From contig CBDDLD010000004.1 of assembly GCA_965230605.1 (NCBI GenBank), forward strand, positions 181,768-245,767: a stretch of DNA of 64,000 nt. The letters run 5' to 3'. A program made the position numbers and the translations under genes. How positions within the stretch are numbered: the stretch's first letter is position 1; every line of letters begins with the position of its first letter. This document shows, one piece after another, positions 1-64,000 of the stretch. Source of the stretch: Winogradskyella sp. Lineage in GTDB: Bacteria; Bacteroidota; Bacteroidia; Flavobacteriales; Flavobacteriaceae. The notes under the pieces are model-generated. The model had not been told where the DNA came from and searched no databases. It saw nothing but the letters and a program-made list of their open reading frames with translations.

Positions 1-8
1 TCCAATTT

Positions 9-83
9 CGGGATGTGGCGCAGCCCGGTTAGCGCGCACGGCTGGGGGCCGTGAGGTCGCAGGTTCAAATCCTGTCATCCCGA
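9..83 (+). tRNA. tRNA-Pro (anticodon GGG)
   Basis: Cloverleaf folds by eye. Acceptor cgggatg/catcccg, D-stem gcgc/gcgc, anticodon stem cacgg/ccgtg with loop ctGGGgg, T-arm gcagg-ttcaaat-cctgt, discriminator A. No encoded CCA. Confidence 0.75.
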
Positions 84-321
84 CAAGTTAAAACAAGAAT
101 CATGCGTAGAGAGTTAACTTTCTTAAGCATGATTTGAAGTTTTATCATAATTAAAACGCTGTTTTAATTTGTAGCAGACACGATGAAAAAGGATTCTAAA
201 AATCTAACTTTATATATCATCTAAAAAGTACAATAAACGGTACTGTTTTTATAGGTTTAAAGCGCTCAAAATCGTAAATTTGTAGGTACACAAATTGCCC
301 TCCGGGCGTTAACTAAATCAG

Positions 322-1596
322 ATGAATATTCCGGATATAGATCTTCCAAGAATTGTGGTCATTGGAGGTGGATTTGCTGGATTACAAATTGCAAAGCATA
401 TTGATGTCGACCACTACCAATTAGTACTTGTAGATAAAAATAATTACCACACATTTCAGCCTTTATTATACCAAGTCGCCTCTACGGGTTTAGAGCCTGA
501 TTCTATTGCATATCCATTACGTAAGACTATAAGTGATCGAAAACATAGTTATTATCGATTGGCTGAGGTAACGTATATAGATAGAACTAAGTCAATAGTA
601 GAAACTAATATAGGTACACTTAAGTATGATATTCTGATTATTGCCACAGGTGCAGAGAACAATTTCTTTAATAATGAAGATATTGAGACCAACGCATTGC
701 CTATGAAATCACTAACAGATGCCTTGAACCTGCGTAGCAAGGTATTGGGCAATTTTGAAAAGGCACTAAATACTAATGATTTAGATCGAAGAGAAGAGCT
801 GATGAATTTCGTTATTGTTGGTGCGGGACCAACAGGAGTAGAATTAGCAGGAGCATTAGCAGAACTTAGAAACAAAGTGCTTCCCAAAGATTACCCTGAT
901 TTGGATTTAAGACGAATGAAGATTAATCTTATCGAGGCAGCTCCCAGAGTACTTGCAAGTATGAGTGAGAAGTCCTCAGAGAAAACACATCAGTATCTCA
1001 AAAAGCTAGGTGTTTATATCTGGACAGATACATTTGTTGAAGGCTATAAAGACAATAAAGTAAGTACCAATAAGGAAGTAAGCTTTAATGCAGATACCCT
1101 TATATGGGCTGCTGGTGTTATGGGAACTTTCCCCGAAGGAATACATGCTGATCAGTTAGGTAGAGGGCGACGTATTATTACAGATGAGTTCTGTAAGATG
1201 AAATCTTCTGATAATGTTTATGTGCTTGGCGATGCAGGCATCATTCAATCCGAAACTTATCCGGAAGGTTTACCAATGCTAGCTTCTGTAGCGATGCAAC
1301 AAGGAGCTTATTTAGCCAAGTCATTAAACAGAACAGCATTAAAAAAATCAATAAAACCTTTTGTTTATAACGATAAAGGGACCATGGCAACTATTGGTAG
1401 GAATAGAGCCGTTGCAGAAATAAAGCGATTCAAATTTCAAGGTGTGATGGCCTGGTTCGTATGGATGTTTGTACATCTAATGCTATTAGTTGGCTATAGA
1501 AATCGGATGGTCGTTTTCATTAATTGGGCATGGAACTACATACGTTATAATAACAGTCTAAGATTGATTGTTAGGCCTTTTGAAAGAAGAGGTTAA
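322..1596 (+). CDS. ndh: Type II NADH:quinone oxidoreductase (NDH-2), FAD-dependent pyridine nucleotide-disulfide oxidoreductase
   Basis: N-terminal Rossmann motif IVVIGGGFAGL, a second dinucleotide motif VIVGAGPTGVELAG, 424 aa, typical NDH-2 architecture. Confidence 0.8.
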   Translation: MNIPDIDLPRIVVIGGGFAGLQIAKHIDVDHYQLVLVDKNNYHTFQPLLYQVASTGLEPDSIAYPLRKTISDRKHSYYRLAEVTYIDRTKSIVETNIGTLKYDILIIATGAENNFFNNEDIETNALPMKSLTDALNLRSKVLGNFEKALNTNDLDRREELMNFVIVGAGPTGVELAGALAELRNKVLPKDYPDLDLRRMKINLIEAAPRVLASMSEKSSEKTHQYLKKLGVYIWTDTFVEGYKDNKVSTNKEVSFNADTLIWAAGVMGTFPEGIHADQLGRGRRIITDEFCKMKSSDNVYVLGDAGIIQSETYPEGLPMLASVAMQQGAYLAKSLNRTALKKSIKPFVYNDKGTMATIGRNRAVAEIKRFKFQGVMAWFVWMFVHLMLLVGYRNRMVVFINWAWNYIRYNNSLRLIVRPFERRG

Positions 1597-1793
1597 TCTT
1601 TTTTATTAAAAATGTCTATACCTATTAACCGAAATATAATTAGAGATAAAGGAATAGATAGTGGAACGATTAATTTCTCAAAAAAATCACCAATACTTTC
1701 AATTTTATGCGAGGGCATTAGCCATAGCATAATAAATATTATAATTAAAAAAATTAAGTAGGGATAATAATCTGGGGTCTTTTTCTTTTTCAT
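1593..1793 (-). CDS. Small hypothetical membrane protein (66 aa)
   Basis: ORF with a hydrophobic core (LIFLIIIFIMLWLM). No recognisable family. Overlaps the ndh stop by 4 nt. Confidence 0.2.
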   Translation of the reverse strand: MKKKKTPDYYPYLIFLIIIFIMLWLMPSHKIESIGDFFEKLIVPLSIPLSLIIFRLIGIDIFNKKD

Positions 1794-1963
1794 TTTTGAT
1801 CATATGAATTAATTAATACCTAAAGATAAATCAGCAATGATCAAAATCGTATGAAATGCAAATAAATTCGATGAAATGTATTTTATTTGAAAGACTAATC
1901 TTACTTATCGGATTTGACAGTAGGAAAAATCATTCACTATTTTGATAGGTCGATAATTAACAA

Positions 1964-2935
1964 TTAGAAAGCAATTTCTCGTTCTGAATTGTATTTTAAT
2001 TTTAGCTGCTTAATCATCTCTGCTGTCATATCCTCTAGATCATATTGAGGTCGCCAACCCCAATCGATCATGGCCTGACTGTCATCTATAGACTGAGGCC
2101 AAGTATCAGCAATGTCTTGTCTAAAATCTGGTTTATAGGTTATTGTAAAATCCGGAATGTGTTTTTTGATGGCTTCAAATACTTCTTTAGGTGTAAAGTT
2201 AGTAGATGCTAAATTGTAGCTAGAACGTATTTTTACACTATTAGAAGGTGCTTCCATAAGTTCAATGGTTGCTTTTATGGCATCTTCCATGAACATCATT
2301 GGCAACCTAGTGTTTTCAGACAAAAAGCAATCGTAATGACCATCGGTGATAGCTTTGTGATAAATTTCAACGGCGTAGTCTGTAGTTCCACCTCCTGGCA
2401 TAGTTTTATAACTAATAATGCCCGGATACCTAATACTACGGACATCAACATTATAATTTTTATGATAGTACTCACACCAACGCTCACCAACCTGTTTGGT
2501 AATACCATACACAGTAGTAGGCTCACACACGGCATGTTGTGGTGTTTTTACCTGCTTCGTAGTTGGGCCAAATACGGCAATACTAGAAGGCCAAAACACC
2601 TTAGAAATAAGACCTTCTTTAGCTAAATTAAGGACATTAAAGAGCGAAGTCATGTTCAGATTCCAAGCTTTCATAGGATACTTTTCACCAGTGGCACTCA
2701 GCATGGCAGCCATGAGATAGATCGTATCTACATCATAATGCTTCACACAGGCTTTTATGGCATCATAATCTTTAGCATCTATAATCTCAAAAGGACCTGA
2801 ATGTACTAAGACTTCATTTTTATTATTTATGTCAGAAGCCACAACATTGTCGACACCATGTTGGGCACGCAATGCATAGGTTAATTCAGAGCCGATTTGA
2901 CCAGCAGCACCAATGATTAATATTTTAGAAGGCAT
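1964..2935 (-). CDS. NAD-dependent epimerase/dehydratase family protein (L-threonine 3-dehydrogenase-like, extended SDR)
   Basis: N-terminal GxxGxxG motif ILIIGAAGQIGSEL, 323 aa, and a YxxxK-type region (YGITKQVGE) typical of extended SDRs. Confidence 0.65.
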   Translation of the reverse strand: MPSKILIIGAAGQIGSELTYALRAQHGVDNVVASDINNKNEVLVHSGPFEIIDAKDYDAIKACVKHYDVDTIYLMAAMLSATGEKYPMKAWNLNMTSLFNVLNLAKEGLISKVFWPSSIAVFGPTTKQVKTPQHAVCEPTTVYGITKQVGERWCEYYHKNYNVDVRSIRYPGIISYKTMPGGGTTDYAVEIYHKAITDGHYDCFLSENTRLPMMFMEDAIKATIELMEAPSNSVKIRSSYNLASTNFTPKEVFEAIKKHIPDFTITYKPDFRQDIADTWPQSIDDSQAMIDWGWRPQYDLEDMTAEMIKQLKLKYNSEREIAF

Positions 2936-3140
2936 TTGGGTAAATTTATGTGATTATCAAAAATACTAAGAATATTGGCATGTATTTGTAAAAGTTTTCA
3001 AAAAATAACCTTAAAAATTATCAATATCTTATTTTGTTATAAGAGTACTAATTATAACTATCTATGATTCAAAAGCTTGAAAATAATAAAGATTCAATCT
3101 TAGAGTTTACTTATATTTACACCTTATTGATATTTCCGTT

Positions 3141-3665
3141 ATGAAGTTTAAAATCTACTTCTTTAGTGCTTTGTTCTTATTGGTGGCTTGCAATACATCC
3201 AATGAATCTTCAGAAGATGATACTCAAACACAATCTGAAGCACAATTACCTGAAATTACAGTTAGGGATATTGAAGCCTTAAAATATGATGATTATGTAT
3301 TGAGTGATGCTTCTAGCCAAGCAACATCTAATTGGCAAAAATTTCAAGAACTATCTAGTCAGGTCGAATTTTTAAAGAAAGCCGATCTTAGCTTTTTCAA
3401 AAGTGAAAAGCAAACGCTATTGAGTTTAATGACTGATTTGAAAAATGAAATCCCGGAGGTCATTAATACTAACCCTGTAAGTTCTAGAATCTTAGTTTTA
3501 GAAACCAAATTGCTTAAGCTTCAAAATAGTTTAACGATCTCTAATATTTCTAAAGAGGAAAAATTACAGGATATTATGGATCTGCTAATCGCATTTTCAA
3601 ACCTTAACCTTCACATTAATAAAAAGTTAGAGTTTGACGCCAACGACGTGGAGCGTCCAGAATGA
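3141..3665 (+). CDS. Hypothetical lipoprotein
   Basis: Signal peptide with lipobox (LLVAC) followed by an acidic Ser/Thr-rich region. No family recognised. Confidence 0.45.
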   Translation: MKFKIYFFSALFLLVACNTSNESSEDDTQTQSEAQLPEITVRDIEALKYDDYVLSDASSQATSNWQKFQELSSQVEFLKKADLSFFKSEKQTLLSLMTDLKNEIPEVINTNPVSSRILVLETKLLKLQNSLTISNISKEEKLQDIMDLLIAFSNLNLHINKKLEFDANDVERPE

Positions 3666-3778
3666 TGAAAAACAGGAGTGTTAAAATGTCTTAAACTTTT
3701 GTTAAGATGTAACAATTTTAAGATTCATCCTTCTTATTAATAAGTAAATTTAATTCGAATTAATCAATAAAACGTATT

Positions 3779-5845
3779 ATGAAAACCAATCTTAGTCGCA
3801 TTTTGGCGATATCAGGAATGGCATTCTTTACTATTGTTGCATGTAAAGATGATGCCAAGAAAGATACTGCCTTAGCAGAAGAGAAGATTCCAGGAATTAT
3901 CTTGGAGAATATGGACACAAATGTAAGTCCGAAAGACAATTTCTATGACTATGTTAATGGAAATTGGATGAAAACTAATACGATTCCAGATGACGAGTCA
4001 CGTTGGGGTGGTTTTGGTGTGTTGCGTAAATCTACAAGAAAAGATGTTCTGGATATCATCAACACATCTAAAGAATTAGGAACCTATAAGGAAGGTTCAG
4101 ACCAGCAAAAAGCACTTTTAATTTTTGAATCTGAATTAGATACCATTGCAAGAAATAAAGCTGGTATTGATCCAATACGCCCTATGTTAAAAGCTATTGA
4201 TGGGATTAATAACTTAGAAGATATGCAAACGGTTTTTGCTACAACTTTGGGAGTAAGTGCACCTTTTGCAGGAATTGGTGCTAACCCAGATCTTAATGAT
4301 AGTAGCATGAACACAGCATGGGTATTTCCAGGTGGTTTAGGACTACAAAGAGATTATTATGTAGACCAGGATAGCAAGACTAAAGAAATCAGAGGGCAAT
4401 ATGTAGATCATATTGCAAGAATGCTTCAGTTTATAGAGTATAGTGAAGCAGATGCTAAAGCTGCGGCATCTAAAATTCTTGACCTTGAAACACAATTAGC
4501 AACCCCTCGATTAGATAAAGTACAAAGTAGAGATATCCGTAATTTCAATAACCCAACGGCTTTAGGTGATCTTCAGGCAATGGCGCCTGCAATAAACTGG
4601 CAAAAGTTTATTGATGATATGGGTATTGAAAAGAAACTAGATACCGTATTAGTGATGCAACCTAAGTATATGAAGTCCATGAACGATTTCTTGACGTCTA
4701 CAAGTATCGATGACATTAAAACCTTAATGACATGGAGCACGTTAAATAATGCTGCTGGATTCTTGACAACAGACATGAATAAAGCCAATTGGGAGTTTTA
4801 TAGCCAAACACTCCGCGGAGCAAAAGCTCAACGTCCTGCTGAGGACAGAGCCTTAGGGACTGTTAATGGTACTGTAGGTGAGGCTATCGGTCAATTATAT
4901 GTTCAGGCTAAATTCCCACCAGAAGCTAAAGAAAAAGCTGAAAAAATGATTGCTAATGTGATCAAGGCTTTCCAAATCCGTATTGAGAAATTAGATTGGA
5001 TGAGTGAAGAAACCAAAGCTAAAGCTATTGAAAAGTTAGATAAGTTTACCGTTAAGATCGCTTACCCAGACGAATGGAGAGACTACTCTGAGATGATGGT
5101 GAAAGAAGGGAATAGCTATGCAGAAAATATGATGGCGGTAGGTGAGTGGAGCTTAAAAGAAAACTTATCTGAAATTAATGAGCCGGTAGATAAATCACGT
5201 TGGGGCATGTCACCGCAGACGGTTAATGCGTATTTCAATCCTTTAAACAATGAAATCGTTTTCCCAGCGGCAATCTTACAACCCCCTTTCTATAACTACA
5301 CAGCAGATGAAGCTGTAAACTATGGTGGTATAGGCGCAGTTATTGGCCATGAGATTTCTCATGCATTTGATGATTCTGGTGCACGTTTTGATGCAGATGG
5401 TAACGTAAATAACTGGTGGACACCAGAAGATCTTGAAGAGTTTACTAAAAGAGGAAATGCTTTAGTTGAACAATATGATGCTATTGAAGTTTTAGATAGC
5501 GTTTATATTAATGGTAAGTTCACATTAGGAGAAAACATTGGAGATTTAGGTGGTGTATTAGGAGCTTATGATGGACTACAATTATATTTTGACGAAAATG
5601 GAAGACCTGGTAAGATAGATGGATTTACGCCAGAGCAGCGTTTCTTTATGTCTTGGGCGACCGTATGGAGAACATTGATAAGAGAGGATGCGTTACGTAC
5701 TCAAATAAAAACAGATCCACATTCTCCCGGAAGATACAGAGCAACGCAACCACTTAAAAATGTTGATGCGTTCTATGAAGCGTTTGATATTAAAGAAGGT
5801 GATGCAATGTACTTACCACCAGAAAAGCGTGTAAGAATTTGGTAA
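3779..5845 (+). CDS. M13 family zinc metallopeptidase (neprilysin/PepO-like endopeptidase), lipoprotein
   Basis: HEISHAFDD zinc-binding HExxH motif, NAYY/NAYF motif, C-terminal ENIGDLGG motif, and a signal peptide with lipobox (IVAC). 688 aa. Confidence 0.85.
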   Translation: MKTNLSRILAISGMAFFTIVACKDDAKKDTALAEEKIPGIILENMDTNVSPKDNFYDYVNGNWMKTNTIPDDESRWGGFGVLRKSTRKDVLDIINTSKELGTYKEGSDQQKALLIFESELDTIARNKAGIDPIRPMLKAIDGINNLEDMQTVFATTLGVSAPFAGIGANPDLNDSSMNTAWVFPGGLGLQRDYYVDQDSKTKEIRGQYVDHIARMLQFIEYSEADAKAAASKILDLETQLATPRLDKVQSRDIRNFNNPTALGDLQAMAPAINWQKFIDDMGIEKKLDTVLVMQPKYMKSMNDFLTSTSIDDIKTLMTWSTLNNAAGFLTTDMNKANWEFYSQTLRGAKAQRPAEDRALGTVNGTVGEAIGQLYVQAKFPPEAKEKAEKMIANVIKAFQIRIEKLDWMSEETKAKAIEKLDKFTVKIAYPDEWRDYSEMMVKEGNSYAENMMAVGEWSLKENLSEINEPVDKSRWGMSPQTVNAYFNPLNNEIVFPAAILQPPFYNYTADEAVNYGGIGAVIGHEISHAFDDSGARFDADGNVNNWWTPEDLEEFTKRGNALVEQYDAIEVLDSVYINGKFTLGENIGDLGGVLGAYDGLQLYFDENGRPGKIDGFTPEQRFFMSWATVWRTLIREDALRTQIKTDPHSPGRYRATQPLKNVDAFYEAFDIKEGDAMYLPPEKRVRIW

Positions 5846-5867
5846 TACAAGACCAATATATACAAAT

Positions 5868-5900
5868 AAAAAAGCCAGCTAAATGCTGGCTTTTTTATTT
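5868..5900. terminator. Bidirectional rho-independent terminator between convergent genes
   Basis: aaaaaGCCAGCtaaatGCTGGCtttttt, a GC-rich hairpin flanked by an A-run and a T-run. Confidence 0.7.
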
Positions 5901-5916
5901 TAAATTATCTAGGATT

Positions 5917-6603
5917 TTAGTTTTGAGCTTTTTTACTTTCAAGAGCTTCTCTACTCAACTTTGCCATATTAAAATTAGGATCAAGAGCTAAGGCGTCATT
6001 AACTAATTTTAAAGCCTGATCTAAATTTGCTGTTTGATTTTCTTTGAATAACACAATGCCTTTTAAGTAAAATAAAGCTGCCTTTAAAGGTGTTTGATAG
6101 GGTTGTTGTCTCTCATAAAACACACGTGTCATATCATCTTTTACATTAGCCAAGCCATACTCAATTTTAGCTTTTGCACCAGCCAAATCATCTGTTTGTG
6201 CCATTAAATCAGCGATCTCATATGCTAATGCAGAATTTGGCTTTCTAGTAAATAATACGTTATAGTGATCAATGGCCATTTTGGGCTGATTTAGATTCTT
6301 CAGAGCTATGGCTTTAACTTCAACATTCATATCAGAATCCGTAGCATTTTTTTCAACACCAATGGTATTTAATGCTTGTAAATATTTGCCATCTGATACA
6401 TATAAGTAAGCCAATGTATCTTTTCGTTCTGTGGAAGGTGCCAGAACATCTAAGTGGGTTAAAGCATTAATTACACCCTGAATATCACCTTGCTTTTTCA
6501 TTTGCTTGTAAAAAGCTTCATAGTGCTTTATAAGATCATCGTTAGTTTGGGAAAATGCACCAACCGACATTATCATTAATACTGCAATTGTAATCTGTTT
6601 CAT
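5917..6603 (-). CDS. TPR repeat protein, secreted
   Basis: Signal peptide and repeated A/L/Y-rich 34-residue units typical of TPR. Confidence 0.55.
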   Translation of the reverse strand: MKQITIAVLMIMSVGAFSQTNDDLIKHYEAFYKQMKKQGDIQGVINALTHLDVLAPSTERKDTLAYLYVSDGKYLQALNTIGVEKNATDSDMNVEVKAIALKNLNQPKMAIDHYNVLFTRKPNSALAYEIADLMAQTDDLAGAKAKIEYGLANVKDDMTRVFYERQQPYQTPLKAALFYLKGIVLFKENQTANLDQALKLVNDALALDPNFNMAKLSREALESKKAQN

Positions 6604-6697
6604 TGTTCTATTGTATTTGCTATGTTATTAGGTCTTGATTTAGATGGGCTAAAACTATAAAAATTAATGATATAAGTTCTTAAAAAGATACTAATTT

Positions 6698-7507
6698 CTA
6701 CAGCTGCTCTTTGAAACTATATCCCAAAAGTTGTACCAGTTTTGAAGTGTCGATGAGTTTCCCTACACTCTGCTGTTTAGTATTGTAGAGAGGCGTAGGA
6801 ATGCCTAAAGCATTGCAAACATTAGTATAGTAAGATTGTTTATTAGGGTGATAAGGGTAGGCTAGATTAAAAGTAGAACCCCATATATCATTTGTAATAA
6901 CAGTGGTAATAGCAGTAATAGCATCTAGTTTATGAATGAGGTTGACCGGAGCTTCACCGTTTTTTAATTCTGTTTTTCCCGACAAGAATCTGGCTGGATG
7001 TCTTTGGTCATCAAATAAACCAGACATGCGTATAATTGTAGTTTTAAAAGGAGAGGTCTGCTTTAGAAATTGTTCAATTTCTATGAGCTGTTTTGCATTT
7101 ATAGAGGTGCCATTTGGAGGGATGTCATCATTGATAATTGCAAAAGGAAAAACATCCTCATAAACTGAAGTTGAACTAATAAAAAGCACGTTTGTTAAGC
7201 CTTCATGTTTAATATACCTAGTTAAACTTTGGATTTCAGATACATGGTTTTTCTCCGGATTTCTTCTCAATCCCGGAGGAATATTGATAATCATGGTACC
7301 ACTTCCAGATAAAAATCCTGAAATATCGCCAGTAATGGTGCCATTATCAAGTGTAATCACATAAGGACTAACTCCATTAGATTTCAATATGTCTACTTTC
7401 GATGAACTGGTTGTAGACCCCTTTATAGTATAACCCAACTCATGAAGCTGTTTGGCTAAAGGTAAGCCTAACCAGCCACAACCAATAATGCTGATTTGTT
7501 TATTCAA
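6698..7507 (-). CDS. NAD(P)-binding Rossmann-fold oxidoreductase/epimerase-like protein
   Basis: N-terminal ISIIGCGWLGLPLAKQL dinucleotide-binding motif. Overlaps the upstream M28 gene stop by 8 nt, suggesting an operon. Confidence 0.5.
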   Translation of the reverse strand: MNKQISIIGCGWLGLPLAKQLHELGYTIKGSTTSSSKVDILKSNGVSPYVITLDNGTITGDISGFLSGSGTMIINIPPGLRRNPEKNHVSEIQSLTRYIKHEGLTNVLFISSTSVYEDVFPFAIINDDIPPNGTSINAKQLIEIEQFLKQTSPFKTTIIRMSGLFDDQRHPARFLSGKTELKNGEAPVNLIHKLDAITAITTVITNDIWGSTFNLAYPYHPNKQSYYTNVCNALGIPTPLYNTKQQSVGKLIDTSKLVQLLGYSFKEQL

Positions 7508-9797
7508 TTGCGATGCTCTTTTTCACAATTACCGCATCATTAAGTATAAATGGTTTTGGTATCATATCTGCCGGACGTCTTGGAACTTTTAGCAGAGGAT
7601 GGTCAATAAGGTCAAAAGAAGATTCATAAATCTCCATGGTTGTTTTCTGATCTGCTGGAACTGAAAACTCAAGATCAATGGAATTCCCATCAGGAACGTA
7701 ATATGTAAAAAGCCTATTACGCCATCGGTTTCCGAATGCGGTTTTAGATTTACCACTTTTTTTGATATCCAAACCATTTATCTTACAGTCATAGTAGACA
7801 TTTGTAGTGTCTGAAAATACCTCTATACGGCTCACCTGACGTTGTGAAGCCATATACAATCTTAGATGACGTTTATCATCAATAATGGAATCAAATAAAA
7901 TTTCAAATGTAGGTTGAGGAATGTTTCTAGCTTCTGCTTTTCTACTATAAGTGAATTGTGTATTGTACTTACTTCCAATAGTATTCTTGTTTAATGCCTT
8001 ATCGTCTTTCGGATCATCAGACAGATAGGCTTTAGTCCATGGGTCTAACAAATTATCATATGTTGCCCAAATAGCGGTGCTGTCATCAGCGTTTAAAACA
8101 TAAACTAGGCTATTAGGTTTTGGTCGTTTTTCATTAAAACTGGATTGGAAATGTGCAGTAATAAAAAATACGAAACTGATTGTAAAGCATAAATACGCCC
8201 ATCTGTTTTTATGCCTGAAATATGAAAAAACAGGAACTGTAAGTGAAAATATTAAGGTTACTAATAGTGTTGATGCTACGATTAGACCAAGTCCTAATCC
8301 TACAGGAAACATTTTTACAAAAGGCGACATAATTAGCAGTACCGGAAGAGATAAGAATGTTAAAAGGTAAAGATTAGACTTATGTTGGCGTGTTATCACA
8401 AAAAGTGTAATAAGCGCAAATATTACAGGGATAATAAAGAAACTAGCCCCTTTTAATTTGAAAGCGAATGCGCCACATAGAATCAACCAAAAGAATATAG
8501 GAGCCACCAACAAGTTTCCGGCATTTTTAGGCTTATGGAATTTATGATAAACAAATAGACAAATGCCAATAGCTAAGAATGCAAAAGCCCAGATATAGGC
8601 ATGTCCATTGTAGGTGAACCCATGAAGGATCTCATCATATCCGGGATATATAGCTTTTAAAAGTACCCATCCCAAATACCCGACAGCGACATTAACTACA
8701 AGGGCTATTAAAAACGGTAAAAACCCTTTACCCATTTCAGGAAGTGTTAACCTACTTTTTTTAATTCCGTAATAGATTAAAAATAGGAAAACCAATACGG
8801 AGAGTATAAACATGGGGAATATTAATGAAAACGGATAAGTGACTGTCTTAAATAGTGGCATATTAAAATAGATGTCGTCACTTTCACTTTTCATATTATT
8901 CAGATTCGCATCCGCGAAATAGTGTAAAGTTGACATCATATAATTAGCCTGATGTGCCAACGTGGTTCGGTCTAGCCGTTCGTAGGTGTCCAAAGCAGTG
9001 TGATAATCGAAATGATCATCTATAAACGCAAAATTAAAACCTTCAATATCACCGTCTTCTCTAAAACGTGTGAGATCAGTATCGTTTGGTAATAGCTTAT
9101 AAATACTATAAGCTAATGAGTTAGCTACCGGATAATCTGGGTTGGCCTCAACAAATCCCTTCATCATATTTCTATTACCACCATTGGTTTCTATAAGCAT
9201 ATAACTAGGTCCGCCACTTCCTCTGGCTTCAAAATTTAGAACAAGACCAACATCTTTGGCCCAAGGGTGTTTATTTACAAAAAGATCTGCACCATTCAAT
9301 CCTAATTCTTCAGCATCGCTTATTAAAACAATGATATCATTCTTAGGTTTTTTGCCACTTTCTAAATAAGCACGTAATCCCTCTAAAATAGTTACCACAC
9401 CAGACCCCGCATCACTAGCACCATAGGACGAATGCGGGCTACTATCATAATGGGTTAACACCATTAATGCTTTGCTACTGTCTGACCCTTCAATCCTAGC
9501 CAAGATATTTCTCGGTTTGGTCATATTACCCCATTTGCTAATGCTATAACCTTCTTGAATTTCAACAGTTAACCCTAAGGCTTCTAATTGCTTAACGATG
9601 TAGCCTCTAACGCTAGCATGTGCATTATTTCCAACAAAGTGAGGAGCTTTGGATATAACATCTAAGTGAGATAAAGCACGTTCAACAGAAAATGAAGCCT
9701 TGTCTTTAGCTTTAGGAACCGAACTTGGTTTTAATGCTGAAAAACTGAGGTATACCGATAGAATGAGTACTAATAGTACAATGGATTTTTTTAGCAT
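7500..9797 (-). CDS. M28 family peptidase with C-terminal polytopic membrane domain
   Basis: N-terminal peptidase region (HYDS, DAEELGLNGA, FEARGSGG motifs typical of M28 aminopeptidases) followed by about 9 predicted TM helices. Confidence 0.7.
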   Translation of the reverse strand: MLKKSIVLLVLILSVYLSFSALKPSSVPKAKDKASFSVERALSHLDVISKAPHFVGNNAHASVRGYIVKQLEALGLTVEIQEGYSISKWGNMTKPRNILARIEGSDSSKALMVLTHYDSSPHSSYGASDAGSGVVTILEGLRAYLESGKKPKNDIIVLISDAEELGLNGADLFVNKHPWAKDVGLVLNFEARGSGGPSYMLIETNGGNRNMMKGFVEANPDYPVANSLAYSIYKLLPNDTDLTRFREDGDIEGFNFAFIDDHFDYHTALDTYERLDRTTLAHQANYMMSTLHYFADANLNNMKSESDDIYFNMPLFKTVTYPFSLIFPMFILSVLVFLFLIYYGIKKSRLTLPEMGKGFLPFLIALVVNVAVGYLGWVLLKAIYPGYDEILHGFTYNGHAYIWAFAFLAIGICLFVYHKFHKPKNAGNLLVAPIFFWLILCGAFAFKLKGASFFIIPVIFALITLFVITRQHKSNLYLLTFLSLPVLLIMSPFVKMFPVGLGLGLIVASTLLVTLIFSLTVPVFSYFRHKNRWAYLCFTISFVFFITAHFQSSFNEKRPKPNSLVYVLNADDSTAIWATYDNLLDPWTKAYLSDDPKDDKALNKNTIGSKYNTQFTYSRKAEARNIPQPTFEILFDSIIDDKRHLRLYMASQRQVSRIEVFSDTTNVYYDCKINGLDIKKSGKSKTAFGNRWRNRLFTYYVPDGNSIDLEFSVPADQKTTMEIYESSFDLIDHPLLKVPRRPADMIPKPFILNDAVIVKKSIAIE

Positions 9798-9905
9798 AAT
9801 TTTGATGGTGTTAGTTGATATCTAAAAATACAAAATAATATCTCTATTGCTTAAGTGTTTAATTTTCAGTAACTTTAAAAAGAATCATACTAAATAATTA
9901 AAATC

Positions 9906-10394
9906 ATGGGTATTAAAAGTTTTCAAGGTGCTCGTAAGCAACAAGCTCAGAGTACGGTTGCCTCTGCTCCATTAAAAGTTAAAGACTACATGACAACGAA
10001 CCTCATAACTTTTAGACCTGAACAATCGGTGCAAGAAGTTGTAGAAGCGTTGATAAAGTTTAAGATCTCCGGGGGACCAGTAGTTAATGAGAAGAAAGAA
10101 CTTGTGGGGATTATTTCTGAAGGAGATTGTCTAAAACAATTAAGTGAGAGTCGTTATTACAATATGCCATTAGAACATGATAATGTCGAAAAGCGTATGG
10201 CTACAAATGTTGAAACCATAGATGGTAACATGGATGTGTTTGATGCAGCAAATAAGTTTTTGAACTCTAAGCGACGTCGTTTTCCTATTGTAGAAAATGG
10301 AAAACTGGTAGGGCAGATCAGTCAGAAAGATATTTTAAAGGCTGCCCTTCAACTTAAAGGCCAGAATTGGAATAGTACTGTCAAGGGCGTTTAG
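9906..10394 (+). CDS. CBS domain-containing protein
   Basis: Tandem CBS-pair pattern (GGPVVNEKKELVGIISEGD ... FPIVENGKLVGQISQKDIL). Confidence 0.7.
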   Translation: MGIKSFQGARKQQAQSTVASAPLKVKDYMTTNLITFRPEQSVQEVVEALIKFKISGGPVVNEKKELVGIISEGDCLKQLSESRYYNMPLEHDNVEKRMATNVETIDGNMDVFDAANKFLNSKRRRFPIVENGKLVGQISQKDILKAALQLKGQNWNSTVKGV

Positions 10395-10741
10395 CGCTCG
10401 CGTTTTACCAAAGCATAATAATCGCCTTCTAAAGGAAGGTAACCTTGGTCATACACAAAATAGTATACCGTACCGGCCTTTGTGGTATAGATACTTGTAA
10501 AGTAATTAAAATCGAACCCTTGTTCTATAAGCTTTGCTCTAGAGACTTTGGTTTTTTGGTGTGGATTCAATCCCTCTAAAATGCGATAGTTTTTACGCAG
10601 TCTGTTATTGGTATTTCTGATGAGGTTCTTAGAATCTTTATTAATTCGGTTGTTATAGGTGTTTCTACAGCCATCATTGCAGAACTTCTTGTCTATTCTA
10701 CCTACAATCTTTTCCCCACATTCAAGACATTGTTTTTGCAT
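10391..10741 (-). CDS. Hypothetical Cys4 zinc-ribbon protein
   Basis: N-terminal CLECG...CNDGC motif. Conserved hypothetical. Overlaps the upstream GNAT gene by 20 nt. Confidence 0.4.
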   Translation of the reverse strand: MQKQCLECGEKIVGRIDKKFCNDGCRNTYNNRINKDSKNLIRNTNNRLRKNYRILEGLNPHQKTKVSRAKLIEQGFDFNYFTSIYTTKAGTVYYFVYDQGYLPLEGDYYALVKRER

Positions 10742-11276
10742 AATCTTCTTTTTTTAATTCGTACCAGGCAATCTTAGCGCCGCCATGGTATATAAAATGA
10801 TTTACAAATTTTAAACCGATTTTCTGAAGCACCTTATTAGAGGCTATATTCTCTACTTCAGCGGCACCATACATAGTGTCAATATTAAGAACATTAAAAC
10901 CATATTTTAAAGTTTCAAAGGAGGACTCAGAGGCATAGCCTTTACCCCAATATTTTGGTAAAAAGCGATACCCAATATCATAAAAATCAGTATACCCGTT
11001 TAAAGCTTCTTTTTCACCGGCATTCATTTTTATACCTGACCAGCCAATAAAATCGCCAGTTGCTTTTTCAATGGCCACCCATCGCCCTATACCATGATTT
11101 CTATATTGCTCAAGAATATAGGCTACATAATCTTCGGCCTGTTTTTTAGTAGTGAGCGGAGTGTTCCCTAAATACTTATGGACTAGAGGATCGGAATCTA
11201 ATTCGAAAATATGATCCACATCGGCCATGGTAAATGCTCTTAATATTAAGCGCTCAGTTTCTGCGTATATATTCAT
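10722..11276 (-). CDS. GNAT family N-acetyltransferase (RimJ/RimL-like)
   Basis: GNAT fold motifs (RWVAIEK...GDFIGWSGI, GKGYASES). Confidence 0.7.
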   Translation of the reverse strand: MNIYAETERLILRAFTMADVDHIFELDSDPLVHKYLGNTPLTTKKQAEDYVAYILEQYRNHGIGRWVAIEKATGDFIGWSGIKMNAGEKEALNGYTDFYDIGYRFLPKYWGKGYASESSFETLKYGFNVLNIDTMYGAAEVENIASNKVLQKIGLKFVNHFIYHGGAKIAWYELKKEDYAKTMS

Positions 11277-11279
11277 AAC

Positions 11280-11804
11280 TTATTTAGATACAATTGGAAT
11301 ATATGCTTGCCAGGGCCCAATCTGATCTTTGTATTGTTTCGCCATTACTCTTGCAATTTGTGCCATATGCCCCAGATCGTGTACGACCCATGTCGATAGT
11401 AAATTCTTTAAAGTAACTTCGCCCAACGAAGGATGAATAGCTTTAAGCTGGTACTGATCTTCAGTGATCTGTAATGCTTTTAAATACTTTAAATTCTTTT
11501 CGCGCAATTCTGAAAATGTATTTAGCAATTCTGATAAAGTTTTTCCTTTAGAGGCTTCAAACTGCGCAAAACGATCAAAAGGGGAGAAGGTCTTGTTGTC
11601 AGAATCGCCTAAAATGATATCTAATCTAGCGATCCAATCTGTTTTTTCACCATGAATTAAATGACCAACAATATCAAAAGCGCTCCAGGACTCTCCACCT
11701 TCATTACAATGAATCCACTCATCAGACAAGTTGCTTAGGTATGCTTCTAGTGTCTTGGGCGTTTGTTCTAATATTTCTATGGCCTGTTGTACGTTGTATT
11801 CCAT
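11280..11804 (-). CDS. DinB-family (DinB_2) metal-dependent hydrolase-like protein
   Basis: His triad pattern HLIHGEK ... HDLGHMAQI typical of the DinB/YfiT superfamily. Confidence 0.65.
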   Translation of the reverse strand: MEYNVQQAIEILEQTPKTLEAYLSNLSDEWIHCNEGGESWSAFDIVGHLIHGEKTDWIARLDIILGDSDNKTFSPFDRFAQFEASKGKTLSELLNTFSELREKNLKYLKALQITEDQYQLKAIHPSLGEVTLKNLLSTWVVHDLGHMAQIARVMAKQYKDQIGPWQAYIPIVSK

Positions 11805-11817
11805 TTCACATTATATA

Positions 11818-12168
11818 TTAATTGTACCAAACCGCATAACGTTGTCGCCTTAATTCTAAGGCTAAGGTTTCTTCCATTTTTAGTGCAGCTTCTCTAGTGG
11901 GCAGAGGATCGATATGATTGTATAGGCTCGGCCTCAAATATAAACCATATTTCTGTACAATGCTTGAGGCAATATTATATCCTTTTTTATTCCGGTAACC
12001 GGTCTTATGTTGCATAAACCGTTCTTTCGGCGTTTTACTGGTCATCCCCACATACAGGCATTGTAGGACACCATTAAACTGTGGATTAGCTGCTCTGAAT
12101 CGGGCATGTTCGGTAAACACTTTTTTAGAAAGCTCTACGACGTAAATTCTATATTGGGGTCTGGGCAT
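11818..12168 (-). CDS. GIY-YIG nuclease superfamily small protein
   Basis: RIYVV ... LYVGMTSKTPKERFMQHKTG resembles a GIY / YIG / R..H core with an insertion. 116 aa stand-alone protein. Confidence 0.45.
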   Translation of the reverse strand: MPRPQYRIYVVELSKKVFTEHARFRAANPQFNGVLQCLYVGMTSKTPKERFMQHKTGYRNKKGYNIASSIVQKYGLYLRPSLYNHIDPLPTREAALKMEETLALELRRQRYAVWYN

Positions 12169-12219
12169 GATTTATAACTTATGATAACAATAATATAGGG
12201 ATCTATATACTATTTTACA

Positions 12220-12684
12220 CTATTCAATACTCTTATAAGAAAAGTTGACTTTTAATTCTTCTAAGGCTCTAAATAAGTGCTTTTTTATAAATATTTTGTT
12301 TGCTCCCATTTGTATAGCATAGTCGCCATCATCATAGGGGACTATATTAAAATCAAATGTAGCACTATCTATATTCTTCTTACCTGTTTCAATATGACAA
12401 AAACAATCTCTAAAAACCCTAATTAAATCCGTAACATCATATATATCAAGACCCTCGTCTCTTCTCACATCATCGCTAAAAGAAACTCTTTTGGAAAAAA
12501 TCTCAGATTTTTTTGTTAAATCCCTCATTATAATAAAGATCTCAATTATTACAGATTTAAAAAACACATTCTCAAACATATTATTATAGTCATTTAAAAT
12601 ACCAGTATCAATTAATTTTTGTACTCGTTCTATATTCATATGAATAGTCGCTTGTTGACGAAAATTTAACTCAGATTCACTCAT
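12220..12684 (-). CDS. Hypothetical protein (154 aa), AT-rich accessory gene
   Basis: ORF only. No recognisable motif. Sits in a low-GC island next to the IS1595 transposase. Confidence 0.35.
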   Translation of the reverse strand: MSESELNFRQQATIHMNIERVQKLIDTGILNDYNNMFENVFFKSVIIEIFIIMRDLTKKSEIFSKRVSFSDDVRRDEGLDIYDVTDLIRVFRDCFCHIETGKKNIDSATFDFNIVPYDDGDYAIQMGANKIFIKKHLFRALEELKVNFSYKSIE

Positions 12685-12759
12685 TATATTAATTTTTTAG
12701 AATTTAATTACACTAAATAATTTTTATTTGTGTAAATATCTACTATATTTGTAATATAG

Positions 12760-13700
12760 ATTGATATAACTATGTTCAACAAAGAAGTAAAATCAATAAT
12801 GGACTTAGTACAGGCGTTCCCAGACGAACAATCCTGTATCGACCACTTGGAGATACTAAGATGGAATGGCAACGTTGTAAGTCCTTTTGATGCTACTTCA
12901 AAAGTCTATAATTGTAAGGGGAATAAATACAAATGTAAGAATACTGGTAAATACTTCAATGTGAAGACGGATACTATTTTTGATAATACTAAAATAGATC
13001 TTAGAAAATGGTTTATGGCTATTTGGTTAGTTACTTCACATAAAAAGGGCATTTCTAGCTTACAATTAGGGCGTGATTTAGGCATAACTCAAAAGTCAGC
13101 ATGGTTTATGTTGCAACGTATTAGAAACTGTTTCGGACTAGATAAAGATGATAAAGAAAAGCTACAGGGTGAAGTTGAGATAGACGAAACTTATGTAGGT
13201 GGTAAATCTTCAAACAGAAGTGCAAAGGTTAGAGCGGACAAATCAGAAGAAACAAAAGAAAAGTATAAGAAATCAGCCGTTTTAGGAATGGTTGAACGTG
13301 ATGGCGATGTTAGAGCAATACATGTTGTTGACGCAACAGAATTATCTTTAGTACCACCAATAGTAAATAACATTTCATTTGATGCTAAGATATATTCGGA
13401 CGAATTGAGGTCATACAGTAAGTTAGAACGAGTTTACGACCACCAAACAGTTAAGCACGGACAAGGCGAGTATGTAAGAGGGAGAGTATCTACAAACTCA
13501 ATAGAGAGCTTTTGGGCGTTATTAAAAAGAGGTATTTACGGGATCTATCATTTTACTTCTAAAAAGCATTTGCAACTTTACGTTGATGAGTTTGTGTTTA
13601 GATATAACACAAGAAAAGGAACTGAGGGACAAAGATTTAATTTACTTTTACAAAACATTGAAAACAGAATTACATATACAGAATTGATAAATGGCTAAGA
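12760..13700 (+). mobile_element. IS1595-family insertion sequence (ends not resolved), possibly carrying a downstream passenger gene
   Basis: The transposase gene is present. Terminal inverted repeats and target-site duplications could not be located by eye, so the boundaries are approximate. Confidence 0.4.
12772..13698 (+). CDS. IS1595 family transposase (N-terminal zinc-ribbon plus DDE_Tnp_IS1595 domain)
   Basis: The LRWNGNVV.P....YNCKG.KYKCKNTGK.FNV..DTIFDNTKIDLRKWFMAIWLVTSHKKGISSLQL.RDLGITQKSAWFM motif matches the IS1595/ISXO2 transposase N-terminus. The VEIDETYVGGK motif marks the start of the DDE domain. Confidence 0.85.
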   Translation: MFNKEVKSIMDLVQAFPDEQSCIDHLEILRWNGNVVSPFDATSKVYNCKGNKYKCKNTGKYFNVKTDTIFDNTKIDLRKWFMAIWLVTSHKKGISSLQLGRDLGITQKSAWFMLQRIRNCFGLDKDDKEKLQGEVEIDETYVGGKSSNRSAKVRADKSEETKEKYKKSAVLGMVERDGDVRAIHVVDATELSLVPPIVNNISFDAKIYSDELRSYSKLERVYDHQTVKHGQGEYVRGRVSTNSIESFWALLKRGIYGIYHFTSKKHLQLYVDEFVFRYNTRKGTEGQRFNLLLQNIENRITYTELING

Positions 13701-14647
13701 AATTAAAAGCAACCCATGAGGGTAAATTAAAAATAGGAGAAACAGAACTTAATGTTGCTGTTTTAGAAGATGGCACAAGAGTAATAACTCAATCTGCTGT
13801 ATTTAAGGCATTTGGAAGAACTAAAAGAGGTAGGGCAAAAAGTGATGTTAGGGTGCTCAATAGACCAGCTTTTGTTGATGCAAAAAACCTACAACCTTTT
13901 ATTGATGAGGGATTAGAGGAGGTGCTCAACCTGATAGAGTATAAGTCTAAAAGTGGAGTTGTGACAGAAGGTTATAATGCAGAAATACTACCTAGATTAT
14001 GTAAGCTTTACTTAGATGCAAGGAATAGTATGAGTTTAGTTAAGCAGCAACTTCCTTTAGCAAGGGCTAGTGAAGTTTTGCTTATTGCACTATCTAAAGT
14101 TGGTATTACTGCACTAGTAGATGAAGCTACTGGATATCAGTATGAAAGAGAAAGGCACGAATTACAGAAGATACTTAAACAGTATATCGCAGAGGAGCTA
14201 TTACCTTGGCAAAAAACATTTCCAGATGAGTTTTACATTCAAATATTTAGATTAAAAGGATGGGAGTATAATGCTCAAACAATAAAGAAAAGACCAGGTG
14301 TTGTAGGTCATTGGACTAATAATTTAATATACAAGCAATTACCTAAAGGTGTATTAAATGAGCTAAAAAGTAAAACGCCAAAAAGTGATGCTGGTAACTA
14401 CACCGCGAGGTTTTTTCAATCTTTAACTCCTGAAATAGGAAGCCCTCATTTACAAAATCAACTTGTCTCTGTAATAACACTAATGAAAGTATCAAGAGAC
14501 TGGGAAGATTTTATGAGGAACTTTAATAAACTATATGGGCAAACTGAAATTGAGTTTCCTAATAATGATGAAAAAAAAAATGAATTAAGCAATTTCAATA
14601 AAAATCTAAAAAAAGGATTAGGATGGAATCCTAAAGATAGCGAATGA
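13691..14647 (+). CDS. Phage-associated hypothetical protein (P63C-domain-like)
   Basis: Its start overlaps the transposase stop by 8 nt (ATGGCTAAG within AATGGCTAA), indicating translational coupling. The N-terminal region resembles P63C-type phage proteins. This is recalled from memory and could not be verified. Confidence 0.4.
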   Translation: MAKKLKATHEGKLKIGETELNVAVLEDGTRVITQSAVFKAFGRTKRGRAKSDVRVLNRPAFVDAKNLQPFIDEGLEEVLNLIEYKSKSGVVTEGYNAEILPRLCKLYLDARNSMSLVKQQLPLARASEVLLIALSKVGITALVDEATGYQYERERHELQKILKQYIAEELLPWQKTFPDEFYIQIFRLKGWEYNAQTIKKRPGVVGHWTNNLIYKQLPKGVLNELKSKTPKSDAGNYTARFFQSLTPEIGSPHLQNQLVSVITLMKVSRDWEDFMRNFNKLYGQTEIEFPNNDEKKNELSNFNKNLKKGLGWNPKDSE

Positions 14648-14656
14648 TAATAAAAG

Positions 14657-14800
14657 TTATTGTTCTTTATCCTCTTTTTCCTTTTTTGCGTCCCGAAAGT
14701 TCCTCATTTCAATCCTAAATTTTATAATAGTCGTGGCTAAAACTAAAATTGCTGTTATAAATGCGATTATCCCCAAGAATACTTTTAAATATATTTCCAT
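14657..14800 (-). CDS. Candidate small membrane protein (47 aa, MEIYLKVFLGIIAFITAILVLATTIIKFRIEMRNFRDAKKEKEDKEQ)
   Basis: Unannotated minus-strand ORF. It has a single TM helix followed by a charged, Lys/Glu-rich tail, and lies between the P63C-like gene and ssb. Confidence 0.3.
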   Translation of the reverse strand: MEIYLKVFLGIIAFITAILVLATTIIKFRIEMRNFRDAKKEKEDKEQ

Positions 14801-15390
14801 AACTTTTTGGTTTTATAGTCATGTCAAATAGTCCAAATGTTATGCCTTTTGATTTTTTTATGTGTATTCTCTTACAAATATTTTTTTTAAGCCATTTTTA
14901 GTTAAAAAAATTAACATTTAAGGACGAAAAATGCCCAAAATATATGGCATAATATTTGTAGTAAGATGGCTGATTATCAATATTATATATTAGTATCTTT
15001 ACTAAATGGAATTAGTGATTATGTTAGTAGAATAATCACTATTCACAACGCTCATTGAAACGCAAGAATCTAATTTGACTTCAGGTCGGTAAGAACTCAT
15101 ATAAGAGGGTTCTGAATTAGTGGAATCCTACTTTATGGATTGGACAACTTGTATACTTCAAAAAAAATGGATACTCCCATATCCGAAATTAAACTTTACT
15201 TATTGGTGTAAACTGATATATAGTTCCCATAATATACAATTTATTAATCATTTCCAAACGACTACAATCGTTTACAAACGAATTTAAATAGGTAACTACC
15301 GAATAATCCTTGCGTCGTATCTCATCTTTGCAGTGTTGAATCTATGGAGGTTTAATAGTATTAACTGTTTAACATTAAAATTTAGAAAAC

Positions 15391-15723
15391 ATGAGTACAT
15401 TAAGAAACAAAGTACAGTTGATTGGTAATTTAGGAAACGACCCGGAGATCATTAATTTGGAGTCTGGGAAACTATTGGCAAAGTTCAATATTGCCACTAA
15501 TGAGAGCTATAAGAATGCCCAAGGCGACAAGATCACTGAAACCCAGTGGCATAATGTTGTGGCTTGGGGGAAAACAGCAGAGATCATAGAAAAATATGTG
15601 ACTAAAGGTAAAGAAGTCGCTATCGAGGGCAAGCTTACCTCGCGTAGTTATGAAGATAAAGAAGGAAACAAACGCTATATCACCGAAGTGGTTTGTAATG
15701 AATTGTTGATGTTAAGTAAATAA
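15391..15723 (+). CDS. ssb: Single-stranded DNA-binding protein (short, 110 aa, OB-fold only)
   Basis: LIGNLGNDPEI ... TQWHNVVAWGKTAEI OB-fold signature. Lacks the long acidic C-tail of E. coli SSB. Confidence 0.8.
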   Translation: MSTLRNKVQLIGNLGNDPEIINLESGKLLAKFNIATNESYKNAQGDKITETQWHNVVAWGKTAEIIEKYVTKGKEVAIEGKLTSRSYEDKEGNKRYITEVVCNELLMLSK

Positions 15724-15737
15724 ACTAAAGACAATAA

Positions 15738-15770
15738 AAAAAGCGCAGAATTGAACTGCGCTTTTTTTAT
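15738..15770. terminator. Bidirectional rho-independent terminator
   Basis: aaaaaaGCGCAGaattgaaCTGCGCttttttt, sitting between the convergent ssb gene and the metalloprotease gene. Confidence 0.75.
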
Positions 15771-15784
15771 GGGTTATATAGATA

Positions 15785-17197
15785 TTAGTTTTTAACTAAT
15801 TTTCTTGTGATATTATTTCCTGTTGTTTTATTGGTCAATTGAAGGAAGTATAATGCGTCTCCTAATTGACTTAAATTAGACAAGGTAATCTCGCCATTAA
15901 TATTGGATGCTTCTTTAGTTAAAATGATACGACCATTAACATCAATAATAGAAATGTCGTAATCGTCATTACTAAGCCTTCTAGGGATATTTACAGTAAT
16001 CGTTTCAGTAAAAGGATTTGGGCCTATTTCTATTTCCTCTAAGGCTACTTCGTCAACACTTAAACTACGATCACAAAGTGTCCATCCCATATCTTCCATA
16101 AACCCTAGGTTGATTTCGCCAGGTTGATGTATAGCTTCTCCCGGAGCAACAGAAGGTGTCATTAATGCGTTTTGCGTACCATTAAATGTGGCTTCATCCC
16201 AGTGGCTATAACTTGATCCTGTTTGGAAAGTTCCAGGTGCAAATGTTGCGGGCTGAACACCACCGTTTTGTCCAACAGCAATTGGCCCTCTAGATGTAAG
16301 CTCTCCACTTGTCATTGCTCCTAGTAATGCCGCTGAAGGATCAGGGAAACCAAAAGGAGGTGTTTCATCTAAAATAGGGATAAGGTTATTTAAGATGTCC
16401 TCAGCATCTATAAAAGTGTCCCAGATGCTTACAAGCACTGGAGGCGTAGCTGGGTTTCCATCATTATCACGTCTTATGAATCCTTGAGTTCCATCTGGCG
16501 TTACAGCACCTAATCCTAGGACGCCTAAACCATGACCTAATTCGTGTAATACTACTGTAACAAAATCGATTTGCCCAGGAGGAGTATTACCATCAGTACC
16601 AAAATAGAAATTAGCAGTACTACTAAATGTGGCATTAATGTCGTTACTTGTTCCACCGGGACCATCTGTGTCTTCTCCAAGAATTTGCTCTGCTAAAGGC
16701 GCAGGAAATAATGTGTTAGGAGGGATTCCAGGACCTGTTAATACAAAAAATCCGTCAGGACCTGCGCCACCTAAAACGCCAGGATTTAAAGGTCCAAATT
16801 GAGCATTTACTCTAATTGGCACAGAGGAATCTAATTCATTCTCCCAAATCTCAACAGCAAATTGAAAAGCAGCTTCAGCTTGAGGAGTAAAACCATTGTA
16901 TGTTACTATAAAATTTGAGCAAGGTGCTTGTCGGCTTTCCATACGTTGTGCAACACGCTCAGACCTTGGCAAATAAAAATCCACAGATTCTTCAGAGGGC
17001 GTGTAAGGGCAACTATGGTATTCGACTTCAATTTTTCCACTCGCTAGGGTAGCCCTTTGTGCATAGGAAAATGCCACCATAAGCATAAATGTTATGGCAA
17101 AAATACTTTTAAAGTAGTTAGTTTTCATGTTCTTCAGATTTTGTTCTTTTTTACAATTTTGTCGTAAAAATATTAAAACACTAACTGAAAAACTCAA
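15785..17197 (-). CDS. Secreted zinc metalloprotease with T9SS C-terminal sorting domain
   Basis: HELGHGLG zinc-binding motif and a C-terminal domain of about 80 aa ending KLVKN that is typical of a T9SS CTD. The true start is probably the internal Met (MKTNYFKSIF, about 17128), which is followed by a signal peptide. Confidence 0.65.
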   Translation of the reverse strand: MSFSVSVLIFLRQNCKKEQNLKNMKTNYFKSIFAITFMLMVAFSYAQRATLASGKIEVEYHSCPYTPSEESVDFYLPRSERVAQRMESRQAPCSNFIVTYNGFTPQAEAAFQFAVEIWENELDSSVPIRVNAQFGPLNPGVLGGAGPDGFFVLTGPGIPPNTLFPAPLAEQILGEDTDGPGGTSNDINATFSSTANFYFGTDGNTPPGQIDFVTVVLHELGHGLGVLGLGAVTPDGTQGFIRRDNDGNPATPPVLVSIWDTFIDAEDILNNLIPILDETPPFGFPDPSAALLGAMTSGELTSRGPIAVGQNGGVQPATFAPGTFQTGSSYSHWDEATFNGTQNALMTPSVAPGEAIHQPGEINLGFMEDMGWTLCDRSLSVDEVALEEIEIGPNPFTETITVNIPRRLSNDDYDISIIDVNGRIILTKEASNINGEITLSNLSQLGDALYFLQLTNKTTGNNITRKLVKN

Positions 17198-17204
17198 TCG
17201 TTAA

Positions 17205-17245
17205 CAAAAAAAATGCGGCTTATTTATATAAACCGCATTTCCATT
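17205..17245 (-). terminator. Rho-independent terminator (minus strand) downstream of 17267..17659
   Basis: Minus-strand reading gives aaATGCGGtttatataaataaGCCGCATttttttt. Confidence 0.6.
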
Positions 17246-17266
17246 AACTAATCAATCAATAAAAAA

Positions 17267-17659
17267 CTACTCTACAGTTAAAGTATATTTTGGTGTTGGA
17301 TTTAATGGACAGAAATAAACATATTCGCCTTTTTTCAACACTGTTACATTAGAAGTTTCTTTATTATTATTGTCTACAGCTTTTGTTACATAGGCTGTTT
17401 TGATGTGTGCATCCGGATTAGATTTAGGCGCTAAAACAAAGCCTACTTGGTGCCCTACATTGTTATTTGAGATTTCAAAAATGTAAGATCCCTCTTTAAG
17501 TGTTATAGCCTTTTGAGTAAATTCTCCTTTAGTTTGCTCTAAAGACACAATTTTGGTTTTTTCTCCTTTCATCATAGCATCTTTTTTCATGCTATCCTGA
17601 GCATTAGAATTTAATGTAAATGCTAATGCGATTACTATTAGTGATATGATTTTTTTCAT
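17267..17659 (-). CDS. Small secreted protein, possible cupredoxin-like fold
   Basis: Signal peptide. Contains His (VGHQVGF) and a C-terminal YFCPLNP motif. The canonical Cys-x-x-His-x-x-Met copper-ligand spacing is not present, so the assignment is weak. Confidence 0.35.
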   Translation of the reverse strand: MKKIISLIVIALAFTLNSNAQDSMKKDAMMKGEKTKIVSLEQTKGEFTQKAITLKEGSYIFEISNNNVGHQVGFVLAPKSNPDAHIKTAYVTKAVDNNNKETSNVTVLKKGEYVYFCPLNPTPKYTLTVE

Positions 17660-17697
17660 GACTTTATATATTTATATTTTGGTGGTTATTATTATAA

Positions 17698-18246
17698 TTA
17701 CGCAGTAGTTGTTTCTAATGGCTGTGCCACTGGAAAGTCTACAGGAACTTGAGTTGTACTATGGATGTAATTTGAGATGGTCTTATCTCCTACAAGAACA
17801 ATAGTGTCAATTAAATTACCTTTTGTATATCCGGCATTTAAGAAGTTCTCTACAACAGACTCATCAGCTCTTCCACGATTTTCTGTAACGTTTTTAGCCA
17901 ATTTTGCTAAAGCGTCTAACTTATTGCTTGCTGTTGAATACCCACCTCTTAATTCTAAGATTTCTTCATCAGTGAAACCATTCATTTTACCAATTGCAGT
18001 GTGCGCAGATAAACAGTAGATACACTCATTTACTTGACTTACAGCTAAGTTAACCACTTCTTTTTCTTTTGCAGATAATGAGGTTTTAGCATTGGCAAAG
18101 GTTAAATAGTTCTCTAATGCTGTATCGCTATGTGCATATGTAGCATATAAGTTAGGAACAAACCCTAAAGCTTTATTAAGGTTGTCAAAAATAGCTTGAT
18201 TATTCTCGCTTACTTCTTCTCTAGTTGGAACATTAAATGTGCTCAT
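17698..18246 (-). CDS. Carboxymuconolactone decarboxylase family protein (AhpD-like alkylhydroperoxidase core)
   Basis: CIYCLSAHT motif (the CxxC...H signature of the AhpD family). Confidence 0.7.
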   Translation of the reverse strand: MSTFNVPTREEVSENNQAIFDNLNKALGFVPNLYATYAHSDTALENYLTFANAKTSLSAKEKEVVNLAVSQVNECIYCLSAHTAIGKMNGFTDEEILELRGGYSTASNKLDALAKLAKNVTENRGRADESVVENFLNAGYTKGNLIDTIVLVGDKTISNYIHSTTQVPVDFPVAQPLETTTA

Positions 18247-18340
18247 AATTTTAAATATTTAGATTTGATTTTTATTGTTATAATTTGATACTACAAAGCT
18301 CCGCATTAAACAGATTGTAATACACAGTCAGATTTCCCTA

Positions 18341-18523
18341 TCACATGTCAATTTTTCCCTCTTCAGCTGTTTTGCTTAAAAATGGTTTTTCAGCATCGCA
18401 ATAGAAGTCATGGACATGCTTCTGCTCACAGTGTGTTTTAGGGCTAATGGTAGAAATTAATTGCTTTCTTCCTGATCTGAATATTTCAATAAGATTGAAA
18501 ATGGATTTATGTGGTATTGTCAT
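18341..18523 (-). CDS. Small hypothetical His/Cys-containing protein (60 aa)
   Basis: ORF with an HCEQKHVHDFYCD segment. Flanked by two copies of a 15-nt direct repeat. Real expression is uncertain. Confidence 0.25.
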   Translation of the reverse strand: MTIPHKSIFNLIEIFRSGRKQLISTISPKTHCEQKHVHDFYCDAEKPFLSKTAEEGKIDM

Positions 18524-18614
18524 TACATTATAATTTTAATATTACAATGCAAAGTTCCAAAATGGATACCGATACACGAATGTATATATCACCTATATGC
18601 TTGTCAATTTTTCC

Positions 18615-19457
18615 CTATGCGGAGACTTTAAGCTGTTTTTTGAAGTCGGAAGGAGAAAGCGATGTGTGTTTTTTAAATATTCTGCTGAGATGAGAAGGGT
18701 CGTCAAAACCTAATTCGTAAGCAATTTGCTTAGCAGTTTTATCTGTGTAGATAAACAGACGTTTGGCTTCAAGAATGATACGCTCATGAATAATTTGTAG
18801 CGGACTTGTATTCAATTTTGAGAAGTTATTGGATAATGTTTTTGGCGATTTAAATAGTTTTTCAGCATAAAACCCCACACTGTGCTCTGTTCTAAAGTGT
18901 GTTTCAACTAATAAATTAAATGCTCTAAGCAAATCTATTTTAGTGGATTTAGCGGTTTCAAAAACACCTTCTTTAGCTTTTAGTAAGCGTGTGCTTTTAA
19001 TAATAAAACGTGCCATTAGCATACGAAGCATTTCTGCTTGAATATTATCTTTCGTTTCTAACTCATCTATTAAAACCTCGTGAAATGTTTTAAACTTCGG
19101 TCGTTCTTTTTCTGTTAAATGAACGACTGGGATATGTACATTCCCGAAGAACAAAAGACCTACACAACTCACTTCTTCATCATGATCTTTTATACAATAA
19201 AACTCTCTGTTAAATTGATAGACCTTCAGGTTTTCTCCATTTACATATTCTAAATACTGAATCGTAGTCAATGCTAGAATACTATGAGGAGGAATGGTTT
19301 GAGGTATACCATCTACAATAACATTAGCCTCTGAAGTGTCAGTCCAAATGAATGTGAATAGGCCAACTTGTTTAGGGGTCTTATAGGCTGCTAACATGGA
19401 TTGGTCACCTACCTTTAGAAGGGCATTTGTAGAGAATTCATTGAAGTTGTATATCAT
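18615..19457 (-). CDS. AraC family transcriptional regulator
   Basis: C-terminal double HTH (KQIAYELGFDDPSHLSRIFKKHTSLSPSDF). Confidence 0.8.
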   Translation of the reverse strand: MIYNFNEFSTNALLKVGDQSMLAAYKTPKQVGLFTFIWTDTSEANVIVDGIPQTIPPHSILALTTIQYLEYVNGENLKVYQFNREFYCIKDHDEEVSCVGLLFFGNVHIPVVHLTEKERPKFKTFHEVLIDELETKDNIQAEMLRMLMARFIIKSTRLLKAKEGVFETAKSTKIDLLRAFNLLVETHFRTEHSVGFYAEKLFKSPKTLSNNFSKLNTSPLQIIHERIILEAKRLFIYTDKTAKQIAYELGFDDPSHLSRIFKKHTSLSPSDFKKQLKVSA

Positions 19458-19500
19458 GCTATTGTAAGTCTACTATATAGCATAAACATTACAAGGGTTA

Positions 19501-19671
19501 TGCTACTTTTTTGATAAGATCAAAGCAAGGGCATTTTTTACAGCGTTTCGATTCTGCTTTCTTATACTTCTTGCAGCACTTCGTCTTTACTTTTCCCAAG
19601 CTATTAGACCCGTGCTCTTTTATATTGAGTATACGTTGCTTTTTAAGTTTGCTGTCTTTCTTTTTACCCAT
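19501..19671 (-). CDS. Candidate small Lys-rich Cys4 protein (about 56 aa, MGKKKDSKLKKQRILNIKEHGSNSLGKVKTKCCKKYKKAESKRCKKCPCFDLIKKV)
   Basis: Minus-strand ORF with an ATG start and a zinc-ribbon-like CC...C..C..C pattern, lying between the ferritin and AraC genes. The + strand ORF in the track (19511..19699) is probably the spurious opposite frame. Confidence 0.3.
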
Positions 19672-19734
19672 TGATAGAATTTCAACGGGGCAAAAATAGT
19701 TATTTTAATTAAATCTAAATAAGATTTAACATTT

Positions 19735-20256
19735 TTATGCCCCACTATCTGGTGCAGCCGAACTTACTATGGTGAGTTGTTGAATATCTCTATCAAATAA
19801 ATATAGCCCCCCTTTATCGTCACCAATCATGTTGACTTTATCTAAAATGGTTCTGGCCATGGCTTCTTCTTCTATTTGCTCAGACACATACCATTGTAGA
19901 AAATTATGAGTAGCATAGTCCCTTTCCTCTAAAGTAATATGTACCAATTCATTAATACTTGAGGAAACAAAGATTTCGTGTTCTAATAATTTTTCGAACA
20001 TTTCTTTGAAAGAATTAAAGGTAACATTTGGTGCATTTAATTCTGATACATGTGCATGCCCGCCACGTTCATTAACAAACTTTATAAGCTTTAGCATATG
20101 CTCTCGCTCTTCATCTGATTGATCATACATAAAATTTGAAATTCCTTCCAAACCTTTCACTTCTGCCCAAACTGCCATTGCCAAGTATACTTGAGAAGAT
20201 TCTGCTTCAATTCTAATCTGCCTATTTAATGCAGTTTCAATAGTTTTAGATAACAT
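19735..20256 (-). CDS. ftn: Non-heme bacterial ferritin
   Basis: Ferritin diiron-site residues (E...EExEH pattern: ESSQVYLAMAVWAE ... DEEREHMLK). 173 aa. Confidence 0.85.
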   Translation of the reverse strand: MLSKTIETALNRQIRIEAESSQVYLAMAVWAEVKGLEGISNFMYDQSDEEREHMLKLIKFVNERGGHAHVSELNAPNVTFNSFKEMFEKLLEHEIFVSSSINELVHITLEERDYATHNFLQWYVSEQIEEEAMARTILDKVNMIGDDKGGLYLFDRDIQQLTIVSSAAPDSGA

Positions 20257-20396
20257 CTTTTACGTTTTTCACAAATGTAGGGACTAAAAAACACAAAAAA
20301 AACAATTGAACCCTCATGTATAAAATTTGATGCCAAATTCATTTTTATTCTAAATACCCTTTAGTATTTTTAATAAGCAAAAAAAGTTGAAAGCAA

Positions 20397-22982
20397 ATGT
20401 CTACACCACCAAAGTTAGCACGGTTTAATACAAACGTTCTTAATAAGTACCAGATATACAATGGTATTTTTATGACTTTGCCATTTGATGCGCTTTCAAA
20501 AACAGTTGCTTTATTACCACTGTTTTATGAAACGTGCAAAAAAGGGTTTGAAGTTGGTGATGATCCGTCTGTGATAGTACAGACTTTTTTCAAAAAATAT
20601 CAAGCAAGGCGTTCACACGAAAGCCAGATCAATTTATTATTTCGATTTATTCAATATATAGAACGCCAAGTTGTTTTGTTTGATGCTATTGAAGATGCAG
20701 CCTTTTCAGTTGTTAATAATATGGATGGTATAGGAACACTAAGGAGTCTAAAAGAAAACGCTGTAGCAGAAAATAAAAAACAATTATTAAGGGAATATTT
20801 AGAGGCTTTTAAGGTTCGTATTGTTTTAACTGCACATCCTACACAATTTTATCCGGGTACAGTTTTGGGGATCATTACAGATTTATCAGAAGCGATTAAG
20901 GAGGATAATCTGCCCGAGATAAATAATCTGCTGGCACAGTTAGGTAAAACACCTTTTTTCAAAGACAAAAAACCTACGCCATATGATGAGGCTGTGAACC
21001 TAATTTGGTACCTAAAAAATGTATTCTATAAATCGTTTGGAACCATTTATGATTATGTGCAGCAAAACATTTTTGATGATCAGCCTATTAATAATTCTAT
21101 TCTTAATATAGGGTTTTGGCCAGGAGGAGATAGAGATGGTAATCCATTTGTAACACCACAAATTACTATAGATGTTGCAAAGAAACTTAAAGAAGCCATC
21201 ATCAAGAATTATATAAAAGATGTAAAGTATCTTAGAAGAAGACTCACTTTCAAAGGCGTTAGAGAGCGCATTATTGATTTAAATCACCAGTTATATAATA
21301 CGTTGTTAGATAAAAATGAAGATCAGCAAATTACACTTGAGGCATTTGTAACAGAATTAAAATCTATTCACCAAATATTAATTACAGACCATCAATCGCT
21401 ATATATAGATAAGGTAAACTCACTAATTAATAAGACTACTATTTTTGGATTTCATTTTGCGAGCTTAGACATAAGGCAAGATAGTCGAGTACATGATAGT
21501 ATGTTTAATGCATTAGTTGAAGAGCTCATAGAGAATGACAGTTCTTTATTCCCACCTCATTATTTTGACCTTGAGTTAGAAGACCAATTAAATTACCTAT
21601 CGCAAGTCAATGGATCTATCGGAGCTATTGTTTTCAAGGATGAACAAGCTATAAATATTGTTGAAACGATAAGAGCAATGAAAATCATTCAAGAACAGAA
21701 TGGGGAATTGGCATGTAACCGATATGTTATCAGCAATAATCAAACAACACTGAATGTATTACAACTGTTTGCTATGCTCAAGATAGTTGCTTTTCACGAT
21801 AATCTAACTGCTGATATAGTTCCTCTTTTTGAAACGGTTGCAGATTTAGAAGTGTCTCCAAAGGTGATGGAAGATCTTTATCAAAACCCTCATTATAGAG
21901 CACACTTAAAACAACGCGGAAACAAACAAACCATTATGTTGGGCTTTAGTGATGGTACTAAAGATGGTGGTTATCTGATGGCAAATTGGGCCATATTTAA
22001 GGCTAAAGAAGCACTTACATTCGTGTCTAGACAATACGATATAGATGTTATTTTCTTTGATGGTAGAGGAGGTCCTCCTGCTCGAGGTGGAGGGAAAACA
22101 CATCAATTTTATGCGTCATTGGGGCCAACAATTGAAGACAAAGAAATACAACTTACGATTCAGGGGCAGACTGTAAGCTCTAATTTTGGAACTCTTGAGT
22201 CTTCACAATACAATATGGAACAGCTTATAAGTTCGGGTATTTCAAATCATTTGAATGATAAGAATCTAGAGATGCTTTCTGAGGATAAGAAAGTCATGGA
22301 CGATTTAGCCAGCCATAGCTATACAGCCTATGTAGCATTTAAAAATCATCCCAAGTTCTTAACATATTTAGAACAAATGAGCACGCTAAAATATTATGCT
22401 AAAACCAATATTGGAAGCCGTCCTTCTAAAAGAGGAAAATCTTCAAAACTAGTATTCTCTGACCTTAGAGCCATTCCTTTTGTAGGGAGTTGGAGTCAAC
22501 TGAAACAAAATGTCCCAGGGTTCTATGGTGTCGGAACTGCCCTTAAGATATATGAAGACCGAGGAGAATTTGATAAGGTGAAACAGTTGTATACCAATTC
22601 TAAATTTTTCAAAACTTTAATTGAAAACAGTATGATGTCTTTGACTAAATCATTTTTTAGTTTAACAAAGTATATGTCTGAAGATGAAGAATTTGGTGAG
22701 TTTTGGAATATAATATATGAGGAATATAAAACAAGTAAACGACTAATATTAAAGCTTACTGGTTACAAGGAGCTTATGGAAAATGAAGCTGTAGGTAGAG
22801 CCTCAATAGAAGTTAGAGAATCTATAGTATTACCTCTTTTAACTATACAACAATACGCCTTGAAAAAGGTTCAGGAACTACAAAAAAGTAAAGATGTAGA
22901 TCCTGAAACACTTGCTATTTATGAAAAGATTGTGACTCGGTCACTATTTGGTAATATCAATGCCAGTAGAAACTCTGCCTAG
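20397..22982 (+). CDS. ppc: Phosphoenolpyruvate carboxylase
   Basis: VLTAHPTQF active-site motif, a Gly-rich C-terminal loop FDGRGGPPARGGG, and a C-terminal ...NINASRNSA-type end. 861 aa. Confidence 0.9.
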   Translation: MSTPPKLARFNTNVLNKYQIYNGIFMTLPFDALSKTVALLPLFYETCKKGFEVGDDPSVIVQTFFKKYQARRSHESQINLLFRFIQYIERQVVLFDAIEDAAFSVVNNMDGIGTLRSLKENAVAENKKQLLREYLEAFKVRIVLTAHPTQFYPGTVLGIITDLSEAIKEDNLPEINNLLAQLGKTPFFKDKKPTPYDEAVNLIWYLKNVFYKSFGTIYDYVQQNIFDDQPINNSILNIGFWPGGDRDGNPFVTPQITIDVAKKLKEAIIKNYIKDVKYLRRRLTFKGVRERIIDLNHQLYNTLLDKNEDQQITLEAFVTELKSIHQILITDHQSLYIDKVNSLINKTTIFGFHFASLDIRQDSRVHDSMFNALVEELIENDSSLFPPHYFDLELEDQLNYLSQVNGSIGAIVFKDEQAINIVETIRAMKIIQEQNGELACNRYVISNNQTTLNVLQLFAMLKIVAFHDNLTADIVPLFETVADLEVSPKVMEDLYQNPHYRAHLKQRGNKQTIMLGFSDGTKDGGYLMANWAIFKAKEALTFVSRQYDIDVIFFDGRGGPPARGGGKTHQFYASLGPTIEDKEIQLTIQGQTVSSNFGTLESSQYNMEQLISSGISNHLNDKNLEMLSEDKKVMDDLASHSYTAYVAFKNHPKFLTYLEQMSTLKYYAKTNIGSRPSKRGKSSKLVFSDLRAIPFVGSWSQLKQNVPGFYGVGTALKIYEDRGEFDKVKQLYTNSKFFKTLIENSMMSLTKSFFSLTKYMSEDEEFGEFWNIIYEEYKTSKRLILKLTGYKELMENEAVGRASIEVRESIVLPLLTIQQYALKKVQELQKSKDVDPETLAIYEKIVTRSLFGNINASRNSA

Positions 22983-24196
22983 AAGAATTTAGAAATTGAG
23001 AGTCTGAGAAAGCTATCTTCACTAAAGTTAGACAATATAAACTCATTAGGATCAATGCTACTAAATATTCTGGCTTCAATTTCAGCAGTCCAACTATTTC
23101 CTATTCTTCGTGAGGCTTCAAGGCTGAATATCTTACTACTCGATTCGAGATCAGCTATACCTCCAATTAAGATTGATGTGTCCTGAACATCATTAAATGC
23201 AATTCGGCTTCCAAAGAACAAATCATTCTGTAATGCAGTTAATGCTAATTCATCACGCTCATCATATAAATACTCACTCAATACACCAATATCTAAACCA
23301 TTCCCGTCGATATTGCTAAAGGTATATTCTAGCCCACCTACAAATGCTATAAAATCTTGGGCATCTGCATGCCGATATATAGATTCAAATTTCCAAAGAA
23401 AAGCATTGTGTGTTATTTGTATATCCACACCGGTTTGATTGATCACCGGATAAAATGCATTAATACCACCTTGATTATCAAAAGTAAATAAAGGTTCTCT
23501 ACCATTTCCATAAAAATGGGATAAACCTATATCAAAAGCGCCGACGAAATAAGACCACCTAAATGCAAAATCCTGTCGCCATTCTTCAGCACCGCTCTCA
23601 TATGTTAAATCATCTTTATCAATAACTATAGGGAATCTTAAGCGACCAGCTTCACCAGCAAAAGTACGTTTGCGATGATATGGTAAATAGAAGAAGTCAA
23701 AAGTTCCATAGTTATTAGTGATCCAAGTAAATTGCACCATGGGCTGCCCTAATTTATCCTCCCCATCAAAAGATTCTACGGCATCGGTTTGATTGATAAC
23801 ATCCACAAGATGATTGCTTTCTGCAACGCCCCAATATATTTTTTTAGCACCAATACTTAACTCCCAATTACCTTTTGCTTTCTGATAATAGAGTTCTCTT
23901 ATATCCCAGTGTGTTCTTGAGTCATCTCTATCGATTCTTAGAAACCCTGTAAAGTTGATACTTTCATAACCATCATTCCATTCTAAAGTGTATTCCGGAC
24001 GGAAAGCTAAAGATGGAAAATGTGTTTTTTGGTCTTCAAAGGCATTATCATCATAGAAATAGCGATACTCTGCTTCAATTTCTAATTCAAAATCACTATT
24101 GAGATTACTTTCAGAAGCATTCTGAGCCATAGTGTAAGATGTAGTTCCTATGATGAATAGCAGGGTGTAAGTGGCTTTTTTAATATTAAAACTCAT
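22979..24196 (-). CDS. Outer-membrane beta-barrel protein (DUF1302-like partner of the MMPL exporter)
   Basis: Signal peptide, alternating amphipathic beta-strand pattern, C-terminal Phe. Last gene of the TetR-MMPL-LolA-like operon. Confidence 0.5.
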   Translation of the reverse strand: MSFNIKKATYTLLFIIGTTSYTMAQNASESNLNSDFELEIEAEYRYFYDDNAFEDQKTHFPSLAFRPEYTLEWNDGYESINFTGFLRIDRDDSRTHWDIRELYYQKAKGNWELSIGAKKIYWGVAESNHLVDVINQTDAVESFDGEDKLGQPMVQFTWITNNYGTFDFFYLPYHRKRTFAGEAGRLRFPIVIDKDDLTYESGAEEWRQDFAFRWSYFVGAFDIGLSHFYGNGREPLFTFDNQGGINAFYPVINQTGVDIQITHNAFLWKFESIYRHADAQDFIAFVGGLEYTFSNIDGNGLDIGVLSEYLYDERDELALTALQNDLFFGSRIAFNDVQDTSILIGGIADLESSSKIFSLEASRRIGNSWTAEIEARIFSSIDPNEFILSNFSEDSFLRLSISKFF

Positions 24197-24317
24197 TATT
24201 TCAAATTAAGAGTAATGACCATTGGCTACAAAAAAACTAATTAACCAATTATTCGTATTATCTGATAAAGAACACGTAGCCAATGGCATTACTATTTAAG
24301 CTATTAATCAGTGACTA

Positions 24318-25094
24318 TTATTTTCCGGCACGTTTGAGCGCTACCTGAGTAAAATCTTCATCTGTTAGATTAACGTCAAAATTGTAATCGCTAAACTCTA
24401 ATAAGGTCTTCTTATTCGTTTGATGATTAACCATATTAAATGTTGCCGCTCTCCAAAACTTGTTTTTATATAATTTATAGTTGGAGTAGGTCAATGTTTT
24501 TAAAAGGGCATTTTTTCTGTCATAGAATTCTACTTTTTCTATTCTATAACCTTTGTCTTTATTGTATGTGACAAGACGTCTTGTATAACCCGATTTAGGG
24601 TCTACAGGATCTTGCTCTACAACGAGAAGACTGCCTTCAGCTTTTAAGAATTTATAGGTGTATTTCTCAACTTCTTGAGAAGATAAATCCTCATAGGCAA
24701 ATTCGCTGCCAACAAAAGGTCCTGATTTATTATTTGATGAGATACGTTTTACACGTTTAATAGATGGCAAGAATAACCATTGGTCATCTGAACCAACCTT
24801 ATGTGTGAAAGTAAGTGTTGATGTACCTTTCACATCTTTAGGACTATTAAAAACAATAAGAGATTTATCACCATCTTCTGTTAATTCAAGTGTTTTGGTA
24901 GTTAATAAGCGTTGACTTGTTTGGCCATTCTTATTTTTAAGGGTCATTTTTAGATTCACTACAGAGCTTCCAAAACCTAAGTCTGCTTGTTCAGCAGCTT
25001 TGGCAATCTCTAGTCCTCGTTGCTCTGCTGATTGTGCATTAGAGCTAAAAGAACTTATAAATAAGGGGATTCCTAATAAAAAAAGTCGTTTCAT
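24318..25094 (-). CDS. Outer membrane lipoprotein-sorting (LolA-like, DUF1329-type) protein
   Basis: Signal peptide, about 250 aa. Position is conserved immediately downstream of the MMPL transporter. Confidence 0.6.
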   Translation of the reverse strand: MKRLFLLGIPLFISSFSSNAQSAEQRGLEIAKAAEQADLGFGSSVVNLKMTLKNKNGQTSQRLLTTKTLELTEDGDKSLIVFNSPKDVKGTSTLTFTHKVGSDDQWLFLPSIKRVKRISSNNKSGPFVGSEFAYEDLSSQEVEKYTYKFLKAEGSLLVVEQDPVDPKSGYTRRLVTYNKDKGYRIEKVEFYDRKNALLKTLTYSNYKLYKNKFWRAATFNMVNHQTNKKTLLEFSDYNFDVNLTDEDFTQVALKRAGK

Positions 25095-25107
25095 AATGTT
25101 TTGAGTT

Positions 25108-27495
25108 TTATTTGTTTATTAATTCAGGGTTAACAGATTCTTTTTTACTGGTTAAGATTAAAAGTGAGGGTAGCAATATAAAATCAATCACTAGTGCAGC
25201 TATAATAATGATGACAGTAATACGTGCCATATAACTATTTAAAGCAAAAGATGAAGTAGATAAAACAGCAAATCCTGCTAATAGCACAAGTGTTGTGGTT
25301 ACCAAAGCACGACCCACAGTTTCGAATGCATAGATCACAGCTTGTTTAGCATCATAGCCTAGCTCTCGTCGGGCTCTAAGGAATTTACTCATAAAGTGCA
25401 CTGTATCATCTACTATAATGCCTAATGTCATACCAAAAACGATCACCATTCCGGTATTGATCTGTGCTTTATAGAGCGCCCAAATACCAAACCCAACCAA
25501 TACAGGTGTTACATTTGGAATAATACTTAATAGCCCTAGTTTAAAGTTTCTTAAGGCTAACATTAAGACTAATGAGATTAAGATCAGAGCAATAATATTT
25601 CCTTTAAACATACTGTCTGCTTGTCTAAAGCCCAGTTTAGAAAACATTAGAGTTGGACTTACGCCTAGGGCGTGCATATAGTTTGGGGTATTATTCTTTA
25701 ACCACTCTTCACCACGCTTTGAAAATTCAATCATTTCTGAGCTTGATACATTTTCGATGGTAACAGTAACACGCGTTTCTGATTTATCTACATTAATTTG
25801 ATTGTTAAGATCCAGACCGAATGGCAGAGATAACTCGTAGAGCAGTAGGTACTGCGCAGCCTCTTCACGATTATTGGGTACACGGTAAAAACTTTCATCA
25901 TCTCCATGCATAGATCTATTAATACGTCTGGCAACCTCACTAAAGGCATTCACGTGTACTACCTCGGGTTGTTGATTCAACCAATCTTCAAAAGCATTTA
26001 AACTTTGTAAATACTCCGGGTTATTTATACCACCACTTTCGCCACTACCTATAGAATATTCAATGTTATAAATTCCGGTAAGGTTTTCACTGATATAGTC
26101 AGTATCTGTTCTAAAAGCGACACTTTCATCAAAGTAATTAATGAACTCATCATTAAATCGATTCTTAGTTGCTAAAAAAGTAAGTATCCCGATAAACACC
26201 AGTGACAAAACAGATAATCTCACAGGTTGTTTTACCACATAATTACCAAGGTTAGAGTACCAATTAGATCCTACTTTTTTACCTGAATCTGTTGCTTTTT
26301 TCTTAACCGGGAATATGGCCATAAGTGCCGGCAGGGTTGTTGTGGAAAATAAGAACGCCATAGTCATACCAAAAGCAGTAATATTACCTAAATCCCAGAA
26401 TGGTGGCACCTCTCCAAAGTTCATGGTTAAAAACCCAATGACTGTTGTTAAACTGGTAATAAATACCGGCATAAAGTTTAAGCGCATAGACTCTACTAAA
26501 GCATCGTATTTACTCAGACCATCTTTACGCATTTTTTGTAGCATTGTAATGAGTATATGTATACTATCTGCTACGGCTAGTGTCATTATCATTGTAGGGA
26601 AAACAGCCGATGGTGGTGTTAGTCTTATACCCATTAGGCCTACAAAACCAACAGCACTAATTATAGAGAAGAGAACTACAAAAAGTGTAGATACAGTAGC
26701 ATAGAAATTTCGTGTAAGGATTAAGGTGACTAGGATAACGATAAGCAACATGCCGGCAGTAAGCATAAGGTCGCGCTGAGAAGATTCAAAGAAGGCAGTA
26801 TTTAATGGCACAAGTCCAGAGGAGTGCACTTCAAAATTTGGATGTTTTTCTTTGAATTTGGACACCATGTCGCGCACAAAAGTGGTTACTTCAGGAATTT
26901 CTGTAGCACTATTTTCACCAGGTAACTTCACGGTGATGTTTATAGCAGTGACACTACCAGATTCATTTAAAATCCGATGAACTAATAAAGGCTCTTTTAA
27001 AGCCTTGGCTTTTATTTCTTTGATTTCAGCATCTGACTTTAATGATGATTCATAAGATAGATCATCGACATAAAGATCATCACCTTCAGCACTGGTATGC
27101 TGAAAATTGGTGACAGCATCTACTCTTGATGAATATGGTGTATTCCATGCTTCAGCGGTAAGTTCTTCGATAGCTGTAAGGTTATTCTTGGTAAAAACAT
27201 CACCATTAGAAGGTGTTAGAACCAGAATAACATTATCATCTTTAGTATACTTTTCTTGCAAAGCATCAAAAGCTTCTAGCTCAGGATTAGATTCACTGAA
27301 GAAAACATGATAATCGCCATCAAATTCCATTTTACCTTGGGAACCTAATCCCATAGCAAGAAGAATTGTAGCAATTAAAACGGGCCATTTATATTTGATG
27401 ACAAAGTTGGCCCAACGCTTTGCGAATTGGTTAGAGGCATTACTAACTTTTTTTAGAGCATTCATTTGTTTTTTTGGTTTAAGTTGACCAGTCAA
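25108..27495 (-). CDS. MMPL/RND superfamily exporter (two sterol-sensing-type 6-TM bundles, two periplasmic loops)
   Basis: 795 aa, 12 TM helices in a 1+5 / 1+5 arrangement, conserved RND TM4/TM10 Asp-containing motifs (e.g. GIIVDDTVH). The true start is possibly the internal Met at about 27465 (MNALKK). Confidence 0.8.
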   Translation of the reverse strand: MTGQLKPKKQMNALKKVSNASNQFAKRWANFVIKYKWPVLIATILLAMGLGSQGKMEFDGDYHVFFSESNPELEAFDALQEKYTKDDNVILVLTPSNGDVFTKNNLTAIEELTAEAWNTPYSSRVDAVTNFQHTSAEGDDLYVDDLSYESSLKSDAEIKEIKAKALKEPLLVHRILNESGSVTAINITVKLPGENSATEIPEVTTFVRDMVSKFKEKHPNFEVHSSGLVPLNTAFFESSQRDLMLTAGMLLIVILVTLILTRNFYATVSTLFVVLFSIISAVGFVGLMGIRLTPPSAVFPTMIMTLAVADSIHILITMLQKMRKDGLSKYDALVESMRLNFMPVFITSLTTVIGFLTMNFGEVPPFWDLGNITAFGMTMAFLFSTTTLPALMAIFPVKKKATDSGKKVGSNWYSNLGNYVVKQPVRLSVLSLVFIGILTFLATKNRFNDEFINYFDESVAFRTDTDYISENLTGIYNIEYSIGSGESGGINNPEYLQSLNAFEDWLNQQPEVVHVNAFSEVARRINRSMHGDDESFYRVPNNREEAAQYLLLYELSLPFGLDLNNQINVDKSETRVTVTIENVSSSEMIEFSKRGEEWLKNNTPNYMHALGVSPTLMFSKLGFRQADSMFKGNIIALILISLVLMLALRNFKLGLLSIIPNVTPVLVGFGIWALYKAQINTGMVIVFGMTLGIIVDDTVHFMSKFLRARRELGYDAKQAVIYAFETVGRALVTTTLVLLAGFAVLSTSSFALNSYMARITVIIIIAALVIDFILLPSLLILTSKKESVNPELINK

Positions 27496-27622
27496 TTAGT
27501 GACAGGAGGTTTGTTATTATTAATTGATTTATTAGTAAGACGTTTTGCATTATTTTGTCGGGGACATTTAAATACAAAAAATTAAATAATTGACCAGTCG
27601 TCTACAATCTGATCAAAAAAAA

Positions 27623-28270
27623 TTATTTAAGTAATACTTTACGTATCATAGTCATAAAATTATCTATAGGATACGAACTTTTCATTTCTTTCATACTCGT
27701 CATAGCACCTTTACCTGCATCTTCAATAAAAACAGCAAGATCTCTTGCATCTATAGTAGCATCTAATTCATTATAATCCTGTGCTTCTTGGATAACTCCG
27801 GTAATGAGTTCTATAACCATCTTTTCTTTGTTATAGATCGCTGTTCTAATTTTTTCACTATGCTCAGCCATTTCACTACCTAGATTACAAGCCATGCATC
27901 CCATTTGACAATCCATGTCATTCTTCAGAACATTATATCTGTATTCATGAAAATCTAAAAGGCGTTGTTTAGGAGAAATACTTGTATTAAGTAAAATTTC
28001 TTTGGCAGGCGTAAACTGTAAATTAAAATAGCGCTCAATAGCTTTTACAGTAAAATCCTCTTTACTATCAAAATAAAAATAGAAAGACCCTTTAGGAATA
28101 CCTGCTGCTTTTACAATGTCATTTACACTGGTAGCATTGTATCCTTTAGACCATAACAAAGGCATGCCTTTATCTAAAAGGGCATCTGCTTTAATATCGT
28201 GTTTAAGGGTATTAGCCATCTGATTTTTTAATAGGGTACAAAAATATGACCACTCGTCTAGTAAATCCAA
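27623..28270 (-). CDS. TetR/AcrR family transcriptional regulator
   Basis: N-terminal HTH (GYNATSVNDIVKAAGIPKGSFYFYF). The ORF as drawn starts with TTG. An ATG (MANTLKHD) about 51 nt downstream, near 28219, is the more likely start. Confidence 0.8.
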   Translation of the reverse strand: MDLLDEWSYFCTLLKNQMANTLKHDIKADALLDKGMPLLWSKGYNATSVNDIVKAAGIPKGSFYFYFDSKEDFTVKAIERYFNLQFTPAKEILLNTSISPKQRLLDFHEYRYNVLKNDMDCQMGCMACNLGSEMAEHSEKIRTAIYNKEKMVIELITGVIQEAQDYNELDATIDARDLAVFIEDAGKGAMTSMKEMKSSYPIDNFMTMIRKVLLK

Positions 28271-28540
28271 ATCTTAGGTGTTAAATTTTTTATAATGCAA
28301 CTTAAAGCCCTGTGTATAAGCCAAAAGTTTGATTAAAAATTTGGATTTATCTATAAAATAATAGCATATTTGCATCCGTATGAGAAAAACAATAGTACAT
28401 AGGGCACCGATTTCACTGAATTGTCAGTGGGATTATCGTGGGATGAGTGAATCTTTTCCCGGGAAAAGGACGTTATGTGACTATTTTTAATCATTTTTAG
28501 AGAATGAATTAAGTTAAAAACCGAAATAGATACAAGCGTC

Positions 28541-28572
28541 CAAGAATATTGGGCGCTTTTTTTATGAAAAAA
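28541..28572 (+). terminator. Rho-independent terminator (+ strand) in the long intergenic region
   Basis: AGCGTCCAAgaataTTGGGCGCTttttttt, a 9-bp stem containing one G-U pair followed by T7. Confidence 0.6.
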
Positions 28573-28924
28573 AATGAATGATTTTGAAACTGAATCGTAA
28601 AAACTAAAATAATAGACTTTGAAGTATAAGCAATTGGGAGACAGACTATTGCCAAACTACTTAAGAATCTGCATATAAGCGGACAGGAATTCCTTTATCT
28701 AAAAATAAGTTTAACTAATTGATAATCAATAAATTAAATGAAAATTTTATTTGTTTTTTAAAAAATTGTTTTCATATTTGCACCGCAGTTTTAAATAAAA
28801 GCTGAATTAAATATTAATTAAAATAAGAAGCCATGCTAACGCATAAGATCATTATGAATTTAAGTTGTGACCTCGAGTCATTTATTAGGCTTCGGTATTA
28901 TTTGTAGAATTACTTTCCAAATAA

Positions 28925-28968
28925 GAATCCGAAGCAAACCCAACTGTTTCGGATTTTTTATTCCTAAC
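28925..28968 (+). terminator. Hairpin plus T-run (candidate terminator, + strand)
   Basis: AATCCGAAgcaaacccaactgTTTCGGATTtttt, an 8-bp stem. Confidence 0.4.
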
Positions 28969-29050
28969 ATTTAGAATATCAATATCTGATCAGTTATAAG
29001 AACTACTATATGTGGTGTCTTTTAACAGTAACAATTTATGAATAAACAGA

Positions 29051-29584
29051 ATGGAAAATAATTTAAATAACAACTATTTGTTTCAGGCTTTAGATGCCTA
29101 TCCGTATGAATTAGAGCAGACTTTAGAAGCGTTAAACTATGCCTTATCATACAATCCAAAAGATGCACATGCATTATGGTTAATGGGTAGAGTATATGCA
29201 GAACAATTAAGAGATTTTGAAGCAGCTAAAAGCTACTTCGAAGAGGCAGTCACACATCAATTAGAGCTGACGAAGATTTATCCGTATTACATACTAACCT
29301 TACTATGGAATGAGGATTACAAAGAAGCTCAAAAATTATTGGATTATGCACTAACGCTTAAGAGTTCGGATAAAGCATGGTTACAATTATTACAGGGACA
29401 GCTTTATGAAAGTCAAATTAATTACAAAGCGGCTAAGAGCGCCTATAAAGCAGCTATAAAACTAGCATTAAACAATTGCTTTATAACTCATGTTGAAGCC
29501 GAATTAGGAAGACTTAAAAAGAAAGTTAAACCCAAGAAGAAGAAAACAAAACGCAAGTCGAATAAAAAAAGAAAGGAGGACTAA
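29051..29584 (+). CDS. TPR-like repeat protein with Lys-rich C-terminal tail
   Basis: TPR-like A/Y/L periodicity. C-terminus KKKVKPKKKKTKRKSNKKRKED. Confidence 0.45.
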   Translation: MENNLNNNYLFQALDAYPYELEQTLEALNYALSYNPKDAHALWLMGRVYAEQLRDFEAAKSYFEEAVTHQLELTKIYPYYILTLLWNEDYKEAQKLLDYALTLKSSDKAWLQLLQGQLYESQINYKAAKSAYKAAIKLALNNCFITHVEAELGRLKKKVKPKKKKTKRKSNKKRKED

Positions 29585-29621
29585 AAATCGGCAAATTTCG
29601 GTTTGCCGATTTAAAAGCAAA

Positions 29622-29703
29622 GGGAATGCGTCCACGTTGGAGAGTGGAGCCAGTCTGTAAAACTGGTGCCTTGGCTGAATAGGTTCGAATCCTATGATTC
29701 CCA
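29622..29703 (+). tRNA. tRNA-Tyr (GTA), class II with long variable arm, non-canonical C8
   Basis: Acceptor gggaatg/gattccc (6 of 7 pairs), anticodon stem ccagt/actgg with loop ctGTAaa, variable arm tgccttggctgaat, T-arm atagg-ttcgaat-cctat, discriminator A. Confidence 0.6.
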
Positions 29704-29708
29704 CAAAA

Positions 29709-29780
29709 GCATCTGTAGTGTAATTGGTAACATAGTAGACTTCCAATCTGCAGTTTCGGGTTCGAGTCTCGACAGGTGCT
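29709..29780 (+). tRNA. tRNA-Gly (TCC)
   Basis: Acceptor gcatctg/caggtgc, D-stem gtgt/acat, anticodon stem gtaga/tctgc with loop ctTCCaa, T-arm tcggg-ttcgagt-ctcga. Confidence 0.65.
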
Positions 29781-29790
29781 CATTTAAAAC

Positions 29791-29862
29791 ACGCTTATGG
29801 TGTAATTGGCAGCATCTGAGTCTCCAAAACTTAGGGTTGAGGTTCAAATCCTTATGGGCGTG
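29791..29862 (+). tRNA. tRNA-Trp (CCA), A1 start
   Basis: Acceptor acgctta/tgggcgt (includes G-U pairs), anticodon stem tgagt/actta with loop ctCCAaa, T-arm tgagg-ttcaaat-cctta. Confidence 0.6.
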
Positions 29863-29868
29863 CAAACT

Positions 29869-29941
29869 ATATCTATGGTGTAATTGGATAGCACAAGAGA
29901 TTTCTAATCTCTGAGTCCGAGTTCGACTCTTGGTAGATATA
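29869..29941 (+). tRNA. tRNA-Arg (TCT), A/T-only acceptor stem
   Basis: Acceptor atatcta/tagatat (7 of 7 pairs), D-stem gtgt/gcac, anticodon stem agaga/tctct with loop ttTCTaa, T-arm ccgag-ttcgact-cttgg, discriminator A. Confidence 0.65.
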
Positions 29942-29947
29942 CATAAT

Positions 29948-30019
29948 AGTATCGTGGTCTAATGGTAAGACACTTGACTGTCTCTCGAGAAGATGCGAGT
30001 TCGAATCTCGTCGGTACTG
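29948..30019 (+). tRNA. tRNA-Asp (GTC)-like, non-canonical T37
   Basis: Acceptor agtatcg/cggtact, D-arm gtct-aatggta-agac, anticodon stem cttga/tcgag with loop ctGTCtc (a pyrimidine at position 37), T-arm gcgag-ttcgaat-ctcgt. Confidence 0.5.
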
Positions 30020-30020
30020 C

Positions 30021-30105
30021 AAAAAGCGCTCTGAGAATACCGGTTATGGTGCTGGGTTCTATAGAAGAAGTATAAGAGGCCATGGCTTTACAGAGCGCAT
30101 TTTTT
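30021..30105 (+). other. 73-nt structured spacer closed by an 8-bp inverted repeat (aaaaaGCGCTCTG ... CAGAGCGCattttt) within the tRNA array
   Basis: The perfect 8-bp terminal stem is flanked by an A5 run on the 5' side and a T6 run on the 3' side. The interior carries the ACCGGT and GCCATGGC palindromes and has no T-loop. Function unknown. Confidence 0.4.
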
Positions 30106-30192
30106 GGAGAGTAGGCAAATATTGGTTTGTTGCGCTCACCTGCTAAGTGAGTTTACTTAGAGGTAATGAAGGTTCGATTCCTTTGCTCTCCG
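30106..30192 (+). tRNA. tRNA-Ser (GCT), class II
   Basis: Acceptor ggagagt/gctctcc, anticodon stem ctcac/gtgag with loop ctGCTaa, long variable arm ttacttagaggtaa, T-arm gaagg-ttcgatt-ccttt, discriminator G. Confidence 0.7.
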
Positions 30193-30198
30193 CTTTAT

Positions 30199-30271
30199 GC
30201 TCCATTAGCATAGTGGTTTAGTGCATCCGGCTTTCTACCGGAAGACAAGGGTTCGATTCCCTTATGGAGTA
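30199..30271 (+). tRNA. tRNA-Glu (TTC), T37
   Basis: Acceptor gctccat/atggagt, D-stem gcat/gtgc, anticodon stem tccgg/ccgga with loop ctTTCta, T-arm aaggg-ttcgatt-ccctt. Confidence 0.6.
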
Positions 30272-30276
30272 CATAT

Positions 30277-30349
30277 TGAGGTGTAGCTTAATTGGTAGAG
30301 CACCATGCTTTTAACATGGGTGATTTGGGTTCGAGGCCCAATGCCTCAA
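30277..30349 (+). tRNA. tRNA-Lys (TTT), T1 start
   Basis: Acceptor tgaggtg/tgcctca, canonical D-arm tagcttaattggtagagc, anticodon stem ccatg/catgg with loop ctTTTaa, T-arm ttggg-ttcgagg-cccaa. Confidence 0.65.
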
Positions 30350-30355
30350 CAATTA

Positions 30356-30430
30356 GCAGGAATGGCGAAAATGGCAAACGCACTTGATTTAGAATCGAGG
30401 AATTTGGGAGTTCGAGTCTCTCTTCCTGTA
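30356..30430 (+). tRNA. tRNA-Leu (TAG)-like with Leu-type D-arm but short (about 6-7 nt) variable loop
   Basis: Acceptor gcaggaa/ttcctgt, D-arm gcg-aaaatggcaaa-cgc (3-bp stem with 11-nt loop, as in tRNA-Leu), anticodon stem cttga/tcgag with loop ttTAGaa, variable loop gaatttg, T-arm gggag-ttcgagt-ctctc, discriminator A. Confidence 0.55.
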
Positions 30431-30434
30431 CAAT

Positions 30435-30508
30435 ACTCCACTAGCCCAAATGGAAGAGGCAACAGTCTTAAACACTGTATAGTCCAAGTTCGACTCTTGG
30501 GTGGAGTA
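30435..30508 (+). tRNA. tRNA-Leu (TAA)-like with Leu-type D-arm but 5-nt variable loop, A1 start
   Basis: Acceptor actccac/gtggagt (7 of 7 pairs), D-arm gcc-caaatggaaga-ggc, anticodon stem acagt/actgt with loop ctTAAac, variable loop atagt, T-arm ccaag-ttcgact-cttgg, discriminator A. Confidence 0.55.
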
Positions 30509-30530
30509 CAATAACCTAGCAGGTTATCTG

Positions 30531-30600
30531 GTGTCTATAGTGTAATGGCTCGCACGGGAGGTATATCCTCCCAGATCAAGTTCGAATCTTGATAGACATC
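30531..30600 (+). pseudogene. tRNA-like unit with truncated anticodon arm (6-bp stem, 5-nt loop tatat), probable pseudo-tRNA
   Basis: Acceptor gtgtcta/tagacat, D-arm gtgt-aatggctc-gcac, T-arm tcaag-ttcgaat-cttga. The anticodon region GGGAGGtatatCCTCCC cannot form a 7-nt loop. The unit is 70 nt. Confidence 0.45.
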
Positions 30601-30605
30601 ATAAT

Positions 30606-30678
30606 GGAACAGTAGCAAAGTTGGTCAATGCAGCAGATTGAAGCTCTGACGATATAGGTTCGATTCCTGTCTGTTCCG
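30606..30678 (+). tRNA. tRNA-Phe (GAA)
   Basis: Acceptor ggaacag/ctgttcc (7 of 7 pairs), anticodon stem gcaga/tctga (27-43 mismatch) with loop ttGAAgc, T-arm atagg-ttcgatt-cctgt, discriminator G. Confidence 0.6.
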
Positions 30679-30842
30679 CAATTAAAATATCAAGCTGGTC
30701 TTGTTGCGTGTTTCGGTATAGCACCATTGTATAAACCGTTGCAGAAATGTATAGCGGATTTATATGCAACCGGACTTGGAGGTTTGATGGTTCACCAAAA
30801 ACCATTACCAGTTCATGTGGGTTCGAATCCCACTATCTCTCA
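30679..30842 (+). pseudogene. Degenerate tRNA-like remnants (a D-arm-like ggtatagcacc; a Trp-like anticodon hairpin tggtt-caCCAaa-aacca with A33; an intact T-arm gtggg-ttcgaat-cccac with no matching 5' acceptor)
   Basis: The 3' portion folds like a tRNA 3' half, and its anticodon loop differs from the upstream tRNA-Trp loop (ctccaaa) by one substitution. No 5' acceptor strand complementary to tatctct could be found. Confidence 0.35.
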
Positions 30843-30953
30843 ACGGGATATGGCGGAAATGGCAGACGCACTAGATTTCGGTTCTAGCGAACAGTTGACA
30901 TCTGTAAAATGTCTCTTTTAGCACAGGTTCGATTCCTGTCAAAGCCACCATTT
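30843..30953 (+). pseudogene. Mosaic tRNA-like unit: Leu-type D-arm and anticodon arm (loop ttTCGgt), then a Tyr-like hairpin (gacat-ctGTAaa-atgtc), then the 3' half of tRNA-Met (T-arm, acceptor caaagcc, discriminator A, encoded CCA)
   Basis: The 5' strand cgggata does not pair with the 3' strand caaagcc. That 3' strand is exactly complementary to the 5' acceptor ggctttg of the downstream partial tRNA-Met. Confidence 0.4.
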
Positions 30954-31003
30954 AGGCTTTGTAGCTCAGTCCGGTTAGAGCGCTGCACTCATAATGCAGG
31001 TCG
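30954..31003 (+). pseudogene. tRNA-Met (CAT) 5' part (acceptor, D-arm, anticodon arm) lacking its own T-arm and 3' acceptor strand
   Basis: ggctttg-ta-gctc-agtccggttag-agc-g-ctgca-ctCATaa-tgcag, followed by the palindrome GGTCTTAAGACC in place of a T-arm. The matching 3' half lies immediately upstream at about 30920-30953. Confidence 0.5.
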
Positions 31004-31451
31004 GGTCTTAAGACCTCCATAAGCTTATCATCTTGTAAAACTGATAGTAAAGTAGTTTGTCACACTACTCAACAAAAATGACAAAAAGTAGTGATTGCCA
31101 ATCGGCCTAATAAATAACATTAGTGTTCAAAAAAGGCAATCTTAACGGTACCTTGATCTGTTGATTTGTTTTGCTTTAAGCAGTGACTTTTAGTGGATGA
31201 TTAAGATAAAATTATAGACAACCTACGATCTAAAATTCACCTTGATAAGAAACAAAAAACTTACTGTAGCGCGCATTACTATGAATAGATCCGTATTGAA
31301 GGGATGATTTGCAATCACACTTTTTTAAAGTAAAAAGATGAATTAAAAACAAACTCAAATGCATAGGTTACTTGCGCTTTAGCATTTGAGTGGCATAAGC
31401 CTCCGTTACAGGAATTGCCAAATATAGATGTTTAATTAAAAACTAAGAACA

Positions 31452-32549
31452 ATGAAACAAGTAAGAATTAATGCAGGTAAAGTTGGTTTAGTCTTCAAAA
31501 AAGGAGATTACCAAAAAGTATTGACAAAAGGTAAATACTTGCTAGGCTTTTGGCAAAAAGTATACAAATACGATTTGTCTAAAGCATTCCAAACACCAAT
31601 AGCATTAGAACTCTTAGTTAAGGATAAATCCTTGGAGGCTATGTTAGATGTTATTGAAGTTAAGGATAACGAGCTGGTATTGGTGTTTGAAAACAAAATT
31701 TTCAAAAATGTATTAACCGCAGGTAGATATGTCTACTGGAAAGGTTTGATTGAGCGTAAGTTTACCAGAGTAGACCTAAGCAAGATCTACATTACAGAGG
31801 AAATTGATAAGGCCTTATTTGGTAAGTACGAGCTTAGCAAATACATTAGAACTTTTGAAGTTGCGCCTTACGAGAAGGCTGTGCTTATCATTGATGATGT
31901 ATATGAAAAAACGCTTGAGGCCGGTACATACCGCTTCTGGAGAAATGATACGTCTATTAAGATTGCTAAAGCCGATTTACGTCAGTTGCAGTTAGAAATT
32001 GCCGGACAAGAATTGTTAACTAAAGATAAGGCTGCGATCCGTATCAACTTTTACACACAGTATAAAGTTACAGATATAGAGAAAGCCCTTTTAGAAAACA
32101 AGGATTATGAAAAGCAATTATACATTGCTATGCAATTAGTATTACGTGCATATGTAGGGACTTACACTTTAGATGAACTTTTAGAGCGTAAGGACAATAT
32201 TGCAGAAGCAGTATTTGAAGATGTTAAAGAAGCTGCATCTAAGTTAGGTGTTACTATTTTGAATACAGGTATTAGAGATGTAATCTTAACTGGTGAAATG
32301 AAAGATATCATGAACCAGGTACTTGTCGCTCAAAAGAGAGCACAAGCTAATATAATCACTAGACGTGAAGAAACTGCATCTACAAGAAGCTTATTAAACA
32401 CAGCAAAATTGATGGAAGAGAATGAGATGTTATTTAAGCTTAAAGAGATGGAGTATGTTGAGAAGATTGCTGAAAAGATTGGTGAAATTACAGTTTCCGG
32501 TAACGGAAACGTTGTGACTCAATTAAAAGAGATTTTCTCTGGAAAATAA
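31452..32549 (+). CDS. SPFH/band-7 (stomatin/prohibitin-like) domain protein, apparently without an N-terminal TM anchor
   Basis: SPFH core with a coiled-coil C-terminal region (AQKRAQANIITRREETAS...). No hydrophobic N-terminal segment is visible. Confidence 0.75.
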   Translation: MKQVRINAGKVGLVFKKGDYQKVLTKGKYLLGFWQKVYKYDLSKAFQTPIALELLVKDKSLEAMLDVIEVKDNELVLVFENKIFKNVLTAGRYVYWKGLIERKFTRVDLSKIYITEEIDKALFGKYELSKYIRTFEVAPYEKAVLIIDDVYEKTLEAGTYRFWRNDTSIKIAKADLRQLQLEIAGQELLTKDKAAIRINFYTQYKVTDIEKALLENKDYEKQLYIAMQLVLRAYVGTYTLDELLERKDNIAEAVFEDVKEAASKLGVTILNTGIRDVILTGEMKDIMNQVLVAQKRAQANIITRREETASTRSLLNTAKLMEENEMLFKLKEMEYVEKIAEKIGEITVSGNGNVVTQLKEIFSGK

Positions 32550-32590
32550 GGAGTGTATTTAAAGCGCCGGGATATTTCCTGGCGTTTTAT

Positions 32591-33493
32591 TTAAAAGAAT
32601 ATATCCTGGGCCAATCTAAATGTATTAGCGTGGGCTTCAACAATGGTTTTTATATCTGGTGAATAGCCACCACCCATACTACACATTACAGGAATAGCTG
32701 AAGACTTACAAGTCTCTAAAACAAATTGATCTCTAGCTTTACAGCCATCCATAGAAAGATTAAGCTTTCCTAGTTTGTCTGATGAGATGACATCGACTCC
32801 TGACAAATAATACACAAAATCTGGTTGATGATCTTTTATAAGTTGAGGTAAGGTATCTTTTAAAATGGATAAATAGGTGTCATCATCACAGCCGTCTTCT
32901 AAAGCAATATCTAAATCACTCATCTCTTTTTTAAAGGGGTAATTACTTCTACCATGCATAGAAAATGTAAATACAGAGGGGTCGTTCTTAAATATTTCAG
33001 CGGTGCCATTACCTTGGTGAACATCGAGATCTACAATGAGAACTTTATCTACTAAGCCTTTGTGTTTTAAATACCGCGTTCCGACCGCCTGATCATTTAG
33101 TAAGCAAAAAGCTTCACCTCTATTGGTATAAGCATGGTGGGTGCCTCCTGCAATATTCATTGCTATACCATGGACTAAAGCATATTCACTGGCTTTAAGT
33201 GTTCCGTCAGTAATAATAACTTCTCGTTTTACTAAGGTCTCACTCAACGGAAATCCTATTTTACGAGCAGCTCTCTGATCTAGGGTAATATTTACCAAAT
33301 CATAATAGTATTCGGGGTCATGGACAGCAACAATATATTTGTCATTAGGAATCTGTGGTTTAAAAAAGTTAGCATTAGTGCAGGTCCCTTCATGTAACAA
33401 TTGCTCATGCAGTAATTCATATTTCCCCATAGGGAAACGATGTCCTAAAGGAAGTGGGTGTTTATAAATGGGATGGTATGCTATTTTTAACAA
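32591..33493 (-). CDS. Histone deacetylase-family (HDAC/AcuC/acetylpolyamine amidohydrolase-like) protein
   Basis: HDAC zinc-site pattern (DLDVHQGNGT; H..H upstream: GGTHHAYTNRGEAFC). 300 aa. Confidence 0.8.
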   Translation of the reverse strand: MLKIAYHPIYKHPLPLGHRFPMGKYELLHEQLLHEGTCTNANFFKPQIPNDKYIVAVHDPEYYYDLVNITLDQRAARKIGFPLSETLVKREVIITDGTLKASEYALVHGIAMNIAGGTHHAYTNRGEAFCLLNDQAVGTRYLKHKGLVDKVLIVDLDVHQGNGTAEIFKNDPSVFTFSMHGRSNYPFKKEMSDLDIALEDGCDDDTYLSILKDTLPQLIKDHQPDFVYYLSGVDVISSDKLGKLNLSMDGCKARDQFVLETCKSSAIPVMCSMGGGYSPDIKTIVEAHANTFRLAQDIFF

Positions 33494-33495
33494 GG

Positions 33496-35886
33496 TTATC
33501 CTTTTGTGTCCAAAGTTATAACTTCTGAGACAAATTCGTTATCATTGGTAATGCCCTCAACATATAGATTTATCTCACCGATTTTAGTGTCAAATAGATT
33601 TATTTGTATTTCTCCATTTTCATTGGGTTGTAACTTTGGGAACCATCCGATGGTTCCATATTCTTTGAAGAAGGATGATGTGTAGAATTGGTATTTAGGG
33701 ATGTAAAACTTTTTTTTACTTTCAAATGTTAACGGTACTTTATAAGTGACAACATTGTCCGAATTTTTTTGAGCTGGACCATTCGGGTGTGTATATATTT
33801 TTATGAATCCGGCTTGTCCTCTAAATCCACCACCAAGACCTCGAAATTCAGATTCTATATAATCTACCATTTCGGTAGTTAAAAATGTAAGCGGTGTAAA
33901 ATCATTTAAAAGTGCATCATCCAGATACACTAAAGGAACATCTTTACCTCTGAGAATTTTAGGGTTGCGGATGACCAAAGTACCCGAGAAATAATCAAAT
34001 TGTGTCCGCCATCCTAATCGTTCAAGGTATAGATCTAAACGCTGCCCACGTAATCTATCATACTCATTAATAATACTTATTTTAGATTCTACAGCTTTAG
34101 TTAGAAGTTTTTCTGCTCGTGTTTGTTTTATATCTGTGGTAATTAGAACCTCGTCTAATTGCTCAACATTATCCCAAGACTCAACTGTGATAGGTTCACT
34201 AATAGAGAAATCATCTTTAGTGAAGCTCTCAGTCAGTGTGGTATAGCTGTTTGAATAGTCTGCAAAATTAGAAGGGTAAAATTGCAGGTATAGAGATGGC
34301 TTATTGTTGAATTTTGCTTTGTTTTTAAGGTAACCAATTCTAAAAAGATCGTCATCAGTCGGAATCATCATTTTAGCAGTAAATTCTTTCTCCCCTTTAT
34401 TTAGTTCAAATAATTTGGTATTAGTCTTTTCAAGAGGATAAACAATATAGGTGCCATCTCCCTTTTCTCCATTCACATTAGCAACAACATCGATACCTCT
34501 TTCAAAAGCATAGATGAATGTGTCATCAAAATTAAAAACAGTATCCCAATTATAACTGCTCCAGCCCTGAGACATCATCAGAAGGTCCATCTTATAATTA
34601 GTTGCTCTGTCATCATTTTCGAAATAGAGGTGAGCCTTTTCTATGGGACCATTGACATAGGGTTGAAGATAGATTTGCGATAAGATATTGTGATTGTGAT
34701 TATAAGATTTTGTATCAGAAGGAAGGACCGATACGCTTAAAGAGGTGTAAGTGTCTTTTTTTAGTTGCTCTAAAGTCAAGGCAACACTAATGCTATCTTT
34801 TGTGTTTTGTATCTTGGGTTGAGAGACTTTCTGGTAATTAATACCATTTTTATTGAAGTATAAACGCTCTAAAAGAGGACGATTTTGTTCATCAAAAACG
34901 GTGAATATATTTATTCCTGGATATAGGTCATTGACTGAAAATGCTAAAGCATACGTAAGATTTTTACTCAACTTAAATTTGGTCAAAAGCATTTCATCTC
35001 CATTATGAACTGCAAGGGTATAAATGTGGTCTTTAATAGACGCATAGGTAGTACTATTTGTTTGAAGACCTATATTTACTTTGTTATTGAGTTCTGTAAG
35101 TGTCATCGCAATACCTAATGGAGCAATATCCTTAATAGGTGCTGTAACTTTATCTTCGGACAAGTTTATTTCTGCACTATATGTTTTTCCTGTCTTTGGA
35201 CTAAAAGCTGCTTTGCCAATCCCCACACTATTAAGCTTAAATTCACTTACAATAACACCTTCATTATCCTTAATTTGTCCTGTGGCTTCTGCAATACCGT
35301 ATCCAAAATCATTTTTTGCGATGATAGCTACAGCATTGGTAACATCATATAAGATATGACCGCCTTCTCCAAGGATCTGAAGGTCAATACTTTTGCTTTG
35401 TATTTTAGTGGGATTGATTACTGCATTATTATCGGCATCAATCACTTTAAAAGATTGCTGATAGTGATTGGCTTCTTTAAAATTACGCATCCAGTTGGTA
35501 TACGCCTTAAAGGTATACACTCCGATACTTAAAGAATCATCAATATTAAACACATTAGTCGCTAAACCATCTTCAACGTAAATTAATTTCTTCTTTAATA
35601 CATTACCCTTGTCATCGGATATGGTGCAATATAGATTGGTGGTCATTTTTGAACGCTCTTTGGTAAACTTGTCAAAAATGTAAGCAGTAAACCCTAGCAT
35701 TTCACCCTCTATATATGTGGACTTATTTAAATGAACATATGCTAATTCTCTTGGAGCAGCAGCATAATCTTCATAGATATCTAAGAGTTCTTCCTCTAAA
35801 TCGTTTTGAGCAAAGCCTAAAAAAGGCAATAGCATAAAGAAGCAATAAAAGTACTTTGCAGACGTGCTTTTTGGCAGTAATGGCAT
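33496..35886 (-). CDS. Secreted MG2-domain (alpha-2-macroglobulin-like) protein, paralog 1
   Basis: Signal peptide. The N-terminal YVHLNKSTYIEGEMLGFTAYIF...ISDDKGNVL region matches the MG2 consensus (DKPIYKPGQTV.F.....D.KGN). 796 aa, with high identity to the upstream paralog. Confidence 0.5.
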   Translation of the reverse strand: MPLLPKSTSAKYFYCFFMLLPFLGFAQNDLEEELLDIYEDYAAAPRELAYVHLNKSTYIEGEMLGFTAYIFDKFTKERSKMTTNLYCTISDDKGNVLKKKLIYVEDGLATNVFNIDDSLSIGVYTFKAYTNWMRNFKEANHYQQSFKVIDADNNAVINPTKIQSKSIDLQILGEGGHILYDVTNAVAIIAKNDFGYGIAEATGQIKDNEGVIVSEFKLNSVGIGKAAFSPKTGKTYSAEINLSEDKVTAPIKDIAPLGIAMTLTELNNKVNIGLQTNSTTYASIKDHIYTLAVHNGDEMLLTKFKLSKNLTYALAFSVNDLYPGINIFTVFDEQNRPLLERLYFNKNGINYQKVSQPKIQNTKDSISVALTLEQLKKDTYTSLSVSVLPSDTKSYNHNHNILSQIYLQPYVNGPIEKAHLYFENDDRATNYKMDLLMMSQGWSSYNWDTVFNFDDTFIYAFERGIDVVANVNGEKGDGTYIVYPLEKTNTKLFELNKGEKEFTAKMMIPTDDDLFRIGYLKNKAKFNNKPSLYLQFYPSNFADYSNSYTTLTESFTKDDFSISEPITVESWDNVEQLDEVLITTDIKQTRAEKLLTKAVESKISIINEYDRLRGQRLDLYLERLGWRTQFDYFSGTLVIRNPKILRGKDVPLVYLDDALLNDFTPLTFLTTEMVDYIESEFRGLGGGFRGQAGFIKIYTHPNGPAQKNSDNVVTYKVPLTFESKKKFYIPKYQFYTSSFFKEYGTIGWFPKLQPNENGEIQINLFDTKIGEINLYVEGITNDNEFVSEVITLDTKG

Positions 35887-35955
35887 GGTGGTTAGCGTTA
35901 GAATTCTATAAGAAAATTATCAAAAATTATTCCAAAAAATGCTATTTTATTAGTA

Positions 35956-38385
35956 TCAGCCTTTGGTATTCAAAGTTATAACTTCTGAGATAAACTCATT
36001 GTCATTGGTAATACCTTCTATATATAAGTTAATAGTTTTAGTTTTTGTATTAAAAAACCTCATAGCGACTTCACCTTTCTCATTAGGTTTCAACTCCGGG
36101 AACCATCCAATAGTCCCGTATTCTTTAAAGAAGGATGTTGAGTAGAATTGATACTTAGGCGTATAAAACTTCTTTTTACTATCAAATGTTAAAGGGACTT
36201 TATAAGTAACAACATTATTCGGAGCTTTTTGTCTCCAGGCGTCACTGTCTGTGTAGATTTTTATGAATCCGGCTTGCCCTCGTATTCCACCACCTGTACC
36301 ATACCATTCATATTCTATATAATCTACCATATTAGTATATATATATGTTAGAGGCGTAAATTCATTTAAAAGCACATCATCTAGATAAACAAGAGGGACA
36401 TTATTACCCCAATTTATTCTTGGGTTGAAGATAGAGAGCGTACCTGAGAAATAATCAAATTGTGTCTGCCATCCCAGCCTTTCTAGGTATAGATCTAACC
36501 GTGCACCTCGCAATTTTTCATATTCATCAATGATATTCACGCGCGAATTTATAGCTTTATTTTTTAGTTTTTCCAGCCGTGTTTTCTCTACATCAGCAGT
36601 CACTGTAACTTCATCTAGTTGCTCTATATTTTTCCACGATTCTGTTGATATTGGAATGTTTACAGAATAATCATTTTTAGTATTAGCTTCTATTGGAGTT
36701 TTATATGCATTGGAATAGTCAGCAAATGTTGAGGGATAAAATTGCAGGTATAAAGATGGCTTATTGTTGAATTTCGCCTTGTTTTTTAGATAACCAATTC
36801 TGAAAAGGTCGTCTTCCGTTGGAATTATTGTCTTTGCAGTAAATTCTTTTTCACCTTTTTTGAGTTCAAATAGTTTGGTGTTCGATTTCTGTAAAGGGTA
36901 AATAACATAGGTGCCTTTCCCTTTTTCTCCATTAACATTGGCAACGACATCGATTCCTCTTTCAAATGGATATATAAATGTATCATTGTAATTAAAAACA
37001 GTATCCCAGTCATAACTACTCCAACCCTGAGACATCATCAGAAGATCTGTATTATACTTGGTGCCTCTATCATTATTCTCGAAGTAGAGATGTGCTTTTT
37101 CTATGGGCCCATTTACATAAGGTTGAAGATAAATTTGCGATAAGATATTGTGATTGTGATTATAAGACTTAGTATCAGAGGGGAGGACCGATACACTTAA
37201 AGAGGTATATACATCTTTCTTTAGTTGCTCTATAGTTAAGGCAATACTGATGCTGTCTTTTGCGGTTTGTATCTTGGATTGAGAAACTCTCTGATGCTTA
37301 ATCCCTTTTTTATTGAAGTATAAACGCTCTAAAAGAGGGCGATTTTGTTCATCAAAAACGGTGAATATATTTATTCCTGGATATAAATCCTCATTCAGGA
37401 ATGCAAGAGTATGGTTGCGACTTTCATTTAATTTAAATTTTGTGACCTGCATGTCATCGCCATTGTGAATAGCAAGCGTGTATATATGATCTTTAATAGC
37501 TTCATATGAAGCAATATTAGTTTGAAAGCCAATAGCTACTTTATCGTTAAGGTCTGTCAGGGTCATTGCTATACCAATAGGATCGATATCCTTAATATTT
37601 TCTGTAACCTTTCCGTCGGATAAGTTTATTTCAACACTATAAGTTTTTCCTAATTCAGGTGTGAAGGCTGTTTTTCCAATTCCAACACCATTAAGCTTAA
37701 ATTCACTTACAATAGTGCCCTCATTATCCATAATTTGCCCAGTAGCTTCTGCAATACCATACCCGAAATCATTTTTTGCGATGATAGCAACAGCATTGGT
37801 AACATTGTATAAAATATGGCCACCTTCTCCCAGAATTTGTAAGTCGATGCTCTCACTTTTTATTTTATTAGGATTCACAACAGCATTATTATCGGCATCT
37901 ATCACTTTAAAAGATTGTTGATAGTGATTGGCTTCTTTAAAATTACGCATCCAGTTAGTATAGGCTTTAAATGTATACACTCCGGTACTTAAAGAATCAT
38001 CAATATTAAACACATTAGTAGCTAAACCATCTTCAACGTAAATTAATTTCTTCTTTAATACATTACCCTTGTCATCAGATATGGTGCAATATAGATTGGT
38101 GGTCATCTTTGAACGTTCTTTGGTAAACTTATCAAAAATGTATGCGGTAAAACCTAGCATTTCACCTTCTATATATGTGGACTTGTTTAAATGAACATAT
38201 GCTAATTCTCTTGGCGCAGCAGCATAAGTTTCATAAGCATCAAGAAGTTCTTCCTCTAAGTCGTTTTGAGAGTAGCCTATAAAAGAGCATAAGAATACTA
38301 TATAGCAAAACAAATTAGAACACTTAATTTTAGTTGGTAATTTCATGATGGTGTGAGTGTTAGAATTCTGTAAGAAAATTATCAA
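35956..38385 (-). CDS. Secreted MG2-domain (alpha-2-macroglobulin-like) protein, paralog 2
   Basis: 809 aa, near-identical to paralog 1 over long stretches at both protein and nucleotide level. The true start is probably MKLPTKIKC (about 38346). Confidence 0.5.
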   Translation of the reverse strand: MIIFLQNSNTHTIMKLPTKIKCSNLFCYIVFLCSFIGYSQNDLEEELLDAYETYAAAPRELAYVHLNKSTYIEGEMLGFTAYIFDKFTKERSKMTTNLYCTISDDKGNVLKKKLIYVEDGLATNVFNIDDSLSTGVYTFKAYTNWMRNFKEANHYQQSFKVIDADNNAVVNPNKIKSESIDLQILGEGGHILYNVTNAVAIIAKNDFGYGIAEATGQIMDNEGTIVSEFKLNGVGIGKTAFTPELGKTYSVEINLSDGKVTENIKDIDPIGIAMTLTDLNDKVAIGFQTNIASYEAIKDHIYTLAIHNGDDMQVTKFKLNESRNHTLAFLNEDLYPGINIFTVFDEQNRPLLERLYFNKKGIKHQRVSQSKIQTAKDSISIALTIEQLKKDVYTSLSVSVLPSDTKSYNHNHNILSQIYLQPYVNGPIEKAHLYFENNDRGTKYNTDLLMMSQGWSSYDWDTVFNYNDTFIYPFERGIDVVANVNGEKGKGTYVIYPLQKSNTKLFELKKGEKEFTAKTIIPTEDDLFRIGYLKNKAKFNNKPSLYLQFYPSTFADYSNAYKTPIEANTKNDYSVNIPISTESWKNIEQLDEVTVTADVEKTRLEKLKNKAINSRVNIIDEYEKLRGARLDLYLERLGWQTQFDYFSGTLSIFNPRINWGNNVPLVYLDDVLLNEFTPLTYIYTNMVDYIEYEWYGTGGGIRGQAGFIKIYTDSDAWRQKAPNNVVTYKVPLTFDSKKKFYTPKYQFYSTSFFKEYGTIGWFPELKPNEKGEVAMRFFNTKTKTINLYIEGITNDNEFISEVITLNTKG

Positions 38386-38409
38386 AAATTATTCCAAACT
38401 CAACGTTAT

Positions 38410-40458
38410 TTAACTAATCTTTAAGCCATTAGTGATTTCTTGTTCTTCCGGATTGACAAATACAAGGTCGCCATTTTCATTTTCGGTCATAAGTATCATG
38501 CCCTCGCTTTCAACACCACGTAGAGCTCTAGGTGCTAAGTTTACTAAAACAGTCACTTTTTTACCGATTACCTCTTCTGGTTTGAAGCTTTCAGCAATAC
38601 CAGAAACAATAGTTCTTGTATCTATTCCTGTGTCAACTTTTAAAACTAAAAGCTTTTTTGTTTTAGGCATTTTTTCTGCTTCTAAAATGGTTCCCACTCT
38701 CATGTCGAGTTTTACGAAATCATCAAATGTGATGGTCTCTTTTTGAGGGTCAACCGTTTTGTTTGCAGCTTCATTTGCTTTTTTACTAGCTTCTAACTTA
38801 TCGAGTTGAATTTGAATCGTCTTATCTTCTATTTTTGAGAATAATAACTCTGATTTACCAATTTGGTGAGAAGATGAAATAAGCATCTCCTTTGAAGCAA
38901 TATCGCTCCAGGTATTGTTATCTGAATTTAAAATAGACTTTAATTTATTTGATGTAAATGGTAAGAACGGCTCAGACAGAACAGCCAATGCTGTAGCTAT
39001 TTGAAGTGCCACATACATAATAGTTTGTGTGCGTTCTTCATCTACCTTTATAGTTTTCCAAGGCTCTTCATCTGCTAGATACTTATTACCAAGACGAGCC
39101 AAGTTCATTAACTCTTGAGAGCCTTCCCTAAAGCGATAACGTTCAATTGAGCTTGCAATTACAGATGGATATGCTTTTACATTAGCAAGAGTCTCTTTAT
39201 CTACTTCATTGAGCGCTCCCGGTTGAGGGACTACACCATCATAATATTTATTTGTTAATACGACCACACGGTTAATAAAGTTACCGAAGATGGCTACCAG
39301 CTCATTATTGTTTCTTGCTTGGAAATCTTTCCATGTAAAATCGTTGTCTTTAGTTTCAGGGGCATTTGCTGTTAGAGCATAGCGTAAAACATCTTGCTGC
39401 TCTGGAAATTCTTTAAGATAATCAGGTAACCAAACAGCCCAGTTCTTAGACGTTGACAATTTGTTACCTTCAAGATTTAAAAACTCATTAGCAGGCACAT
39501 TTTCCGGGAGTATATAACTGCCTTCAGCTTTCAGCATAGAAGGGAAGATGATACAGTGAAAGACTATATTATCTTTTCCTATAAAGTGAACCAGTTTAGT
39601 CTCTTTGTCTTTCCAATAAGATGTCCAGTCTTTACCTTCACGTTCTGCCCATTCTTTAGTCGCAGAGATGTATCCTATAGGTGCATCAAACCATACATAC
39701 AGTACTTTACCTTCAGCACCTTCAACAGGAACCGGAATTCCCCAATCAAGATCTCTTGTAACAGCTCTTGGGCGTAAACCATCATCAATCCAAGATTTTA
39801 CTTGTCCGTATACATTAGGCTTCCAATCTTTTTTATGACCCTTAAGGATCCATTCGCGTAAAAAATCTTCATGCTTATTAAGTGGTAAAAACCAATGCTT
39901 TGTTTCCTTAAGCGTAGGAACATTACCTGTAATAGCAGATTTTGGATTGATAAGATCTGTAGCGTTATGGCTGGTTCCGCAGTTTTCACATTGGTCACCG
40001 TAGGCTTCTTCATATCCACATTTTGGGCATGTGCCTATAACAAATCTATCTGCTAAAAACTGATTGGCTTCTGCGTCATATAATTGCTCGGAAACTTCTT
40101 CTACAAACTCATTTTTATCATACAGTGTTTTAAAAAACTCCGACGCAGTTTCGTGGTGTATTTTGGCTGTAGTTCGGGAATAGTTATCGAAAGAAATACC
40201 AAAATCTTCAAAAGACTGTTTTATAATAGTGTGATATTTGTCAACAATATCCTGAGGTGATACACCTTCTTTTTTAGCTTTTATGGTAATTGGTACACCA
40301 TGCTCATCACTACCACAGATGAAGGCTACATCGTTACCCGTAAGCCTTAGGTATCTTGCATAAATATCTGCAGGCACATAAACGCCAGCCAAGTGACCAA
40401 TATGAATTGGGCCATTTGTGTATGGTAATGCTGCTGTGATGGTATATCTTTTGGACAT
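38410..40458 (-). CDS. metG: Methionine--tRNA ligase with C-terminal tRNA-binding (EMAP/Trbp111-like) domain
   Basis: HIGH motif (PIHIGHLAG), KMSKS-type region (GNKLSTSKN), Cys4 zinc knuckle (CPKCG...CENCG), C-terminal anticodon-binding OB domain. The ORF track extends 22 codons upstream to 40524, but MSKRYTIT is the conserved start. Confidence 0.9.
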
Positions 40459-40542
40459 TTTAATAACTTTAATGAAGGCACAAAAGTACATAATATAAAG
40501 GCGATTTAGAAAAAAAATGTACATTTACAAAAAGCACATCTA

Positions 40543-41565
40543 ATGAGAATAAGAGGTTTAAATTTTAGTACAATCCTGTTGGTTTTTTGCTTTGCTATGA
40601 CTTCTTCTAGTGCTCAACAAAAAGATACCTATATGGAGTCTAATTCGAGTTTAATTCACCCCCCTTATTTAAAAGCAGGAGATACAGTTGCTATTGTTGC
40701 TCCTTCAGGAATTCTTAAAAACAGAGAACGCGAAGTACGACAAGCACAAGCACTTTTGAAATCGTGGGGATTACATACTATAGTTGGTAAACATGTATTT
40801 AAAAAAGCCAATCATTTTGCGGGGACTGATGATGAGCGCTGTGAGGATATGCAACAAGCTATGGATGACCCCAGTGTGAGCGCTATATGGTGTGCAAGAG
40901 GCGGGTATGGTACAGTTAGAATATTGGATAAACTCGATTATACAAAATTTAAGGAATACCCTAAATGGATCATAGGTTATTCTGACATCACTGCATTACA
41001 CAACCAAGTGCATAATGAAGGCTATCAATCTATGCATGCATTAATGTGTGTAAGCCTTACTGAAAACTTAACTGAAATTAAGGAAACGGTTGCGACGTTT
41101 AAGGAAGCAATATTTGGAACACCAAGATCGTACCAGCTTGAAGGTTCTAAATATAATAAGACTGGAAAATCGAGTGGGCAATTGGTAGGAGGAAACCTTA
41201 CCATGTTGCATACCATGTTGGGCTCTGATACTAGTATAGATACCTCAGGAAAGATCTTATTTATTGAAGAGATTGGAGAGTATAAATACCATATTGATCG
41301 TATGCTACAAAGCATGAAACGTGCAGGATATTTTACAAATTGTAAAGGTTTGATTGTAGGTGATATGACAAAACTCAGAAAAAATACGACACTCTGGGGA
41401 ACCTCTATTGAGCAATTGATCTTGGATGCACTTTCAGAGTATGATTTTCCAATAGCGTTTAATATGCCGGCAGGACACGAAGATGATAATAGAGCATTAG
41501 TTTTAGGTCGAATAATCGACTTTAGTGTAACTAAGGAGCAATCTCGTATTTCTTTTCAAAAATAG
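40543..41565 (+). CDS. ldcA: LD-carboxypeptidase (peptidase S66, muramoyltetrapeptide carboxypeptidase)
   Basis: S66 catalytic Ser context (IIGYSDITALH), a conserved C-terminal Glu/His region, and a signal peptide. Confidence 0.7.
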   Translation: MRIRGLNFSTILLVFCFAMTSSSAQQKDTYMESNSSLIHPPYLKAGDTVAIVAPSGILKNREREVRQAQALLKSWGLHTIVGKHVFKKANHFAGTDDERCEDMQQAMDDPSVSAIWCARGGYGTVRILDKLDYTKFKEYPKWIIGYSDITALHNQVHNEGYQSMHALMCVSLTENLTEIKETVATFKEAIFGTPRSYQLEGSKYNKTGKSSGQLVGGNLTMLHTMLGSDTSIDTSGKILFIEEIGEYKYHIDRMLQSMKRAGYFTNCKGLIVGDMTKLRKNTTLWGTSIEQLILDALSEYDFPIAFNMPAGHEDDNRALVLGRIIDFSVTKEQSRISFQK

Positions 41566-41567
41566 AG

Positions 41568-42338
41568 ATGGGATTCTATGATCTAAGTAAGGAGGAACGT
41601 ACAAAATTGGTTGAAACGATCAATCTTGATATAGAGGCTGATTTAGAGTCTAATCAGCAAAATAAAATCATTACGTACTTTTCAGATGAAGATACTTATA
41701 TACGCAAATCTGCATATCTGGCTATAGGGAAGATCTTTTATAAACGCAAGGATTTACAGAGCATTATTTTGAATACTTTAAGCACACTTATAGAATCTAA
41801 TGTTGATAGTGTGAGACAAACAACAGTAAATGCTGCAGGAGAAATAGGAAAGTTTCATTTTGATAAGGTGCAATCCTTTTTTGACTCAGGATTGTTTGAT
41901 GCTCATCATTCCGTTAGAAATGCGGTCATAGGCTCTGTTAAGAAAATGGGGAAGCGAAACCCAGAACCGGTTTTAAACTGGGCTAAAACCTATCTTAAGC
42001 ACCCTGACAAGGAAGTAAGAAGAGAGATCTGCCATGGTATAGAACTCAGAGGGAGAACGCATCCTCAGGATATTTTGCCCTTATTAAAAGAACTAGAATT
42101 TGATGAAACCAAGCGAGTTTCAGAGACTTTAGCTCACGTAATAGGGCAGATAGCCTACAAAAAAGGGTGCCTGAAAACGGTAGTTGCACATCTTAATACA
42201 TGGAAAAACAAAGCCTTGGTTGACAAGGCTTTGGATGAAATTGTTGATGTTCATGATCGTTACAAGAAGTTTGCTATATTATCACAACAAGAGGCTATTG
42301 ATTATATAGAAAAAGCATATAGCCATGAAAAATCATAA
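41568..42338 (+). CDS. HEAT-repeat DNA alkylation repair (AlkC/AlkD-like) protein
   Basis: About 250 aa of alpha/alpha HEAT-like repeats typical of DNA-glycosylase AlkD-family proteins in Bacteroidetes. Assigned by pattern only. Confidence 0.45.
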   Translation: MGFYDLSKEERTKLVETINLDIEADLESNQQNKIITYFSDEDTYIRKSAYLAIGKIFYKRKDLQSIILNTLSTLIESNVDSVRQTTVNAAGEIGKFHFDKVQSFFDSGLFDAHHSVRNAVIGSVKKMGKRNPEPVLNWAKTYLKHPDKEVRREICHGIELRGRTHPQDILPLLKELEFDETKRVSETLAHVIGQIAYKKGCLKTVVAHLNTWKNKALVDKALDEIVDVHDRYKKFAILSQQEAIDYIEKAYSHEKS

Positions 42339-42684
42339 TGAATTAGGTAGGAAAGGAGAGGACTTAGCGATAGATTTTCTATTACAAAAAGGGTATAAAA
42401 TCCTAGAGCGAAATTTTAGATATAAGAAAGCTGAGGTAGACATCATTGCAGAAAAAAACAATCTCTTATCGGTTATAGAAGTTAAGACAAGGTCATCAAC
42501 ATATTATGGTAATCCTGAAGATTTCGTAAAGCCTAAACAAATTAAAAATTTAGTAGCTGCCATTAATGAATATGTTACATCTAATGATTTAGACGTGGAA
42601 GTTCAGTTTGATATTATCGCAATTGTAAAAGAAAAAAGTGAGACTAAAATAGAGCATTTGGAGAATGCTTTTTATCACTTCTAA
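42325..42684 (+). CDS. yraN: YraN family (UPF0102) predicted endonuclease
   Basis: GEDLAIDFLLQKGYKILERNFR...EVDIIA motif. 119 aa. Confidence 0.75.
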   Translation: MKNHNELGRKGEDLAIDFLLQKGYKILERNFRYKKAEVDIIAEKNNLLSVIEVKTRSSTYYGNPEDFVKPKQIKNLVAAINEYVTSNDLDVEVQFDIIAIVKEKSETKIEHLENAFYHF

Positions 42685-43034
42685 ATGTATATACTTGTAA
42701 CTACAAATAATAGAGTATAGAAAAGAACATTGACGCAAATTGCTTTAGGTTGCATATGTCTAAGACGGCCATATTCTTTCTTCATTATTTTAAAAGATAA
42801 AATACTTCCGGTAAAAATTATTCCTAACATAATAAACCAGTATAAAGATTGTGGGTATGGCATTGTAAGATTGGTAATTAAGAATAATATAGCTAAACCA
42901 GAAGTTATCAATAAACCTCTTTGGTTTCTAATATCTAAGGCATTTCTTCTAATGATATCTCTGACTTTTGAGATTATAATTGTGGAAATAAGAATACAAA
43001 ATACTATGGAAAACGTCATCAATAAACTTTTCAT
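42681..43034 (-). CDS. Hypothetical membrane protein (3 TM)
   Basis: Hydrophobic segments only. Confidence 0.3.
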   Translation of the reverse strand: MKSLLMTFSIVFCILISTIIISKVRDIIRRNALDIRNQRGLLITSGLAILFLITNLTMPYPQSLYWFIMLGIIFTGSILSFKIMKKEYGRLRHMQPKAICVNVLFYTLLFVVTSIYI

Positions 43035-43081
43035 AAAAATAAAAATTCTTTAATGAATGAAAAATATAATTTTCTTAAAAT

Positions 43082-43660
43082 TTATTTATAGAAGTTCATT
43101 TCGTCCAGATATTCCCACACATGTTCTGGTAACATGGGCTTTACATTTTTTCCTTCTTTAATTGAAGACCTTATGAATGTGGAAGATAACTCCATAATTG
43201 GAGCTTCTATTTTATGAATCTTAGGATGGTTTATGAATTGGTCACTTACAACTCCAGAAGATATTCGAGGATAAACATAAATATGATATCCTTCTAAAAT
43301 AAGCTCATAGTTTTTCCATTTATGGAAACTTTTTAAGTTATCCTCTCCCATTATTAAAGCAAACTCATGCTCTGGAAATTTCTCGTGGAGATAAGTCAGC
43401 GTATTTATGGTGTAATTTGGTTGAGGTAATCCGAATTCTATATCACTAGGTCTTAATTTAGCATAGTCTTTAGTGGCTCTGTATACCATTTCTAATCGCT
43501 GGTGATTATCTAAAAGGCTACTTTTTTTCTTAAAGGGACTTAGAGGTGTTACCACAAACCATACCTGATCAAGATCACTATACTCAGCAAGGTGATTTGC
43601 TATGGTTAGATGCCCTACATGAATAGGGTTAAATGTGCCAAAATATAAACCAATCTTCAT
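43082..43660 (-). CDS. nadD: Nicotinate-nucleotide adenylyltransferase
   Basis: GTFNPIHVGHL (H/TxGH) motif and an SxT-type C-terminal motif (ELSSTFIR). Confidence 0.85.
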   Translation of the reverse strand: MKIGLYFGTFNPIHVGHLTIANHLAEYSDLDQVWFVVTPLSPFKKKSSLLDNHQRLEMVYRATKDYAKLRPSDIEFGLPQPNYTINTLTYLHEKFPEHEFALIMGEDNLKSFHKWKNYELILEGYHIYVYPRISSGVVSDQFINHPKIHKIEAPIMELSSTFIRSSIKEGKNVKPMLPEHVWEYLDEMNFYK

Positions 43661-43662
43661 AC

Positions 43663-44268
43663 CTAATCATTAATAAATTCTGAAACTAAAGCATAGGCAT
43701 CTTTAAGTGCATCTTCAAGATTGGAATTAACAACAATGGTATCAAATTGGGGAGCTGTAGCTAATTCAACAGGTGCTTTTGCTACTCTCATATTAATCTT
43801 ATCTTCACTTTCTTCGCCTCTGTCTTTAAGACGTCTAATGAGCTCATTAAGATCTGGAGGCTTTACAAAAACGGCCAAGGTTTCTTCTGGAAATTTGCGT
43901 TTAATTCTTAGGCCCCCTGTAACATCTATATCAAAAATAACGTGTTTGCCTTTGGCCCAGATGCGCTCTATTTCGGTTTTTAATGTCCCGTAAAAATTAT
44001 CTCTGTAGACTTCTTCCCATTCTAAGAACTCATCATTTCTTATCTTTTGCTTAAACTCTTTTAAGGATATAAAATAGTAGTCTTTACCATCAATTTCTTT
44101 ACCTCGTTTCTCTCTTGAAGTAGCAGAGATTGAAAATTCTAAGTTAAGCTCAGGTTGTTTAAGAAGATGTCTAACAATAGTCGTTTTTCCTGAACCAGAT
44201 GGCGCAGAAAAAACGATGAGCTTTCCTTTTTTATTGTGTGATTCTAATGCTCCCAAACTATAAGACAT
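43663..44268 (-). CDS. gmk: Guanylate kinase
   Basis: P-loop SAPSGSGKTT, and a GMP-binding SxTTR-like region (SATSREKRGKEIDGKDYYF). Confidence 0.9.
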   Translation of the reverse strand: MSYSLGALESHNKKGKLIVFSAPSGSGKTTIVRHLLKQPELNLEFSISATSREKRGKEIDGKDYYFISLKEFKQKIRNDEFLEWEEVYRDNFYGTLKTEIERIWAKGKHVIFDIDVTGGLRIKRKFPEETLAVFVKPPDLNELIRRLKDRGEESEDKINMRVAKAPVELATAPQFDTIVVNSNLEDALKDAYALVSEFIND

Positions 44269-45142
44269 TTAATAATTGCTCTTTTATTTTTTCGAGCTCA
44301 TCTTTCATCTGAACAACAAGCTTTTGCATAGGGGCATAGTTGGCTTTTGAACCTATAGTATTTATCTCACGGCCTATTTCTTGAGCTATGAAACCTAACT
44401 TTTTACCATTAGAGTCATTAGAGTTAAGTGACTGATAAAAATAGTCCAAATGGTTTTGTAATCTGACTTTTTCTTCTGTGATATCAAACTTTTCTATATA
44501 GTAAACAAGTTCTTGTTCAAACCTGTTTTCATCAACACGCTCTTTAATTTCAGCGATACCTTTTTCTAATCGAAGACGTACACCTTCAATGCGTTCAGGA
44601 TCCATGGTCATTACATCATCTAAAAGCGCTTTAATATTTTTTACACGATCTTCGAAATCTTTTTTTAGAGTAGAACCTTCATCATTTCTATAATCGTTAA
44701 TTTTTTGAAGTGTTACTTCTATTTCTTTTGCAATAATACTCCATTCATTTTCATCAATATCATCTCGTTCAGTAGTTACGGCATCAGGTAATCTTACAGC
44801 CATTTTTAATAACTCTGTAGTATCTCCGTCTACAACTTCTTTCAGTTGTTTTATATATTCTCTTACTACGGTTTGGTTTATAGATGAATTAGTATCCTCT
44901 CCTGTAATTTCAACATACAATGAAAAATCTATCTTACCTCTATTTAATGATTTTGCAATGCGCTTTCTAATCTCTAACTCTTTTGCTCTATACATAGAGG
45001 GCATTCGCGTATTAATATCTAAGTTTTTACTATTAAGAGATTTTATTTCGATAGATACTTTTTTAGCAGGTAATTGGATTACCGTTTTTCCGTATCCTGT
45101 CATTGATTGTATCATGGATTGCTTATAGTTAAAGTTGCGCAA
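44258..45142 (-). CDS. yicC: YicC family stress-induced protein
   Basis: YicC N- and C-terminal conserved regions (MTGYG ... GKKLGFIAQEIGREINTIGSKA). Standard yicC-gmk-nadD gene order. Confidence 0.8.
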   Translation of the reverse strand: MRNFNYKQSMIQSMTGYGKTVIQLPAKKVSIEIKSLNSKNLDINTRMPSMYRAKELEIRKRIAKSLNRGKIDFSLYVEITGEDTNSSINQTVVREYIKQLKEVVDGDTTELLKMAVRLPDAVTTERDDIDENEWSIIAKEIEVTLQKINDYRNDEGSTLKKDFEDRVKNIKALLDDVMTMDPERIEGVRLRLEKGIAEIKERVDENRFEQELVYYIEKFDITEEKVRLQNHLDYFYQSLNSNDSNGKKLGFIAQEIGREINTIGSKANYAPMQKLVVQMKDELEKIKEQLLNVL

Positions 45143-45249
45143 AGGTACAAAAATTGAATTCGTTATATGATAATAAAAAGGAGAGGCCTATTTTTAATTT
45201 AGGGTATATTATTTTTAATTTTATACACTCAGAATATAAATCAATTTTC

Positions 45250-45729
45250 ATGTTTAAAAAACAATTTGAAATAAGATGGAGTGATGTAGATGCTAATGGC
45301 CATTTAGCGAATTCAGCATATACAAACTTTATGAGTCATGCTCGTATGTCGTTTTTTGGTGACAATGGATTCTCGATGCCAGAAATAAAAAAATACGGTA
45401 TTGGTCCGGTGGTTTTTTACGAGCATATGTATTATTTTAAAGAGTCGTTTATAGGACAACCTATTACAGTCACTATTGAGATTTCTGGACTTAGTGAAGA
45501 TGGTATGTTTTTTATGTTTGAACACAATTTCTACAATGAAAAAGGGGATAACTTAGCGTATTGTGAAATGCAGGGCGGGTGGATAGATCTTAAACTCAGG
45601 CAACTCACAAAATTACCTACTCCTTTGTTAGGCTTAGCCGATAAATTTCCTAAATCGGATAGTTTTAAAGTGCTTACAAAGGAAGATACCAGAAAGCATG
45701 GAATAAGACCTAAACCTTTAGAAATCTGA
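45250..45729 (+). CDS. Acyl-CoA thioesterase (hotdog-fold / 4HBT family)
   Basis: EIRWSDVDANGHLANSAY hotdog thioesterase signature. The upstream extension in the ORF track (from 45154) is unlikely to be real. Confidence 0.65.
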   Translation: MFKKQFEIRWSDVDANGHLANSAYTNFMSHARMSFFGDNGFSMPEIKKYGIGPVVFYEHMYYFKESFIGQPITVTIEISGLSEDGMFFMFEHNFYNEKGDNLAYCEMQGGWIDLKLRQLTKLPTPLLGLADKFPKSDSFKVLTKEDTRKHGIRPKPLEI

Positions 45730-45785
45730 TCATTTTACTAAAAATTTGTAATTTGAAACCAATTAACTAATAAATCATTAAGAAA

Positions 45786-46226
45786 ATGGAAGATTTAAAC
45801 ATTAATTGGATTGCTGTAGTCGTAGCAGCTATAGTTCCAATGATTATTGGATTCATTTGGTACAACCCTAAGGTTTTTGGAATTGCATGGATGCGCGAGT
45901 CTGGAATGACTGAAGAGAAAGCTAAACAAATGAACCCTGGAAAAACATATGGATTAGCGTTAGTATTTGCATTTGTACTTGCTTTTGCGGTTTGGCCTCA
46001 GGTAATGTTGGGCGGTGGACCTGGAGAAGCTCATGGTGTAGAACCATACCTAACATTTAAACATGGTGCTCTTCATGGTGCCCTATTGGGTCTAATGATT
46101 GTATTACCTGTATTTGCTACCAACGCGTTATTTGAACAAAAATCGTTTAAATATGTAGCTATCAATGTTGGATACTGGGTGGTAACTCTAGCAATTATGG
46201 GAGGCATAATTAATGCGTGGCAGTAA
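45786..46226 (+). CDS. Hypothetical integral membrane protein (4 TM, DUF1761-like)
   Basis: Four hydrophobic segments. Family is recalled only weakly. Confidence 0.4.
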   Translation: MEDLNINWIAVVVAAIVPMIIGFIWYNPKVFGIAWMRESGMTEEKAKQMNPGKTYGLALVFAFVLAFAVWPQVMLGGGPGEAHGVEPYLTFKHGALHGALLGLMIVLPVFATNALFEQKSFKYVAINVGYWVVTLAIMGGIINAWQ

Positions 46227-46276
46227 TAATTAACACATTTCTTCATAATAAAAAGAGGCCCTATAAGAGCCTCTTT

Positions 46277-47413
46277 TTATTTGAATGGGAGATGTTGTTT
46301 AAAAGATTTTATCTGTACGTTTTTAATAAAAGGCTTCAGAATTTTATTTGGTAATGTACGCTTATGCTTGCAATAACAAGTTAGTTGTTCAGGGACAGCT
46401 CCTAAAGTGCTTTTAATTTCTGATGCTGTTCTACCTAGATTAATTTGCTGTACTTTGTTTTCAATCCCAATTCTTACATAATCGTTTAATATCCTTGGGT
46501 AAATAGCATATTGTTTATTCATACTATAATCTATACCGATAAAATGGGCATCGAGATTATTTTGATTAACCATGGCAGATAAAAACCCTACAAGTTTGTC
46601 TTCTAAAAAATAGGCCTTAACAATAAAGTCTTCACCATAGCTTTGCTTTAAGTTTATATAGGTGTTAAGGTTGAGAACTTGAGCATTAAAATTTGAATTA
46701 GAAATCGTGTTTTGATATAAAGCTTGCAATTCGTCTTTATAATGTGCAATATCTTTTTCAGTAAAAAACTTTGCCGTTAAAGAGATGCTTTTAGAGTCTG
46801 CCTTATTGGCCTTTACTCTATACTTCGATTTTAAAGCATTTTTATAATCATCAAAAGAACCCCATTCAGACTTAAGGTATATAATCATATTCGGCTCTAC
46901 ATGCATAGAAGCATAATCGTAGGCTTTCAAGGAATCTGTAATAAAAAGAGAGTCATTTCTGAAATCTTTTACAAATATGGCATGTAGTCTACGCGTAGAT
47001 TTAATGTGTTGTTTTAATGCTGAAGCTATAGCATTAAATGTTACTATTTTATCTTCACCGGCTTTAAGAAAGGTGCCATACTCGCCACTTAAAAAAACAT
47101 TACCACAAAAAAGAACTCGTATTTCGTTATTACAAAAAAGCCTGTAAACCAATCTTCTAAGCCAGTTGGGCATTTTAATATTCTTGGTAATAGTTTCGAT
47201 GCTTATGGCTACTAATTGTGTGTTTGCGAACGCTACAGGATTATCATCTTTCAGAACAACGATGTAGGTAAATCCGATATCCTTGTTAGCAGCCTCAAAC
47301 GCTCTTAAAAAAGTTGGCGAATAGTATTTATTATCACAACAATCTAAAACATCCCAATAATGATCAGGAATGTCATCAATTGAATTATAAAACACCCATT
47401 GCAGTGTGCTCAC
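46277..47413 (-). CDS. GNAT-like acyltransferase (FemAB/BioF2-like Acetyltransf_6 domain) protein
   Basis: Architecture and length (378 aa) resemble the FemAB-like acyltransferases found next to membrane transporters. Low specificity. Confidence 0.4.
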   Translation of the reverse strand: MSTLQWVFYNSIDDIPDHYWDVLDCCDNKYYSPTFLRAFEAANKDIGFTYIVVLKDDNPVAFANTQLVAISIETITKNIKMPNWLRRLVYRLFCNNEIRVLFCGNVFLSGEYGTFLKAGEDKIVTFNAIASALKQHIKSTRRLHAIFVKDFRNDSLFITDSLKAYDYASMHVEPNMIIYLKSEWGSFDDYKNALKSKYRVKANKADSKSISLTAKFFTEKDIAHYKDELQALYQNTISNSNFNAQVLNLNTYINLKQSYGEDFIVKAYFLEDKLVGFLSAMVNQNNLDAHFIGIDYSMNKQYAIYPRILNDYVRIGIENKVQQINLGRTASEIKSTLGAVPEQLTCYCKHKRTLPNKILKPFIKNVQIKSFKQHLPFK

Positions 47414-47414
47414 T

Positions 47415-48308
47415 TTATTTTGTGACTTTAGGTTTTAACGAAACTAAGTATACTCCGGCAAAGATAAGGAGCATAGCGGCAATTTTAACAATATTTATTG
47501 AGTCTACACCCATTACTATTGCAAACATTCCGGCGATAACGGGCTGTAAATAAATAAATACACCAACCGTAGAAGCTTTGAGCTTTGTAAGGGCTAAAGG
47601 GTTTAAAATATATGTTCCAAATGTGGCAGCTACAACGACAAATAAAATAGCGAAAGTAGCATAAGGTGTAAAAGTATGCCACTGTACTTCTTGGATTTCT
47701 AAGTAACCAAACGGAAGTACTAAGAAAAACCCAAACAAGAACAGCCATTTAATAAAAGTAAACGGATGGTATTTTTCTGTTAGTCGCTTTATAAGGATAA
47801 TGTAAATACTGTACGAAATGGCATTAATAAAAATAAAAGAGTTTCCTAACAATACGTTATCTGCAGGACGAGATGATTTACCATAAATTGTTAAGACAAT
47901 GGCTCCACAAAAGGAAAGAAATACCCCAAAAGATTTAAGCTTAGTGATTTTTTCCTTTAAAATAATGGCAGATAAAATTAGTATGATGACCGGAGTAATT
48001 GTTACAATTGATGAGGCATGAATGGGGGACGTAAGTTCTAAACCTTTTAAAAACAATAACATGTTTACAGCAACACCAAATACTGCAGCAAAAAAGAACT
48101 TTATATAATCTTTACGATCTACTTTTTCTTTTGGGAGGAATAAACTAAATAACCAGAACAATAATGTTGCTCCGCCAACTCTCATGATTACCAGGGCAAA
48201 AGGTTTTACAAAACCGTCATTAATTACAGTTTTTGCAAACGTATAGTTTAACCCGTACAGAAGCTGAACCATGAATACAGCAAAAAGTGCAAACGCTCTA
48301 CTATTCAT
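47415..48308 (-). CDS. DMT superfamily transporter (two EamA domains)
   Basis: 10 TM helices in a 5+5 duplicated EamA arrangement. Confidence 0.75.
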   Translation of the reverse strand: MNSRAFALFAVFMVQLLYGLNYTFAKTVINDGFVKPFALVIMRVGGATLLFWLFSLFLPKEKVDRKDYIKFFFAAVFGVAVNMLLFLKGLELTSPIHASSIVTITPVIILILSAIILKEKITKLKSFGVFLSFCGAIVLTIYGKSSRPADNVLLGNSFIFINAISYSIYIILIKRLTEKYHPFTFIKWLFLFGFFLVLPFGYLEIQEVQWHTFTPYATFAILFVVVAATFGTYILNPLALTKLKASTVGVFIYLQPVIAGMFAIVMGVDSINIVKIAAMLLIFAGVYLVSLKPKVTK

Positions 48309-48654
48309 GTATTTTTTGTTTAGCTAGCTCAACAGTAGCTTTAGAATTTCCAATAAAAATGCTATCGCCAACAATAATTACTGGGCGCTTTAAAAACGTA
48401 TAATGCTCTAAAATATACTTTTTGTATTCTGATTCACCTAGATTTTTATTCTTAAGATCATACATCTTATAGAGCTGAGCACGCTTACTAAAAAGAGCTT
48501 CATAACTTCCAGATAAATGGTGCATATGCTCTAACTGTTCAGTAGTAATAGGAGTGCTTTTTATATCGATAAGGTTGAAGCTTTCAGGGAGATTTAATTC
48601 TTTTAGAATGCGAATGCAAGTACTACAAGTTTTTAAATAGAATACAGCGTTCAT
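48301..48654 (-). CDS. ArsC/Spx family protein (arsenate reductase-like thioredoxin fold)
   Basis: N-terminal FYLKTCSTC active-site-like motif. 117 aa. Confidence 0.7.
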   Translation of the reverse strand: MNAVFYLKTCSTCIRILKELNLPESFNLIDIKSTPITTEQLEHMHHLSGSYEALFSKRAQLYKMYDLKNKNLGESEYKKYILEHYTFLKRPVIIVGDSIFIGNSKATVELAKQKIHE

Positions 48655-48832
48655 AATTAGTGGTTAGATCGTATAAAATATTGCTGTGCAAAGTAAGTTC
48701 ATTTAAAGCTAAAATGAGCTATTTTTAAGGAAATTATAAGTTTATTATTAACGTCATAAACATATAAATTCACAAAGACTTAAGTAAAATAGATTTAGAT
48801 TTTATTTTTGTAGCTTAAAACCACTTCAATAC

Positions 48833-50080
48833 ATGGATTATTATACAGTTGCTTCGATATTAGTTGTGCTTTCTGCATTATTTGGTTATATCAATGTGAG
48901 ATTTCTAAAATTACCTATAACCATTGGCTTAATGATTATAACTATTGTCTTTACAGTGATTATTTTAATATTAAGTCAGTATGATGATACATTGTTGTTG
49001 AGGGAGAAAGCCTTTATATCTAGTATAGATTTTGAAACAGTACTGTTAGATATCATGCTTAGCTTTTTATTATTTGCTGGAGCATTACACACCAATTTTG
49101 CGCAATTAAAAGTACAACGAGGACCTATTCTGGCATTTGCAACATTAGGTGTACTTATATCTACATTTCTTGTTGGAATAATAATGTTTTATGTGCTTCA
49201 ATGGATAGGGTTAGAAGTGAAGTTTATCCATTGCCTATTATTTGGAGCGTTGATATCCCCTACAGACCCAATTGCGGTATTAGGGATTTTGAAAAAAGTA
49301 GGTGCTCCAAAAAAATTAGAAACAAAAATTGTTGGAGAGTCATTATTTAATGATGGGGTAGGTGTCGTCGTTTTTCTTACGATTTTTTCTGTAGCATCTT
49401 CAACGACTGGCTCTGTTGAAGTGGCAGATATTTTTTCATTATTCTTTGTTGAGGTGATAGGAGGTATTGTATTAGGCTTGTTATTAGGTTGGATTACATA
49501 TCGATTAATGAAATCTATAGATAACTATGAAATAGAGGTCATTATTACAATTGCATTGGTTATGGGAGGCACATTACTAGCACACAAGTTCCATTTGTCA
49601 GCCCCTTTGGCCATGGTAACAGCGGGGTTAATAGTTGGAAATGATACTGTAAGGAATACTGCTATGTCTGAAGTCACAGAAGCTTATGTAGATAAGTTTT
49701 GGGAGCTTATAGATGTATTACTAAATACTTTATTGTTCATTATGATAGGAATGGAAATGCTTGTACTTACCTATGAGAAGAATTATGTTATGGCCGGACT
49801 GTTAGCCGTGCCAATATTATTGTTGTGCAGGTACATTTCGCTTTGGTTGCCTATCAAATTCTTTGCAAAACGTTTAGATTTTGTGCCAAAAACCAACCTT
49901 ATTATGACTTGGGGAGGATTACGAGGAGGAATTTCTATAGCACTAGCTTTAAGTTTGTCAAAAGACATGAATAGAGAACTCTTTCTATTAATTACTTACA
50001 TTATAGTTGTAGTTTCTATTATCGGTCAAGGTCTTACCGTTGGGCCTATAATTAAAAGACTAACTAGAGAGAAATCTTAA
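48833..50080 (+). CDS. Na+/H+ antiporter (CPA1 family, NhaP-type)
   Basis: 11-12 TM helices, a conserved FNDGVGVV (ND motif) and a TDP motif (ISPTDP). Confidence 0.8.
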   Translation: MDYYTVASILVVLSALFGYINVRFLKLPITIGLMIITIVFTVIILILSQYDDTLLLREKAFISSIDFETVLLDIMLSFLLFAGALHTNFAQLKVQRGPILAFATLGVLISTFLVGIIMFYVLQWIGLEVKFIHCLLFGALISPTDPIAVLGILKKVGAPKKLETKIVGESLFNDGVGVVVFLTIFSVASSTTGSVEVADIFSLFFVEVIGGIVLGLLLGWITYRLMKSIDNYEIEVIITIALVMGGTLLAHKFHLSAPLAMVTAGLIVGNDTVRNTAMSEVTEAYVDKFWELIDVLLNTLLFIMIGMEMLVLTYEKNYVMAGLLAVPILLLCRYISLWLPIKFFAKRLDFVPKTNLIMTWGGLRGGISIALALSLSKDMNRELFLLITYIIVVVSIIGQGLTVGPIIKRLTREKS

Positions 50081-50802
50081 TGTACTTTCAGGTAAGGTTC
50101 AACATCCTTAAATGGTATCGTAAATTCTGTATAGCCCTGATCGTATGATGCAATCTCATAGACGTTGTATAGTAGAACAATACCTTCATCGCTAAAACCT
50201 ATATTTTTAGGGAGCTTGAAAGGTTCTCCGTAAAAATAATCTTCTTCAGAACTCTCATTGTTGTTCTCCTTTAGAAAAAAAGACTTTGCTAAATCTGTGA
50301 AGGCTTTATCTAAATTAATGATTTCACCATTAGAATATGGCTTACCATTTTTAGGATTAATATTGATTAATTGAATGGCATCATTACCATGAGCCCCACC
50401 TTTGTCAGAATAGGTGCTTAAGGCTATGGTTATTATGGATTCAGATTGGTAGATAACTTCTGTTTCTATTGCAATCTCCCAGGCTTGCTCACTATCCGGA
50501 AATGTGCTTTTAAAATCTTTGAATTCTTTGTCAAAAGTATCTAAAGCAGCTTCAATATTAATTGAATCATCATATCCTACAGATTTTATAATCTCTTTTT
50601 CGATAAGCCCGTTAATCTCTTCCGAAATATCAGAATCTGGTGTGGCAATGTCATAACTAACTTCGATAACTGCCTCATAAGATTTTGATATGGTATGATT
50701 TTCAAAAGCTAAGGGTTTTGCCTCCTCTTTACAACTAACGAAGAGACCTATTGCTACAACAAGTGCTATTTTTTTGAAATTTGAACGTACAGTATTATGC
50801 AT
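50077..50802 (-). CDS. DUF3298/DUF4163 (RsiV/PdaC-like) lipoprotein
   Basis: Signal peptide with lipobox (LFVSC). Two-domain architecture typical of this family. Confidence 0.5.
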   Translation of the reverse strand: MHNTVRSNFKKIALVVAIGLFVSCKEEAKPLAFENHTISKSYEAVIEVSYDIATPDSDISEEINGLIEKEIIKSVGYDDSINIEAALDTFDKEFKDFKSTFPDSEQAWEIAIETEVIYQSESIITIALSTYSDKGGAHGNDAIQLININPKNGKPYSNGEIINLDKAFTDLAKSFFLKENNNESSEEDYFYGEPFKLPKNIGFSDEGIVLLYNVYEIASYDQGYTEFTIPFKDVEPYLKVH

Positions 50803-50929
50803 AGAATAAAGGTAGTATATACATTTGAATACAACGAATTAAACTCTAAATTTGTTGCACACTTATTTTTACAATTTAAGTGTAAACTAAACCGAGTCTC
50901 TGCGTCTAATCGCTTTTAAAAAAGATCAA

Positions 50930-52069
50930 ATGAAATTTAATACGAAAACAATACACGGTGGACAAAAACTAGACCCAGCTTATGGTGCTGTGATGCCACC
51001 AATATATCAAACATCAACATATGCACAATCCACTCCCGGAGGGCATAAAGGTTATGAGTACTCTAGAACACATAACCCAACCAGAAATGCTTTAGAGAAT
51101 GCTTTAGCCAGCATTGAAAATGGAAAACATGGTTTAGCATTTGGTTCGGGCCTTGCTGCAATTGATGCTATAATTAAAACATTGAACCCAGGAGATGAGG
51201 TAGTGTCTACTAATGACCTTTACGGAGGGACGTACCGTTTATTTACTAAAGTATTCGAAAATTTTGGTATAAAGTTCCATTTTATAGGTATGGAAAATGC
51301 TGATGACATTGAGAATTATATCAATAGTAATACAAAACTTATTTGGGTTGAAACCCCTACTAACCCTATGATGAATATTATTGATATAAAATCAATATCA
51401 GCAATAGCAAAGAAGCATAATATTCTTTTAGCGGTAGATAATACATTTGCGACGCCTTATTTACAACAACCTTTAAACCTTGGAGCTGATATTGTGATGC
51501 ATTCAGCCACAAAATATTTAGGAGGACATAGCGATGTAGTTATGGGTGCACTTATTGTAAATGATGATGCATTAGCAGATCAATTATACTTCATTCAAAA
51601 TGCAAGCGGAGCCATATGCGGGCCTCAGGACAGTTTCTTAGTATTAAGAGGAATTAAGACGCTACACGTGCGTATGGAGCGTCATTGTGAAAACGGAAAA
51701 GCAGTGGCCGAGTTTCTAGCTAATCACCCTAAAATTGAGAATGTATATTGGCCAGGATTTGAAACACATCCTAATCATGATGTTGCTAAAGAACAAATGA
51801 CCGATTTTGGAGGCATGGTTTCGTTTACAACGAAGGGTAATAATTATGAGGAAGCTATTAAAATTGTTGAGAACCTTAAAATATTCACATTAGCTGAATC
51901 ATTAGGAGGTGTAGAGTCATTAGCAGGTCACCCGGCGAGTATGACACATGCCAGTATACCAAAAGAAGAGCGAGAAAAAACAGGAGTGGTAGATTCCTTA
52001 ATTAGATTAAGTGTAGGAATAGAGGATAAGGATGATCTTATCGGAGATTTAAAACAAGCGATTGGTTAA
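50930..52069 (+). CDS. PLP-dependent Cys/Met metabolism enzyme (cystathionine gamma-synthase/beta-lyase or methionine gamma-lyase family)
   Basis: PLP-lysine motif (HSATKYLGGHSDV) and family N-terminal region (YSRTHNPTR). 379 aa. Confidence 0.85.
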   Translation: MKFNTKTIHGGQKLDPAYGAVMPPIYQTSTYAQSTPGGHKGYEYSRTHNPTRNALENALASIENGKHGLAFGSGLAAIDAIIKTLNPGDEVVSTNDLYGGTYRLFTKVFENFGIKFHFIGMENADDIENYINSNTKLIWVETPTNPMMNIIDIKSISAIAKKHNILLAVDNTFATPYLQQPLNLGADIVMHSATKYLGGHSDVVMGALIVNDDALADQLYFIQNASGAICGPQDSFLVLRGIKTLHVRMERHCENGKAVAEFLANHPKIENVYWPGFETHPNHDVAKEQMTDFGGMVSFTTKGNNYEEAIKIVENLKIFTLAESLGGVESLAGHPASMTHASIPKEEREKTGVVDSLIRLSVGIEDKDDLIGDLKQAIG

Positions 52070-52074
52070 TAAGA

Positions 52075-52863
52075 CTAATCTAAGTAATAAATATAGCCAA
52101 CATTTAGCCATACCAGATAATCATTGGCTTTATTAGAATCTAATTGGTGATCTAAACCATCAACAAAATCATTAAAGTAGTATTGCCATCTTAGATCGAT
52201 CATAAGATCGGATAAGATGGTAAGTTTGTATCTGGTACCAATACTTCCAACAAGAGACCATGTAGAACCGTTTTCAGCATTCACAGAACCTGGCTGCCAG
52301 AAAGAATAAAAATTATTTGGATTGTTGATATTTTGATCACCAAAAGTAGTAGATACTTCTGGAGAATACCATGTGTAATGAGCACCTAGGCTTATAAATG
52401 GAGCAAAAGAATACGCTCCGGCTGAAAATGCTCTAATACTCTTAGGGAAAAATTCTAATTGCATACCTACATCCCAGTTTTGAGCAACTCCAGAATGTGC
52501 ACGTAATTGATCTGCCTCGACAGAAGTACGACTATCGTCTACCCATTTACCAAAATGATCAAGATTGGTTTTATTCCATGAAATTTCACTTCTAAGTTTG
52601 AAGTGATCATTAAAATATGTGTCTGTGGTGTAGCAATTACAATCTGCACGATACGAAAAATTTATGTAGTGTATAATACCAACACCAATACCGGTGTTAC
52701 CTGCATTTGTTTCAAAATCTCGACGAACACCAAAGTCCGACTGAAACGCCACAGGCCCAACGATTACACCTATTTCGTGAGAAAATCCTAATTGAGAATG
52801 ACTACTTTGTATTGTAAATACAATTACAAAGAGAATAGACAATTTTTTTAATATGTTCACCAT
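52075..52863 (-). CDS. Hypothetical secreted outer-membrane beta-barrel-like protein
   Basis: Probable start at MVNILKK followed by a signal peptide. Ends with aromatic-rich beta-strand pattern ...LNVGYIYYLD. The upstream extension to 52923 is doubtful. Confidence 0.4.
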   Translation of the reverse strand: MVNILKKLSILFVIVFTIQSSHSQLGFSHEIGVIVGPVAFQSDFGVRRDFETNAGNTGIGVGIIHYINFSYRADCNCYTTDTYFNDHFKLRSEISWNKTNLDHFGKWVDDSRTSVEADQLRAHSGVAQNWDVGMQLEFFPKSIRAFSAGAYSFAPFISLGAHYTWYSPEVSTTFGDQNINNPNNFYSFWQPGSVNAENGSTWSLVGSIGTRYKLTILSDLMIDLRWQYYFNDFVDGLDHQLDSNKANDYLVWLNVGYIYYLD

Positions 52864-53084
52864 AGGTTTAATTAATTGAGGCAAATTACCGAACAAATAT
52901 ATAAAAACTCGACGAAATACCAAATAAAACGGATAAAATGCATAAAAATATAAGATTTGATGATTTTTTCAAGTTTTGATAATTATTTAAAATTAAAATG
53001 ATGAATTTAAAAAAATAAGCTGATATTTTTAGAGATAATGTATCTTTGCTGCTTGTAAATGACAATTTGTTAACATTAATATAC

Positions 53085-54428
53085 ATGAAAGATAAAATAG
53101 AAGCATTTTTAGATCTTGTAAGACAACGTAACGGCAATGAACCTGAGTTCATGCAAGCTGTTGAAGAAGTTGCAGAAACTGTAATTCCTTACATTGTTAA
53201 TCATGATATATATCACGGTAAAAACATTCTTTTAAGAATGGTTGAACCAGAACGAGTGATATCATTTAGAGTATGTTGGGTAGATGACAATGGAGAAATA
53301 CAGGTTAACAGAGGGTATAGGGTACAAATGAACTCTGCAATTGGCCCTTATAAAGGTGGATTACGTTTTCACCCAACAGTAAACATGAGTATACTTAAGT
53401 TTTTGGCTTTTGAACAAGTGTTTAAAAATAGTTTGACAACACTACCCATGGGTGGTGGAAAAGGAGGGTCAGATTTTGATCCAAAAGGGAAGAGTGACAA
53501 TGAAATAATGAGATTCTGCCACGCTTTTATGGGTGAATTATTCCGTCATATAGGTAATGATACAGATGTACCTGCTGGAGATATTGGCGTTGGAGGTCGT
53601 GAGATAGGATTCTTATTTGGAATGTATAAAAAATTGAGAAATGAATTCACTGGGGTTCTTACAGGTAAAGGACTTACCTGGGGAGGTTCTTTAATACGTC
53701 CTGAAGCTACAGGATATGGAAACGTGTACTTTGCACAAAGCATGCTAGGAACAAAAGGGGATAGCTTTGACGGCAAGACAGTAGTTATTTCTGGTTCGGG
53801 TAATGTTGCACAGTATGCTGCAGAAAAGTCTATTCAATTAGGAGCTAAAGTAGTTACCATGTCTGATTCTTCAGGATATATCCATGATTCTGAAGGGATA
53901 GATGAAGGTAAATTAGCATATATCATGCACCTTAAAAATGTAAAAAGGGGACGTATCAGTGAATACTTAGAAGAATATCCAAATGCTAAGTTTGTTAAGG
54001 GGCAAACACCATGGAATGAGAAATGTGACATCGCCTTACCATGTGCTACTCAAAATGAACTAAACGGTGATGATGCTAAAGCATTATTATCTAATGGCTG
54101 TATTTGTGTCAGTGAAGGCGCCAATATGCCATCAACAAAAGATGCTATTGAGGAGTTCCACAAGGCAAAAATATTATTTGCACCAGGGAAAGCATCAAAT
54201 GCGGGAGGTGTAGCTACCTCTGGTTTAGAAATGACTCAAAACTCATTACGTTACAATTGGACCAGAGCCGAGGTGGATGAGAAATTAAAACAAATTATGA
54301 CAGATATTCATTCTTCTTGTACAGAATATGGTACTGATGAGAATGGTTACATAGATTATGTAAAAGGAGCAAATATTGCAGGCTTTGTTAAAGTTGCTGA
54401 TGCTATGTTAGCTCAAGGTATAGTATAA
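53085..54428 (+). CDS. gdhA: NADP-specific glutamate dehydrogenase
   Basis: GGGKGG active-site glycine-rich motif (LPMGGGKGGSDFDPKGKS) and a Rossmann GSGNVAQYAA motif. The start is set at the internal ATG (MKDKIEAF). Confidence 0.9.
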   Translation: MKDKIEAFLDLVRQRNGNEPEFMQAVEEVAETVIPYIVNHDIYHGKNILLRMVEPERVISFRVCWVDDNGEIQVNRGYRVQMNSAIGPYKGGLRFHPTVNMSILKFLAFEQVFKNSLTTLPMGGGKGGSDFDPKGKSDNEIMRFCHAFMGELFRHIGNDTDVPAGDIGVGGREIGFLFGMYKKLRNEFTGVLTGKGLTWGGSLIRPEATGYGNVYFAQSMLGTKGDSFDGKTVVISGSGNVAQYAAEKSIQLGAKVVTMSDSSGYIHDSEGIDEGKLAYIMHLKNVKRGRISEYLEEYPNAKFVKGQTPWNEKCDIALPCATQNELNGDDAKALLSNGCICVSEGANMPSTKDAIEEFHKAKILFAPGKASNAGGVATSGLEMTQNSLRYNWTRAEVDEKLKQIMTDIHSSCTEYGTDENGYIDYVKGANIAGFVKVADAMLAQGIV

Positions 54429-54452
54429 TCTAAATAAAATAGTATTTTAATT

Positions 54453-54490
54453 AGCTTCTAAGCATTCATGTTTAGAAGCTTTTTTTTAGT
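54453..54490 (+). terminator. Rho-independent terminator after gdhA
   Basis: AGCTTCTAAgcattcatgtTTAGAAGCTtttttttt. Confidence 0.7.
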
Positions 54491-54546
54491 TGATATATTA
54501 TTATATCAAAATAATCGTTAGTATTAAATATCTTTGAACAAAATAA

Positions 54547-56943
54547 TTGCTGATGATAAAAAGAGTTGCATTAACTTTTTGCTTAATTTTCTTTTCAATC
54601 ATAGGACTTTCAGCTCAGAATTTTTCTAATCTGTGGCAGGGTCACTTTTCTTATTATGATATCAAAGATATTACCAGAAGTGAAGATAAAATATATGCCG
54701 CCTCTGAGAATGCAGTCTTTAGTTACGATATTAATACAAACGAAATATTCACAATTACTACTGTTGAAGGACTATCAGGCCAATTAATATCTACTATCGA
54801 ATACAGTGCCGAATTTCAAACCCTCTTAATAGGTTATGAAAACGGGTTAATTGAACTGTATTTTGAAACAAGCAATGATGTACTATCTGTTGTAGACATT
54901 TTAGAGAAGCAAACCATTTCTCCGGATAATAAAAGAATAAATGATTTTAACGAAAATCTAGGATTAGTATACATAGCAACTGATTTCGGAATTTCTGTAT
55001 ATGACTTAGATAGATTAGAGTTTGGAGATACCTATTTTATTGGTAATGGAGGGTCTCAAATTACTGTAGAAAAAACGGCGATTTTTAATGATGCTATTTA
55101 TGCTGCGTGTAGAGATAATAATGCTGTAAAGAAAGGTGAGCTTTCAAATCCAAATCTTATCGATTTTCAACAATGGCAGACTATTGGAGCTGGGAATTTT
55201 GTATCCACAGAAACTATAGAAGACAACTTATATATTGTTGGTGAAGACAGAAGATTTTATGAATTACTGAACGATAACCTTAGTTTAATTTCAATTTTTG
55301 ACGACCTACCAAATGATAGTGATGTATCCTCTAATAGATTGATATACACAACCGATATTGAAGTTTTTTTGTACGATTCTGATGCTATATTATTAAATCA
55401 AATCAATCAAACCCTTGATTTCACAACCCAGTTTTCTTCATCTATTTTAATTAATGATCAGATTTATATAGGGACTAATACATTTGGTGTTCTTACCACA
55501 TCAATTAATGATATCCTCTATACAGAAATAAGACCAGAAGGGCCACTGCTAAATTCAGCATTTAAAATACAGGCTGGGAGCAATGAGTTATGGGTAACGT
55601 TTGGAGAGTATAATAGATTTTATGACCCAAACCCATTAAATAGTAGAGGCTTAAGCCATTATTTGACTGAAGATGAACGATGGATTAACATTCCTTTTGA
55701 TAGCCTTTTAGGTGCCAGGGAATTAAACTATGTAGCCTTAAATCCATTTAATCCAAGTCAGGTATTTGTAAGTTCATTCCATGATGGGTTATTGGAAGTC
55801 AATGACAATGAACCTACTGTACTTTTTGATGAATCTAATAGTGGTTTAGAATCTTTATTTTTTCCACCTGCACCCAATTTTGTTAGTATAAGAGTTTCGG
55901 GATCTGAATTTGACAGAACAGGAAAACTCTGGACAGTGACCTCTAAAGTGGATAGAGCCTTAAAATCCTATGACCCAGCAAGTGGACAATGGGAGTCATT
56001 TAGTTTTGGAGATCTAATACAAGACGCATTGTTTGATGAAGCCGGGTTTTCCGATCTAGATATTGATAGTAATGGAACCAAATGGATTGGTAGTTTACTT
56101 TTTGGGGTTATAGGGTATAATGAAAACTCTGGTGGAAGCAGTAACATAAATAATATTAATACTGAAGCTCAGAACCTACCATTTACATCCGTAAGAGCAG
56201 TAGATGTGGACAGCAGGAATAGGGTATGGATTGGCACCGATTTTGGTTTAAGAGTGCTGTTTAATACGGCTAACTTTTTTGATGACCCAAATCCAACAGT
56301 CAATGAGATTATTATACTAGAAAATGGTATTCCTAAAGAGCTATTAGAAAGTCAGTTTATTACAGATATAAAGTCTGATGGGTCAGATAATAAGTGGGTA
56401 GGAACATTAACGTCAGGCATATTTTATTTCTCTCCAGATGGTCAAAATACAATATATCATTTTACAATTGACAATTCGCCACTTCCCTCAAATACAATAA
56501 ATGATATTTCTATTGACTCATCGAACGGAAGGGTTTATATAGCTACAAATAGAGGTTTAGTTTCTTTTTCGGCAGGAGGTTCTGCCCCTAAGGATACCTT
56601 AGAAGAGGCATTTGCCTACCCCAATCCGGTAAGGCCAGAATATAATATCTTAGGATCCAGAGATTTAAATGATATCACTAAAGGTGTAAAGATCAGTGGT
56701 CTTACTGATAATGTAAATGTAAAAATTACAGATATTGAAGGTAATTTAGTAGCCGAAGCTCAAACTAATGTTAACCTGAGATCTTCTAGTGCAAATTATA
56801 ATTTTGCTATTGATGGTGGAACTGGTATCTGGAATGGAAGAAATCTTGGAGGAAATATAGTAGCTTCTGGCGTATATTTGATAATGATATCTGATTTAGA
56901 TTCTTTTGAAACTAAAGTCATAAAACTTCTTATAGTAAGATAG
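54547..56943 (+). CDS. Beta-propeller (two-component-regulator-propeller-like) protein with T9SS type-A C-terminal sorting domain (PorZ-like)
   Basis: Signal peptide, repeated propeller-blade motifs (W.GT..G), and a C-terminal domain of about 80 aa ending ...VIKLLIVR that is typical of a T9SS CTD. Confidence 0.55.
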   Translation: MLMIKRVALTFCLIFFSIIGLSAQNFSNLWQGHFSYYDIKDITRSEDKIYAASENAVFSYDINTNEIFTITTVEGLSGQLISTIEYSAEFQTLLIGYENGLIELYFETSNDVLSVVDILEKQTISPDNKRINDFNENLGLVYIATDFGISVYDLDRLEFGDTYFIGNGGSQITVEKTAIFNDAIYAACRDNNAVKKGELSNPNLIDFQQWQTIGAGNFVSTETIEDNLYIVGEDRRFYELLNDNLSLISIFDDLPNDSDVSSNRLIYTTDIEVFLYDSDAILLNQINQTLDFTTQFSSSILINDQIYIGTNTFGVLTTSINDILYTEIRPEGPLLNSAFKIQAGSNELWVTFGEYNRFYDPNPLNSRGLSHYLTEDERWINIPFDSLLGARELNYVALNPFNPSQVFVSSFHDGLLEVNDNEPTVLFDESNSGLESLFFPPAPNFVSIRVSGSEFDRTGKLWTVTSKVDRALKSYDPASGQWESFSFGDLIQDALFDEAGFSDLDIDSNGTKWIGSLLFGVIGYNENSGGSSNINNINTEAQNLPFTSVRAVDVDSRNRVWIGTDFGLRVLFNTANFFDDPNPTVNEIIILENGIPKELLESQFITDIKSDGSDNKWVGTLTSGIFYFSPDGQNTIYHFTIDNSPLPSNTINDISIDSSNGRVYIATNRGLVSFSAGGSAPKDTLEEAFAYPNPVRPEYNILGSRDLNDITKGVKISGLTDNVNVKITDIEGNLVAEAQTNVNLRSSSANYNFAIDGGTGIWNGRNLGGNIVASGVYLIMISDLDSFETKVIKLLIVR

Positions 56944-56953
56944 CTAAATATCT

Positions 56954-57673
56954 ATGCTCAATTCTAATAAGGTTATTGTACTTTCAAGTCTAAAGTATAA
57001 GGATAATGATTTAATTGTTAAATGCTATACTCGTAATAAAGGCATAGTAAGTTACATCATTCGAGGTGCTTTCAAGAGTAAAAGAGGACGCGCAAAAAGT
57101 ATATATTTTCAACCATTGAGCCAATTAAAAATAGAGGAAGTAATTAAGCCGAATAGGTCTCTTCAATCTATTAAAGAAGTAAAGTTTTCCTATATCTATG
57201 AGACATTAACTACAGATGTATACAAAAATGCAATCGCTTTTTTTATTGCAGATATATTAAGTATTGTACTTAAAGAAGAAGAGACTAACAATGAGTTGTT
57301 TGAATTCTTAGAATTGTCATTTCAGTATATCGATAAAGAAGATCAATTTGCTAATTTTCATCTGCTCTTTTTGCTTAAGTTAAGCAAATATTTGGGGTTT
57401 TATCCTGATGTTTCTAATATAGAACTCACATATTTTAACCTAGAAAAAGGAGTTTTTCAATCGACTCAAAGTTCTATATATTCGATTTCCGGAAATGTTT
57501 TAACACTTTTAAAACAGCTATTAGGCATAAATTTTGATACACTTAATACGATCAAAATAAATGCAAAACAAAGACAAGAGTTTTTAAGTATGTTATTGTA
57601 TTATTTTGAACTACATTTGGGGGATTTTAAGAAGCCGAAATCGTTACAGGTACTTAATGATGTATTTCATTAA
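56954..57673 (+). CDS. recO: DNA repair protein RecO
   Basis: N-terminal OB-fold region (VIVLSSLKYKDNDLIVKCYT) and RecO length and architecture. Confidence 0.75.
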   Translation: MLNSNKVIVLSSLKYKDNDLIVKCYTRNKGIVSYIIRGAFKSKRGRAKSIYFQPLSQLKIEEVIKPNRSLQSIKEVKFSYIYETLTTDVYKNAIAFFIADILSIVLKEEETNNELFEFLELSFQYIDKEDQFANFHLLFLLKLSKYLGFYPDVSNIELTYFNLEKGVFQSTQSSIYSISGNVLTLLKQLLGINFDTLNTIKINAKQRQEFLSMLLYYFELHLGDFKKPKSLQVLNDVFH

Positions 57674-57704
57674 GATCAAACAAGGAGAGGACGTAAAGTA
57701 TACA

Positions 57705-60161
57705 ATGCTGAAGATTATTTTTGACAATATTAGAATTAGTAGCGCTACATTTAAGATATTACTTTTAGCTGTTTTTTCAGTGCAAATGGCATTGGGACAA
57801 TCCGTCACAGTATTAGAAAAGGGAACAAATGAACCTATAGGCGGTGTGGCTATATATAACTTGAAGAAGACGAAAACGGCTGTTACAGACATTAACGGCA
57901 TTGCTGATATCAGTAAATTCGATAATGACGAAAACCTATATTTTCAAAGTTTTTTATACAAGAAGCTACAAGTAAATAAATCAATTTTATCACAACAAAA
58001 TTATACCATTTACTTAGAAATTAAAGTAGAGGACCTTAAGCAGGTGGTTATATCTGCATCTAAGTTTGAACAGAGTAAACGAGATGTGCCTCAAACCATT
58101 GTTAGTATAGATTCTAAAGATATTGAACTTGCAAACCCTCAAACCAGTGCAGATTTACTACAATCTTCAGGAAATGTTTATCTTCAGAAGAGCCAGTTAG
58201 GGGGAGGTAGCCCTATGATAAGGGGGTTTTCTACAAATCGACTTTTAATAACTGTAGATGGGGTAAGGATGAACAATGCTATTTTTAGAGGAGGTAATAT
58301 TCAGAACGTAATATCTATAGACCCATTTACTATAAGAAATACAGAAATAACCCTAGGTGCAGGTTCGGTGGTTTATGGTAGTGATGCTATTGGTGGCGTA
58401 ATGAGCTTCTACACAAAGAAACCAGAATTGTCGTATAAAAAAGACACTTATTTTAATGCAAATGCTATTCTTAGATATTCGACAGCTAATGAAGAAAGTA
58501 CAGCGCATGTTGACTTTAATATCGGAATAGAAAAATGGGCTTTCCTAAGTAGTATAAGCTATTCTAGCTATGATGACCTTAGAATGGGGAAACATGGCCC
58601 TGACGATTACCTAAGACCTTCCTATGTGATTAGACAAAACGGAGAAGATGTTGTCGTAGAAAATTCCAATCCATTGGTGCAACGCCCAACCGGATTTAAT
58701 CAATTGAGCTTAATGCAAAAGATACGCTATGAACCTTCAGATAATCTCAATTTTGATTTTAATTTCTATTACAGTTCAACGTCAGATTACTCGAGGTATG
58801 ATAGATTACTTAGGTTAAATGACAATGGACTGCCATTCTCAGCCGAATGGAATTATGGACCTCAAGATTGGTTTATGGGAAATGCTCAATTAACTAAACA
58901 TAGTAGTAATTCTAACCTGTACGATAAGATTCAAGCCACTTTAGCGTATCAGAATTTTAAAGAAAGCCGAATCGATAGAGATTTTCAATCAGAGATCAGA
59001 TCTATAAGATCAGAATCTGTAGATGCCATTTCGCTTAACCTCGATTTAGAAAAACAATTATCTGAAAAGACGAGCATTTTCTACGGATTAGAATACTTGT
59101 TTAACAATGTCAATTCTGATGCATCACAATTGAATATCACATCTAATATTTCTAGCCCAAATGTAACAAGATATCCGGATGGCTCTACATGGCAATCTAT
59201 AGCAGCATATGGAAGTATTAAATACAAACCTAATCCTAAGTTTGTATTTCAATCCGGTTTACGTTACAACCACGTATATTCTGAAGCTGATTTTACGGCA
59301 AATAATGTATTTCTGAATTTGCCTTTTAATGATGCCATGATTAATACCGGAGCACTTACAGGAACAGCTGGGTTTAGTTGGATACCTAATGAAACCATGC
59401 AATGGAAACTAAATGCTTCAACAGCTTTTAGAGCCCCTAATATTGACGATATAGGAAAAGTTTTTGATTCTGAACCAGGGTCTGTTGTTGTTCCTAATAA
59501 TGACCTCGATGCAGAATATGCCTATGGAGGAGAATTAGGGCTAAAACTCAATTTTAATGATGTTCTTATTTTAGATTTAGCCACCTATTATACCTTCTTA
59601 GATAATGCACTTATAAGAAGAGATTTTTCAATTAATGGCGAAACCGAAATTTTATACGATGGTGAATTGAGTAATGTTCAGGCTATACAAAATGCATCTA
59701 AAGCATGGATATATGGTTTTGAAATGGGGGCAGAGGTTAACTTTACTAAACAATTAAAATTGAGAAGTCAGTTTAACATCATAGGAGGTACTGAGGAAGA
59801 TGAGTCAGGTAATGAAGTACCTGTAAGGCACGTTGCTCCAGATTTTGGAAACACCCATTTAATCTGGAAAACAGAAAGGCTAGAGATTGATGCTTTTGCA
59901 GTTTATAGCAGCGAATTAACATTTAACGAATTAGCACAGTCAGAACGATCTAAGCCATTTTTATATGCACTGGATAGCAATGGCAACCCGTATTCTCCAT
60001 CGTGGTATACCCTAAACTTAAGAACCAACTATAAGATTAATAAGTCGTTATCTGTAACAGCAAGCTTAGAAAATATTACAGACCAACGCTACAGACCATA
60101 TTCTTCAGGAATATCTGCGGCTGGAAGAAACCTTATTCTGGCGTTAAAATATAGCCTATAG
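57705..60161 (+). CDS. TonB-dependent outer-membrane receptor
   Basis: Signal peptide, plug-domain motifs (DIS...NPQTSADLLQ, GGGSPMIRGF), a 22-strand barrel region, and a C-terminal aromatic terminus. The start is set at MLKIIF; the ORF-track upstream extension overlaps recO. Confidence 0.8.
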   Translation: MLKIIFDNIRISSATFKILLLAVFSVQMALGQSVTVLEKGTNEPIGGVAIYNLKKTKTAVTDINGIADISKFDNDENLYFQSFLYKKLQVNKSILSQQNYTIYLEIKVEDLKQVVISASKFEQSKRDVPQTIVSIDSKDIELANPQTSADLLQSSGNVYLQKSQLGGGSPMIRGFSTNRLLITVDGVRMNNAIFRGGNIQNVISIDPFTIRNTEITLGAGSVVYGSDAIGGVMSFYTKKPELSYKKDTYFNANAILRYSTANEESTAHVDFNIGIEKWAFLSSISYSSYDDLRMGKHGPDDYLRPSYVIRQNGEDVVVENSNPLVQRPTGFNQLSLMQKIRYEPSDNLNFDFNFYYSSTSDYSRYDRLLRLNDNGLPFSAEWNYGPQDWFMGNAQLTKHSSNSNLYDKIQATLAYQNFKESRIDRDFQSEIRSIRSESVDAISLNLDLEKQLSEKTSIFYGLEYLFNNVNSDASQLNITSNISSPNVTRYPDGSTWQSIAAYGSIKYKPNPKFVFQSGLRYNHVYSEADFTANNVFLNLPFNDAMINTGALTGTAGFSWIPNETMQWKLNASTAFRAPNIDDIGKVFDSEPGSVVVPNNDLDAEYAYGGELGLKLNFNDVLILDLATYYTFLDNALIRRDFSINGETEILYDGELSNVQAIQNASKAWIYGFEMGAEVNFTKQLKLRSQFNIIGGTEEDESGNEVPVRHVAPDFGNTHLIWKTERLEIDAFAVYSSELTFNELAQSERSKPFLYALDSNGNPYSPSWYTLNLRTNYKINKSLSVTASLENITDQRYRPYSSGISAAGRNLILALKYSL

Positions 60162-60162
60162 T

Positions 60163-62541
60163 CTAGAACCTTTTAATCGCTTTCTTAGTGATGATCTGGC
60201 CATTAGAAAGCTGCACCTTAGCAATGTAAGCAGCTTTACTTAACTTAGATAAATTATATACTTCACTAGATGAAGAACCATGTAAATTGTATATAACACG
60301 ACCTAATAGATCGATAATTTCGACATTTTGAATAGTATGGGCATTACCCTTTATACTGAACTTTACATTGCCATTATTGAGCTCATTTATCGTAAGGCTA
60401 TTAGGGTCTAAATTAACATTATCAATAGAAAGTGCTTGAGGGTTAAATACAATCTCAAAACGATCAGTGAAACTACCAACTTCAGATGTAAACGAATAAT
60501 CTGAGTCTTTAAGATTGTGTAATGTACTAAGTAAATTGTCTTTTAAGTAGATGTCATTTGCACTATAAAAAACACCTTCAAATTGAGCAATAGCTATGGT
60601 GTAAATAGTTGGAGACTCTATAGTAGTATTGAAACCGAGCTCAATTACCTCATCTAAACCTAAACTAGAAACACTTTTCCCTTGTATGACAAATTCATCG
60701 TTACTATCAGTTATGGTAGAATATAGCTTAGCAAAATTAGCAGAAGAAGCATTACGCTTTACATCAAAAGAGCTACCATCATTGCCATCTGTTGCACCAT
60801 CAATATGGGCTACAGCAATTTGACTAAATACACCATTATCAGATGTTAAGTTTAACCAAAGCGCCTCACGATTAGTAGAAGACGAAGCGCTAGGACTTCT
60901 AAAAAACTGATCATTATCTCCAGTGACACGCATTGAGTTGTTAAATGTCACATTACCACCAGTAAGTGCTTCAACAAAAAAGCCTTGACCAGAAGGCACA
61001 AAACTATTCGGTATTATACCAGACGCCCCCGCGGTGTTTATACCACTAACAGAAATTACAGCATAATCAGCTCCAGAAAAATTTTGCCCGTCATTACCAG
61101 ATGCATTGGCATCTAAAGCAGTAGCCTGGCTCCATAGATAAATATTATCAACAATACCTGCATTTACTGTAAAGAAAGTTGCAGCATCAATGGCACTTGG
61201 ATAAGGATTTCCTAAGAAATTCCAATCATTATAAGTGCCACCACTGGCATTTGTAATTGCAGATAAGATTACACCATTATTAAACGCACCTTGAAACGTA
61301 AATTGCTGTGATGCAGGAAAGAAACCAATTGGCGAACCGGTTGTTGCATAACCTATTCCAGGAGTCATTACACCAGACGTAAGTTGCCATGCATTACCAT
61401 CATCATCAATATCATCTTGACCTGGCACGAAAGTACCTGTATTATTGACTTCGTCCAAAACGTCAACGAAGTTTGCTGCATTAAAAATAAAACGTCTGCT
61501 TCCTGGTACATTAGCAAAAGAATTCTCAACAGTTTCTCCGATAACAGGAGAACCCCAATAGGTGTATTCTAGTGGTCCTGTGAGTACAGATGTGTTTTTC
61601 TGCACAGTGATTGTACCGTTAGCGGTAGTTGTAGCAGCATCATCAACTTGAACAACTGATCCTTCAGTCGTAACAGTAATATCACCATCAGCAACGATAT
61701 CATTCTGAACTTCGATGAATGTACCATTACTTACCGTAAGTGTAAAACCAGTATTCACCGTTAAACTACAAGCACTAAAACTACCACTTGCTGTTGTATC
61801 ATAATTTCCATTGATTATAGCTTCAGCAGTAATCGTAGGGGCACCATTATCCCATACTGTGCCATCCCATGTTGTTGTTGAGGCACATAATAGGCAGGAA
61901 TATGTACAAGAGCCTAGAGTTACAATAGTATTGGATAGTGTCCAACTTGAGGGATTTGTAACATCTGCCAGTATTTGACTTGTTCCTGCAGTTACATTAC
62001 AATTATGAAACCCATTATCTGTTTCACCTAAATCAACCGCATCAGTTCCGTCGGTCAAACCAGTAGGAAGGGCGGTGGTTTGTGCCGTAGTAGCATCTCC
62101 CCATGGCGTACTATCAAAGTGAACAGCATATACAAAAGAAGGGGCCGCATCTGTGCCTTGATAAGCTAAAATTTGATCACCATTTGTAGCTAAGGCAAAA
62201 TTATTATCATCAGTTATTGAGCCGGCAGAAGCAGAAAAAGGGGCACTGTCTGTTACAATAATTTCTGTACCACAACTAAGATCAGTAGTGGCTGTCCATA
62301 CTAACACACCTTCATTAGTTCTAAAGCTTCCTGAAGCTTGCCATCCGTTATCTGTAAACCTAATTTCTGTGGTTGCTAATACGTCTACTAATAACACGAA
62401 AGAAAATTCATCCGGATTATCAGAATTAAAACCGGTAATGGCTATATCGCCTGGGTTTAATGTTGTTTGTGCACTTACTGAATAACTCTCAAAGAAGAGA
62501 GCAAACAAAGTAATTAAAATATAAAGAGTAATTTTTTTCAT
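60163..62541 (-). CDS. Large secreted Thr/Ser/Gly-rich protein with T9SS C-terminal sorting domain (possible lamin-tail-like N-terminal domain)
   Basis: Signal peptide. The N-terminal IAITGFNSDNPDEFSFVLLVDV...TDNGW region resembles an LTD. C-terminal T9SS CTD (...KVQLSNGQIITKKAIKRF). Confidence 0.55.
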   Translation of the reverse strand: MKKITLYILITLFALFFESYSVSAQTTLNPGDIAITGFNSDNPDEFSFVLLVDVLATTEIRFTDNGWQASGSFRTNEGVLVWTATTDLSCGTEIIVTDSAPFSASAGSITDDNNFALATNGDQILAYQGTDAAPSFVYAVHFDSTPWGDATTAQTTALPTGLTDGTDAVDLGETDNGFHNCNVTAGTSQILADVTNPSSWTLSNTIVTLGSCTYSCLLCASTTTWDGTVWDNGAPTITAEAIINGNYDTTASGSFSACSLTVNTGFTLTVSNGTFIEVQNDIVADGDITVTTEGSVVQVDDAATTTANGTITVQKNTSVLTGPLEYTYWGSPVIGETVENSFANVPGSRRFIFNAANFVDVLDEVNNTGTFVPGQDDIDDDGNAWQLTSGVMTPGIGYATTGSPIGFFPASQQFTFQGAFNNGVILSAITNASGGTYNDWNFLGNPYPSAIDAATFFTVNAGIVDNIYLWSQATALDANASGNDGQNFSGADYAVISVSGINTAGASGIIPNSFVPSGQGFFVEALTGGNVTFNNSMRVTGDNDQFFRSPSASSSTNREALWLNLTSDNGVFSQIAVAHIDGATDGNDGSSFDVKRNASSANFAKLYSTITDSNDEFVIQGKSVSSLGLDEVIELGFNTTIESPTIYTIAIAQFEGVFYSANDIYLKDNLLSTLHNLKDSDYSFTSEVGSFTDRFEIVFNPQALSIDNVNLDPNSLTINELNNGNVKFSIKGNAHTIQNVEIIDLLGRVIYNLHGSSSSEVYNLSKLSKAAYIAKVQLSNGQIITKKAIKRF

Positions 62542-62615
62542 CGCAAGGGGAGTTTAAGATTTGGCGTTGTTTTTTATCTATATTTTATATACTGATCAAT
62601 TCTTATTTTTGGATC

Positions 62616-63089
62616 ATGTTAAACCATAAAACATACACAGTAGAAGAAGCCAAAAAAAAATTGGAGTACTACTGTACATATCAAGAACGTTGTCATCAAG
62701 AGGTTAGAAAAAAACTACAGGACATGCGAATGATACCTGAAGCTATAGATGTCATTATTGTACATCTTATTCAACATAACTTTCTTAATGAAGAACGTTT
62801 TGCCAAAACATTTGTACGCGGTAAGTTCAAAATAAAGGGTTGGGGCAAACGTCGTTTAACCTTAGAATTAAGGAAAAAAGACATCGCCAAAGTTAATATA
62901 AATCAAGCACTTAAAGAAATATCTGACGAGGAGTATACCGTGATTTTGGACACCTTAGCGAAAAAAAAATGGGCCAATATTAGCGAAAAAAGCATGATAA
63001 AGAAGAAAAAAAAGCTGTTAGATTACCTCTTATATAGAGGCTGGGAACCACATTTAGTGTATGATAAAATTAACGAATTTACTAACTGA
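62616..63089 (+). CDS. recX: RecX-family regulatory protein
   Basis: Three-helix-repeat pattern typical of RecX (YCTYQERCHQEV...). 157 aa. Confidence 0.55.
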   Translation: MLNHKTYTVEEAKKKLEYYCTYQERCHQEVRKKLQDMRMIPEAIDVIIVHLIQHNFLNEERFAKTFVRGKFKIKGWGKRRLTLELRKKDIAKVNINQALKEISDEEYTVILDTLAKKKWANISEKSMIKKKKKLLDYLLYRGWEPHLVYDKINEFTN

Positions 63090-63951
63090 TACCGTTAATT
63101 CTATTGGTTTTGACAATAGCCTTTTCGTTTTTCCAGTCAATCCATTTTTGCCCCTTTATACGACGCATTAAGTTATCAGTATTTCGCATCACAAAAACAT
63201 TATAAACAGCTTTTGCTAAATTTTTTGGGTTTCTGGCTATAGCTCTTAAACTCATAGAGAATCCGGGGGTTAGATATCTCATATAGTGCCAATAGCCCTC
63301 GGGCATGTATAATACTTCACCATGATTGAGTTCACAAACCCAACCTTTAGCTTGGTGAAGTGCGGGCCATTTATCAAAATCTGGATTAGCAAAGTTGATA
63401 TCTTCTCTTGTAATTAAAGAGTGAGGAATCTTATATAGATGCTTAGTTTGCTTTTGGTCAAAAAGAATACATTGTTTCTTGCCTTCAAAATGAAAGTGAA
63501 AAATATTAGCCAAATCTATATCATAGTGCATAAAGGTATAAGAGTCTCTACCTCCAAAGAATAGCATTGGTAGACCCTTCATCAACCTTAACCCAAAATC
63601 TGGGTAATTAAAATCATTCTGTAATTCTGGGACTTCTTTTAGAATATTCCATAAAAAAATGCGGAATTTCGTGGGTTCTTTTTTGAGCAAGTCCACGTAA
63701 TCGCTCATCAGCATTTTAGCGTGGGGCTCATTGAAACCATCATTGTGGTCAACCGGACGATCATCATAGAGCGGCACGGTTTTATCACCGGCAATAGACT
63801 TCATGTAATCTAAGGACCATTTGGTGTAAGCGGGCCAATCTTCTACAAAACGCTCTATTACCACGGGCTTTTGCGGTTTAAAATAGTGTTTTAAGAAGTC
63901 CTCTTTAGTGATAGTAGCAACTCTGGGAATGTCTTGAAGGTTTAATTTCAA
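63082..63951 (-). CDS. Cupin-like / JmjC-domain protein
   Basis: HxD...H-type cupin metal site context (FHFHFEGKK, HYMRY). 289 aa. Confidence 0.55.
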   Translation of the reverse strand: MKLNLQDIPRVATITKEDFLKHYFKPQKPVVIERFVEDWPAYTKWSLDYMKSIAGDKTVPLYDDRPVDHNDGFNEPHAKMLMSDYVDLLKKEPTKFRIFLWNILKEVPELQNDFNYPDFGLRLMKGLPMLFFGGRDSYTFMHYDIDLANIFHFHFEGKKQCILFDQKQTKHLYKIPHSLITREDINFANPDFDKWPALHQAKGWVCELNHGEVLYMPEGYWHYMRYLTPGFSMSLRAIARNPKNLAKAVYNVFVMRNTDNLMRRIKGQKWIDWKNEKAIVKTNRINGIS

Positions 63952-64000
63952 TGGCTCACAATTTTAAGGTTCAAAGTTAATAAATCGTTATGAAACTTTA

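Follow-up and report, generated by a model that had tools for sequence, protein, structure and literature searches.

What are a dozen tRNA genes, packed one after another between two protein-coding genes of a flavobacterial chromosome, doing there? The locus lies in a 64,000-nt stretch of Winogradskyella sp. DNA (the window), for which a first-pass annotation had described about 12 tRNAs with noncanonical features, a pseudo unit and tRNA-like fragments, and had likened them to arrays carried by phages and other mobile elements. ARAGORN analysis of the window did place 12 plus-strand units at 29622–30679, in the order Tyr(GTA) (29622..29704, class II), Gly(TCC) (29709..29781; 59.5 bits by the Rfam tRNA model), Trp(CCA) (29791..29863; 50.1 bits), Arg(TCT) (29869..29942; 58.5 bits), Asp(GTC) (29948..30020; 58.1 bits), Ser(GCT) (30106..30193, class II), Glu(TTC) (30199..30272; 66.2 bits), Lys(TTT) (30277..30350; 57.7 bits), Leu(TAG) (30356..30431; 52.5 bits), Leu(TAA) (30435..30509; 53.1 bits), a unit called as Tyr(ATA) (30530..30601), and Phe(GAA) (30606..30679; 62.3 bits), the last being the final unit in most, not all, related loci as well. 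Ten of the 12 pass the Rfam model at its gathering score, nine with 50–66 bits and Tyr(GTA) with just 32, the reference being 63 bits for a canonical Pro(GGG) at window positions 9–84. Ser(GCT) scored 37.4 bits in a narrower Rfam search, and the Tyr(ATA) unit fell below the model in both the full and the narrower search. This supposed pseudo unit proved to be a His-like tRNA that carries G-1 and has an acceptor stem of 8 bp. These 12 units are genuine, foldable tRNA genes. CCA ends are not encoded, and each amino acid is served by one U34 or G34 isoacceptor. The spacers measure, 5′ to 3′, 4, 9, 5, 5, 85, 5, 4, 5, 3, 20, and 4 nt, that is, 3–9 nt apart from single gaps of 20 and 85 nt; the latter is occupied by a plus-strand, non-tRNA hairpin element (30021..30105) with covarying outer stems, which is also kept between Asp and Ser in three related loci (L020, L022, and L026).

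Comparison with relatives showed that the locus is shared rather than strain-specific, with a content of 0–19 units (median, 10). Of 80 species loci from ~25 named genera, nearly all have the array upstream of an SPFH gene, in a unit order common to the arrays compared, and 58 have the full TPR gene–array–SPFH gene arrangement, with varying outer neighbors. An independent anchor, the DNA motif of a structured RNA (TLE1, described below), retrieved 80 metagenome loci, usually with arrays upstream; among the 56 with more than ~1.2 kb of downstream DNA, the SPFH gene is located 0.56–0.95 kb downstream of TLE1 in 55, the exception (L140) having it at 1.4 kb. The RNA/SPFH module extends to Flavobacterium and Chryseobacterium. 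The array is thus an ancient, vertically inherited chromosomal feature of Flavobacteriales.

Upstream of the array, promoters and terminators were called purely as motif matches. A conserved small-RNA-like unit (28340..28565, plus strand) has a Bacteroidetes-type promoter (−33 TTTG at 28340–28343, −7 CATATTTG at 28365–28372), a predicted structured transcript of ~170 nt, and an intrinsic terminator (28534–28558) followed by a T-run. The unit is kept in 60 of 80 loci, where its helices covary, indels among loci break its 36-aa ORF, and an Rfam search returned no match for it; its synteny suggests that it belongs to the module. A putative operon promoter on the plus strand (28750..28780; −33 TTTG at 28750–28753, a 19-nt spacer, and −7 CATATTTG at 28773–28780) is one of just two sites of this type on that strand between 28200 and 31460, and the conserved upstream block stops in this region in most loci. 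A simple scan detected no plus-strand terminator from 28560 through the whole SPFH gene, and a motif scan found no promoter-like site inside the leader at 31000..31451. Transcription from the Bacteroidetes-type promoter near 28773 would yield a single long precursor carrying the TPR gene, the array, a tRNA-mimic leader, and the SPFH gene. Homologs of the TPR protein (177 aa; 29051..29584, plus strand; Pfam TPR repeats; Lys/Arg-rich C-terminal tail) are encoded in front of the array in 58 of 80 loci, and all 58 share the basic tail (9–22 K/R within the last 40 residues). Between this gene and the first tRNA, 9 nt from the latter, the sequence reads as a conserved plus-strand hairpin, atcggcaaa-tttcgg-tttgccgat (29587..29612), a candidate processing signal or weak terminator; the stretch 29560–29614 is 82–94% identical in L012, L015, L017, L018, L021, L024, and L032.

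Downstream of the array, the region 30680–31016 had been read as tRNA fragments. Its tRNA-like character was upheld, but it is not debris: it is the most conserved part, formed of covarying tRNA-mimic structures. A structured RNA comes first, and after it two modules in tandem, each with a T-arm, a closed 7-bp acceptor-like hairpin, and a D-arm. The structured domain, tRNA-like element 1 (TLE1; 30690..30833, plus strand), is present in 78 of 80 genome loci, tRNA-free loci included. Its helix P1 (30690–30699 with 30769–30779) encloses P2 and P3 and is followed on the 3′ side by hairpin P4 (loop ..ACCAAAA..), a variable-arm-like hairpin, and a perfect T-arm (30817–30833). RNAalifold predicted 40 pairs, 25 of which show compensatory changes; 96.9% of cells are paired, versus 37–46% with slid partners, and 0 of 500 shuffles matched the observed values. 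TLE1 belongs to no Rfam family. The first module (30834..30869, plus strand) consists of the acceptor-like hairpin J1 (30834–30839 with 30845–30850), TG, and a D-arm (30853–30869), and J1 covaries (49 distinct stems in 90 loci, with 4–6 pair types per position). It is joined by the TLE2 body (30870..30939, plus strand), with a Leu-like anticodon arm (TTTCGGT), a long variable arm, and a second T-arm (30923–30939); TLE2 scores 29.7 bits by the Rfam tRNA model with a broken acceptor stem, and resembles a class II tRNA-Leu region of T4-like Aeromonas phages (78.8–83.8% identity). The second module (30940..30999, plus strand) comprises hairpin J2 (caaagcc at 30940–30946, loop ACCAttta, and ggctttg at 30955–30961; 59 distinct stems in 88 loci), TA, a D-arm (30964–30981), and an anticodon arm (30983–30999; loop CTCATAA), and its region matches tmRNA_permuted at 22.2 bits. 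The remaining leader (31000..31451, plus strand), conserved in cross-genus alignments up to the SPFH start codon, contains a near-invariant AAGCTTATCATCTTGTAAAACTGATAG at 31021–31047 and a small hairpin plus T-run at ~31300–31335. The tRNA-mimic RNA that adjoins the array and the SPFH gene is conserved and apparently undescribed.

The gene behind this leader (31452..32549, plus strand) encodes a 365-aa SPFH/Band 7 "slipin family" protein (Pfam Band_7) with no detected membrane segment; homologs were found in 449 stretches of GTDB species genomes and number 6074 proteins. Its AF2 model shows an SPFH domain (a "shoulder") preceded by three N-terminal beta repeats and followed by C-terminal helices. 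Proteins of the SPFH type assemble into large cages. Rather than serving translation, the tRNAs and the mimic leader might act as ligands, cargo, or regulators of a ribonucleoprotein that the SPFH protein and the K/R-tailed TPR protein would form, a bacterial Ro60/Y RNA or vault analog in tRNA quality control, sequestration, or stress sensing. Such a role would account for the linkage of mimic RNA and SPFH gene, for the conserved basic tail, and for the persistence of the mimic RNA where all tRNAs are lost (L008, L033, and L076). The modules also share the architecture of YrlA, a Y-RNA-like RNA with T-arm, closed acceptor stem, and D-arm (PMC4201824). The YrlA matches are weak, however: one spans 30810–30872, and the other aligns model positions 30–81 to 30922–30981 with 28.9 bits, far under the gathering score of 69, leaving the Ro-binding part of the model unaligned; a scan of 30 window ORFs (of 36 of at least 200 aa) revealed no TROVE/Ro60 gene. 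On the protein side, Foldseek matched the SPFH part to stomatin, HflK, and prohibitin, and of the 50 matches listed, major vault protein is alone in aligning over the whole length (~400 columns), although with TM-scores of just 0.33–0.36 and with no vault repeat recognized by Pfam. The TPR gene was not detected in the Flavobacterium/Chryseobacterium subset, and the correct discriminators and anticodons of the tRNAs would be left unexplained. A ribonucleoprotein role is possible but unlikely.

Whether the tRNAs are functional at all bears on a second alternative, namely, that they are the neutrally decaying relic of an old phage-derived array, with present-day function confined to the SPFH gene and to the leader, which would act as a cis-regulatory 5′ region or a processing platform for the SPFH mRNA. 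Most of the odd features first reported are real: A1 in Trp and Asp (both A1–U72), Arg (all-A/T acceptor stem, atatcta/tagatat), and Leu(TAA); U1 in Lys (U1–A72); C8 in Tyr; and U37 in Asp (loop CTGTCTC), Glu (CTTTCTA), and the His-like unit (GTATATC). The supposedly divergent T-loops, in contrast, are mostly canonical (TTCGAAT/TTCGATT). In addition, Ser carries A8, and the Leu tRNAs are only 76 nt (TAG, class-I-like) and 75 nt (TAA), with short variable regions; bacterial tRNA-Leu is class II. Individual window units look damaged, including Tyr (32 bits, G.G mismatch at the base of the acceptor stem), Phe (G73, and a G.A mismatch in the anticodon stem), and the His-like unit (ATA anticodon).

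Across orthologs, these oddities are conserved traits rather than random decay. U37 occurs in 55 of 56 Asp and 51 of 51 Glu orthologs, which counts as a departure from housekeeping copies when judged against the usual purine at position 37, as no housekeeping Asp or Glu tRNA of these genomes was retrieved. A8 is found in 33/34 Ser(GCT), U1 in 38/38 Lys(TTT), A1 in 12/17 Arg(TCT), and C8 in 25/51 Tyr(GTA) orthologs; the GTATATC loop of the His-like unit is identical in 9/9, and Phe(GAA) has A73 in 41/49, the window copy having G73. Lineage-conserved deviations thus include U37 in Asp and Glu, U1–A72 in Lys, Met, Val, and Ile, and A8 or C8 in Ser tRNAs. Discriminators follow identity rules: G73 in Asp, Trp, Ser, and Asn; A73 in Leu (both window copies included), Lys, Tyr, Met, Val, Ile, and Pro; U73 in Gly and Cys; and C73 with G-1 in His. 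At 68–88% identity, the ortholog families show 97–100% pairing and 5–18 compensatory pairs each (14/19 pairs in Asp(GTC), 18/20 in Leu(TAA)), values that are biased upwards because ARAGORN calls require a cloverleaf. Compensatory changes have maintained these cloverleaves, and such covariation, like the invariant anticodons and discriminators and the conserved U37, is unexpected under neutral divergence between genera and families.

Array content points both ways. Loss has proceeded unit by unit, leaving remnants and gaps of about one unit; hairpin insertions disrupt units, such as Pro in L071; several window units are imperfect; leader conservation exceeds that of any tRNA; and 16 of 69 loci are down to 0–2 units, so that any benefit of the array must be weak or conditional. 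In L014 and L019, the His-like unit is the sole ARAGORN call. Retention nevertheless tracks the isoacceptor and not the array position: Asp, Gln, Glu, Leu, Phe, and Tyr are each retained in 37–50 of 69 loci (Glu and Leu in ~45) and Arg(ACG) and Lys in 34–35, versus 7–11 for Val, Ile, and Met, which are located between well-kept units, and 4 for Gly(TCC). Neutral decay of the whole array is accordingly still less probable than a ribonucleoprotein role.

The array is also an extra copy set, as canonical Pro(TGG) exists alongside a divergent array Pro(TGG) in L056 and L069, and the essential Trp, Met, His, Asn, and Cys units are absent from most arrays. Its type is phage-like, in support of the earlier suggestion of phage-like tRNAs beyond the housekeeping set: T5-like Vibrio phages carry a tRNA 86.8% identical to the array Leu(TAG), one of them (vB_ValS_X1) has short Leu(TAG) and Leu(TAA) genes adjacent and in the same order, and a phage tRNA array in IMG/VR includes a similar short Leu(TAA); the D-arm sequence of the window Leu(TAA) recurs in phage arrays.

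Phage-like features and the presence of an IS1595-type transposase (12772–13698) and a P63C-domain gene ~16 kb upstream could suggest recent import by a phage, ICE, or other mobile element. This proposal, which would make the array strain-specific, is refuted by synteny, as site, unit order, and immediate flanks are constant across dozens of genera, and is highly improbable. The 30 window ORFs scanned include no integrase; neighboring genes are housekeeping (PEP carboxylase, MetRS, and T9SS parts); GC content is ordinary except at the tRNAs themselves; and searches of phage and plasmid collections with array and leader DNA yielded only short matches the size of one tRNA, while no real match to the leader motifs turned up among viral contigs. 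Practically untenable is an ordinary core cluster with the genome's sole isoacceptor copies, for which synteny far beyond the genus and the decent Rfam scores of most units speak, but which is contradicted by the absence of most or all units from related genomes, by the doubled Pro(TGG), and by short tRNA-Leu, U37, A8 or C8, and U1–A72, features unlike those of bacterial housekeeping tRNAs.

The best explanation, held with somewhat better than even confidence, is that a phage-type back-up tRNA operon has been domesticated at this locus and fused to an uncharacterized tRNA-mimic/SPFH module. RNase P and a 3′ nuclease would free the tRNAs, to which CCA would then be added, and after aminoacylation they would form a second pool of decoders for codons that are already common. 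Codon compensation, as initially proposed, is unsupported, since the array duplicates decoders of codons that the host already prefers (AGA, 0.46; GAA, 0.71; AAA, 0.72; TTA, 0.44). If this second pool were recognized differently from the housekeeping pool, translation could continue once anticodon nucleases, toxins, or translational stress had cleaved or depleted housekeeping tRNAs. L-arrays likewise add supernumerary tRNAs and are inducible under translational stress (PMC8421152), and phage tRNAs with altered anticodon loops have been proposed to escape host tRNases (PMC10264068). Both the family-wide U37 of the Asp and Glu tRNAs and the uneven retention of isoacceptors would be compatible with evasion of anticodon nucleases. 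E. coli GluRS uses A37 as an identity element, and a U37 Glu tRNA may thus charge poorly. A simple back-up role leaves the strict linkage of mimic RNA and SPFH gene unexplained. For Flavobacteriales, the back-up reading would mean that single units are dispensable and have been lost individually in different genera, and that the distal array was recruited to form a fixed structured RNA—TLE1 plus two YrlA-type tRNA-mimic modules—which always precedes the SPFH gene and outlives the tRNAs themselves.

ARAGORN bore out the dense run of tRNA genes described in the first-pass annotation, calling 12 units on the + strand between 29622 and 30679: Tyr GTA, Gly TCC, Trp CCA, Arg TCT, Asp GTC, Ser GCT, Glu TTC, Lys TTT, Leu TAG, Leu TAA, "Tyr ATA," and Phe GAA. 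At 12 units per 1.06 kb in one orientation (+), the run falls among arrays of at least two tRNAs per kb; its spacers are 3–9 nt long, except for one of 85 nt (30021–30105) and one of 20 nt. The array precedes a gene for an SPFH/Band 7 protein of 365 aa (31452–32549, +), which was used to find related loci. A scan for this protein across one genome per GTDB species returned 449 relatives, and the best 80 loci were analyzed. All of these best 80 of 449 belong to Flavobacteriaceae or to unclassified Bacteroidota. The closest SPFH relative is from Winogradskyella (89% identity), and other genera include Wocania, Jejuia, Gaetbulibacter, Psychroserpens, Hanstruepera, Seonamhaeicola, Pontimicrobium, and Hyunsoonleella, as well as Aquimarina, Flagellimonas, Maribacter, Zobellia, Cellulophaga, Dokdonia, Tenacibaculum, and Aequorivita.

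A + strand tRNA array lies 0.4–3.4 kb upstream of the SPFH gene in nearly all 80 loci, and the arrays share a common order: Lys, Ser TGA, Ser GCT, Asn, Cys, Tyr, Gly, Trp, Arg TCT, Asp, Pro, Glu, Val, Ile, Met, Lys, Leu TAG, Leu TAA, Arg, Gln, His, (His-like), Phe, and (Arg ACG). Absences of units are lineage-specific, with gaps about one unit long, and the 69 loci with enough upstream sequence hold 0–19 units per array (median 10).

The "fragments" reported after Phe are not debris; rather, they form the most conserved part of the locus, a covarying RNA. tRNA-like element 1 (TLE1; 30690–30833, in the 155 nt directly after Phe) is 72–85% identical in 78 of the 80 loci, and it is also present in three loci without any tRNA (L008, L033, and L076). 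RNAalifold analysis of TLE1 from 46 loci gave five helices with 40 pairs, 25 of which show compensatory changes; 96.9% of cells were paired, compared to 37–46% with slid partners, and the observed covariation was reached in none of 500 shuffles. The final TLE1 helix is a perfect T-arm, and a second T-arm occurs at 30923–30939. Each T-arm is followed by a 7-nt strand, a loop, the complementary 7-nt strand, TA (or TG), and immediately a D-arm, an arrangement that on the predicted pairing is an acceptor-like stem closed by a loop, present in two modules. Among 157 leaders, the best hairpin was perfect (7/7) in 46%, versus 5.5% when the 3′ strand was taken from another locus. The first closed stem (J1, 30834–30850) occurs as 49 distinct stems and the second (J2, 30940–30961) as 59, with four to six Watson-Crick or G-U pair types at every position. 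These modules are not ordinary tandem tRNAs because TLE2 (body 30870–30939), which lies between the two junctions, cannot form an acceptor stem of its own, and since most J loops are 3–5 nt long, the stems probably stay closed. The TLE2 of the Flavobacterium/Chryseobacterium subset has lost its anticodon arm while the T-arm, closed stem, and D-arm are kept. Just past the second module, the motif AAGCTTATCATCTTGTAAAACTGATAG (31021–31047, +) is almost invariant in the marine Flavobacteriaceae genera. In some loci, its CATCTTG segment is complementary to the J2 3′ strand, which hints at a possible alternative pairing with that strand.

A known RNA close in arrangement is YrlA, a tRNA mimic adjoining Ro60 (Chen et al., PMC4201824). 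Positions 30–81 of the Rfam YrlA model (RF02553) align to 30922–30981, and this aligned part of the consensus consists exactly of the T-arm, loop-closed "acceptor" stem, UA, and D-arm, in the same order. The YrlA of M. smegmatis likewise has a 7-bp stem, is cleaved by RNase P, and receives CCA (PMC4201824); in some of the loci, the 3′ strand of J2 is even followed by ACCA. In contrast, the scores of 28.9 bits for this match and 15.9 bits for the first module are far under the gathering score of 69, and the alignments span only model positions 24–84 of 114, leaving the Ro60-binding part unaligned. No TROVE (Ro60/rsr) gene was found among the 30 window ORFs scanned, the conserved neighbor being the SPFH gene instead. 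The present RNA also differs from YrlA in having two tandem modules behind an extra domain, TLE1, and in its location, which is within a tRNA operon and ahead of the SPFH gene. Permuted tRNA and two-piece tmRNA genes (PMC3978253; RF04321) share the placement of the T-arm, 3′ acceptor strand, and ACCA upstream of the 5′ acceptor strand, D-arm, and anticodon arm, with a short linker between the halves; however, the modules described here are chained rather than forming one permuted gene, and the RF04321 model scored 22.2 bits against a gathering score of 47. No tmRNA was called by ARAGORN, and a non-systematic look for a tag reading frame found none. At gathering score and at E ≤ 10, Rfam gave no family for TLE1, for the small-RNA-like element upstream of the array, or for the 85-nt element within it, and literature searches on tRNA arrays, tRNA-like RNAs, and permuted tRNAs in Flavobacteria turned up nothing relevant. 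The tandem YrlA-type leader tied to an SPFH gene is without an Rfam family or a counterpart in the literature covered.

The tie between leader and SPFH gene was also recovered from the RNA side. When metagenomes were scanned with a 20-base TLE1 motif as the sole anchor, 80 loci were recovered. Downstream DNA exceeded about 1.2 kb in 56 of them, and all of these except L140 encode an SPFH homologue (43–87% identity) 0.56–0.95 kb downstream, usually with an array upstream. By exact-sequence look-ups, a distant subset belongs to Flavobacterium spp. and Chryseobacterium indoltheticum, so the module spans at least Flavobacteriaceae and Weeksellaceae. A Chryseobacterium-type locus (L101; 3797–5451 and 8473–11128, − strand) has genes for RNase T-like exonuclease, RNase H-like (PF04308), and DinB_2 proteins between array and leader; the same locus encodes, upstream, a membrane protein of TPR/SNAP-like type and a protein with the bpX3 domain of MoxR-vWA ternary conflict systems.

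The SPFH protein, annotated as "slipin family," matches Pfam PF01145 at 9e-31 and stomatin structures in the PDB at 2e-15, and Pfam, the AF2 model, and Foldseek agree on a Band 7 domain followed by coiled-coil helices. In the AF2 model (pLDDT 75), three beta repeats of five strands each precede the SPFH domain, and helices form the C-terminal part. The best Foldseek matches (stomatin, HflK/C, and prohibitin) cover the SPFH part only, and among the 50 matches listed, major vault protein was the sole one to align over about 400 columns (E 6e-10, TMq 0.33–0.36). No vault repeat was detected by Pfam, and the protein has three repeats versus nine in major vault protein, so that the model points to architectural resemblance rather than membership. 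The gene upstream of the array encodes a TPR protein of 177 aa (29051–29584, +) with a Lys/Arg-rich tail (29533–29584 in the window); 9–22 K/R residues occur within the last 40 residues in 58 of 58 homologues, a composition that suggests nucleic-acid binding. One TPR subgroup instead ends in WFQNRLNNLL after the basic stretch. PADLOC contained no defense-system model matching the SPFH protein and gave only faint matches to the TPR protein, and NCBIfam gave only weak HflK-like and generic TPR matches. A non-translational RNP role for both the tRNAs and the mimics is a less probable rival to a function of the array tRNAs in translation.

The predicted transcriptional layout would place the array, its leader, and the two flanking genes on one transcript. 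Bacteroidetes-type promoters were sought as a −33 TTTG and a −7 nAnnTTTG separated by a 19–21-nt spacer, and the + strand from 28200 to 31460 contains only two promoter-like sites of this type, at 28365 and 28773; a simple sigma-70 scan, uninformative for Bacteroidetes, gave no more matches than in shuffled sequence. The 28773 site is upstream of the TPR gene, and between this site and the 3′ end of the SPFH gene a simple scan turned up no terminator on the + strand. A terminator-like hairpin (28925–28958, +; ATCCGAA...TTCGGAT followed by a T-run) is located in the 5′ UTR between the 28773 site and the TPR start; it was missed by the simple scan because its loop is 13 nt long, and it may be an attenuator. 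This layout fits a single precursor in which the TPR gene, tRNAs, leader, and SPFH gene would be transcribed together. In E. coli, the thrU-tyrU-glyT-thrT-tufB operon gives rise to such a tRNA-mRNA co-transcript; in it, as in the present locus, tRNA genes precede a protein gene on the same strand with neither promoter nor terminator found in between, an arrangement implying that RNase P or RNase E releases the tRNAs. The two differ in that co-transcription is predicted here, that a 770-nt structured tRNA-mimic leader intervenes, and that the downstream gene encodes an SPFH protein rather than a translation factor. The 28365 site, on the other hand, is followed by an element of about 170 nt, conserved and structured, with a strong intrinsic terminator at its end (28534–28558). 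This block (28340–28565, +), with its own promoter-like site, is found upstream of the TPR gene in 60 of the 80 loci and has covarying helices (CACTG/CAGTG and CGAGGAA/TTCCTCG); the element is probably an undescribed small RNA. A 36-aa ORF within the block was rejected as coding, as indels break its frame across loci.

Within the array, 10 of the 12 units passed the Rfam tRNA model at gathering score (32–66 bits), nine of them at 50–66 bits and Tyr GTA at 32, compared to 63 bits for the canonical Pro GGG tRNA (9–84); for Ser GCT, a narrower search gave 37 bits. The "Tyr ATA" unit failed the model. Most of the peculiarities read from the sequence at first pass reappeared in the ARAGORN structures, including A1 starts (Trp, Arg, Asp, and Leu TAA), U1 in Lys, the A/T-only acceptor stem of Arg TCT (atatcta/tagatat), C8 in Tyr, which also has a G·G mismatch, and a pyrimidine at position 37, seen as U37 in the Asp, Glu, and "Tyr ATA" units; the T-loops, said to be divergent, are in fact mostly canonical. 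Across orthologues, U37 occurs in 55/56 Asp, 51/51 Glu, and 9/9 His-like units in place of the purine of housekeeping tRNAs, and position 8 departs from U8 as A8 in Ser GCT (33/34), C8 in Ser TGA (16/17), and C8 in Tyr (25/51). The U1-A72 start is common to the Lys, Met, Val, and Ile families. Discriminators obey the classical identity rules (G73 in Asp, Trp, Ser, and Asn; A73 in Leu, Lys, Tyr, Met, Val, Ile, and Pro; U73 in Gly and Cys; C73 in His), with the exception of Gln, which has U or A at this position. Bacterial tRNA-Leu is a class II tRNA with a long variable arm; both Leu tRNAs in the window are short (76 nt for TAG and 75 nt for TAA), and the orthologues called (49 TAG and 41 TAA), nearly all 74–76 nt long, are outside this class. 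The unit called "Tyr ATA" (30530–30601, +) is of His type, with G-1, an 8-bp acceptor stem, and the loop GTATATC, which is identical in 9/9 His-like orthologues. It is the sole unit that ARAGORN still detects in two loci (L014 and L019), suggesting that it is retained for some purpose besides decoding His. The non-canonical features are family traits, not damage.

The arrays also contain elements other than tRNAs. The 85-nt gap between Asp and Ser(GCT) (30021–30105, +) holds a non-tRNA hairpin with counterparts in three related loci (L020, 7133–7214; L022, 8072–8153; L026, 8063–8143); in this element of 82–85 nt, the outer stem covaries and the core ATGGTGCTGGGTTCTATAG.AGAAGTATAAGAGGCCAT is conserved. 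Arrays of Aquimarina carry a different element of 72–73 nt after Asp. In another locus (L071, 8149–8251), the array Pro(TGG) is broken in its D-loop and T-loop by two short GC-rich hairpin insertions, which may be miniature insertion elements inactivating single units.

Orthologous units are only 68–88% identical, yet 97–100% of cloverleaf pairs are kept, with 5–18 compensatory pairs in each family; these statistics come from ARAGORN-called units, which are pre-selected for the cloverleaf. Among the 69 loci, Glu is retained in 46 and Leu TAG in 45, and the intervening Val, Ile, and Met in 7–11, so that retention depends on the isoacceptor and not on array position. The kept pairing argues that the units are not decaying freely and thereby speaks against a second, less probable rival explanation, in which the tRNAs decay neutrally and function is left only to the leader and the SPFH gene.

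Many genomes must encode Trp, Met, His, Asn, and Cys tRNAs elsewhere, because their arrays lack them: among the 69 loci, arrays hold Trp in 16, Met in 11, His in 25, Asn in 19, and Cys in 34. The window array has no decoders for ten amino acids, and two loci (L056 and L069) encode a canonical Pro(TGG) beside an array Pro(TGG) that is very different from it. The array is thus distinct from the core tRNA set; its copies are supernumerary and provide isodecoder redundancy without new anticodons. No housekeeping Asp or Glu tRNAs for comparison with the array copies were present in the related loci examined. The range of 0–19 units and the canonical Pro(TGG) alongside the array copy lead to rejection of an ordinary core tRNA cluster. 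Compensation for codon usage, mentioned at first pass as often proposed for such arrays, was likewise not supported and was rejected, as the array anticodons read codons already preferred by the host.

The genomic context argues against the initial proposal of a mobile-element array. The window flanks are ordinary chromosomal genes of a Flavobacteriaceae host (PEP carboxylase, MMPL exporter, LolA-like protein, TetR regulator, MetRS, T9SS parts, TonB-dependent receptor, and others), with a GC content of about 35% and no integrase among the 30 window ORFs scanned. Because the TPR gene is upstream in 58 of the 80 loci while the outer neighbors differ from locus to locus, the array is old and vertically inherited. 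Rather than being scattered as by horizontal spread, the module is syntenic in Flavobacteriaceae and present also in Flavobacterium and Chryseobacterium, which contradicts a strain-specific mobile island; recent mobile acquisition was rejected given this synteny and the shared unit order. An IS1595-family transposase followed by a P63C-domain protein (12772–14647, +), about 16 kb upstream of the array, are the only mobile-element-like genes seen in the window. The methionyl-tRNA synthetase gene (38410–40524, −) is about 6 kb downstream of the SPFH gene and has a homologue near the module in 17 of 80 loci, which is probably plain synteny.

In its sequence affinities, the array is indeed phage-like, as first suspected. 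BLAST against phage genomes returned short matches, among them one with 86.8% identity between the short Leu(TAG) and a tRNA from T5-like Vibrio phages, and Vibrio phage vB_ValS_X1 encodes adjacent 77-nt Leu(TAG) and 77-nt Leu(TAA) in the order of the array. The short Leu(TAA) has a D-arm sequence that is seen again in a phage tRNA array from IMG/VR, and the Leu-like TLE2 body matches a class II tRNA-Leu region of T4-like Aeromonas phages. Thus, the clusters of T5-like Demerecviridae and T4-like Aeromonas phages share with this locus an adjacent short Leu(TAG)-Leu(TAA) pair of 75–77 nt and similar sequence, the class II Leu-like sequence of TLE2, minimal spacers, and interspersed small structured non-tRNA elements. 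In contrast to these clusters, the array is chromosomal with no phage genes nearby, its units do not encode the CCA found in the phage tRNAs examined, and the two are not colinear overall in gene order. Position 37 is A in the phage Asp and Glu tRNAs, so the U37 of the array copies is specific to flavobacterial arrays. The 3′ context of array units (N73-C-A) resembles that of canonical host tRNAs in the loci, which suggests a possible adaptation to host processing. A plasmid collection yielded only two trivial, short, tRNA-sized matches, and the only match of two leader motifs searched in IMG/VR viral contigs was a chance one within a phage ORF; at the motif stringency used, the leader does not appear to be phage-borne in IMG/VR.

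A comparison can also be drawn with L-arrays such as the trn operon of Anabaena PCC 7120 (PMC8421152). Both are dense, in one orientation, and encode roughly one tRNA per amino acid; both provide redundancy for core isoacceptors instead of new anticodons and follow one gene order altered by insertions, deletions, and pseudogenes, and a foreign origin is suspected in both cases. Whereas L-arrays are scattered across phyla and spread by horizontal transfer (PMC8421152), the present array occupies one fixed chromosomal site across an order, and no L-array has been described with a tRNA-mimic RNA and an SPFH gene as its fixed partners. The "tRNA array units" of Tran et al. (PMC4758250) require at least 20 tRNA genes, more than the 12 of the window or the maximum of 19 among its relatives. 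Bacteroidetes are absent from that survey (PMC4758250) and get only a statistical mention in PMC8421152.

The best-supported reading of the locus is a domesticated, phage-type accessory tRNA operon fused to an uncharacterized tRNA-mimic RNA/SPFH module. It retains from the original interpretation the phage-like character and the addition to a housekeeping set, and abandons mobility, strain specificity, and compensation for rare codons. According to this model of a domesticated operon, the array would supply a back-up tRNA pool that is recognized differently from the housekeeping pool. A further and much more speculative proposal, which we regard as improbable, is that the locus encodes an undescribed Flavobacteriales RNP system, in which a soluble, cage-forming, vault-like SPFH protein, the K/R-tailed TPR protein, the YrlA-type mimic RNA, and a private phage-type tRNA pool would constitute an analogue of Ro60/Y RNA or of the vault, for tRNA surveillance, sequestration, or defense against tRNA-targeting attack.

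Supernumerary tRNA arrays are usually seen as cryptic, horizontally moving cargo; the one described here stays at a single site in an order of abundant marine, freshwater, and soil bacteria. Its structural selection, U37 in Asp and Glu, short tRNA-Leu, and isoacceptor-dependent retention make it a natural comparative system for the purpose of a second tRNA pool. Genera that carry the module are culturable, and some, e.g., Flavobacterium, are genetically tractable. The mimic RNA is tied to an SPFH protein, not to Ro60, and if it is true that the two act together, this would extend what is known of the biology of both tRNA mimicry and soluble SPFH assemblies.

What the first reader, a model, noticed from the sequence alone, without database searches (positions are those of the whole stretch)
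30356..30508. Two Leu-anticodon tRNAs (TAG, TAA) with Leu-type D-arms and A73 but class-I-sized variable loops
Both units have the 3-bp D-stem and 11-nt D-loop characteristic of class II tRNA-Leu (gcg-aaaatggcaaa-cgc; gcc-caaatggaaga-ggc) and the Leu discriminator A73. Their variable regions are only about 5-7 nt, whereas all known bacterial and phage tRNA-Leu carry a 13-nt or longer variable arm. Short-arm tRNA-Leu is otherwise known mainly from animal mitochondria. These units could be miniaturised functional tRNAs, decoys for a tRNA-targeting enzyme, or decaying pseudogenes.
Basis: seen in the sequence. Interest (0 to 1): 0.7.

Follow-up and report, generated by a model that had tools for sequence, protein, structure and literature searches.

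The report
Short-arm leucine tRNAs in tRNA array
Two intact leucine tRNA genes that lack the usual long extra arm sit in a phage-like cluster of tRNA genes on a Bacteroidota chromosome; such "type I" leucine tRNAs are common in phages and several bacterial groups and were already shown to be charged in Streptomyces, so this is a new example of a known but little-advertised kind.

Summary
Window 30356-30430 (anticodon UAG) and 30435-30508 (UAA) are well-formed tRNA genes with a Leu-type D-arm (3-bp stem, 11-nt loop), A73, and variable loops of only 6 and 5 nt. The premise that this is unknown outside animal mitochondria is wrong. Ungapped homologues are annotated as tRNA-Leu in T5-like Vibrio phages, cluster-M mycobacteriophages and FelixO1-like coliphages. 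About a quarter of phage contigs with this kind of tRNA-Leu(UAR) carry the short form. Many Actinomycetota have a solitary chromosomal 74-nt tRNA-Leu. The family shows strong covariation, invariant A73/A14/A15/G18G19/A20a and near-invariant U48. A Flavobacteriaceae relative keeps unit 1 intact through four compensatory changes. Prior work exists: Fan et al. 2019 showed a Streptomyces type I tRNA-Leu is leucylated, and Behra et al. 2019 noted a short-loop tRNA-Leu(UAG) in transferred mycobacterial tRNA clusters. Most likely these are functional, horizontally acquired type I tRNA-Leu genes. Charging by this host's LeuRS is untested, and E. coli LeuRS rejected the Streptomyces one. Verdict: new member of a known kind; low to moderate interest.

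The parts
30356..30430 (+). Unit 1: type I (short variable loop) tRNA-Leu, anticodon UAG. 75 nt to A73, 6-nt variable loop GAAUUU, G1-U72 wobble pair, no encoded CCA.
   Evidence: ARAGORN. RF00005 52.5 bits. 40.4 bits against a family profile built without it. 86.8% identical over its full length to Vibrio phage VspSw_1 tRNA-Leu(UAG). The Hyunsoonleella homologue is intact with compensatory changes.
30435..30508 (+). Unit 2: type I tRNA-Leu, anticodon UAA. 74 nt to A73, 5-nt variable loop AUAGU, A1-U72, no encoded CCA.
   Evidence: ARAGORN. RF00005 53.1 bits. 44.7 bits against the family profile. The minimum-energy fold is the cloverleaf. Its D-arm GCCCAAWUGGAAGAGGC is shared with mycobacteriophage Rey and coliphage mistaenkt tRNA-Leu(UAG).
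29622..30679 (+). The tRNA array that contains both units: 12 ARAGORN tRNA genes in 1.06 kb, in the order Tyr-GUA, Gly-UCC, Trp-CCA, Arg-UCU, Asp-GUC, Ser-GCU, Glu-UUC, Lys-UUU, Leu-UAG, Leu-UAA, an aberrant 'Tyr-AUA', Phe-GAA. Spacers are 3-20 nt except for one 85-nt gap. Ser and Tyr-GUA keep their long arms.
   Evidence: Members match tRNAs of diverse phages. Neighbouring genes are housekeeping, with no integrase among those scanned.
30846..30947 (+). Third, aberrant Leu-type gene downstream: Leu-type D-arm, anticodon UCG, a variable region of about 37 nt, ACCA, and two acceptor-stem mismatches. It is probably a rearranged or decaying array member.
   Evidence: RF00005 29.7 bits in a small search space. 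The family profile matches its 5' part at 30849-30878 with 14.1 bits.

Best explanation
The two units are genuine type I (short variable loop) tRNA-Leu genes, isoacceptors UAG (CUN codons) and UAA (UUR codons). They belong to a large family that is common in phage tRNA clusters and also occurs in bacterial chromosomes. Here they are part of a small, horizontally acquired, phage-type tRNA array in a Bacteroidota (Flavobacteriaceae-like) chromosome. Proposed mechanism: the array is transcribed and cut into individual tRNAs, and CCA is added enzymatically because it is not encoded. LeuRS charges both tRNAs with leucine using the elements bacterial LeuRS is known to read: A73, the U8-A14 pair, the A15-U48 pair, the G18G19/T-loop elbow and A20a. 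It needs neither the anticodon nor a long arm. The charged tRNAs then add decoding capacity for all six Leu codons. Shown here: the gene structure, family membership, selection on the fold, and conservation of the identity set. Inferred: transcription, processing, charging by this host's LeuRS, and horizontal or phage origin.
For: The structure is confirmed. Homologues run ungapped through the variable region and are annotated tRNA-Leu in phage records, including the same adjacent UAG+UAA pair in Vibrio phage VspSw_1 and X1. In the 4 phage records plus 120 viral contigs there are 186 short tRNA-Leu. All 186 have A73, which was not part of the search pattern, and 167 have a 17-nt Leu-type D-arm. 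tRNA-Ser and tRNA-Tyr in the same contigs nearly all keep long arms. In 120 bacterial genome loci there are 136 short tRNA-Leu, all with A73. On 102 sequences under 80% identical to each other, 98.4% of cells are paired, with 831 double-sided changes against about 229 in shuffles, and a covariation score of 1.055 against 0.13-0.20 for slid registers. Invariant positions are U8, A14, A15, G18, G19, A20a, A22 and A73, and U48 is at least 90% conserved. These match the E. coli LeuRS identity set listed in PMC9976931 and PMC6614811. A profile built without the window units scores them 44.7 and 40.4 bits, against 15.8 or less for the other array tRNAs. Unit 1's homologue in a Hyunsoonleella MAG differs by four fully compensatory stem changes and three wobble-compatible ones, with none disruptive, and scores 61.4 bits. 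A bacterial type I tRNA-Leu is leucylated in vitro by its own LeuRS (PMC6614811). UUA is the commonest Leu codon in the window's genes (44%), and CUA makes up 13%.
Against: Nothing here shows expression or charging. Fan et al. report that E. coli LeuRS and S. purpurogeneiscleroticus LeuRS could not charge the Streptomyces type I tRNA-Leu, and that a LeuRS-specific domain decides this, so acceptance by a Bacteroidota LeuRS cannot be assumed. The array is visibly decaying or rearranged at its 3' end (30530-30601 and 30680-31016). In the Hyunsoonleella relative the unit-2 homologue has a 57-nt insertion in place of the T-loop, so unit 2 may be dispensable. No dedicated promoter or terminator was recognised. 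The covariation set was collected with ARAGORN, which itself demands a cloverleaf, so the percentage paired is inflated by ascertainment.
Confidence: 0.75

Rival explanations
1. The units are non-functional relics. The array was acquired from a phage whose own host LeuRS accepted type I tRNA-Leu, but this host's LeuRS does not. The two genes would then be intact only because the transfer is recent.
For: E. coli-type LeuRS rejects a type I tRNA-Leu. The same array carries aberrant or broken members. The unit-2 homologue in Hyunsoonleella is interrupted. No promoter was recognised.
Against: Both units have perfect stems and high model scores. Unit 1 has diverged from its Flavobacteriaceae homologue by about 18% (82% identity over the 122-nt Leu-Leu segment) through compensatory changes only, which requires selection on the fold after divergence. 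The full LeuRS identity set is intact.
Confidence: 0.15
2. The units have an anti-defence role. Besides or instead of boosting translation, arm-less tRNA-Leu would be spare tRNAs that escape enzymes recognising class II tRNAs by their long arm. Examples are MenT3/AbiEii-type nucleotidyltransferase toxins. Translation would then continue when host tRNA-Leu is attacked.
For: The long variable arm is the handle for MenT3, and AbiEii appears to prefer class II tRNAs. tRNA arrays are discussed as candidate anti-defence systems (PMC12803027). The short form is enriched in phages and transferred arrays.
Against: MenT3 prefers tRNA-Ser and does not favour tRNA-Leu. No toxin specific for the tRNA-Leu arm is documented in what I read. 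Solitary chromosomal type I tRNA-Leu in Actinomycetota show that the short form also exists as an ordinary cellular tRNA. No defence genes were seen next to the array.
Confidence: 0.15
3. The units have a different amino-acid identity. They would be class I tRNAs of another isotype whose anticodons drifted to UAG/UAA, or would be charged by a synthetase other than LeuRS.
For: LeuRS does not read the anticodon, so the anticodon alone does not prove identity.
Against: The body is Leu-specific: 3-bp D-stem, 11-nt D-loop with A14, A15, G18G19 and A20a, plus U48 and A73. BLAST and profile matches are only to tRNA-Leu. Unit 1 has the G1-U72 pair that Fan et al. mention for E. coli tRNA-Leu(UAA).
Confidence: 0.03

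Closest known systems
Streptomyces coelicolor type I tRNA-Leu(CAA) (Fan et al. 2019, NAR 47:6369, PMC6614811)
   Same: A bacterial tRNA-Leu with a 5-nt variable loop and a normal D/T-loop elbow, presumably alongside type II tRNA-Leu in the same genome (only type II Ser and Tyr are visible in this window). It was shown to be leucylated by the organism's single LeuRS.
   Different: It is a single chromosomal CAA isoacceptor in a high-GC actinomycete, not UAG/UAA genes in a tRNA array of a low-GC Bacteroidota genome. Its variable loop ends in C48, whereas the window units and 90% or more of the family have U48. A73 is dispensable for ScoLeuRS, yet it is invariant in the family surveyed here.
Short-variable-loop tRNA-Leu(UAG) in horizontally transferred mycobacterial tRNA gene clusters (Behra et al. 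2019, PMC6582537)
   Same: The same situation: an extra tRNA-Leu(UAG) with a short variable loop, encoded in a transferred multi-tRNA cluster. In that case the core genome also has a normal long-arm copy.
   Different: Different phylum. It was only noted in one sentence, with no functional test. The window has an adjacent UAG+UAA pair.
Phage tRNA-Leu genes of 75-78 nt (Vibrio phages VspSw_1 and vB_ValS_X1, Mycobacterium phage Rey, Escherichia phage mistaenkt)
   Same: Direct sequence homologues: 86.8% identity to unit 1, and unit 2's D-arm is shared. The UAG+UAA adjacency is the same in the Vibrio phages. They have A73 and 5-7-nt variable loops.
   Different: They are encoded in virion genomes and mostly carry an encoded CCA. 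The window copies lie on a bacterial chromosome among housekeeping genes and lack CCA.
Animal mitochondrial tRNA-Leu
   Same: A class-I-sized variable loop, with A73 and A14 as identity elements.
   Different: Human mt-tRNA-Leu(UUR), the case described, is structurally loose and is charged by a dedicated LeuRS. The window units keep canonical G18G19, a UUCGA T-loop and full stems. ScoLeuRS does not charge human mt-tRNA-Leu.
Canonical bacterial type II tRNA-Leu (for example phage T5 tRNA-Leu(UAG), 85 nt)
   Same: The same D-arm architecture, A73, anticodons and, presumably, the same synthetase.
   Different: It has a variable arm of 11-21 nt, which the window units lack.

Membership tests
Bacterial/phage type I (short variable loop) tRNA-Leu | Leucine anticodon (NAG or YAA) | tested here: met
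   UAG and UAA, from ARAGORN and the Rfam alignment.
Bacterial/phage type I (short variable loop) tRNA-Leu | Variable region of 4-7 nt with no stem-loop | tested here: met
   6 nt (GAAUUU) and 5 nt (AUAGU). The family distribution among 186 phage members is 5 nt in 151, 6 nt in 24 and 7 nt in 9.
Bacterial/phage type I (short variable loop) tRNA-Leu | Leu-type D-arm: 3-bp stem with an unpaired 13:22, and an 11-nt loop carrying A14, A15, G18G19 and A20a | tested here: met
   Both units have it. These positions are invariant in 102 diverse members.
Bacterial/phage type I (short variable loop) tRNA-Leu | Discriminator A73 and U48 (partner of A15) | tested here: met
   Both units have A73 and a U at the last variable-loop position. 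A73 is present in 186/186, 136/136 and 155/155 family members in three collections. U48 is at least 90% conserved.
Bacterial/phage type I (short variable loop) tRNA-Leu | Overall sequence similarity to family members beyond generic tRNA features | tested here: met
   A profile HMM of 100 members, built without the window units, scores them 44.7 and 40.4 bits. The best other array tRNA scores 15.8 bits.
Bacterial/phage type I (short variable loop) tRNA-Leu | Charged with leucine by LeuRS | not testable with these tools
   This has been shown only for S. coelicolor tRNA-Leu(CAA) with ScoLeuRS. E. coli LeuRS did not charge that tRNA.
Canonical class II tRNA-Leu | Long variable arm (stem-loop, 11 nt or more) | tested here: not met
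   Only 5-6 nt lie between the anticodon and T stems, and no alternative fold supplies an arm.
tRNA array unit as defined by Tran et al. 2016 (PMC4758250) | At least 20 tRNA genes at 2 or more per kb | tested here: not met
   The density is far above the threshold (12 genes in 1.06 kb), but there are only 12 genes plus a few broken ones. It is a small cluster of the same nature, not an array unit by that definition (abstract).
Animal-mitochondrial-type tRNA-Leu | Structurally loose tRNA, as described for human mt-tRNA-Leu(UUR), charged by a dedicated mitochondrial LeuRS | tested here: not met
   The window units have canonical G18G19 and a GUUCGA T-loop. The looseness of human mt-tRNA-Leu(UUR) is from PMC9976931.

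The most novel reading that the evidence does not exclude
Loss of the long arm in phage- and array-borne tRNA-Leu is an adaptation rather than neutral shrinkage. Of the three bacterial class II tRNAs, only tRNA-Leu can lose the arm without losing its synthetase. An arm-less tRNA-Leu would be invisible to every factor that reads the class II arm: SerRS or TyrRS cross-charging in a foreign host, and MenT3/AbiEii-like toxins. Mobile tRNA sets would therefore carry type I tRNA-Leu as a host-range or anti-defence device, and the window's pair would be a chromosomal domestication of that device. The frequency of roughly a quarter of phage tRNA-Leu(UAR) would then mark a widespread, unrecognised strategy.
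Probability: 0.2. Interest if true: 0.6.

Novelty: new member of a known kind. Interest (0 to 1): 0.27.

Why it matters
For this locus the result is modest. It documents type I tRNA-Leu genes in a chromosomal tRNA cluster of a Bacteroidota genome, a phylum for which I found no published mention in the searchable library. It also gives comparative evidence that at least one of them is under selection. The wider by-product matters more. The textbook statement that tRNA-Leu always has a long arm except in animal mitochondria, repeated in a 2023 review, is contradicted by public sequence data. Short-arm tRNA-Leu are abundant in phages, occur as solitary chromosomal genes across Actinomycetota, and appear in arrays in Cyanobacteria, Acidobacteriota, Planctomycetota and others. 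Fan et al. found that not every LeuRS accepts a type I tRNA-Leu. The distribution therefore raises a testable question of LeuRS-tRNA co-evolution and phage host range. It also matters for annotation pipelines and for engineering orthogonal tRNA-Leu scaffolds.

Tried and rejected
1. An alternative fold or shifted T-stem giving a long arm: rejected, because the lengths are 75 and 74 nt, the Rfam alignment is end to end, and the thermodynamic folds show no arm.
2. Identifying the source organism through an exact-protein look-up of the flanking SPFH protein: no record.
The host is assigned to Bacteroidota only from a T9SS sorting domain, the 35% GC content and the Hyunsoonleella relative.
4. T5 as a classical precedent: rejected, because T5's tRNA-Leu(UAG) is an ordinary 85-nt type II gene.
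5. G1-U72 as a special family mark: dropped. It occurs in 38% of short and 17% of long phage tRNA-Leu, and Fan et al. mention it for E. coli tRNA-Leu(UAA).
6. Protein synteny between the window and the Hyunsoonleella locus: none found for six flanking proteins. Only a 265-nt non-coding stretch and the tRNAs are shared.
7. Synteny as proof that actinobacterial solitary type I tRNA-Leu genes are vertically inherited: the first attempt was uninformative. The second supports it only within Micrococcales.
8. Promoter and terminator scans gave nothing above background.
9. Six literature searches using phage plus variable-arm wording found nothing. The prior art surfaced only with 'tRNALeu' plus 'short variable'.
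10. Exact-match searches for the conserved downstream element found no other copies.

Full report
**1. The observation**

The window is a low-GC (about 0.35) bacterial chromosome. It carries a T9SS sorting-domain protein and ordinary housekeeping genes such as PEP carboxylase, MetRS, glutamate dehydrogenase and an MMPL transporter, so the host is a Bacteroidota. Between a TPR protein gene and an SPFH protein gene lies a dense cluster of 12 ARAGORN-predicted tRNA genes on the + strand, at 29622-30679.

The two units of the finding are genes 9 and 10 of this cluster.
- ARAGORN calls them tRNA-Leu(tag), 30356-30431, and tRNA-Leu(taa), 30435-30509.
- Rfam's tRNA model aligns both end to end in the class-I register, at 52.5 and 53.1 bits against a gathering score of 29.
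- The variable loops are 6 nt (GAAUUU) and 5 nt (AUAGU). CCA is not encoded.
- With only 5-6 nt between the anticodon and T stems, no variable-arm hairpin can form. Unit 2's minimum-energy fold is the cloverleaf.
- A pattern that encodes these features hits only these two sites in the window, with none expected by chance.

**2. The units are not unique**

A BLASTN search of the two units against GenBank phage records gave ungapped matches running straight through the variable region. The matched genes include:
- T5-like Vibrio phages (VspSw_1: 86.8% identity over all 76 nt);
- cluster-M mycobacteriophages (Rey and relatives);
- FelixO1-like coliphages.

Many of these genes are annotated tRNA-Leu by their depositors, at 75-78 nt. 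ARAGORN confirms this. VspSw_1 and X1 have the same adjacent Leu(UAG)+Leu(UAA) pair. Rey has Leu(UAG)+Leu(CAA). Coliphage mistaenkt has three short tRNA-Leu. Phage T5 itself has a normal 85-nt tRNA-Leu(UAG).

**3. How common the short form is**

I scanned IMG/VR with a degenerate pattern requiring a Leu D-loop, a YAR anticodon and a T-loop at class-I spacing. The scan stopped at its 120-contig limit.

In those contigs plus the four phage records, ARAGORN finds 186 tRNA-Leu with variable loops of 4-8 nt.
- The loop is 5 nt in 151, 6 nt in 24 and 7 nt in 9.
- All six Leu anticodons are represented.
- A73 is present in 186/186, although A73 was not in the pattern.
- The D-arm is the 17-nt Leu type in 167/186.
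- In the same contigs nearly all tRNA-Ser (107 of 108 are 81-93 nt) and tRNA-Tyr (76-91 nt) keep long variable arms.

A second scan constrained only the D-loop and anticodon, so it was blind to variable-region length. It also stopped at 120 contigs. Of these, 84 were new, and their matched genes were 76 long and 1 short. The other 36 were contigs already collected for their short genes. So roughly 20-30% of phage contigs with this kind of tRNA-Leu(UAR) carry the short form. This is an estimate from a capped scan, not a census.

**4. Bacterial genomes**

It yielded 136 short tRNA-Leu, all with A73.

Most are solitary genes, with a median of one tRNA per 8-kb locus. They are a 74-nt tRNA-Leu(UAA) in Mycobacterium, Nocardia, Gordonia, Rhodococcus, Arthrobacter, Acidimicrobiia and others, and a tRNA-Leu(CAA) in Corynebacterium. 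They are nearly identical across genera apart from compensatory stem changes.

A flanking gene is conserved across Micrococcales families, which fits vertical inheritance there. I could not show the same for Mycobacteriales.

Other hits lie in multi-tRNA arrays in Cyanobacteria (Cylindrospermum with 26 tRNAs, Moorena), Cellvibrionaceae, Haliangiales, Acidobacteriota, Planctomycetota and Rhodocyclaceae. Two are in Bacteroidota.

A metagenome scan for the unit-1 subfamily found 45 contigs, mostly large arrays. In several of them every tRNA-Leu isoacceptor is short while Ser and Tyr are long.

**5. Selection on the fold and on identity elements**

I aligned 100 family members that are under 80% identical to one another, plus the two window units. 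I then counted pairs for the class-I cloverleaf with a 3-bp D-stem.
- 98.4% of cells are paired, against 58% in shuffles and 34-46% in slid registers.
- There are 831 double-sided changes, against about 229 in shuffles.
- The covariation score is 1.055, against 0.13-0.20 for slid registers.
- 19 of 20 pairs show compensatory change.

The percentage paired is inflated because ARAGORN selected the sequences. The slid-register contrast and the number of pair types are not explained by that.

Invariant positions are U8, A14, A15, G18, G19, A20a, A22, the T-loop and A73, and U48 is at least 90% conserved. These are the positions listed as E. coli LeuRS identity elements: A73, A14, A15-U48, G18G19 and A20a (PMC9976931; PMC6614811). 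Both window units have all of them.

A profile HMM built without the window units scores them 44.7 and 40.4 bits over their full length. The next-best tRNA of the array scores 15.8 bits.

**6. Direct evidence in the host's own lineage**

One genome hit, L213, is an uncultured Hyunsoonleella MAG (Flavobacteriaceae). It carries a related array downstream of a shared 265-nt non-coding stretch.

Its unit-1 homologue scores 61.4 bits and has the same D-arm and T-arm as the window's unit 1.
- The acceptor stem is different but fully paired: GCAGGAA/UUCCUGU against GUGGGGG/UCCCCAU, with G1-U72 retained.
- The anticodon stem is also changed but paired.
- In total there are four fully compensatory double changes, three wobble-compatible single changes and no disruptive ones (read).

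This is good evidence that unit 1 is maintained as a folded tRNA in Flavobacteriaceae.

Unit 2 is less secure. Its Hyunsoonleella homologue keeps paired, co-varied acceptor and anticodon stems but has 57 nt where the T-loop should be.

**7. What was already known**

- Fan et al. 2019 (PMC6614811) described a type I tRNA-Leu(CAA) with a 5-nt variable loop in Streptomyces coelicolor. They showed that ScoLeuRS charges it, that the number of variable-loop nucleotides matters, that E. coli LeuRS and one other Streptomyces LeuRS do not charge it, and that the leucine-specific domain of LeuRS decides this.
- Behra et al. 2019 (PMC6582537) remarked that the tRNA-Leu(UAG) of a horizontally transferred mycobacterial tRNA cluster 'has a short variable loop'.
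- The MenT3 study names tRNA-Leu-2, 3 and 5 of M. tuberculosis in particular as having long loops, which suggests the other two do not.

Against this, Fan et al. regard the type I form as rare in bacteria, and the 2023 identity review does not cite them. That review states that tRNA-Leu has a long arm everywhere except animal mitochondria. I found no paper in the searchable library describing the abundance in phages. The kind is therefore known, although its breadth seems under-appreciated.

**8. Most likely mechanism, and the rivals**

The best-supported reading is that the two units are functional type I tRNA-Leu genes of a horizontally acquired, phage-type tRNA cluster.
- They would be transcribed with their neighbours, processed and CCA-tailed.
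- LeuRS would leucylate them through A73 and the D-loop/T-loop/position-48 core, which needs no long arm.
- They would add decoding capacity for UUR and CUN codons. UUA alone is 44% of the Leu codons in the window's genes.

Only Leu among the class II tRNAs appears in short form. This fits what is known of the synthetases, since the long variable arm is important for SerRS binding. I did not check TyrRS.

The main uncertainty is whether this host's LeuRS accepts type I substrates, given Fan et al.'s negative result with E. coli LeuRS.

The rivals are:
- relics that are intact but uncharged (about 0.15);
- an anti-defence role as arm-less spares that escape enzymes reading the class II arm (about 0.15, not exclusive with the main reading; suggested but without direct support);
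- a non-leucine identity (about 0.03).

**9. Verdict**

The finding is a new member of a known kind, and its interest is low to moderate.

The surroundings hold more unusual things than the finding itself. These include a conserved structured element and two permuted, Y-RNA-like tRNA modules just downstream, and insertion-bearing tRNA genes in the related Hyunsoonleella array. They are listed under things noticed in passing.

Noticed in passing
window 30686-30834: The stretch after tRNA-Phe looked like debris but is a conserved element. It is shared with metagenome contig L256 (Ga0065714_10123850), with long 100%-identical blocks. The consensus fold is a domain of about 90 nt in which 6 of 34 pairs are compensatory, although only two sequences were available. 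The domain is followed by a T-arm, GTGGG-TTCGAAT-CCCAC. The L256 copy hits Rfam YrlA (Y RNA-like) at 36.8 bits, below the gathering score of 69. No exact copies were found in viral contigs.
   Followed up: partly
window 30813-30865 and 30917-30975: Two 'permuted tRNA' modules run T-arm, then an acceptor stem closed by a loop (tatctc-tcaac-gggata; caaagcc-accattta-ggctttg), then a D-arm. As I recall it (not verified here), this is the order of the tRNA-like domain of bacterial Y RNAs (YrlA). The second module aligns to YrlA model positions 30-81 at 28.9 bits, below threshold. None of the 20 window ORFs I scanned has a Ro/TROVE domain. An alternative reading is recombined tandem tRNA genes.
   Followed up: partly
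window 30846-30947: A borderline tRNA (RF00005 29.7 bits) has a Leu-type D-arm, A73 and an encoded CCA, but an arginine anticodon, UCG. Its variable region is about 37 nt and contains a hairpin that looks like a GUA anticodon arm. There are two acceptor mismatches. If it were expressed and charged by LeuRS, it would read CGA as Leu. More likely it is a chimeric pseudogene.
   Followed up: partly
window 30955-31016: A tRNA-Met/Ile2(CAU)-like gene has intact acceptor 5' strand, D-arm and anticodon arm but no T-arm (RF00005 30.3 bits). It probably marks the truncated right-hand end of the array.
   Followed up: no
window 30530-30601: ARAGORN calls a 72-nt 'tRNA-Tyr' with anticodon AUA. It has U at position 37 and a possible sixth anticodon-stem pair (G32-C38). 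Rfam's tRNA model did not report it at E below 1. It is an aberrant or decaying array member.
   Followed up: no
L213 5792-5912, 6076-6205, 6209-6330 (uncultured Hyunsoonleella sp. MAG CAZLTR010000018.1): Three tRNA genes in the related Flavobacteriaceae array carry insertions of about 49-57 nt. One replaces the T-loop of the unit-2 homologue. The other two lie in or next to anticodon loops; ARAGORN calls them tRNA-Arg(tcg) with a 49-nt intron and, at a relaxed threshold, a tRNA with a 54-nt intron. Two of the insertions share the motif GTATTCACGAT. As far as I know, short insertions or introns of this size are not a described feature of bacterial tRNA genes.
   Followed up: partly
window 30024-30099: The only long spacer in the array, between tRNA-Asp and tRNA-Ser, is bracketed by an 8-bp inverted repeat (gcgctctg ... 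cagagcgc) followed by a T-run. It could be an internal terminator or a small structured RNA. The terminator scan did not call it because the loop is long.
   Followed up: no
L126-L245 (genome-contig hits), e.g. L130, L129, L151, L134: A solitary chromosomal 74-nt tRNA-Leu(UAA), or (CAA) in Corynebacterium, with a 5-nt variable loop is widespread and highly conserved across Actinomycetota. This contradicts the statement in a 2023 review that tRNA-Leu has a long arm in all organisms except animal mitochondria.
   Followed up: partly
window 33496-35886 and 35956-38385 (- strand): Two tandem paralogous genes encode proteins of about 800 aa whose N-terminal regions are nearly identical in sequence. 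The one I scanned has no Pfam match.
   Followed up: no

What the first reader, a model, noticed from the sequence alone, without database searches (positions are those of the whole stretch)
30843..31010. Split or permuted tRNA-Met(CAT): 3' half with encoded CCA lies upstream of the 5' half, with a mosaic tRNA-like unit attached
At 30954 a tRNA-Met(CAT) runs correctly through acceptor, D-arm and anticodon arm (ggctttg...ctCATaa...). Where the T-arm should be, it continues into the palindrome GGTCTTAAGACC. About 5 nt upstream of its 5' end sits acagg-ttcgatt-cctgt-CAAAGCC-A-CCA. This is a T-arm plus a 3' acceptor strand that pairs 7 of 7 with ggctttg, followed by a genomically encoded CCA. That 3' half is itself fused to a 5' part built from a Leu-like D-arm and anticodon arm plus a Tyr-like hairpin. 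The arrangement resembles the circularly permuted tRNA genes reported in Cyanidioschyzon merolae and a few archaea, which need the eukaryotic/archaeal splicing endonuclease. More conservatively, it could be a recombination scar between tandem tRNA copies, or a remnant junction of an element that integrates at the tRNA-Met 3' end. Either way it indicates active rearrangement inside the array.
Basis: seen in the sequence. Interest (0 to 1): 0.7.

Follow-up and report, generated by a model that had tools for sequence, protein, structure and literature searches.

The report
Conserved RNA with permuted tRNA-like modules
The "back-to-front" tRNA-Met is real, but it is one building block of a roughly 360-base structured RNA found upstream of the slipin gene in at least 98 Flavobacteriales species; this RNA strings together tRNA look-alikes whose acceptor stems are closed into hairpins, and it appears to be an undescribed RNA family rather than a broken gene.

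Summary
At 30923-30999 a T-arm, a 3' acceptor strand (CAAAGCC), ACCA and a 4-nt spacer come before the matching 5' acceptor strand (GGCTTTG), a D-arm and a CAU anticodon arm. A second unit with the same layout lies just upstream (30817-30887).

It is not a scar, an assembly artefact or an integration remnant. The junction recurs in independent assemblies and in other genera, and compensatory changes keep the acceptor helix paired (for example CGAGGTC/GATCTCG).

A conserved block 100 nt upstream occurs in 98 Flavobacteriales species genomes. In nearly all of them it is followed by 1-4 tandem modules of "T-arm / closed acceptor hairpin / D-arm", and then by the slipin gene 550-990 nt downstream on the same strand. 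All 7 acceptor pairs covary. A covariance model scores the two window modules 64 and 51 bits, against 14-36 bits for ordinary tRNA-tRNA junctions.

The module topology is that of the tRNA-like domain of YrlA (bacterial Y RNA). However, there is no Ro60 gene, no Ro-binding stem and no Rfam family match. tRNA arrays, and in some relatives GOLLD RNA, sit immediately upstream.

Best reading: a new structured RNA family built from permuted tRNA mimics. Its function is unknown. RNase P nicking of module B is a plausible but untested possibility.

The parts
29622..30679 (+). Context: array of 13 conventional tRNA genes. It ends 4 nt before the conserved start of the RNA element.
   Evidence: ARAGORN; Rfam tRNA hits of 32-66 bits. 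Arrays lie at this position in 46 of 79 related loci.
30684..30778 (+). Conserved 5' domain. It has a long-range helix P1 (30695-30700/30773-30778 and 30703-06/30767-70), a hairpin GTGTT-TCGGTAT-AGCAC (30708-24), and helix P3 (30729-35/30759-65) with a terminal hairpin.
   Evidence: RNAalifold on 33 species: 32 pairs, 15 with compensatory changes. The block TTGCGTGTTTCNGTATAGCACC was found in 98 species genomes.
30787..30805 (+). Hairpin H (ATGGTT-CACCAAA-AACCAT). The loop motif CCAAAAA is conserved across the family.
   Evidence: 6 pairs, most of them covarying.
30817..30833 (+). Module A T-arm (GTGGG-TTCGAAT-CCCAC).
   Evidence: Model R1 hit 30815-30870, 51.4 bits; weaker YrlA-like hit.
30834..30850 (+). 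Module A closed acceptor hairpin: TATCTC / loop TCAAC / GGGATA (6 bp).
   Evidence: The same hairpin is seen in L004 and L010.
30853..30887 (+). Module A D-arm (class II, Leu-like; 30853-69) and its own anticodon-arm-like hairpin CTAGA-TTTCGGT-TCTAG (30871-87).
   Evidence: The pairing with module B is conserved in L004, L010 and L106.
30897..30913 (+). It sits where a class II variable arm would be, between module A and T-arm B.
   Evidence: conserved in L004 and L010.
30923..30939 (+). Module B T-arm (ACAGG-TTCGATT-CCTGT).
   Evidence: R1 hit 30921-30982, 64.5 bits; YrlA partial hit of 28.9 bits covering the T/acceptor/D part of that model.
30940..30961 (+). Module B closed acceptor stem: CAAAGCC, then A-CCA-TTTA (the loop), then GGCTTTG (7 bp).
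   Evidence: Compensatory variants: CGAGGTC/GATCTCG (L004), CACAGCC/GGCTGTG (L029), CAAGGTC/GATCTTG (L021) and others. All 7 pairs covary.
30964..30999 (+). Module B D-arm (30964-81) and anticodon arm with CAU (30983-99).
   Evidence: CAT is one of the recurrent triplets in this module type.
31004..31015 (+). Mini-hairpin GGTC-TTAA-GACC (the 'palindrome'). The stem is kept and the loop varies in relatives (GGTC-ATTAA-GACC in L001, GGTC-ATTATA-GACC in L004 and L010).
   Evidence: unique in the window.
31024..31047 (+). Conserved tail hairpin CTTATCA-TCTTGTAAAAC-TGATAG. It is the last block conserved beyond close relatives, so it marks the probable 3' limit of the core element.
31452..32549 (+). 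Context: slipin (SPFH/Band 7) gene. It lies downstream on the same strand in essentially every related locus that has enough sequence.
   Evidence: Pfam; tblastn positions +550 to +990 from the conserved block.

Best explanation
The flagged sequence is the 3' part of a single conserved structured RNA (core about 30684-31047, + strand) that is specific to Flavobacteriales. The RNA has a conserved 5' domain, a hairpin with a CCAAAAA loop, a variable number (1-4) of tandem tRNA-like modules, and a tail hairpin.

Each module is a circularly permuted tRNA body. The T-arm comes first. The acceptor stem is a closed hairpin made from what look like the 3' strand of one tRNA and the 5' strand of the next. 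The D-arm follows. The anticodon-stem position is filled in one of two ways: by the module's own hairpin (type II, as in both window modules) or by pairing of the two flanks (type I).

Shown here: the modules keep the elements of the tRNA core, namely U8, A14, the GG of the D-loop and the TTCRA T-loop. Inferred: each module therefore folds into an L-shaped tRNA mimic, and the RNA most likely works as a platform or decoy presenting several tRNA-like surfaces to proteins or RNAs that recognise tRNA. It could act as a free RNA or as the leader of the slipin transcript.

Also inferred, not shown: the RNA is probably released from, or co-transcribed with, the tRNA array that abuts its 5' end. Module B, with a 7-bp acceptor stem, A73-like base, CCA and a short single-stranded linker, may be nicked by RNase P, as was shown for the 7-bp-stem YrlA of Mycobacterium smegmatis.
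For: (1) The same junction occurs in independent assemblies and in other genera with compensatory changes.
(2) The conserved block is present in 98 species-representative genomes, all Flavobacteriales. 135 of the 150 best module hits lie at fixed offsets (+113-130, +177-224, +284-309) from it.
(3) Covariation. On a MAFFT alignment not fitted to structure, the acceptor helix is 92% paired and 7/7 pairs change on both sides, against 31-45% paired in slid controls. The 150-hit alignment gives the same result.
(4) An anchored test that does not use complementarity gave at least 6/7 pairs in 89/141 distinct junctions inside the element, against 23/227 in the neighbouring real tRNA arrays.
(5) Many acceptor hairpins are 5 bp capped by GCAA, GTAA or GAAA tetraloops, so they are true hairpins.
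(6) The permuted reading averages 6.5/7 pairs and the conventional tRNA reading 3.9/7.
(7) Type I modules have a covarying closing stem: TCTAT/ATAGA, TCTGT/ACAGA, ACTAA/TTAGT, AACAT/ATGTT.
(8) The Rfam YrlA model aligns to exactly the T-arm/acceptor/D-arm part.
(9) The 5' domain has its own covarying structure.
(10) The slipin gene is always downstream on the same strand.
Against: - There are no expression, end-mapping or binding data, so the function and even the transcript boundaries are inferred.
- The related loci were retrieved with an exact 21-base pattern. The invariance of that block is therefore by construction, and the sample is biased towards conservation.
- The sequences are phylogenetically related, so shuffle statistics overstate independence.
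- Some neighbouring modules are paralogues with similar acceptor sequences. In those cases a conventional tRNA reading is also partly possible: 5/7 pairs for the window unit 30846-30947, and 12 of 26 module pairs have at least 5/7.
- ACCA after the 3' strand is not universal. Many loops read ACTA, ACAA or a tetraloop, which argues against obligatory CCA-end formation.
- Thermodynamic folding of the whole element is only modestly better than shuffles (z = -1.8).
Confidence: 0.8

Rival explanations
1. Decaying tandem tRNA pseudogenes or a recombination scar. Under this reading, two or three paralogous tRNA genes with the same acceptor stem were duplicated in tandem at the edge of the array and the outer halves were lost. 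The 3'-strand/5'-strand complementarity would then be a by-product with no function.
For: The loop of module B looks like an ordinary tRNA trailer plus spacer (A-CCA-TTTA). In real arrays, adjacent paralogous tRNAs give the same complementarity (23/227 junctions; 15 of the top 150 model hits). In some loci adjacent modules do share acceptor sequences. Module content differs between close relatives. This is a plausible evolutionary origin.
Against: The half-units are conserved across genera while their supposed missing halves are always missing. Acceptor pairs covary. Modules sit at fixed offsets from a conserved 5' domain. The element is present in genomes with no tRNA array at all (35/79 loci). 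GNRA-capped 5-bp acceptor hairpins cannot come from two separate tRNAs.
Confidence: 0.07
2. A true circularly permuted tRNA-Met gene. Its transcript would be circularised or ligated and re-cut to give a functional linear tRNA-Met, as in Cyanidioschyzon merolae and some archaea.
For: The 3' half with encoded CCA lies directly upstream of the 5' half. The acceptor is 7/7 paired and the D-arm and CAU anticodon arm are canonical.
Against: No bacterial pathway of this kind is known (established knowledge; reviews listed). The sequence after the anticodon arm (GTCG + GGTCTTAAGACC) and the sequence before the T-arm (TCTTTTAGC) are embedded in a larger RNA and do not form a recognisable processing helix. 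The anticodon triplet at this position varies among species (TTT, CAT, GTT, GAT). Sister modules have tetraloop-closed acceptors. ARAGORN and Rfam find no complete tRNA.
Confidence: 0.02
3. A bacterial Y RNA of the YrlA family that tethers a Ro60 (Rsr) protein to an effector.
For: The topology of the tRNA-like domain is the same. The best Rfam non-tRNA hit is YrlA (28.9 bits in the window; 31-40 bits in relatives). Tandem Y RNAs are known (PMC4201824).
Against: The scores are far below the gathering score of 69. The Ro-binding stems of the model are mismatched. There is no GNCGAAN0-1G motif in the element. There is no TROVE-domain gene within 4 kb or among the large ORFs of the 64-kb window. 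The synteny is with slipin, not rsr.
Confidence: 0.04
4. A remnant junction (attL/attR) of an element that integrated into the 3' end of a tRNA-Met gene.
For: Orphan tRNA 3' halves are typical of att sites. The locus is a hot spot where tRNA arrays and GOLLD RNA come and go.
Against: There is no integrase or other mobile-element gene nearby and no second copy of the palindrome or of the halves in the window. The block is absent from viral contigs. The junction is conserved with covariation over genus-level distances.
Confidence: 0.02

Closest known systems
YrlA-type bacterial Y RNAs (Rfam RF02553; Chen et al. 2014, PMC4201824)
   Same: Both have a tRNA-like domain in the order (anticodon-like stem)-variable-T-arm-closed acceptor stem-loop-D-arm. 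Both conserve tRNA core nucleotides. Both can occur in tandem. The 7-bp-acceptor version (M. smegmatis) is an RNase P substrate that receives CCA.
   Different: This RNA has no Ro60/TROVE gene nearby, no Ro-binding terminal helix and no GNCGAA motif. It carries 1-4 modules in one RNA, plus an unrelated conserved 5' domain. Many modules have a complete anticodon arm. Its fixed position is upstream of slipin and next to tRNA arrays.
Two-piece (circularly permuted) tmRNA of alpha-proteobacteria and cyanobacteria (RF04321, RF01850)
   Same: The gene order is T-arm, 3' acceptor strand, CCA, short intervening loop, 5' acceptor strand. Maturation by cutting that loop gives two base-paired pieces.
   Different: This RNA has no tag reading frame and no tmRNA pseudoknots. 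ARAGORN finds no tmRNA, and Rfam gives 22 bits against a gathering score of 47. It also has full D and anticodon arms, which tmRNA lacks.
Circularly permuted tRNA genes of Cyanidioschyzon merolae and Thermofilum (PMC3978253, PMC3218864)
   Same: The 3' half precedes the 5' half of one tRNA, joined by a short linker at the acceptor ends.
   Different: Those are stand-alone genes matured through a circular intermediate by the eukaryal/archaeal splicing endonuclease and ligase into ordinary tRNAs. Here the unit is embedded in a larger bacterial RNA, is chained to others, and has a variable anticodon.
tRNAs embedded in the linker of GOLLD RNA (RF02032; PMC12286853, PMC12990946)
   Same: Both are tRNA-like units covalently held inside a large structured RNA next to tRNA arrays. 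In relatives L001 and L004 a GOLLD RNA lies between the array and this element, and its linker holds a permuted module of the same kind (R1, 52 bits).
   Different: The window has no GOLLD. The element has no similarity to the GOLLD core and persists in genomes without GOLLD or arrays. The literature describes embedded tRNAs without saying that they are permuted.

Membership tests
YrlA / bacterial Y RNA (RF02553) | tRNA-like domain in the order T-arm, acceptor stem-loop, D-arm | tested here: met
   The Rfam alignment covers model positions 30-81. Structure and covariation are supported.
YrlA / bacterial Y RNA (RF02553) | Reaches the Rfam gathering score (69 bits) | tested here: not met
   28.9 bits in the window; at most 40.4 bits in relatives.
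YrlA / bacterial Y RNA (RF02553) | Ro60-binding helix formed by the 5' and 3' ends, with the GNCGAAN0-1G motif | tested here: not met
   The outer stems of the model are mismatched in the full-length alignment. GNCGAANG has no match in the element. By my reading of the sequence, GNCGAAG is also absent.
YrlA / bacterial Y RNA (RF02553) | Encoded within about 4 kb of an rsr (Ro60, TROVE domain) gene | tested here: not met
   The neighbours are TetR, TPR, slipin, a deacetylase and an ORF with no Pfam match. The large ORFs of the window contain no TROVE domain. The rest of the genome was not searched.
Circularly permuted tRNA gene (C. merolae / archaeal type) | 3' half upstream of the 5' half, joined at the acceptor ends by a short linker | tested here: met
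Circularly permuted tRNA gene (C. merolae / archaeal type) | Precursor termini form a bulge-helix-bulge motif, are cut by the splicing endonuclease, are ligated to a circle and re-opened to give a normal tRNA | not testable with these tools
   The predicted fold shows no helix between the flanks of the unit. Bacteria are not known to have this pathway (established knowledge).
Circularly permuted tRNA gene (C. merolae / archaeal type) | Fixed anticodon identity, serving decoding | tested here: not met
   The triplet at this position varies among species: TTT, CAT, GTT, GAT and others.
Two-piece tmRNA | Tag-peptide reading frame and pseudoknots; detection by ARAGORN or Rfam | tested here: not met
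   ARAGORN finds no tmRNA. RF04321 gives 22.2 bits against 47, and RF01850 gives 20.6 against 84.
Conventional tRNA gene or pseudogene | Cloverleaf in which the acceptor strands at the two ends of one unit pair with each other, plus a T-arm | tested here: not met
   ARAGORN calls none. The Rfam hit 30955-31016 lacks the T-arm, and the hit 30846-30947 has 2 acceptor mismatches. Neither alternative pairing is kept in L004 or L010.
GOLLD RNA (RF02032) | Match to the conserved 3' domain | tested here: not met
   No hit in the window even at E up to 10. GOLLD is present in relatives L001 and L004 at 137 and 134 bits.

The most novel reading that the evidence does not exclude
The RNA is a multivalent tRNA mimic that is actually processed like tRNA. 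RNase P would cut the single-stranded ACCA-UUUA loop of module B (and of similar 7-bp modules). That would leave a nicked, two-piece tRNA-Met-like body with a free (C)CA 3' end, still tethered to the rest of the RNA. This would be a bacterial 'split tRNA' analogous to two-piece tmRNA. Such a body could be aminoacylated, or bound by MetRS, EF-Tu or anticodon nucleases. The anticodon-position triplets in such modules are those of ANN-codon readers (UUU, CAU, GUU, GAU), and tRNA-Lys(UUU) is a known target of antiphage anticodon nucleases (from my own knowledge, not checked here). The RNA could therefore serve as a decoy or sensor linked to the accessory tRNA arrays and GOLLD RNA that gather at this locus.
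Probability: 0.1. Interest if true: 0.9.

Novelty: new variant of a known kind. Interest (0 to 1): 0.72.

Why it matters
Bacterial RNAs that mimic tRNA are few: tmRNA, YrlA Y RNAs, and some leaders and viral 3' ends. Each has revealed a distinct piece of biology.

This one differs in several ways. It chains several circularly permuted tRNA bodies behind a new conserved domain. It is present across a whole order of abundant marine and freshwater bacteria. It also marks the chromosomal spot where accessory tRNA arrays, and in some species the still function-less GOLLD RNA, accumulate.

It offers three things:
- a tractable, chromosomal, non-phage entry point to the question of why large structured RNAs travel with tRNA arrays;
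- a natural example of how permuted tRNA-like domains arise, by tandem duplication with swapped acceptor partners;
- a caution for annotation, because pipelines that use the Rfam tRNA threshold would call two false tRNA genes or pseudogenes here.

Tried and rejected
- Phage origin: rejected. The megablast search against phages gave only a 43-nt tRNA match. The conserved block is absent from IMG/VR contigs. The window consists of ordinary Flavobacteriaceae chromosomal genes.
- T-arm-less tRNA-Met (Rfam hit 30955-31016, with TAAGACC as the 3' strand): rejected. The pairing is not kept in L004 or L010.
- Conventional class II tRNA at 30846-30947: rejected. It has 5/7 acceptor pairs here and fewer in relatives.
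- Long-range pairing GGAGGU (30779-84) with ACCUCC (31013-18), predicted by RNAfold: rejected. It is not conserved in L001, L004 or Flavobacterium.
- Search for an intact tRNA-Met with the same two halves. None was found in the 105 loci fetched by then, and the tRNA-Met in L001's array is a different sequence. None was found in JGI metagenomes. This negative is weak, because only one metagenome contig holds even the permuted junction.
- Sigma-70 promoter and terminator scan: uninformative. Counts were at the shuffle level, and Bacteroidota use a different promoter consensus.
- The look-up of encoding contigs with the window's own slipin sequence found nothing. Relatives were reached through homologues instead.
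- Literature searches for a prior description found none (YrlA / tRNA-like; permuted tRNA / bacteria; Flavobacterium / tRNA-like; tRNA array / Flavobacteri; tRNA-like / Bacteroidetes). The library is incomplete.
Full report
**The observation**

- T-arm ACAGG-TTCGATT-CCTGT lies at 30923-39.
- It is followed by CAAAGCC (30940-46), A, CCA and TTTA.
- Then come GGCTTTG (30955-61, 7/7 complementary to CAAAGCC), TA, a canonical D-arm (30964-81) and an anticodon arm with CAU (30983-99).
- No T-arm follows. Instead there is GTCG and the palindrome GGTCTTAAGACC (31004-15).
- The upstream part has a Leu-like class II D-arm (30853-69), a hairpin with loop TTTCGGT (30871-87) and a hairpin with loop CTGTAAA (30897-913).

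ARAGORN finds 13 tRNAs in the window, 12 of them in an array at 29622-30679, and calls nothing in 30680-31016. Rfam's tRNA model gives two hits just above its threshold (30.3 and 29.7 bits against 29). One lacks the T-arm and the other has two acceptor mismatches.

T-arm 30817-33 is followed by TATCTC / TCAAC / GGGATA (30834-50), which closes onto the Leu-like D-arm. Rfam's best non-tRNA match at both places is the tRNA-like part of YrlA, a bacterial Y RNA. A weaker match is to permuted tmRNA.

**Genomic setting**

The window is ordinary Flavobacteriaceae chromosome.
- The gene 31452-32549 is a slipin (SPFH/Band 7). Its closest homologues are in Winogradskyella, Hanstruepera and related genera.
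- Upstream are a TPR protein, a TetR regulator and an MMPL transporter. Other large ORFs are housekeeping genes.
- No TROVE/Ro60 gene and no integrase was found.
- A phage search gave nothing relevant.

**Relatives show conservation, not decay**

I fetched syntenic loci through slipin homologues. All have the order TPR, tRNA array, non-coding stretch, slipin.
- L001 to L003 (96% slipin identity, three independent assemblies) carry the same junction with a different loop, ACCACTTG.
- L004 (88%) has CGAGGTC-ACCATAAATA-GATCTCG. Four of the seven pairs have changed, and pairing is kept.
- The palindrome is a small conserved hairpin: the stem GGTC/GACC is kept and the loop varies (TTAA, ATTAA, ATTATA).
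- A block about 100 nt upstream of the first module (...GGTCTTGTTGCGTGTTTCNGTATAGCACCATTGTA...) and a tail hairpin (...ATCATCTTGTAAAACTGAT...) are shared.

**A family across Flavobacteriales**

A 21-base pattern from that block matched 98 species-representative genomes. All are Flavobacteriales: Flavobacterium, Tenacibaculum, Kordia, Aquimarina, Aequorivita, Winogradskyella, Bergeyella and others. It matched no viral contig.

Downstream of the block, nearly every locus shows the same plan:
- the conserved 5' domain;
- a hairpin with loop CCAAAAA;
- tandem units of T-arm / hairpin / D-arm;
- the tail hairpin.

The slipin gene starts 550-990 nt after the block on the same strand in essentially every locus with enough sequence. 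At least three tRNAs lie within 3 kb upstream in 46 of 79 loci, and none lies within 1.5 kb in 35 of 79. The element therefore does not depend on the arrays, but arrays gather beside it.

**Tests of the permuted reading**

1. Anchored test. I took the 7 nt after each T-stem and the 7 nt before each D-arm spacer, without using complementarity. At least 6/7 pairs were found in 89 of 141 distinct junctions inside the element, against 23 of 227 in the real tRNA arrays upstream. The array cases are mostly adjacent paralogous tRNAs. Most low scorers inside the element are 5-bp stems with GNRA tetraloops that my offsets missed.
2. MAFFT alignment of 31 modules (A1). The acceptor helix is 92% paired and all 7 pairs change on both sides. 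Partners slid by 1-3 columns give 31-45% paired. The seeds were chosen for good stems, so this alignment alone is biased.
3. Covariance model R1. It scores the two window modules 64.5 and 51.4 bits, and ordinary tRNA-tRNA junctions of the adjacent array 14-36 bits. In 100 loci it finds 189 hits at E below 1e-7. Of the best 150, 135 lie inside the element at three fixed offsets. The remaining 15 lie outside it, including modules in GOLLD linkers and junctions within tRNA arrays. On that alignment the acceptor helix is 94% paired with 7/7 covarying pairs. This alignment is fitted to the model.
4. Reading comparison. The permuted pairing averages 6.5/7, and the conventional pairing (5' strand of one module with the 3' strand after the next T-arm) averages 3.9/7. 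The conventional value is above random because some neighbouring modules are paralogues. In the window it is 5/7.
5. Loop types. Closing loops include GCAA, GTAA and GAAA tetraloops on 5-bp stems, which only makes sense for a permanent hairpin.

**Two kinds of module**

Type I has no anticodon hairpin of its own. Its flanks pair (TCTAT/ATAGA, with covarying variants TCTGT/ACAGA, ACTAA/TTAGT and AACAT/ATGTT). This closing stem is present in 77 of 89 distinct modules. It is exactly the layout of the YrlA tRNA-like domain: the Rfam YrlA model aligns over it, including that 4-bp stem, but its Ro-binding stems do not match.

Type II is followed by its own 5-bp/7-nt hairpin with a canonical CU-NNN-AA loop. 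The triplets are mostly TTT (15), CAT (12), GTT (11) and GAT (3).

Both window modules are type II. L001, a close relative, has a type I module followed by module B, so the module set changes quickly. The pair Leu-like + Met-like seen in the window recurs in L004, L010 and the metagenome contig L106.

**The rest of the RNA**

The 5' domain has a covarying structure of its own, with a long-range helix, an inner hairpin and a three-part stem. The invariance of the inner hairpin is partly by construction, because it was my search pattern.

Beyond close relatives, sequence conservation downstream of the modules is limited to the tail hairpin (31020-45) and the slipin start region. I therefore place the core at about 30684-31047.

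Whole-element folding reproduces the modules, with z = -1.8. A predicted long-range helix to 31013-18 is not conserved.

**What it is**

The evidence supports a conserved structured RNA built from circularly permuted tRNA mimics. The flagged tRNA-Met is its last module.

Several alternatives are not supported:
- C. merolae-type permuted tRNA gene: the anticodon is variable, many acceptors are tetraloop-closed, there is no processing helix, and the unit is embedded in a larger RNA.
- YrlA Y RNA: there is no rsr within 4 kb or among the large ORFs of the window, no Ro-binding helix, no GNCGAA motif, and the score is far below threshold.
- tmRNA.
- att remnant.
- Assembly artefact.

The likely origin is tandem duplication of tRNA genes with swapped acceptor partners. 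This would explain why the loop of module B still looks like a tRNA trailer (A-CCA plus an A/T-rich spacer).

**How it may work (inferred)**

Each module keeps U8, A14, the D-loop GG and the T-loop, so it should form a tRNA-like elbow and acceptor arm. Such surfaces are read by RNase P, tRNA-modifying enzymes, the CCA-adding enzyme, EF-Tu, synthetases and anticodon nucleases.

M. smegmatis YrlA, the one Y RNA with a 7-bp acceptor, is cut by RNase P in vitro and gains CCA in vivo (PMC4201824). Module B has the same determinants, so nicking in the ACCA-UUUA loop is plausible. I rate it at about 0.3.

Against obligatory CCA-end formation, ACCA is not conserved across the family.

Whether the RNA acts in cis on slipin or as a free RNA cannot be decided from the sequence.

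**Comparison with known systems and novelty**

Rfam 15 has no family for this element. The window and seven relatives were scanned at permissive thresholds. Five literature searches found no description.

It shares its building block with YrlA and its junction logic with two-piece tmRNA. It differs from both in partners, in its multiple modules, in its 5' domain and in its genomic context.

Its neighbourhood links it to tRNA arrays and GOLLD. L001 and L004 carry GOLLD (137 and 134 bits) between the array and the element, and the GOLLD linker holds a permuted module of the same kind.

I rate it a new variant of a known kind, with interest 0.72.

Noticed in passing
L001 4530-5026 and L004 4484-4986 (relatives; absent from the window): A GOLLD RNA (RF02032, 137 and 134 bits, just under the gathering score of 150) lies between the tRNA array and the element. 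Its linker holds a circularly permuted tRNA-like unit (L001 4604-4662, with TCCTGAA-ACCA-CAC-TTAAGGA; R1 52 bits). The literature speaks of 'embedded tRNAs' in GOLLD linkers without saying they are permuted.
   Followed up: partly
L001 about 5040-5250; L004 about 5005-5212; L005 about 5043-5250: A tRNA-like unit with matching acceptor strands (L001: ACCTCTT...AAGAGGT), a D-arm and a T-arm, but with an insertion of roughly 140 nt after the D-arm region. It sits between GOLLD (or the array) and the element. ARAGORN does not call it and there is no Rfam hit. It is missing from the window.
   Followed up: no
L009 1441-1543 (Aquimarina): A Flavo-1 RNA motif (RF01705, 54 bits, above its gathering score) lies between the tRNA-like element and the slipin gene. 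It was not detected in the window.
   Followed up: partly
related loci L008-L105, upstream of the conserved block: The TPR-slipin intergenic region is a hot spot for accessory tRNA arrays: 46 of 79 loci have at least 3 tRNAs within 3 kb upstream, and the sets differ greatly between species. Tenacibaculum loci such as L021, L028 and L044 have none.
   Followed up: partly
window 30530-30601 (also L001 3980-4051): ARAGORN calls a 'tRNA-Tyr' with anticodon ATA and an unusual anticodon loop (GTATATC) inside the array. Rfam did not report it at E up to 10. It may be another non-standard tRNA-like unit.
   Followed up: no
type II modules in many loci: The anticodon-position triplets of modules that have their own anticodon hairpin are almost all those of tRNAs reading ANN codons: TTT Lys, CAT Met/Ile, GTT Asn, GAT Ile. 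This could reflect common descent or a shared recognition feature such as t6A37.
   Followed up: partly
window 30817-30913 versus L001 5404-5470: Genomes whose slipin proteins are 96% identical carry different first modules: a Leu-like type II module plus an extra hairpin in the window, and a type I module in L001. Modules are therefore swapped quickly while the frame of the RNA is kept.
   Followed up: partly
window 31048-31400: This roughly 350-nt non-coding stretch between the element and slipin is conserved only in close relatives. It contains mutually exclusive or pseudoknot-like pairings (AGTAGT...CACTACT...AGTAGTG; TTGTCA...TGACAA at 31051-31093). It may be a regulatory leader of slipin.
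   Followed up: no
window 38410-40524 (- strand): Methionyl-tRNA synthetase is encoded about 7 kb downstream of the tRNA-Met-like module. This is probably coincidence.
   Followed up: no
L009, L016, L020, L023, L027, L069, L098 and others, about 10-25 nt upstream of AAAATATCAAG: In loci where no tRNA directly abuts the element, a short motif AAGTTCATT precedes the conserved start. It may be part of a promoter. In the window its place is taken by the 3' end of tRNA-Phe.
   Followed up: no
window 33496-35886 (-) and 22979-24196 (-): Two large ORFs (796 and 405 aa) have no Pfam match.
   Followed up: no
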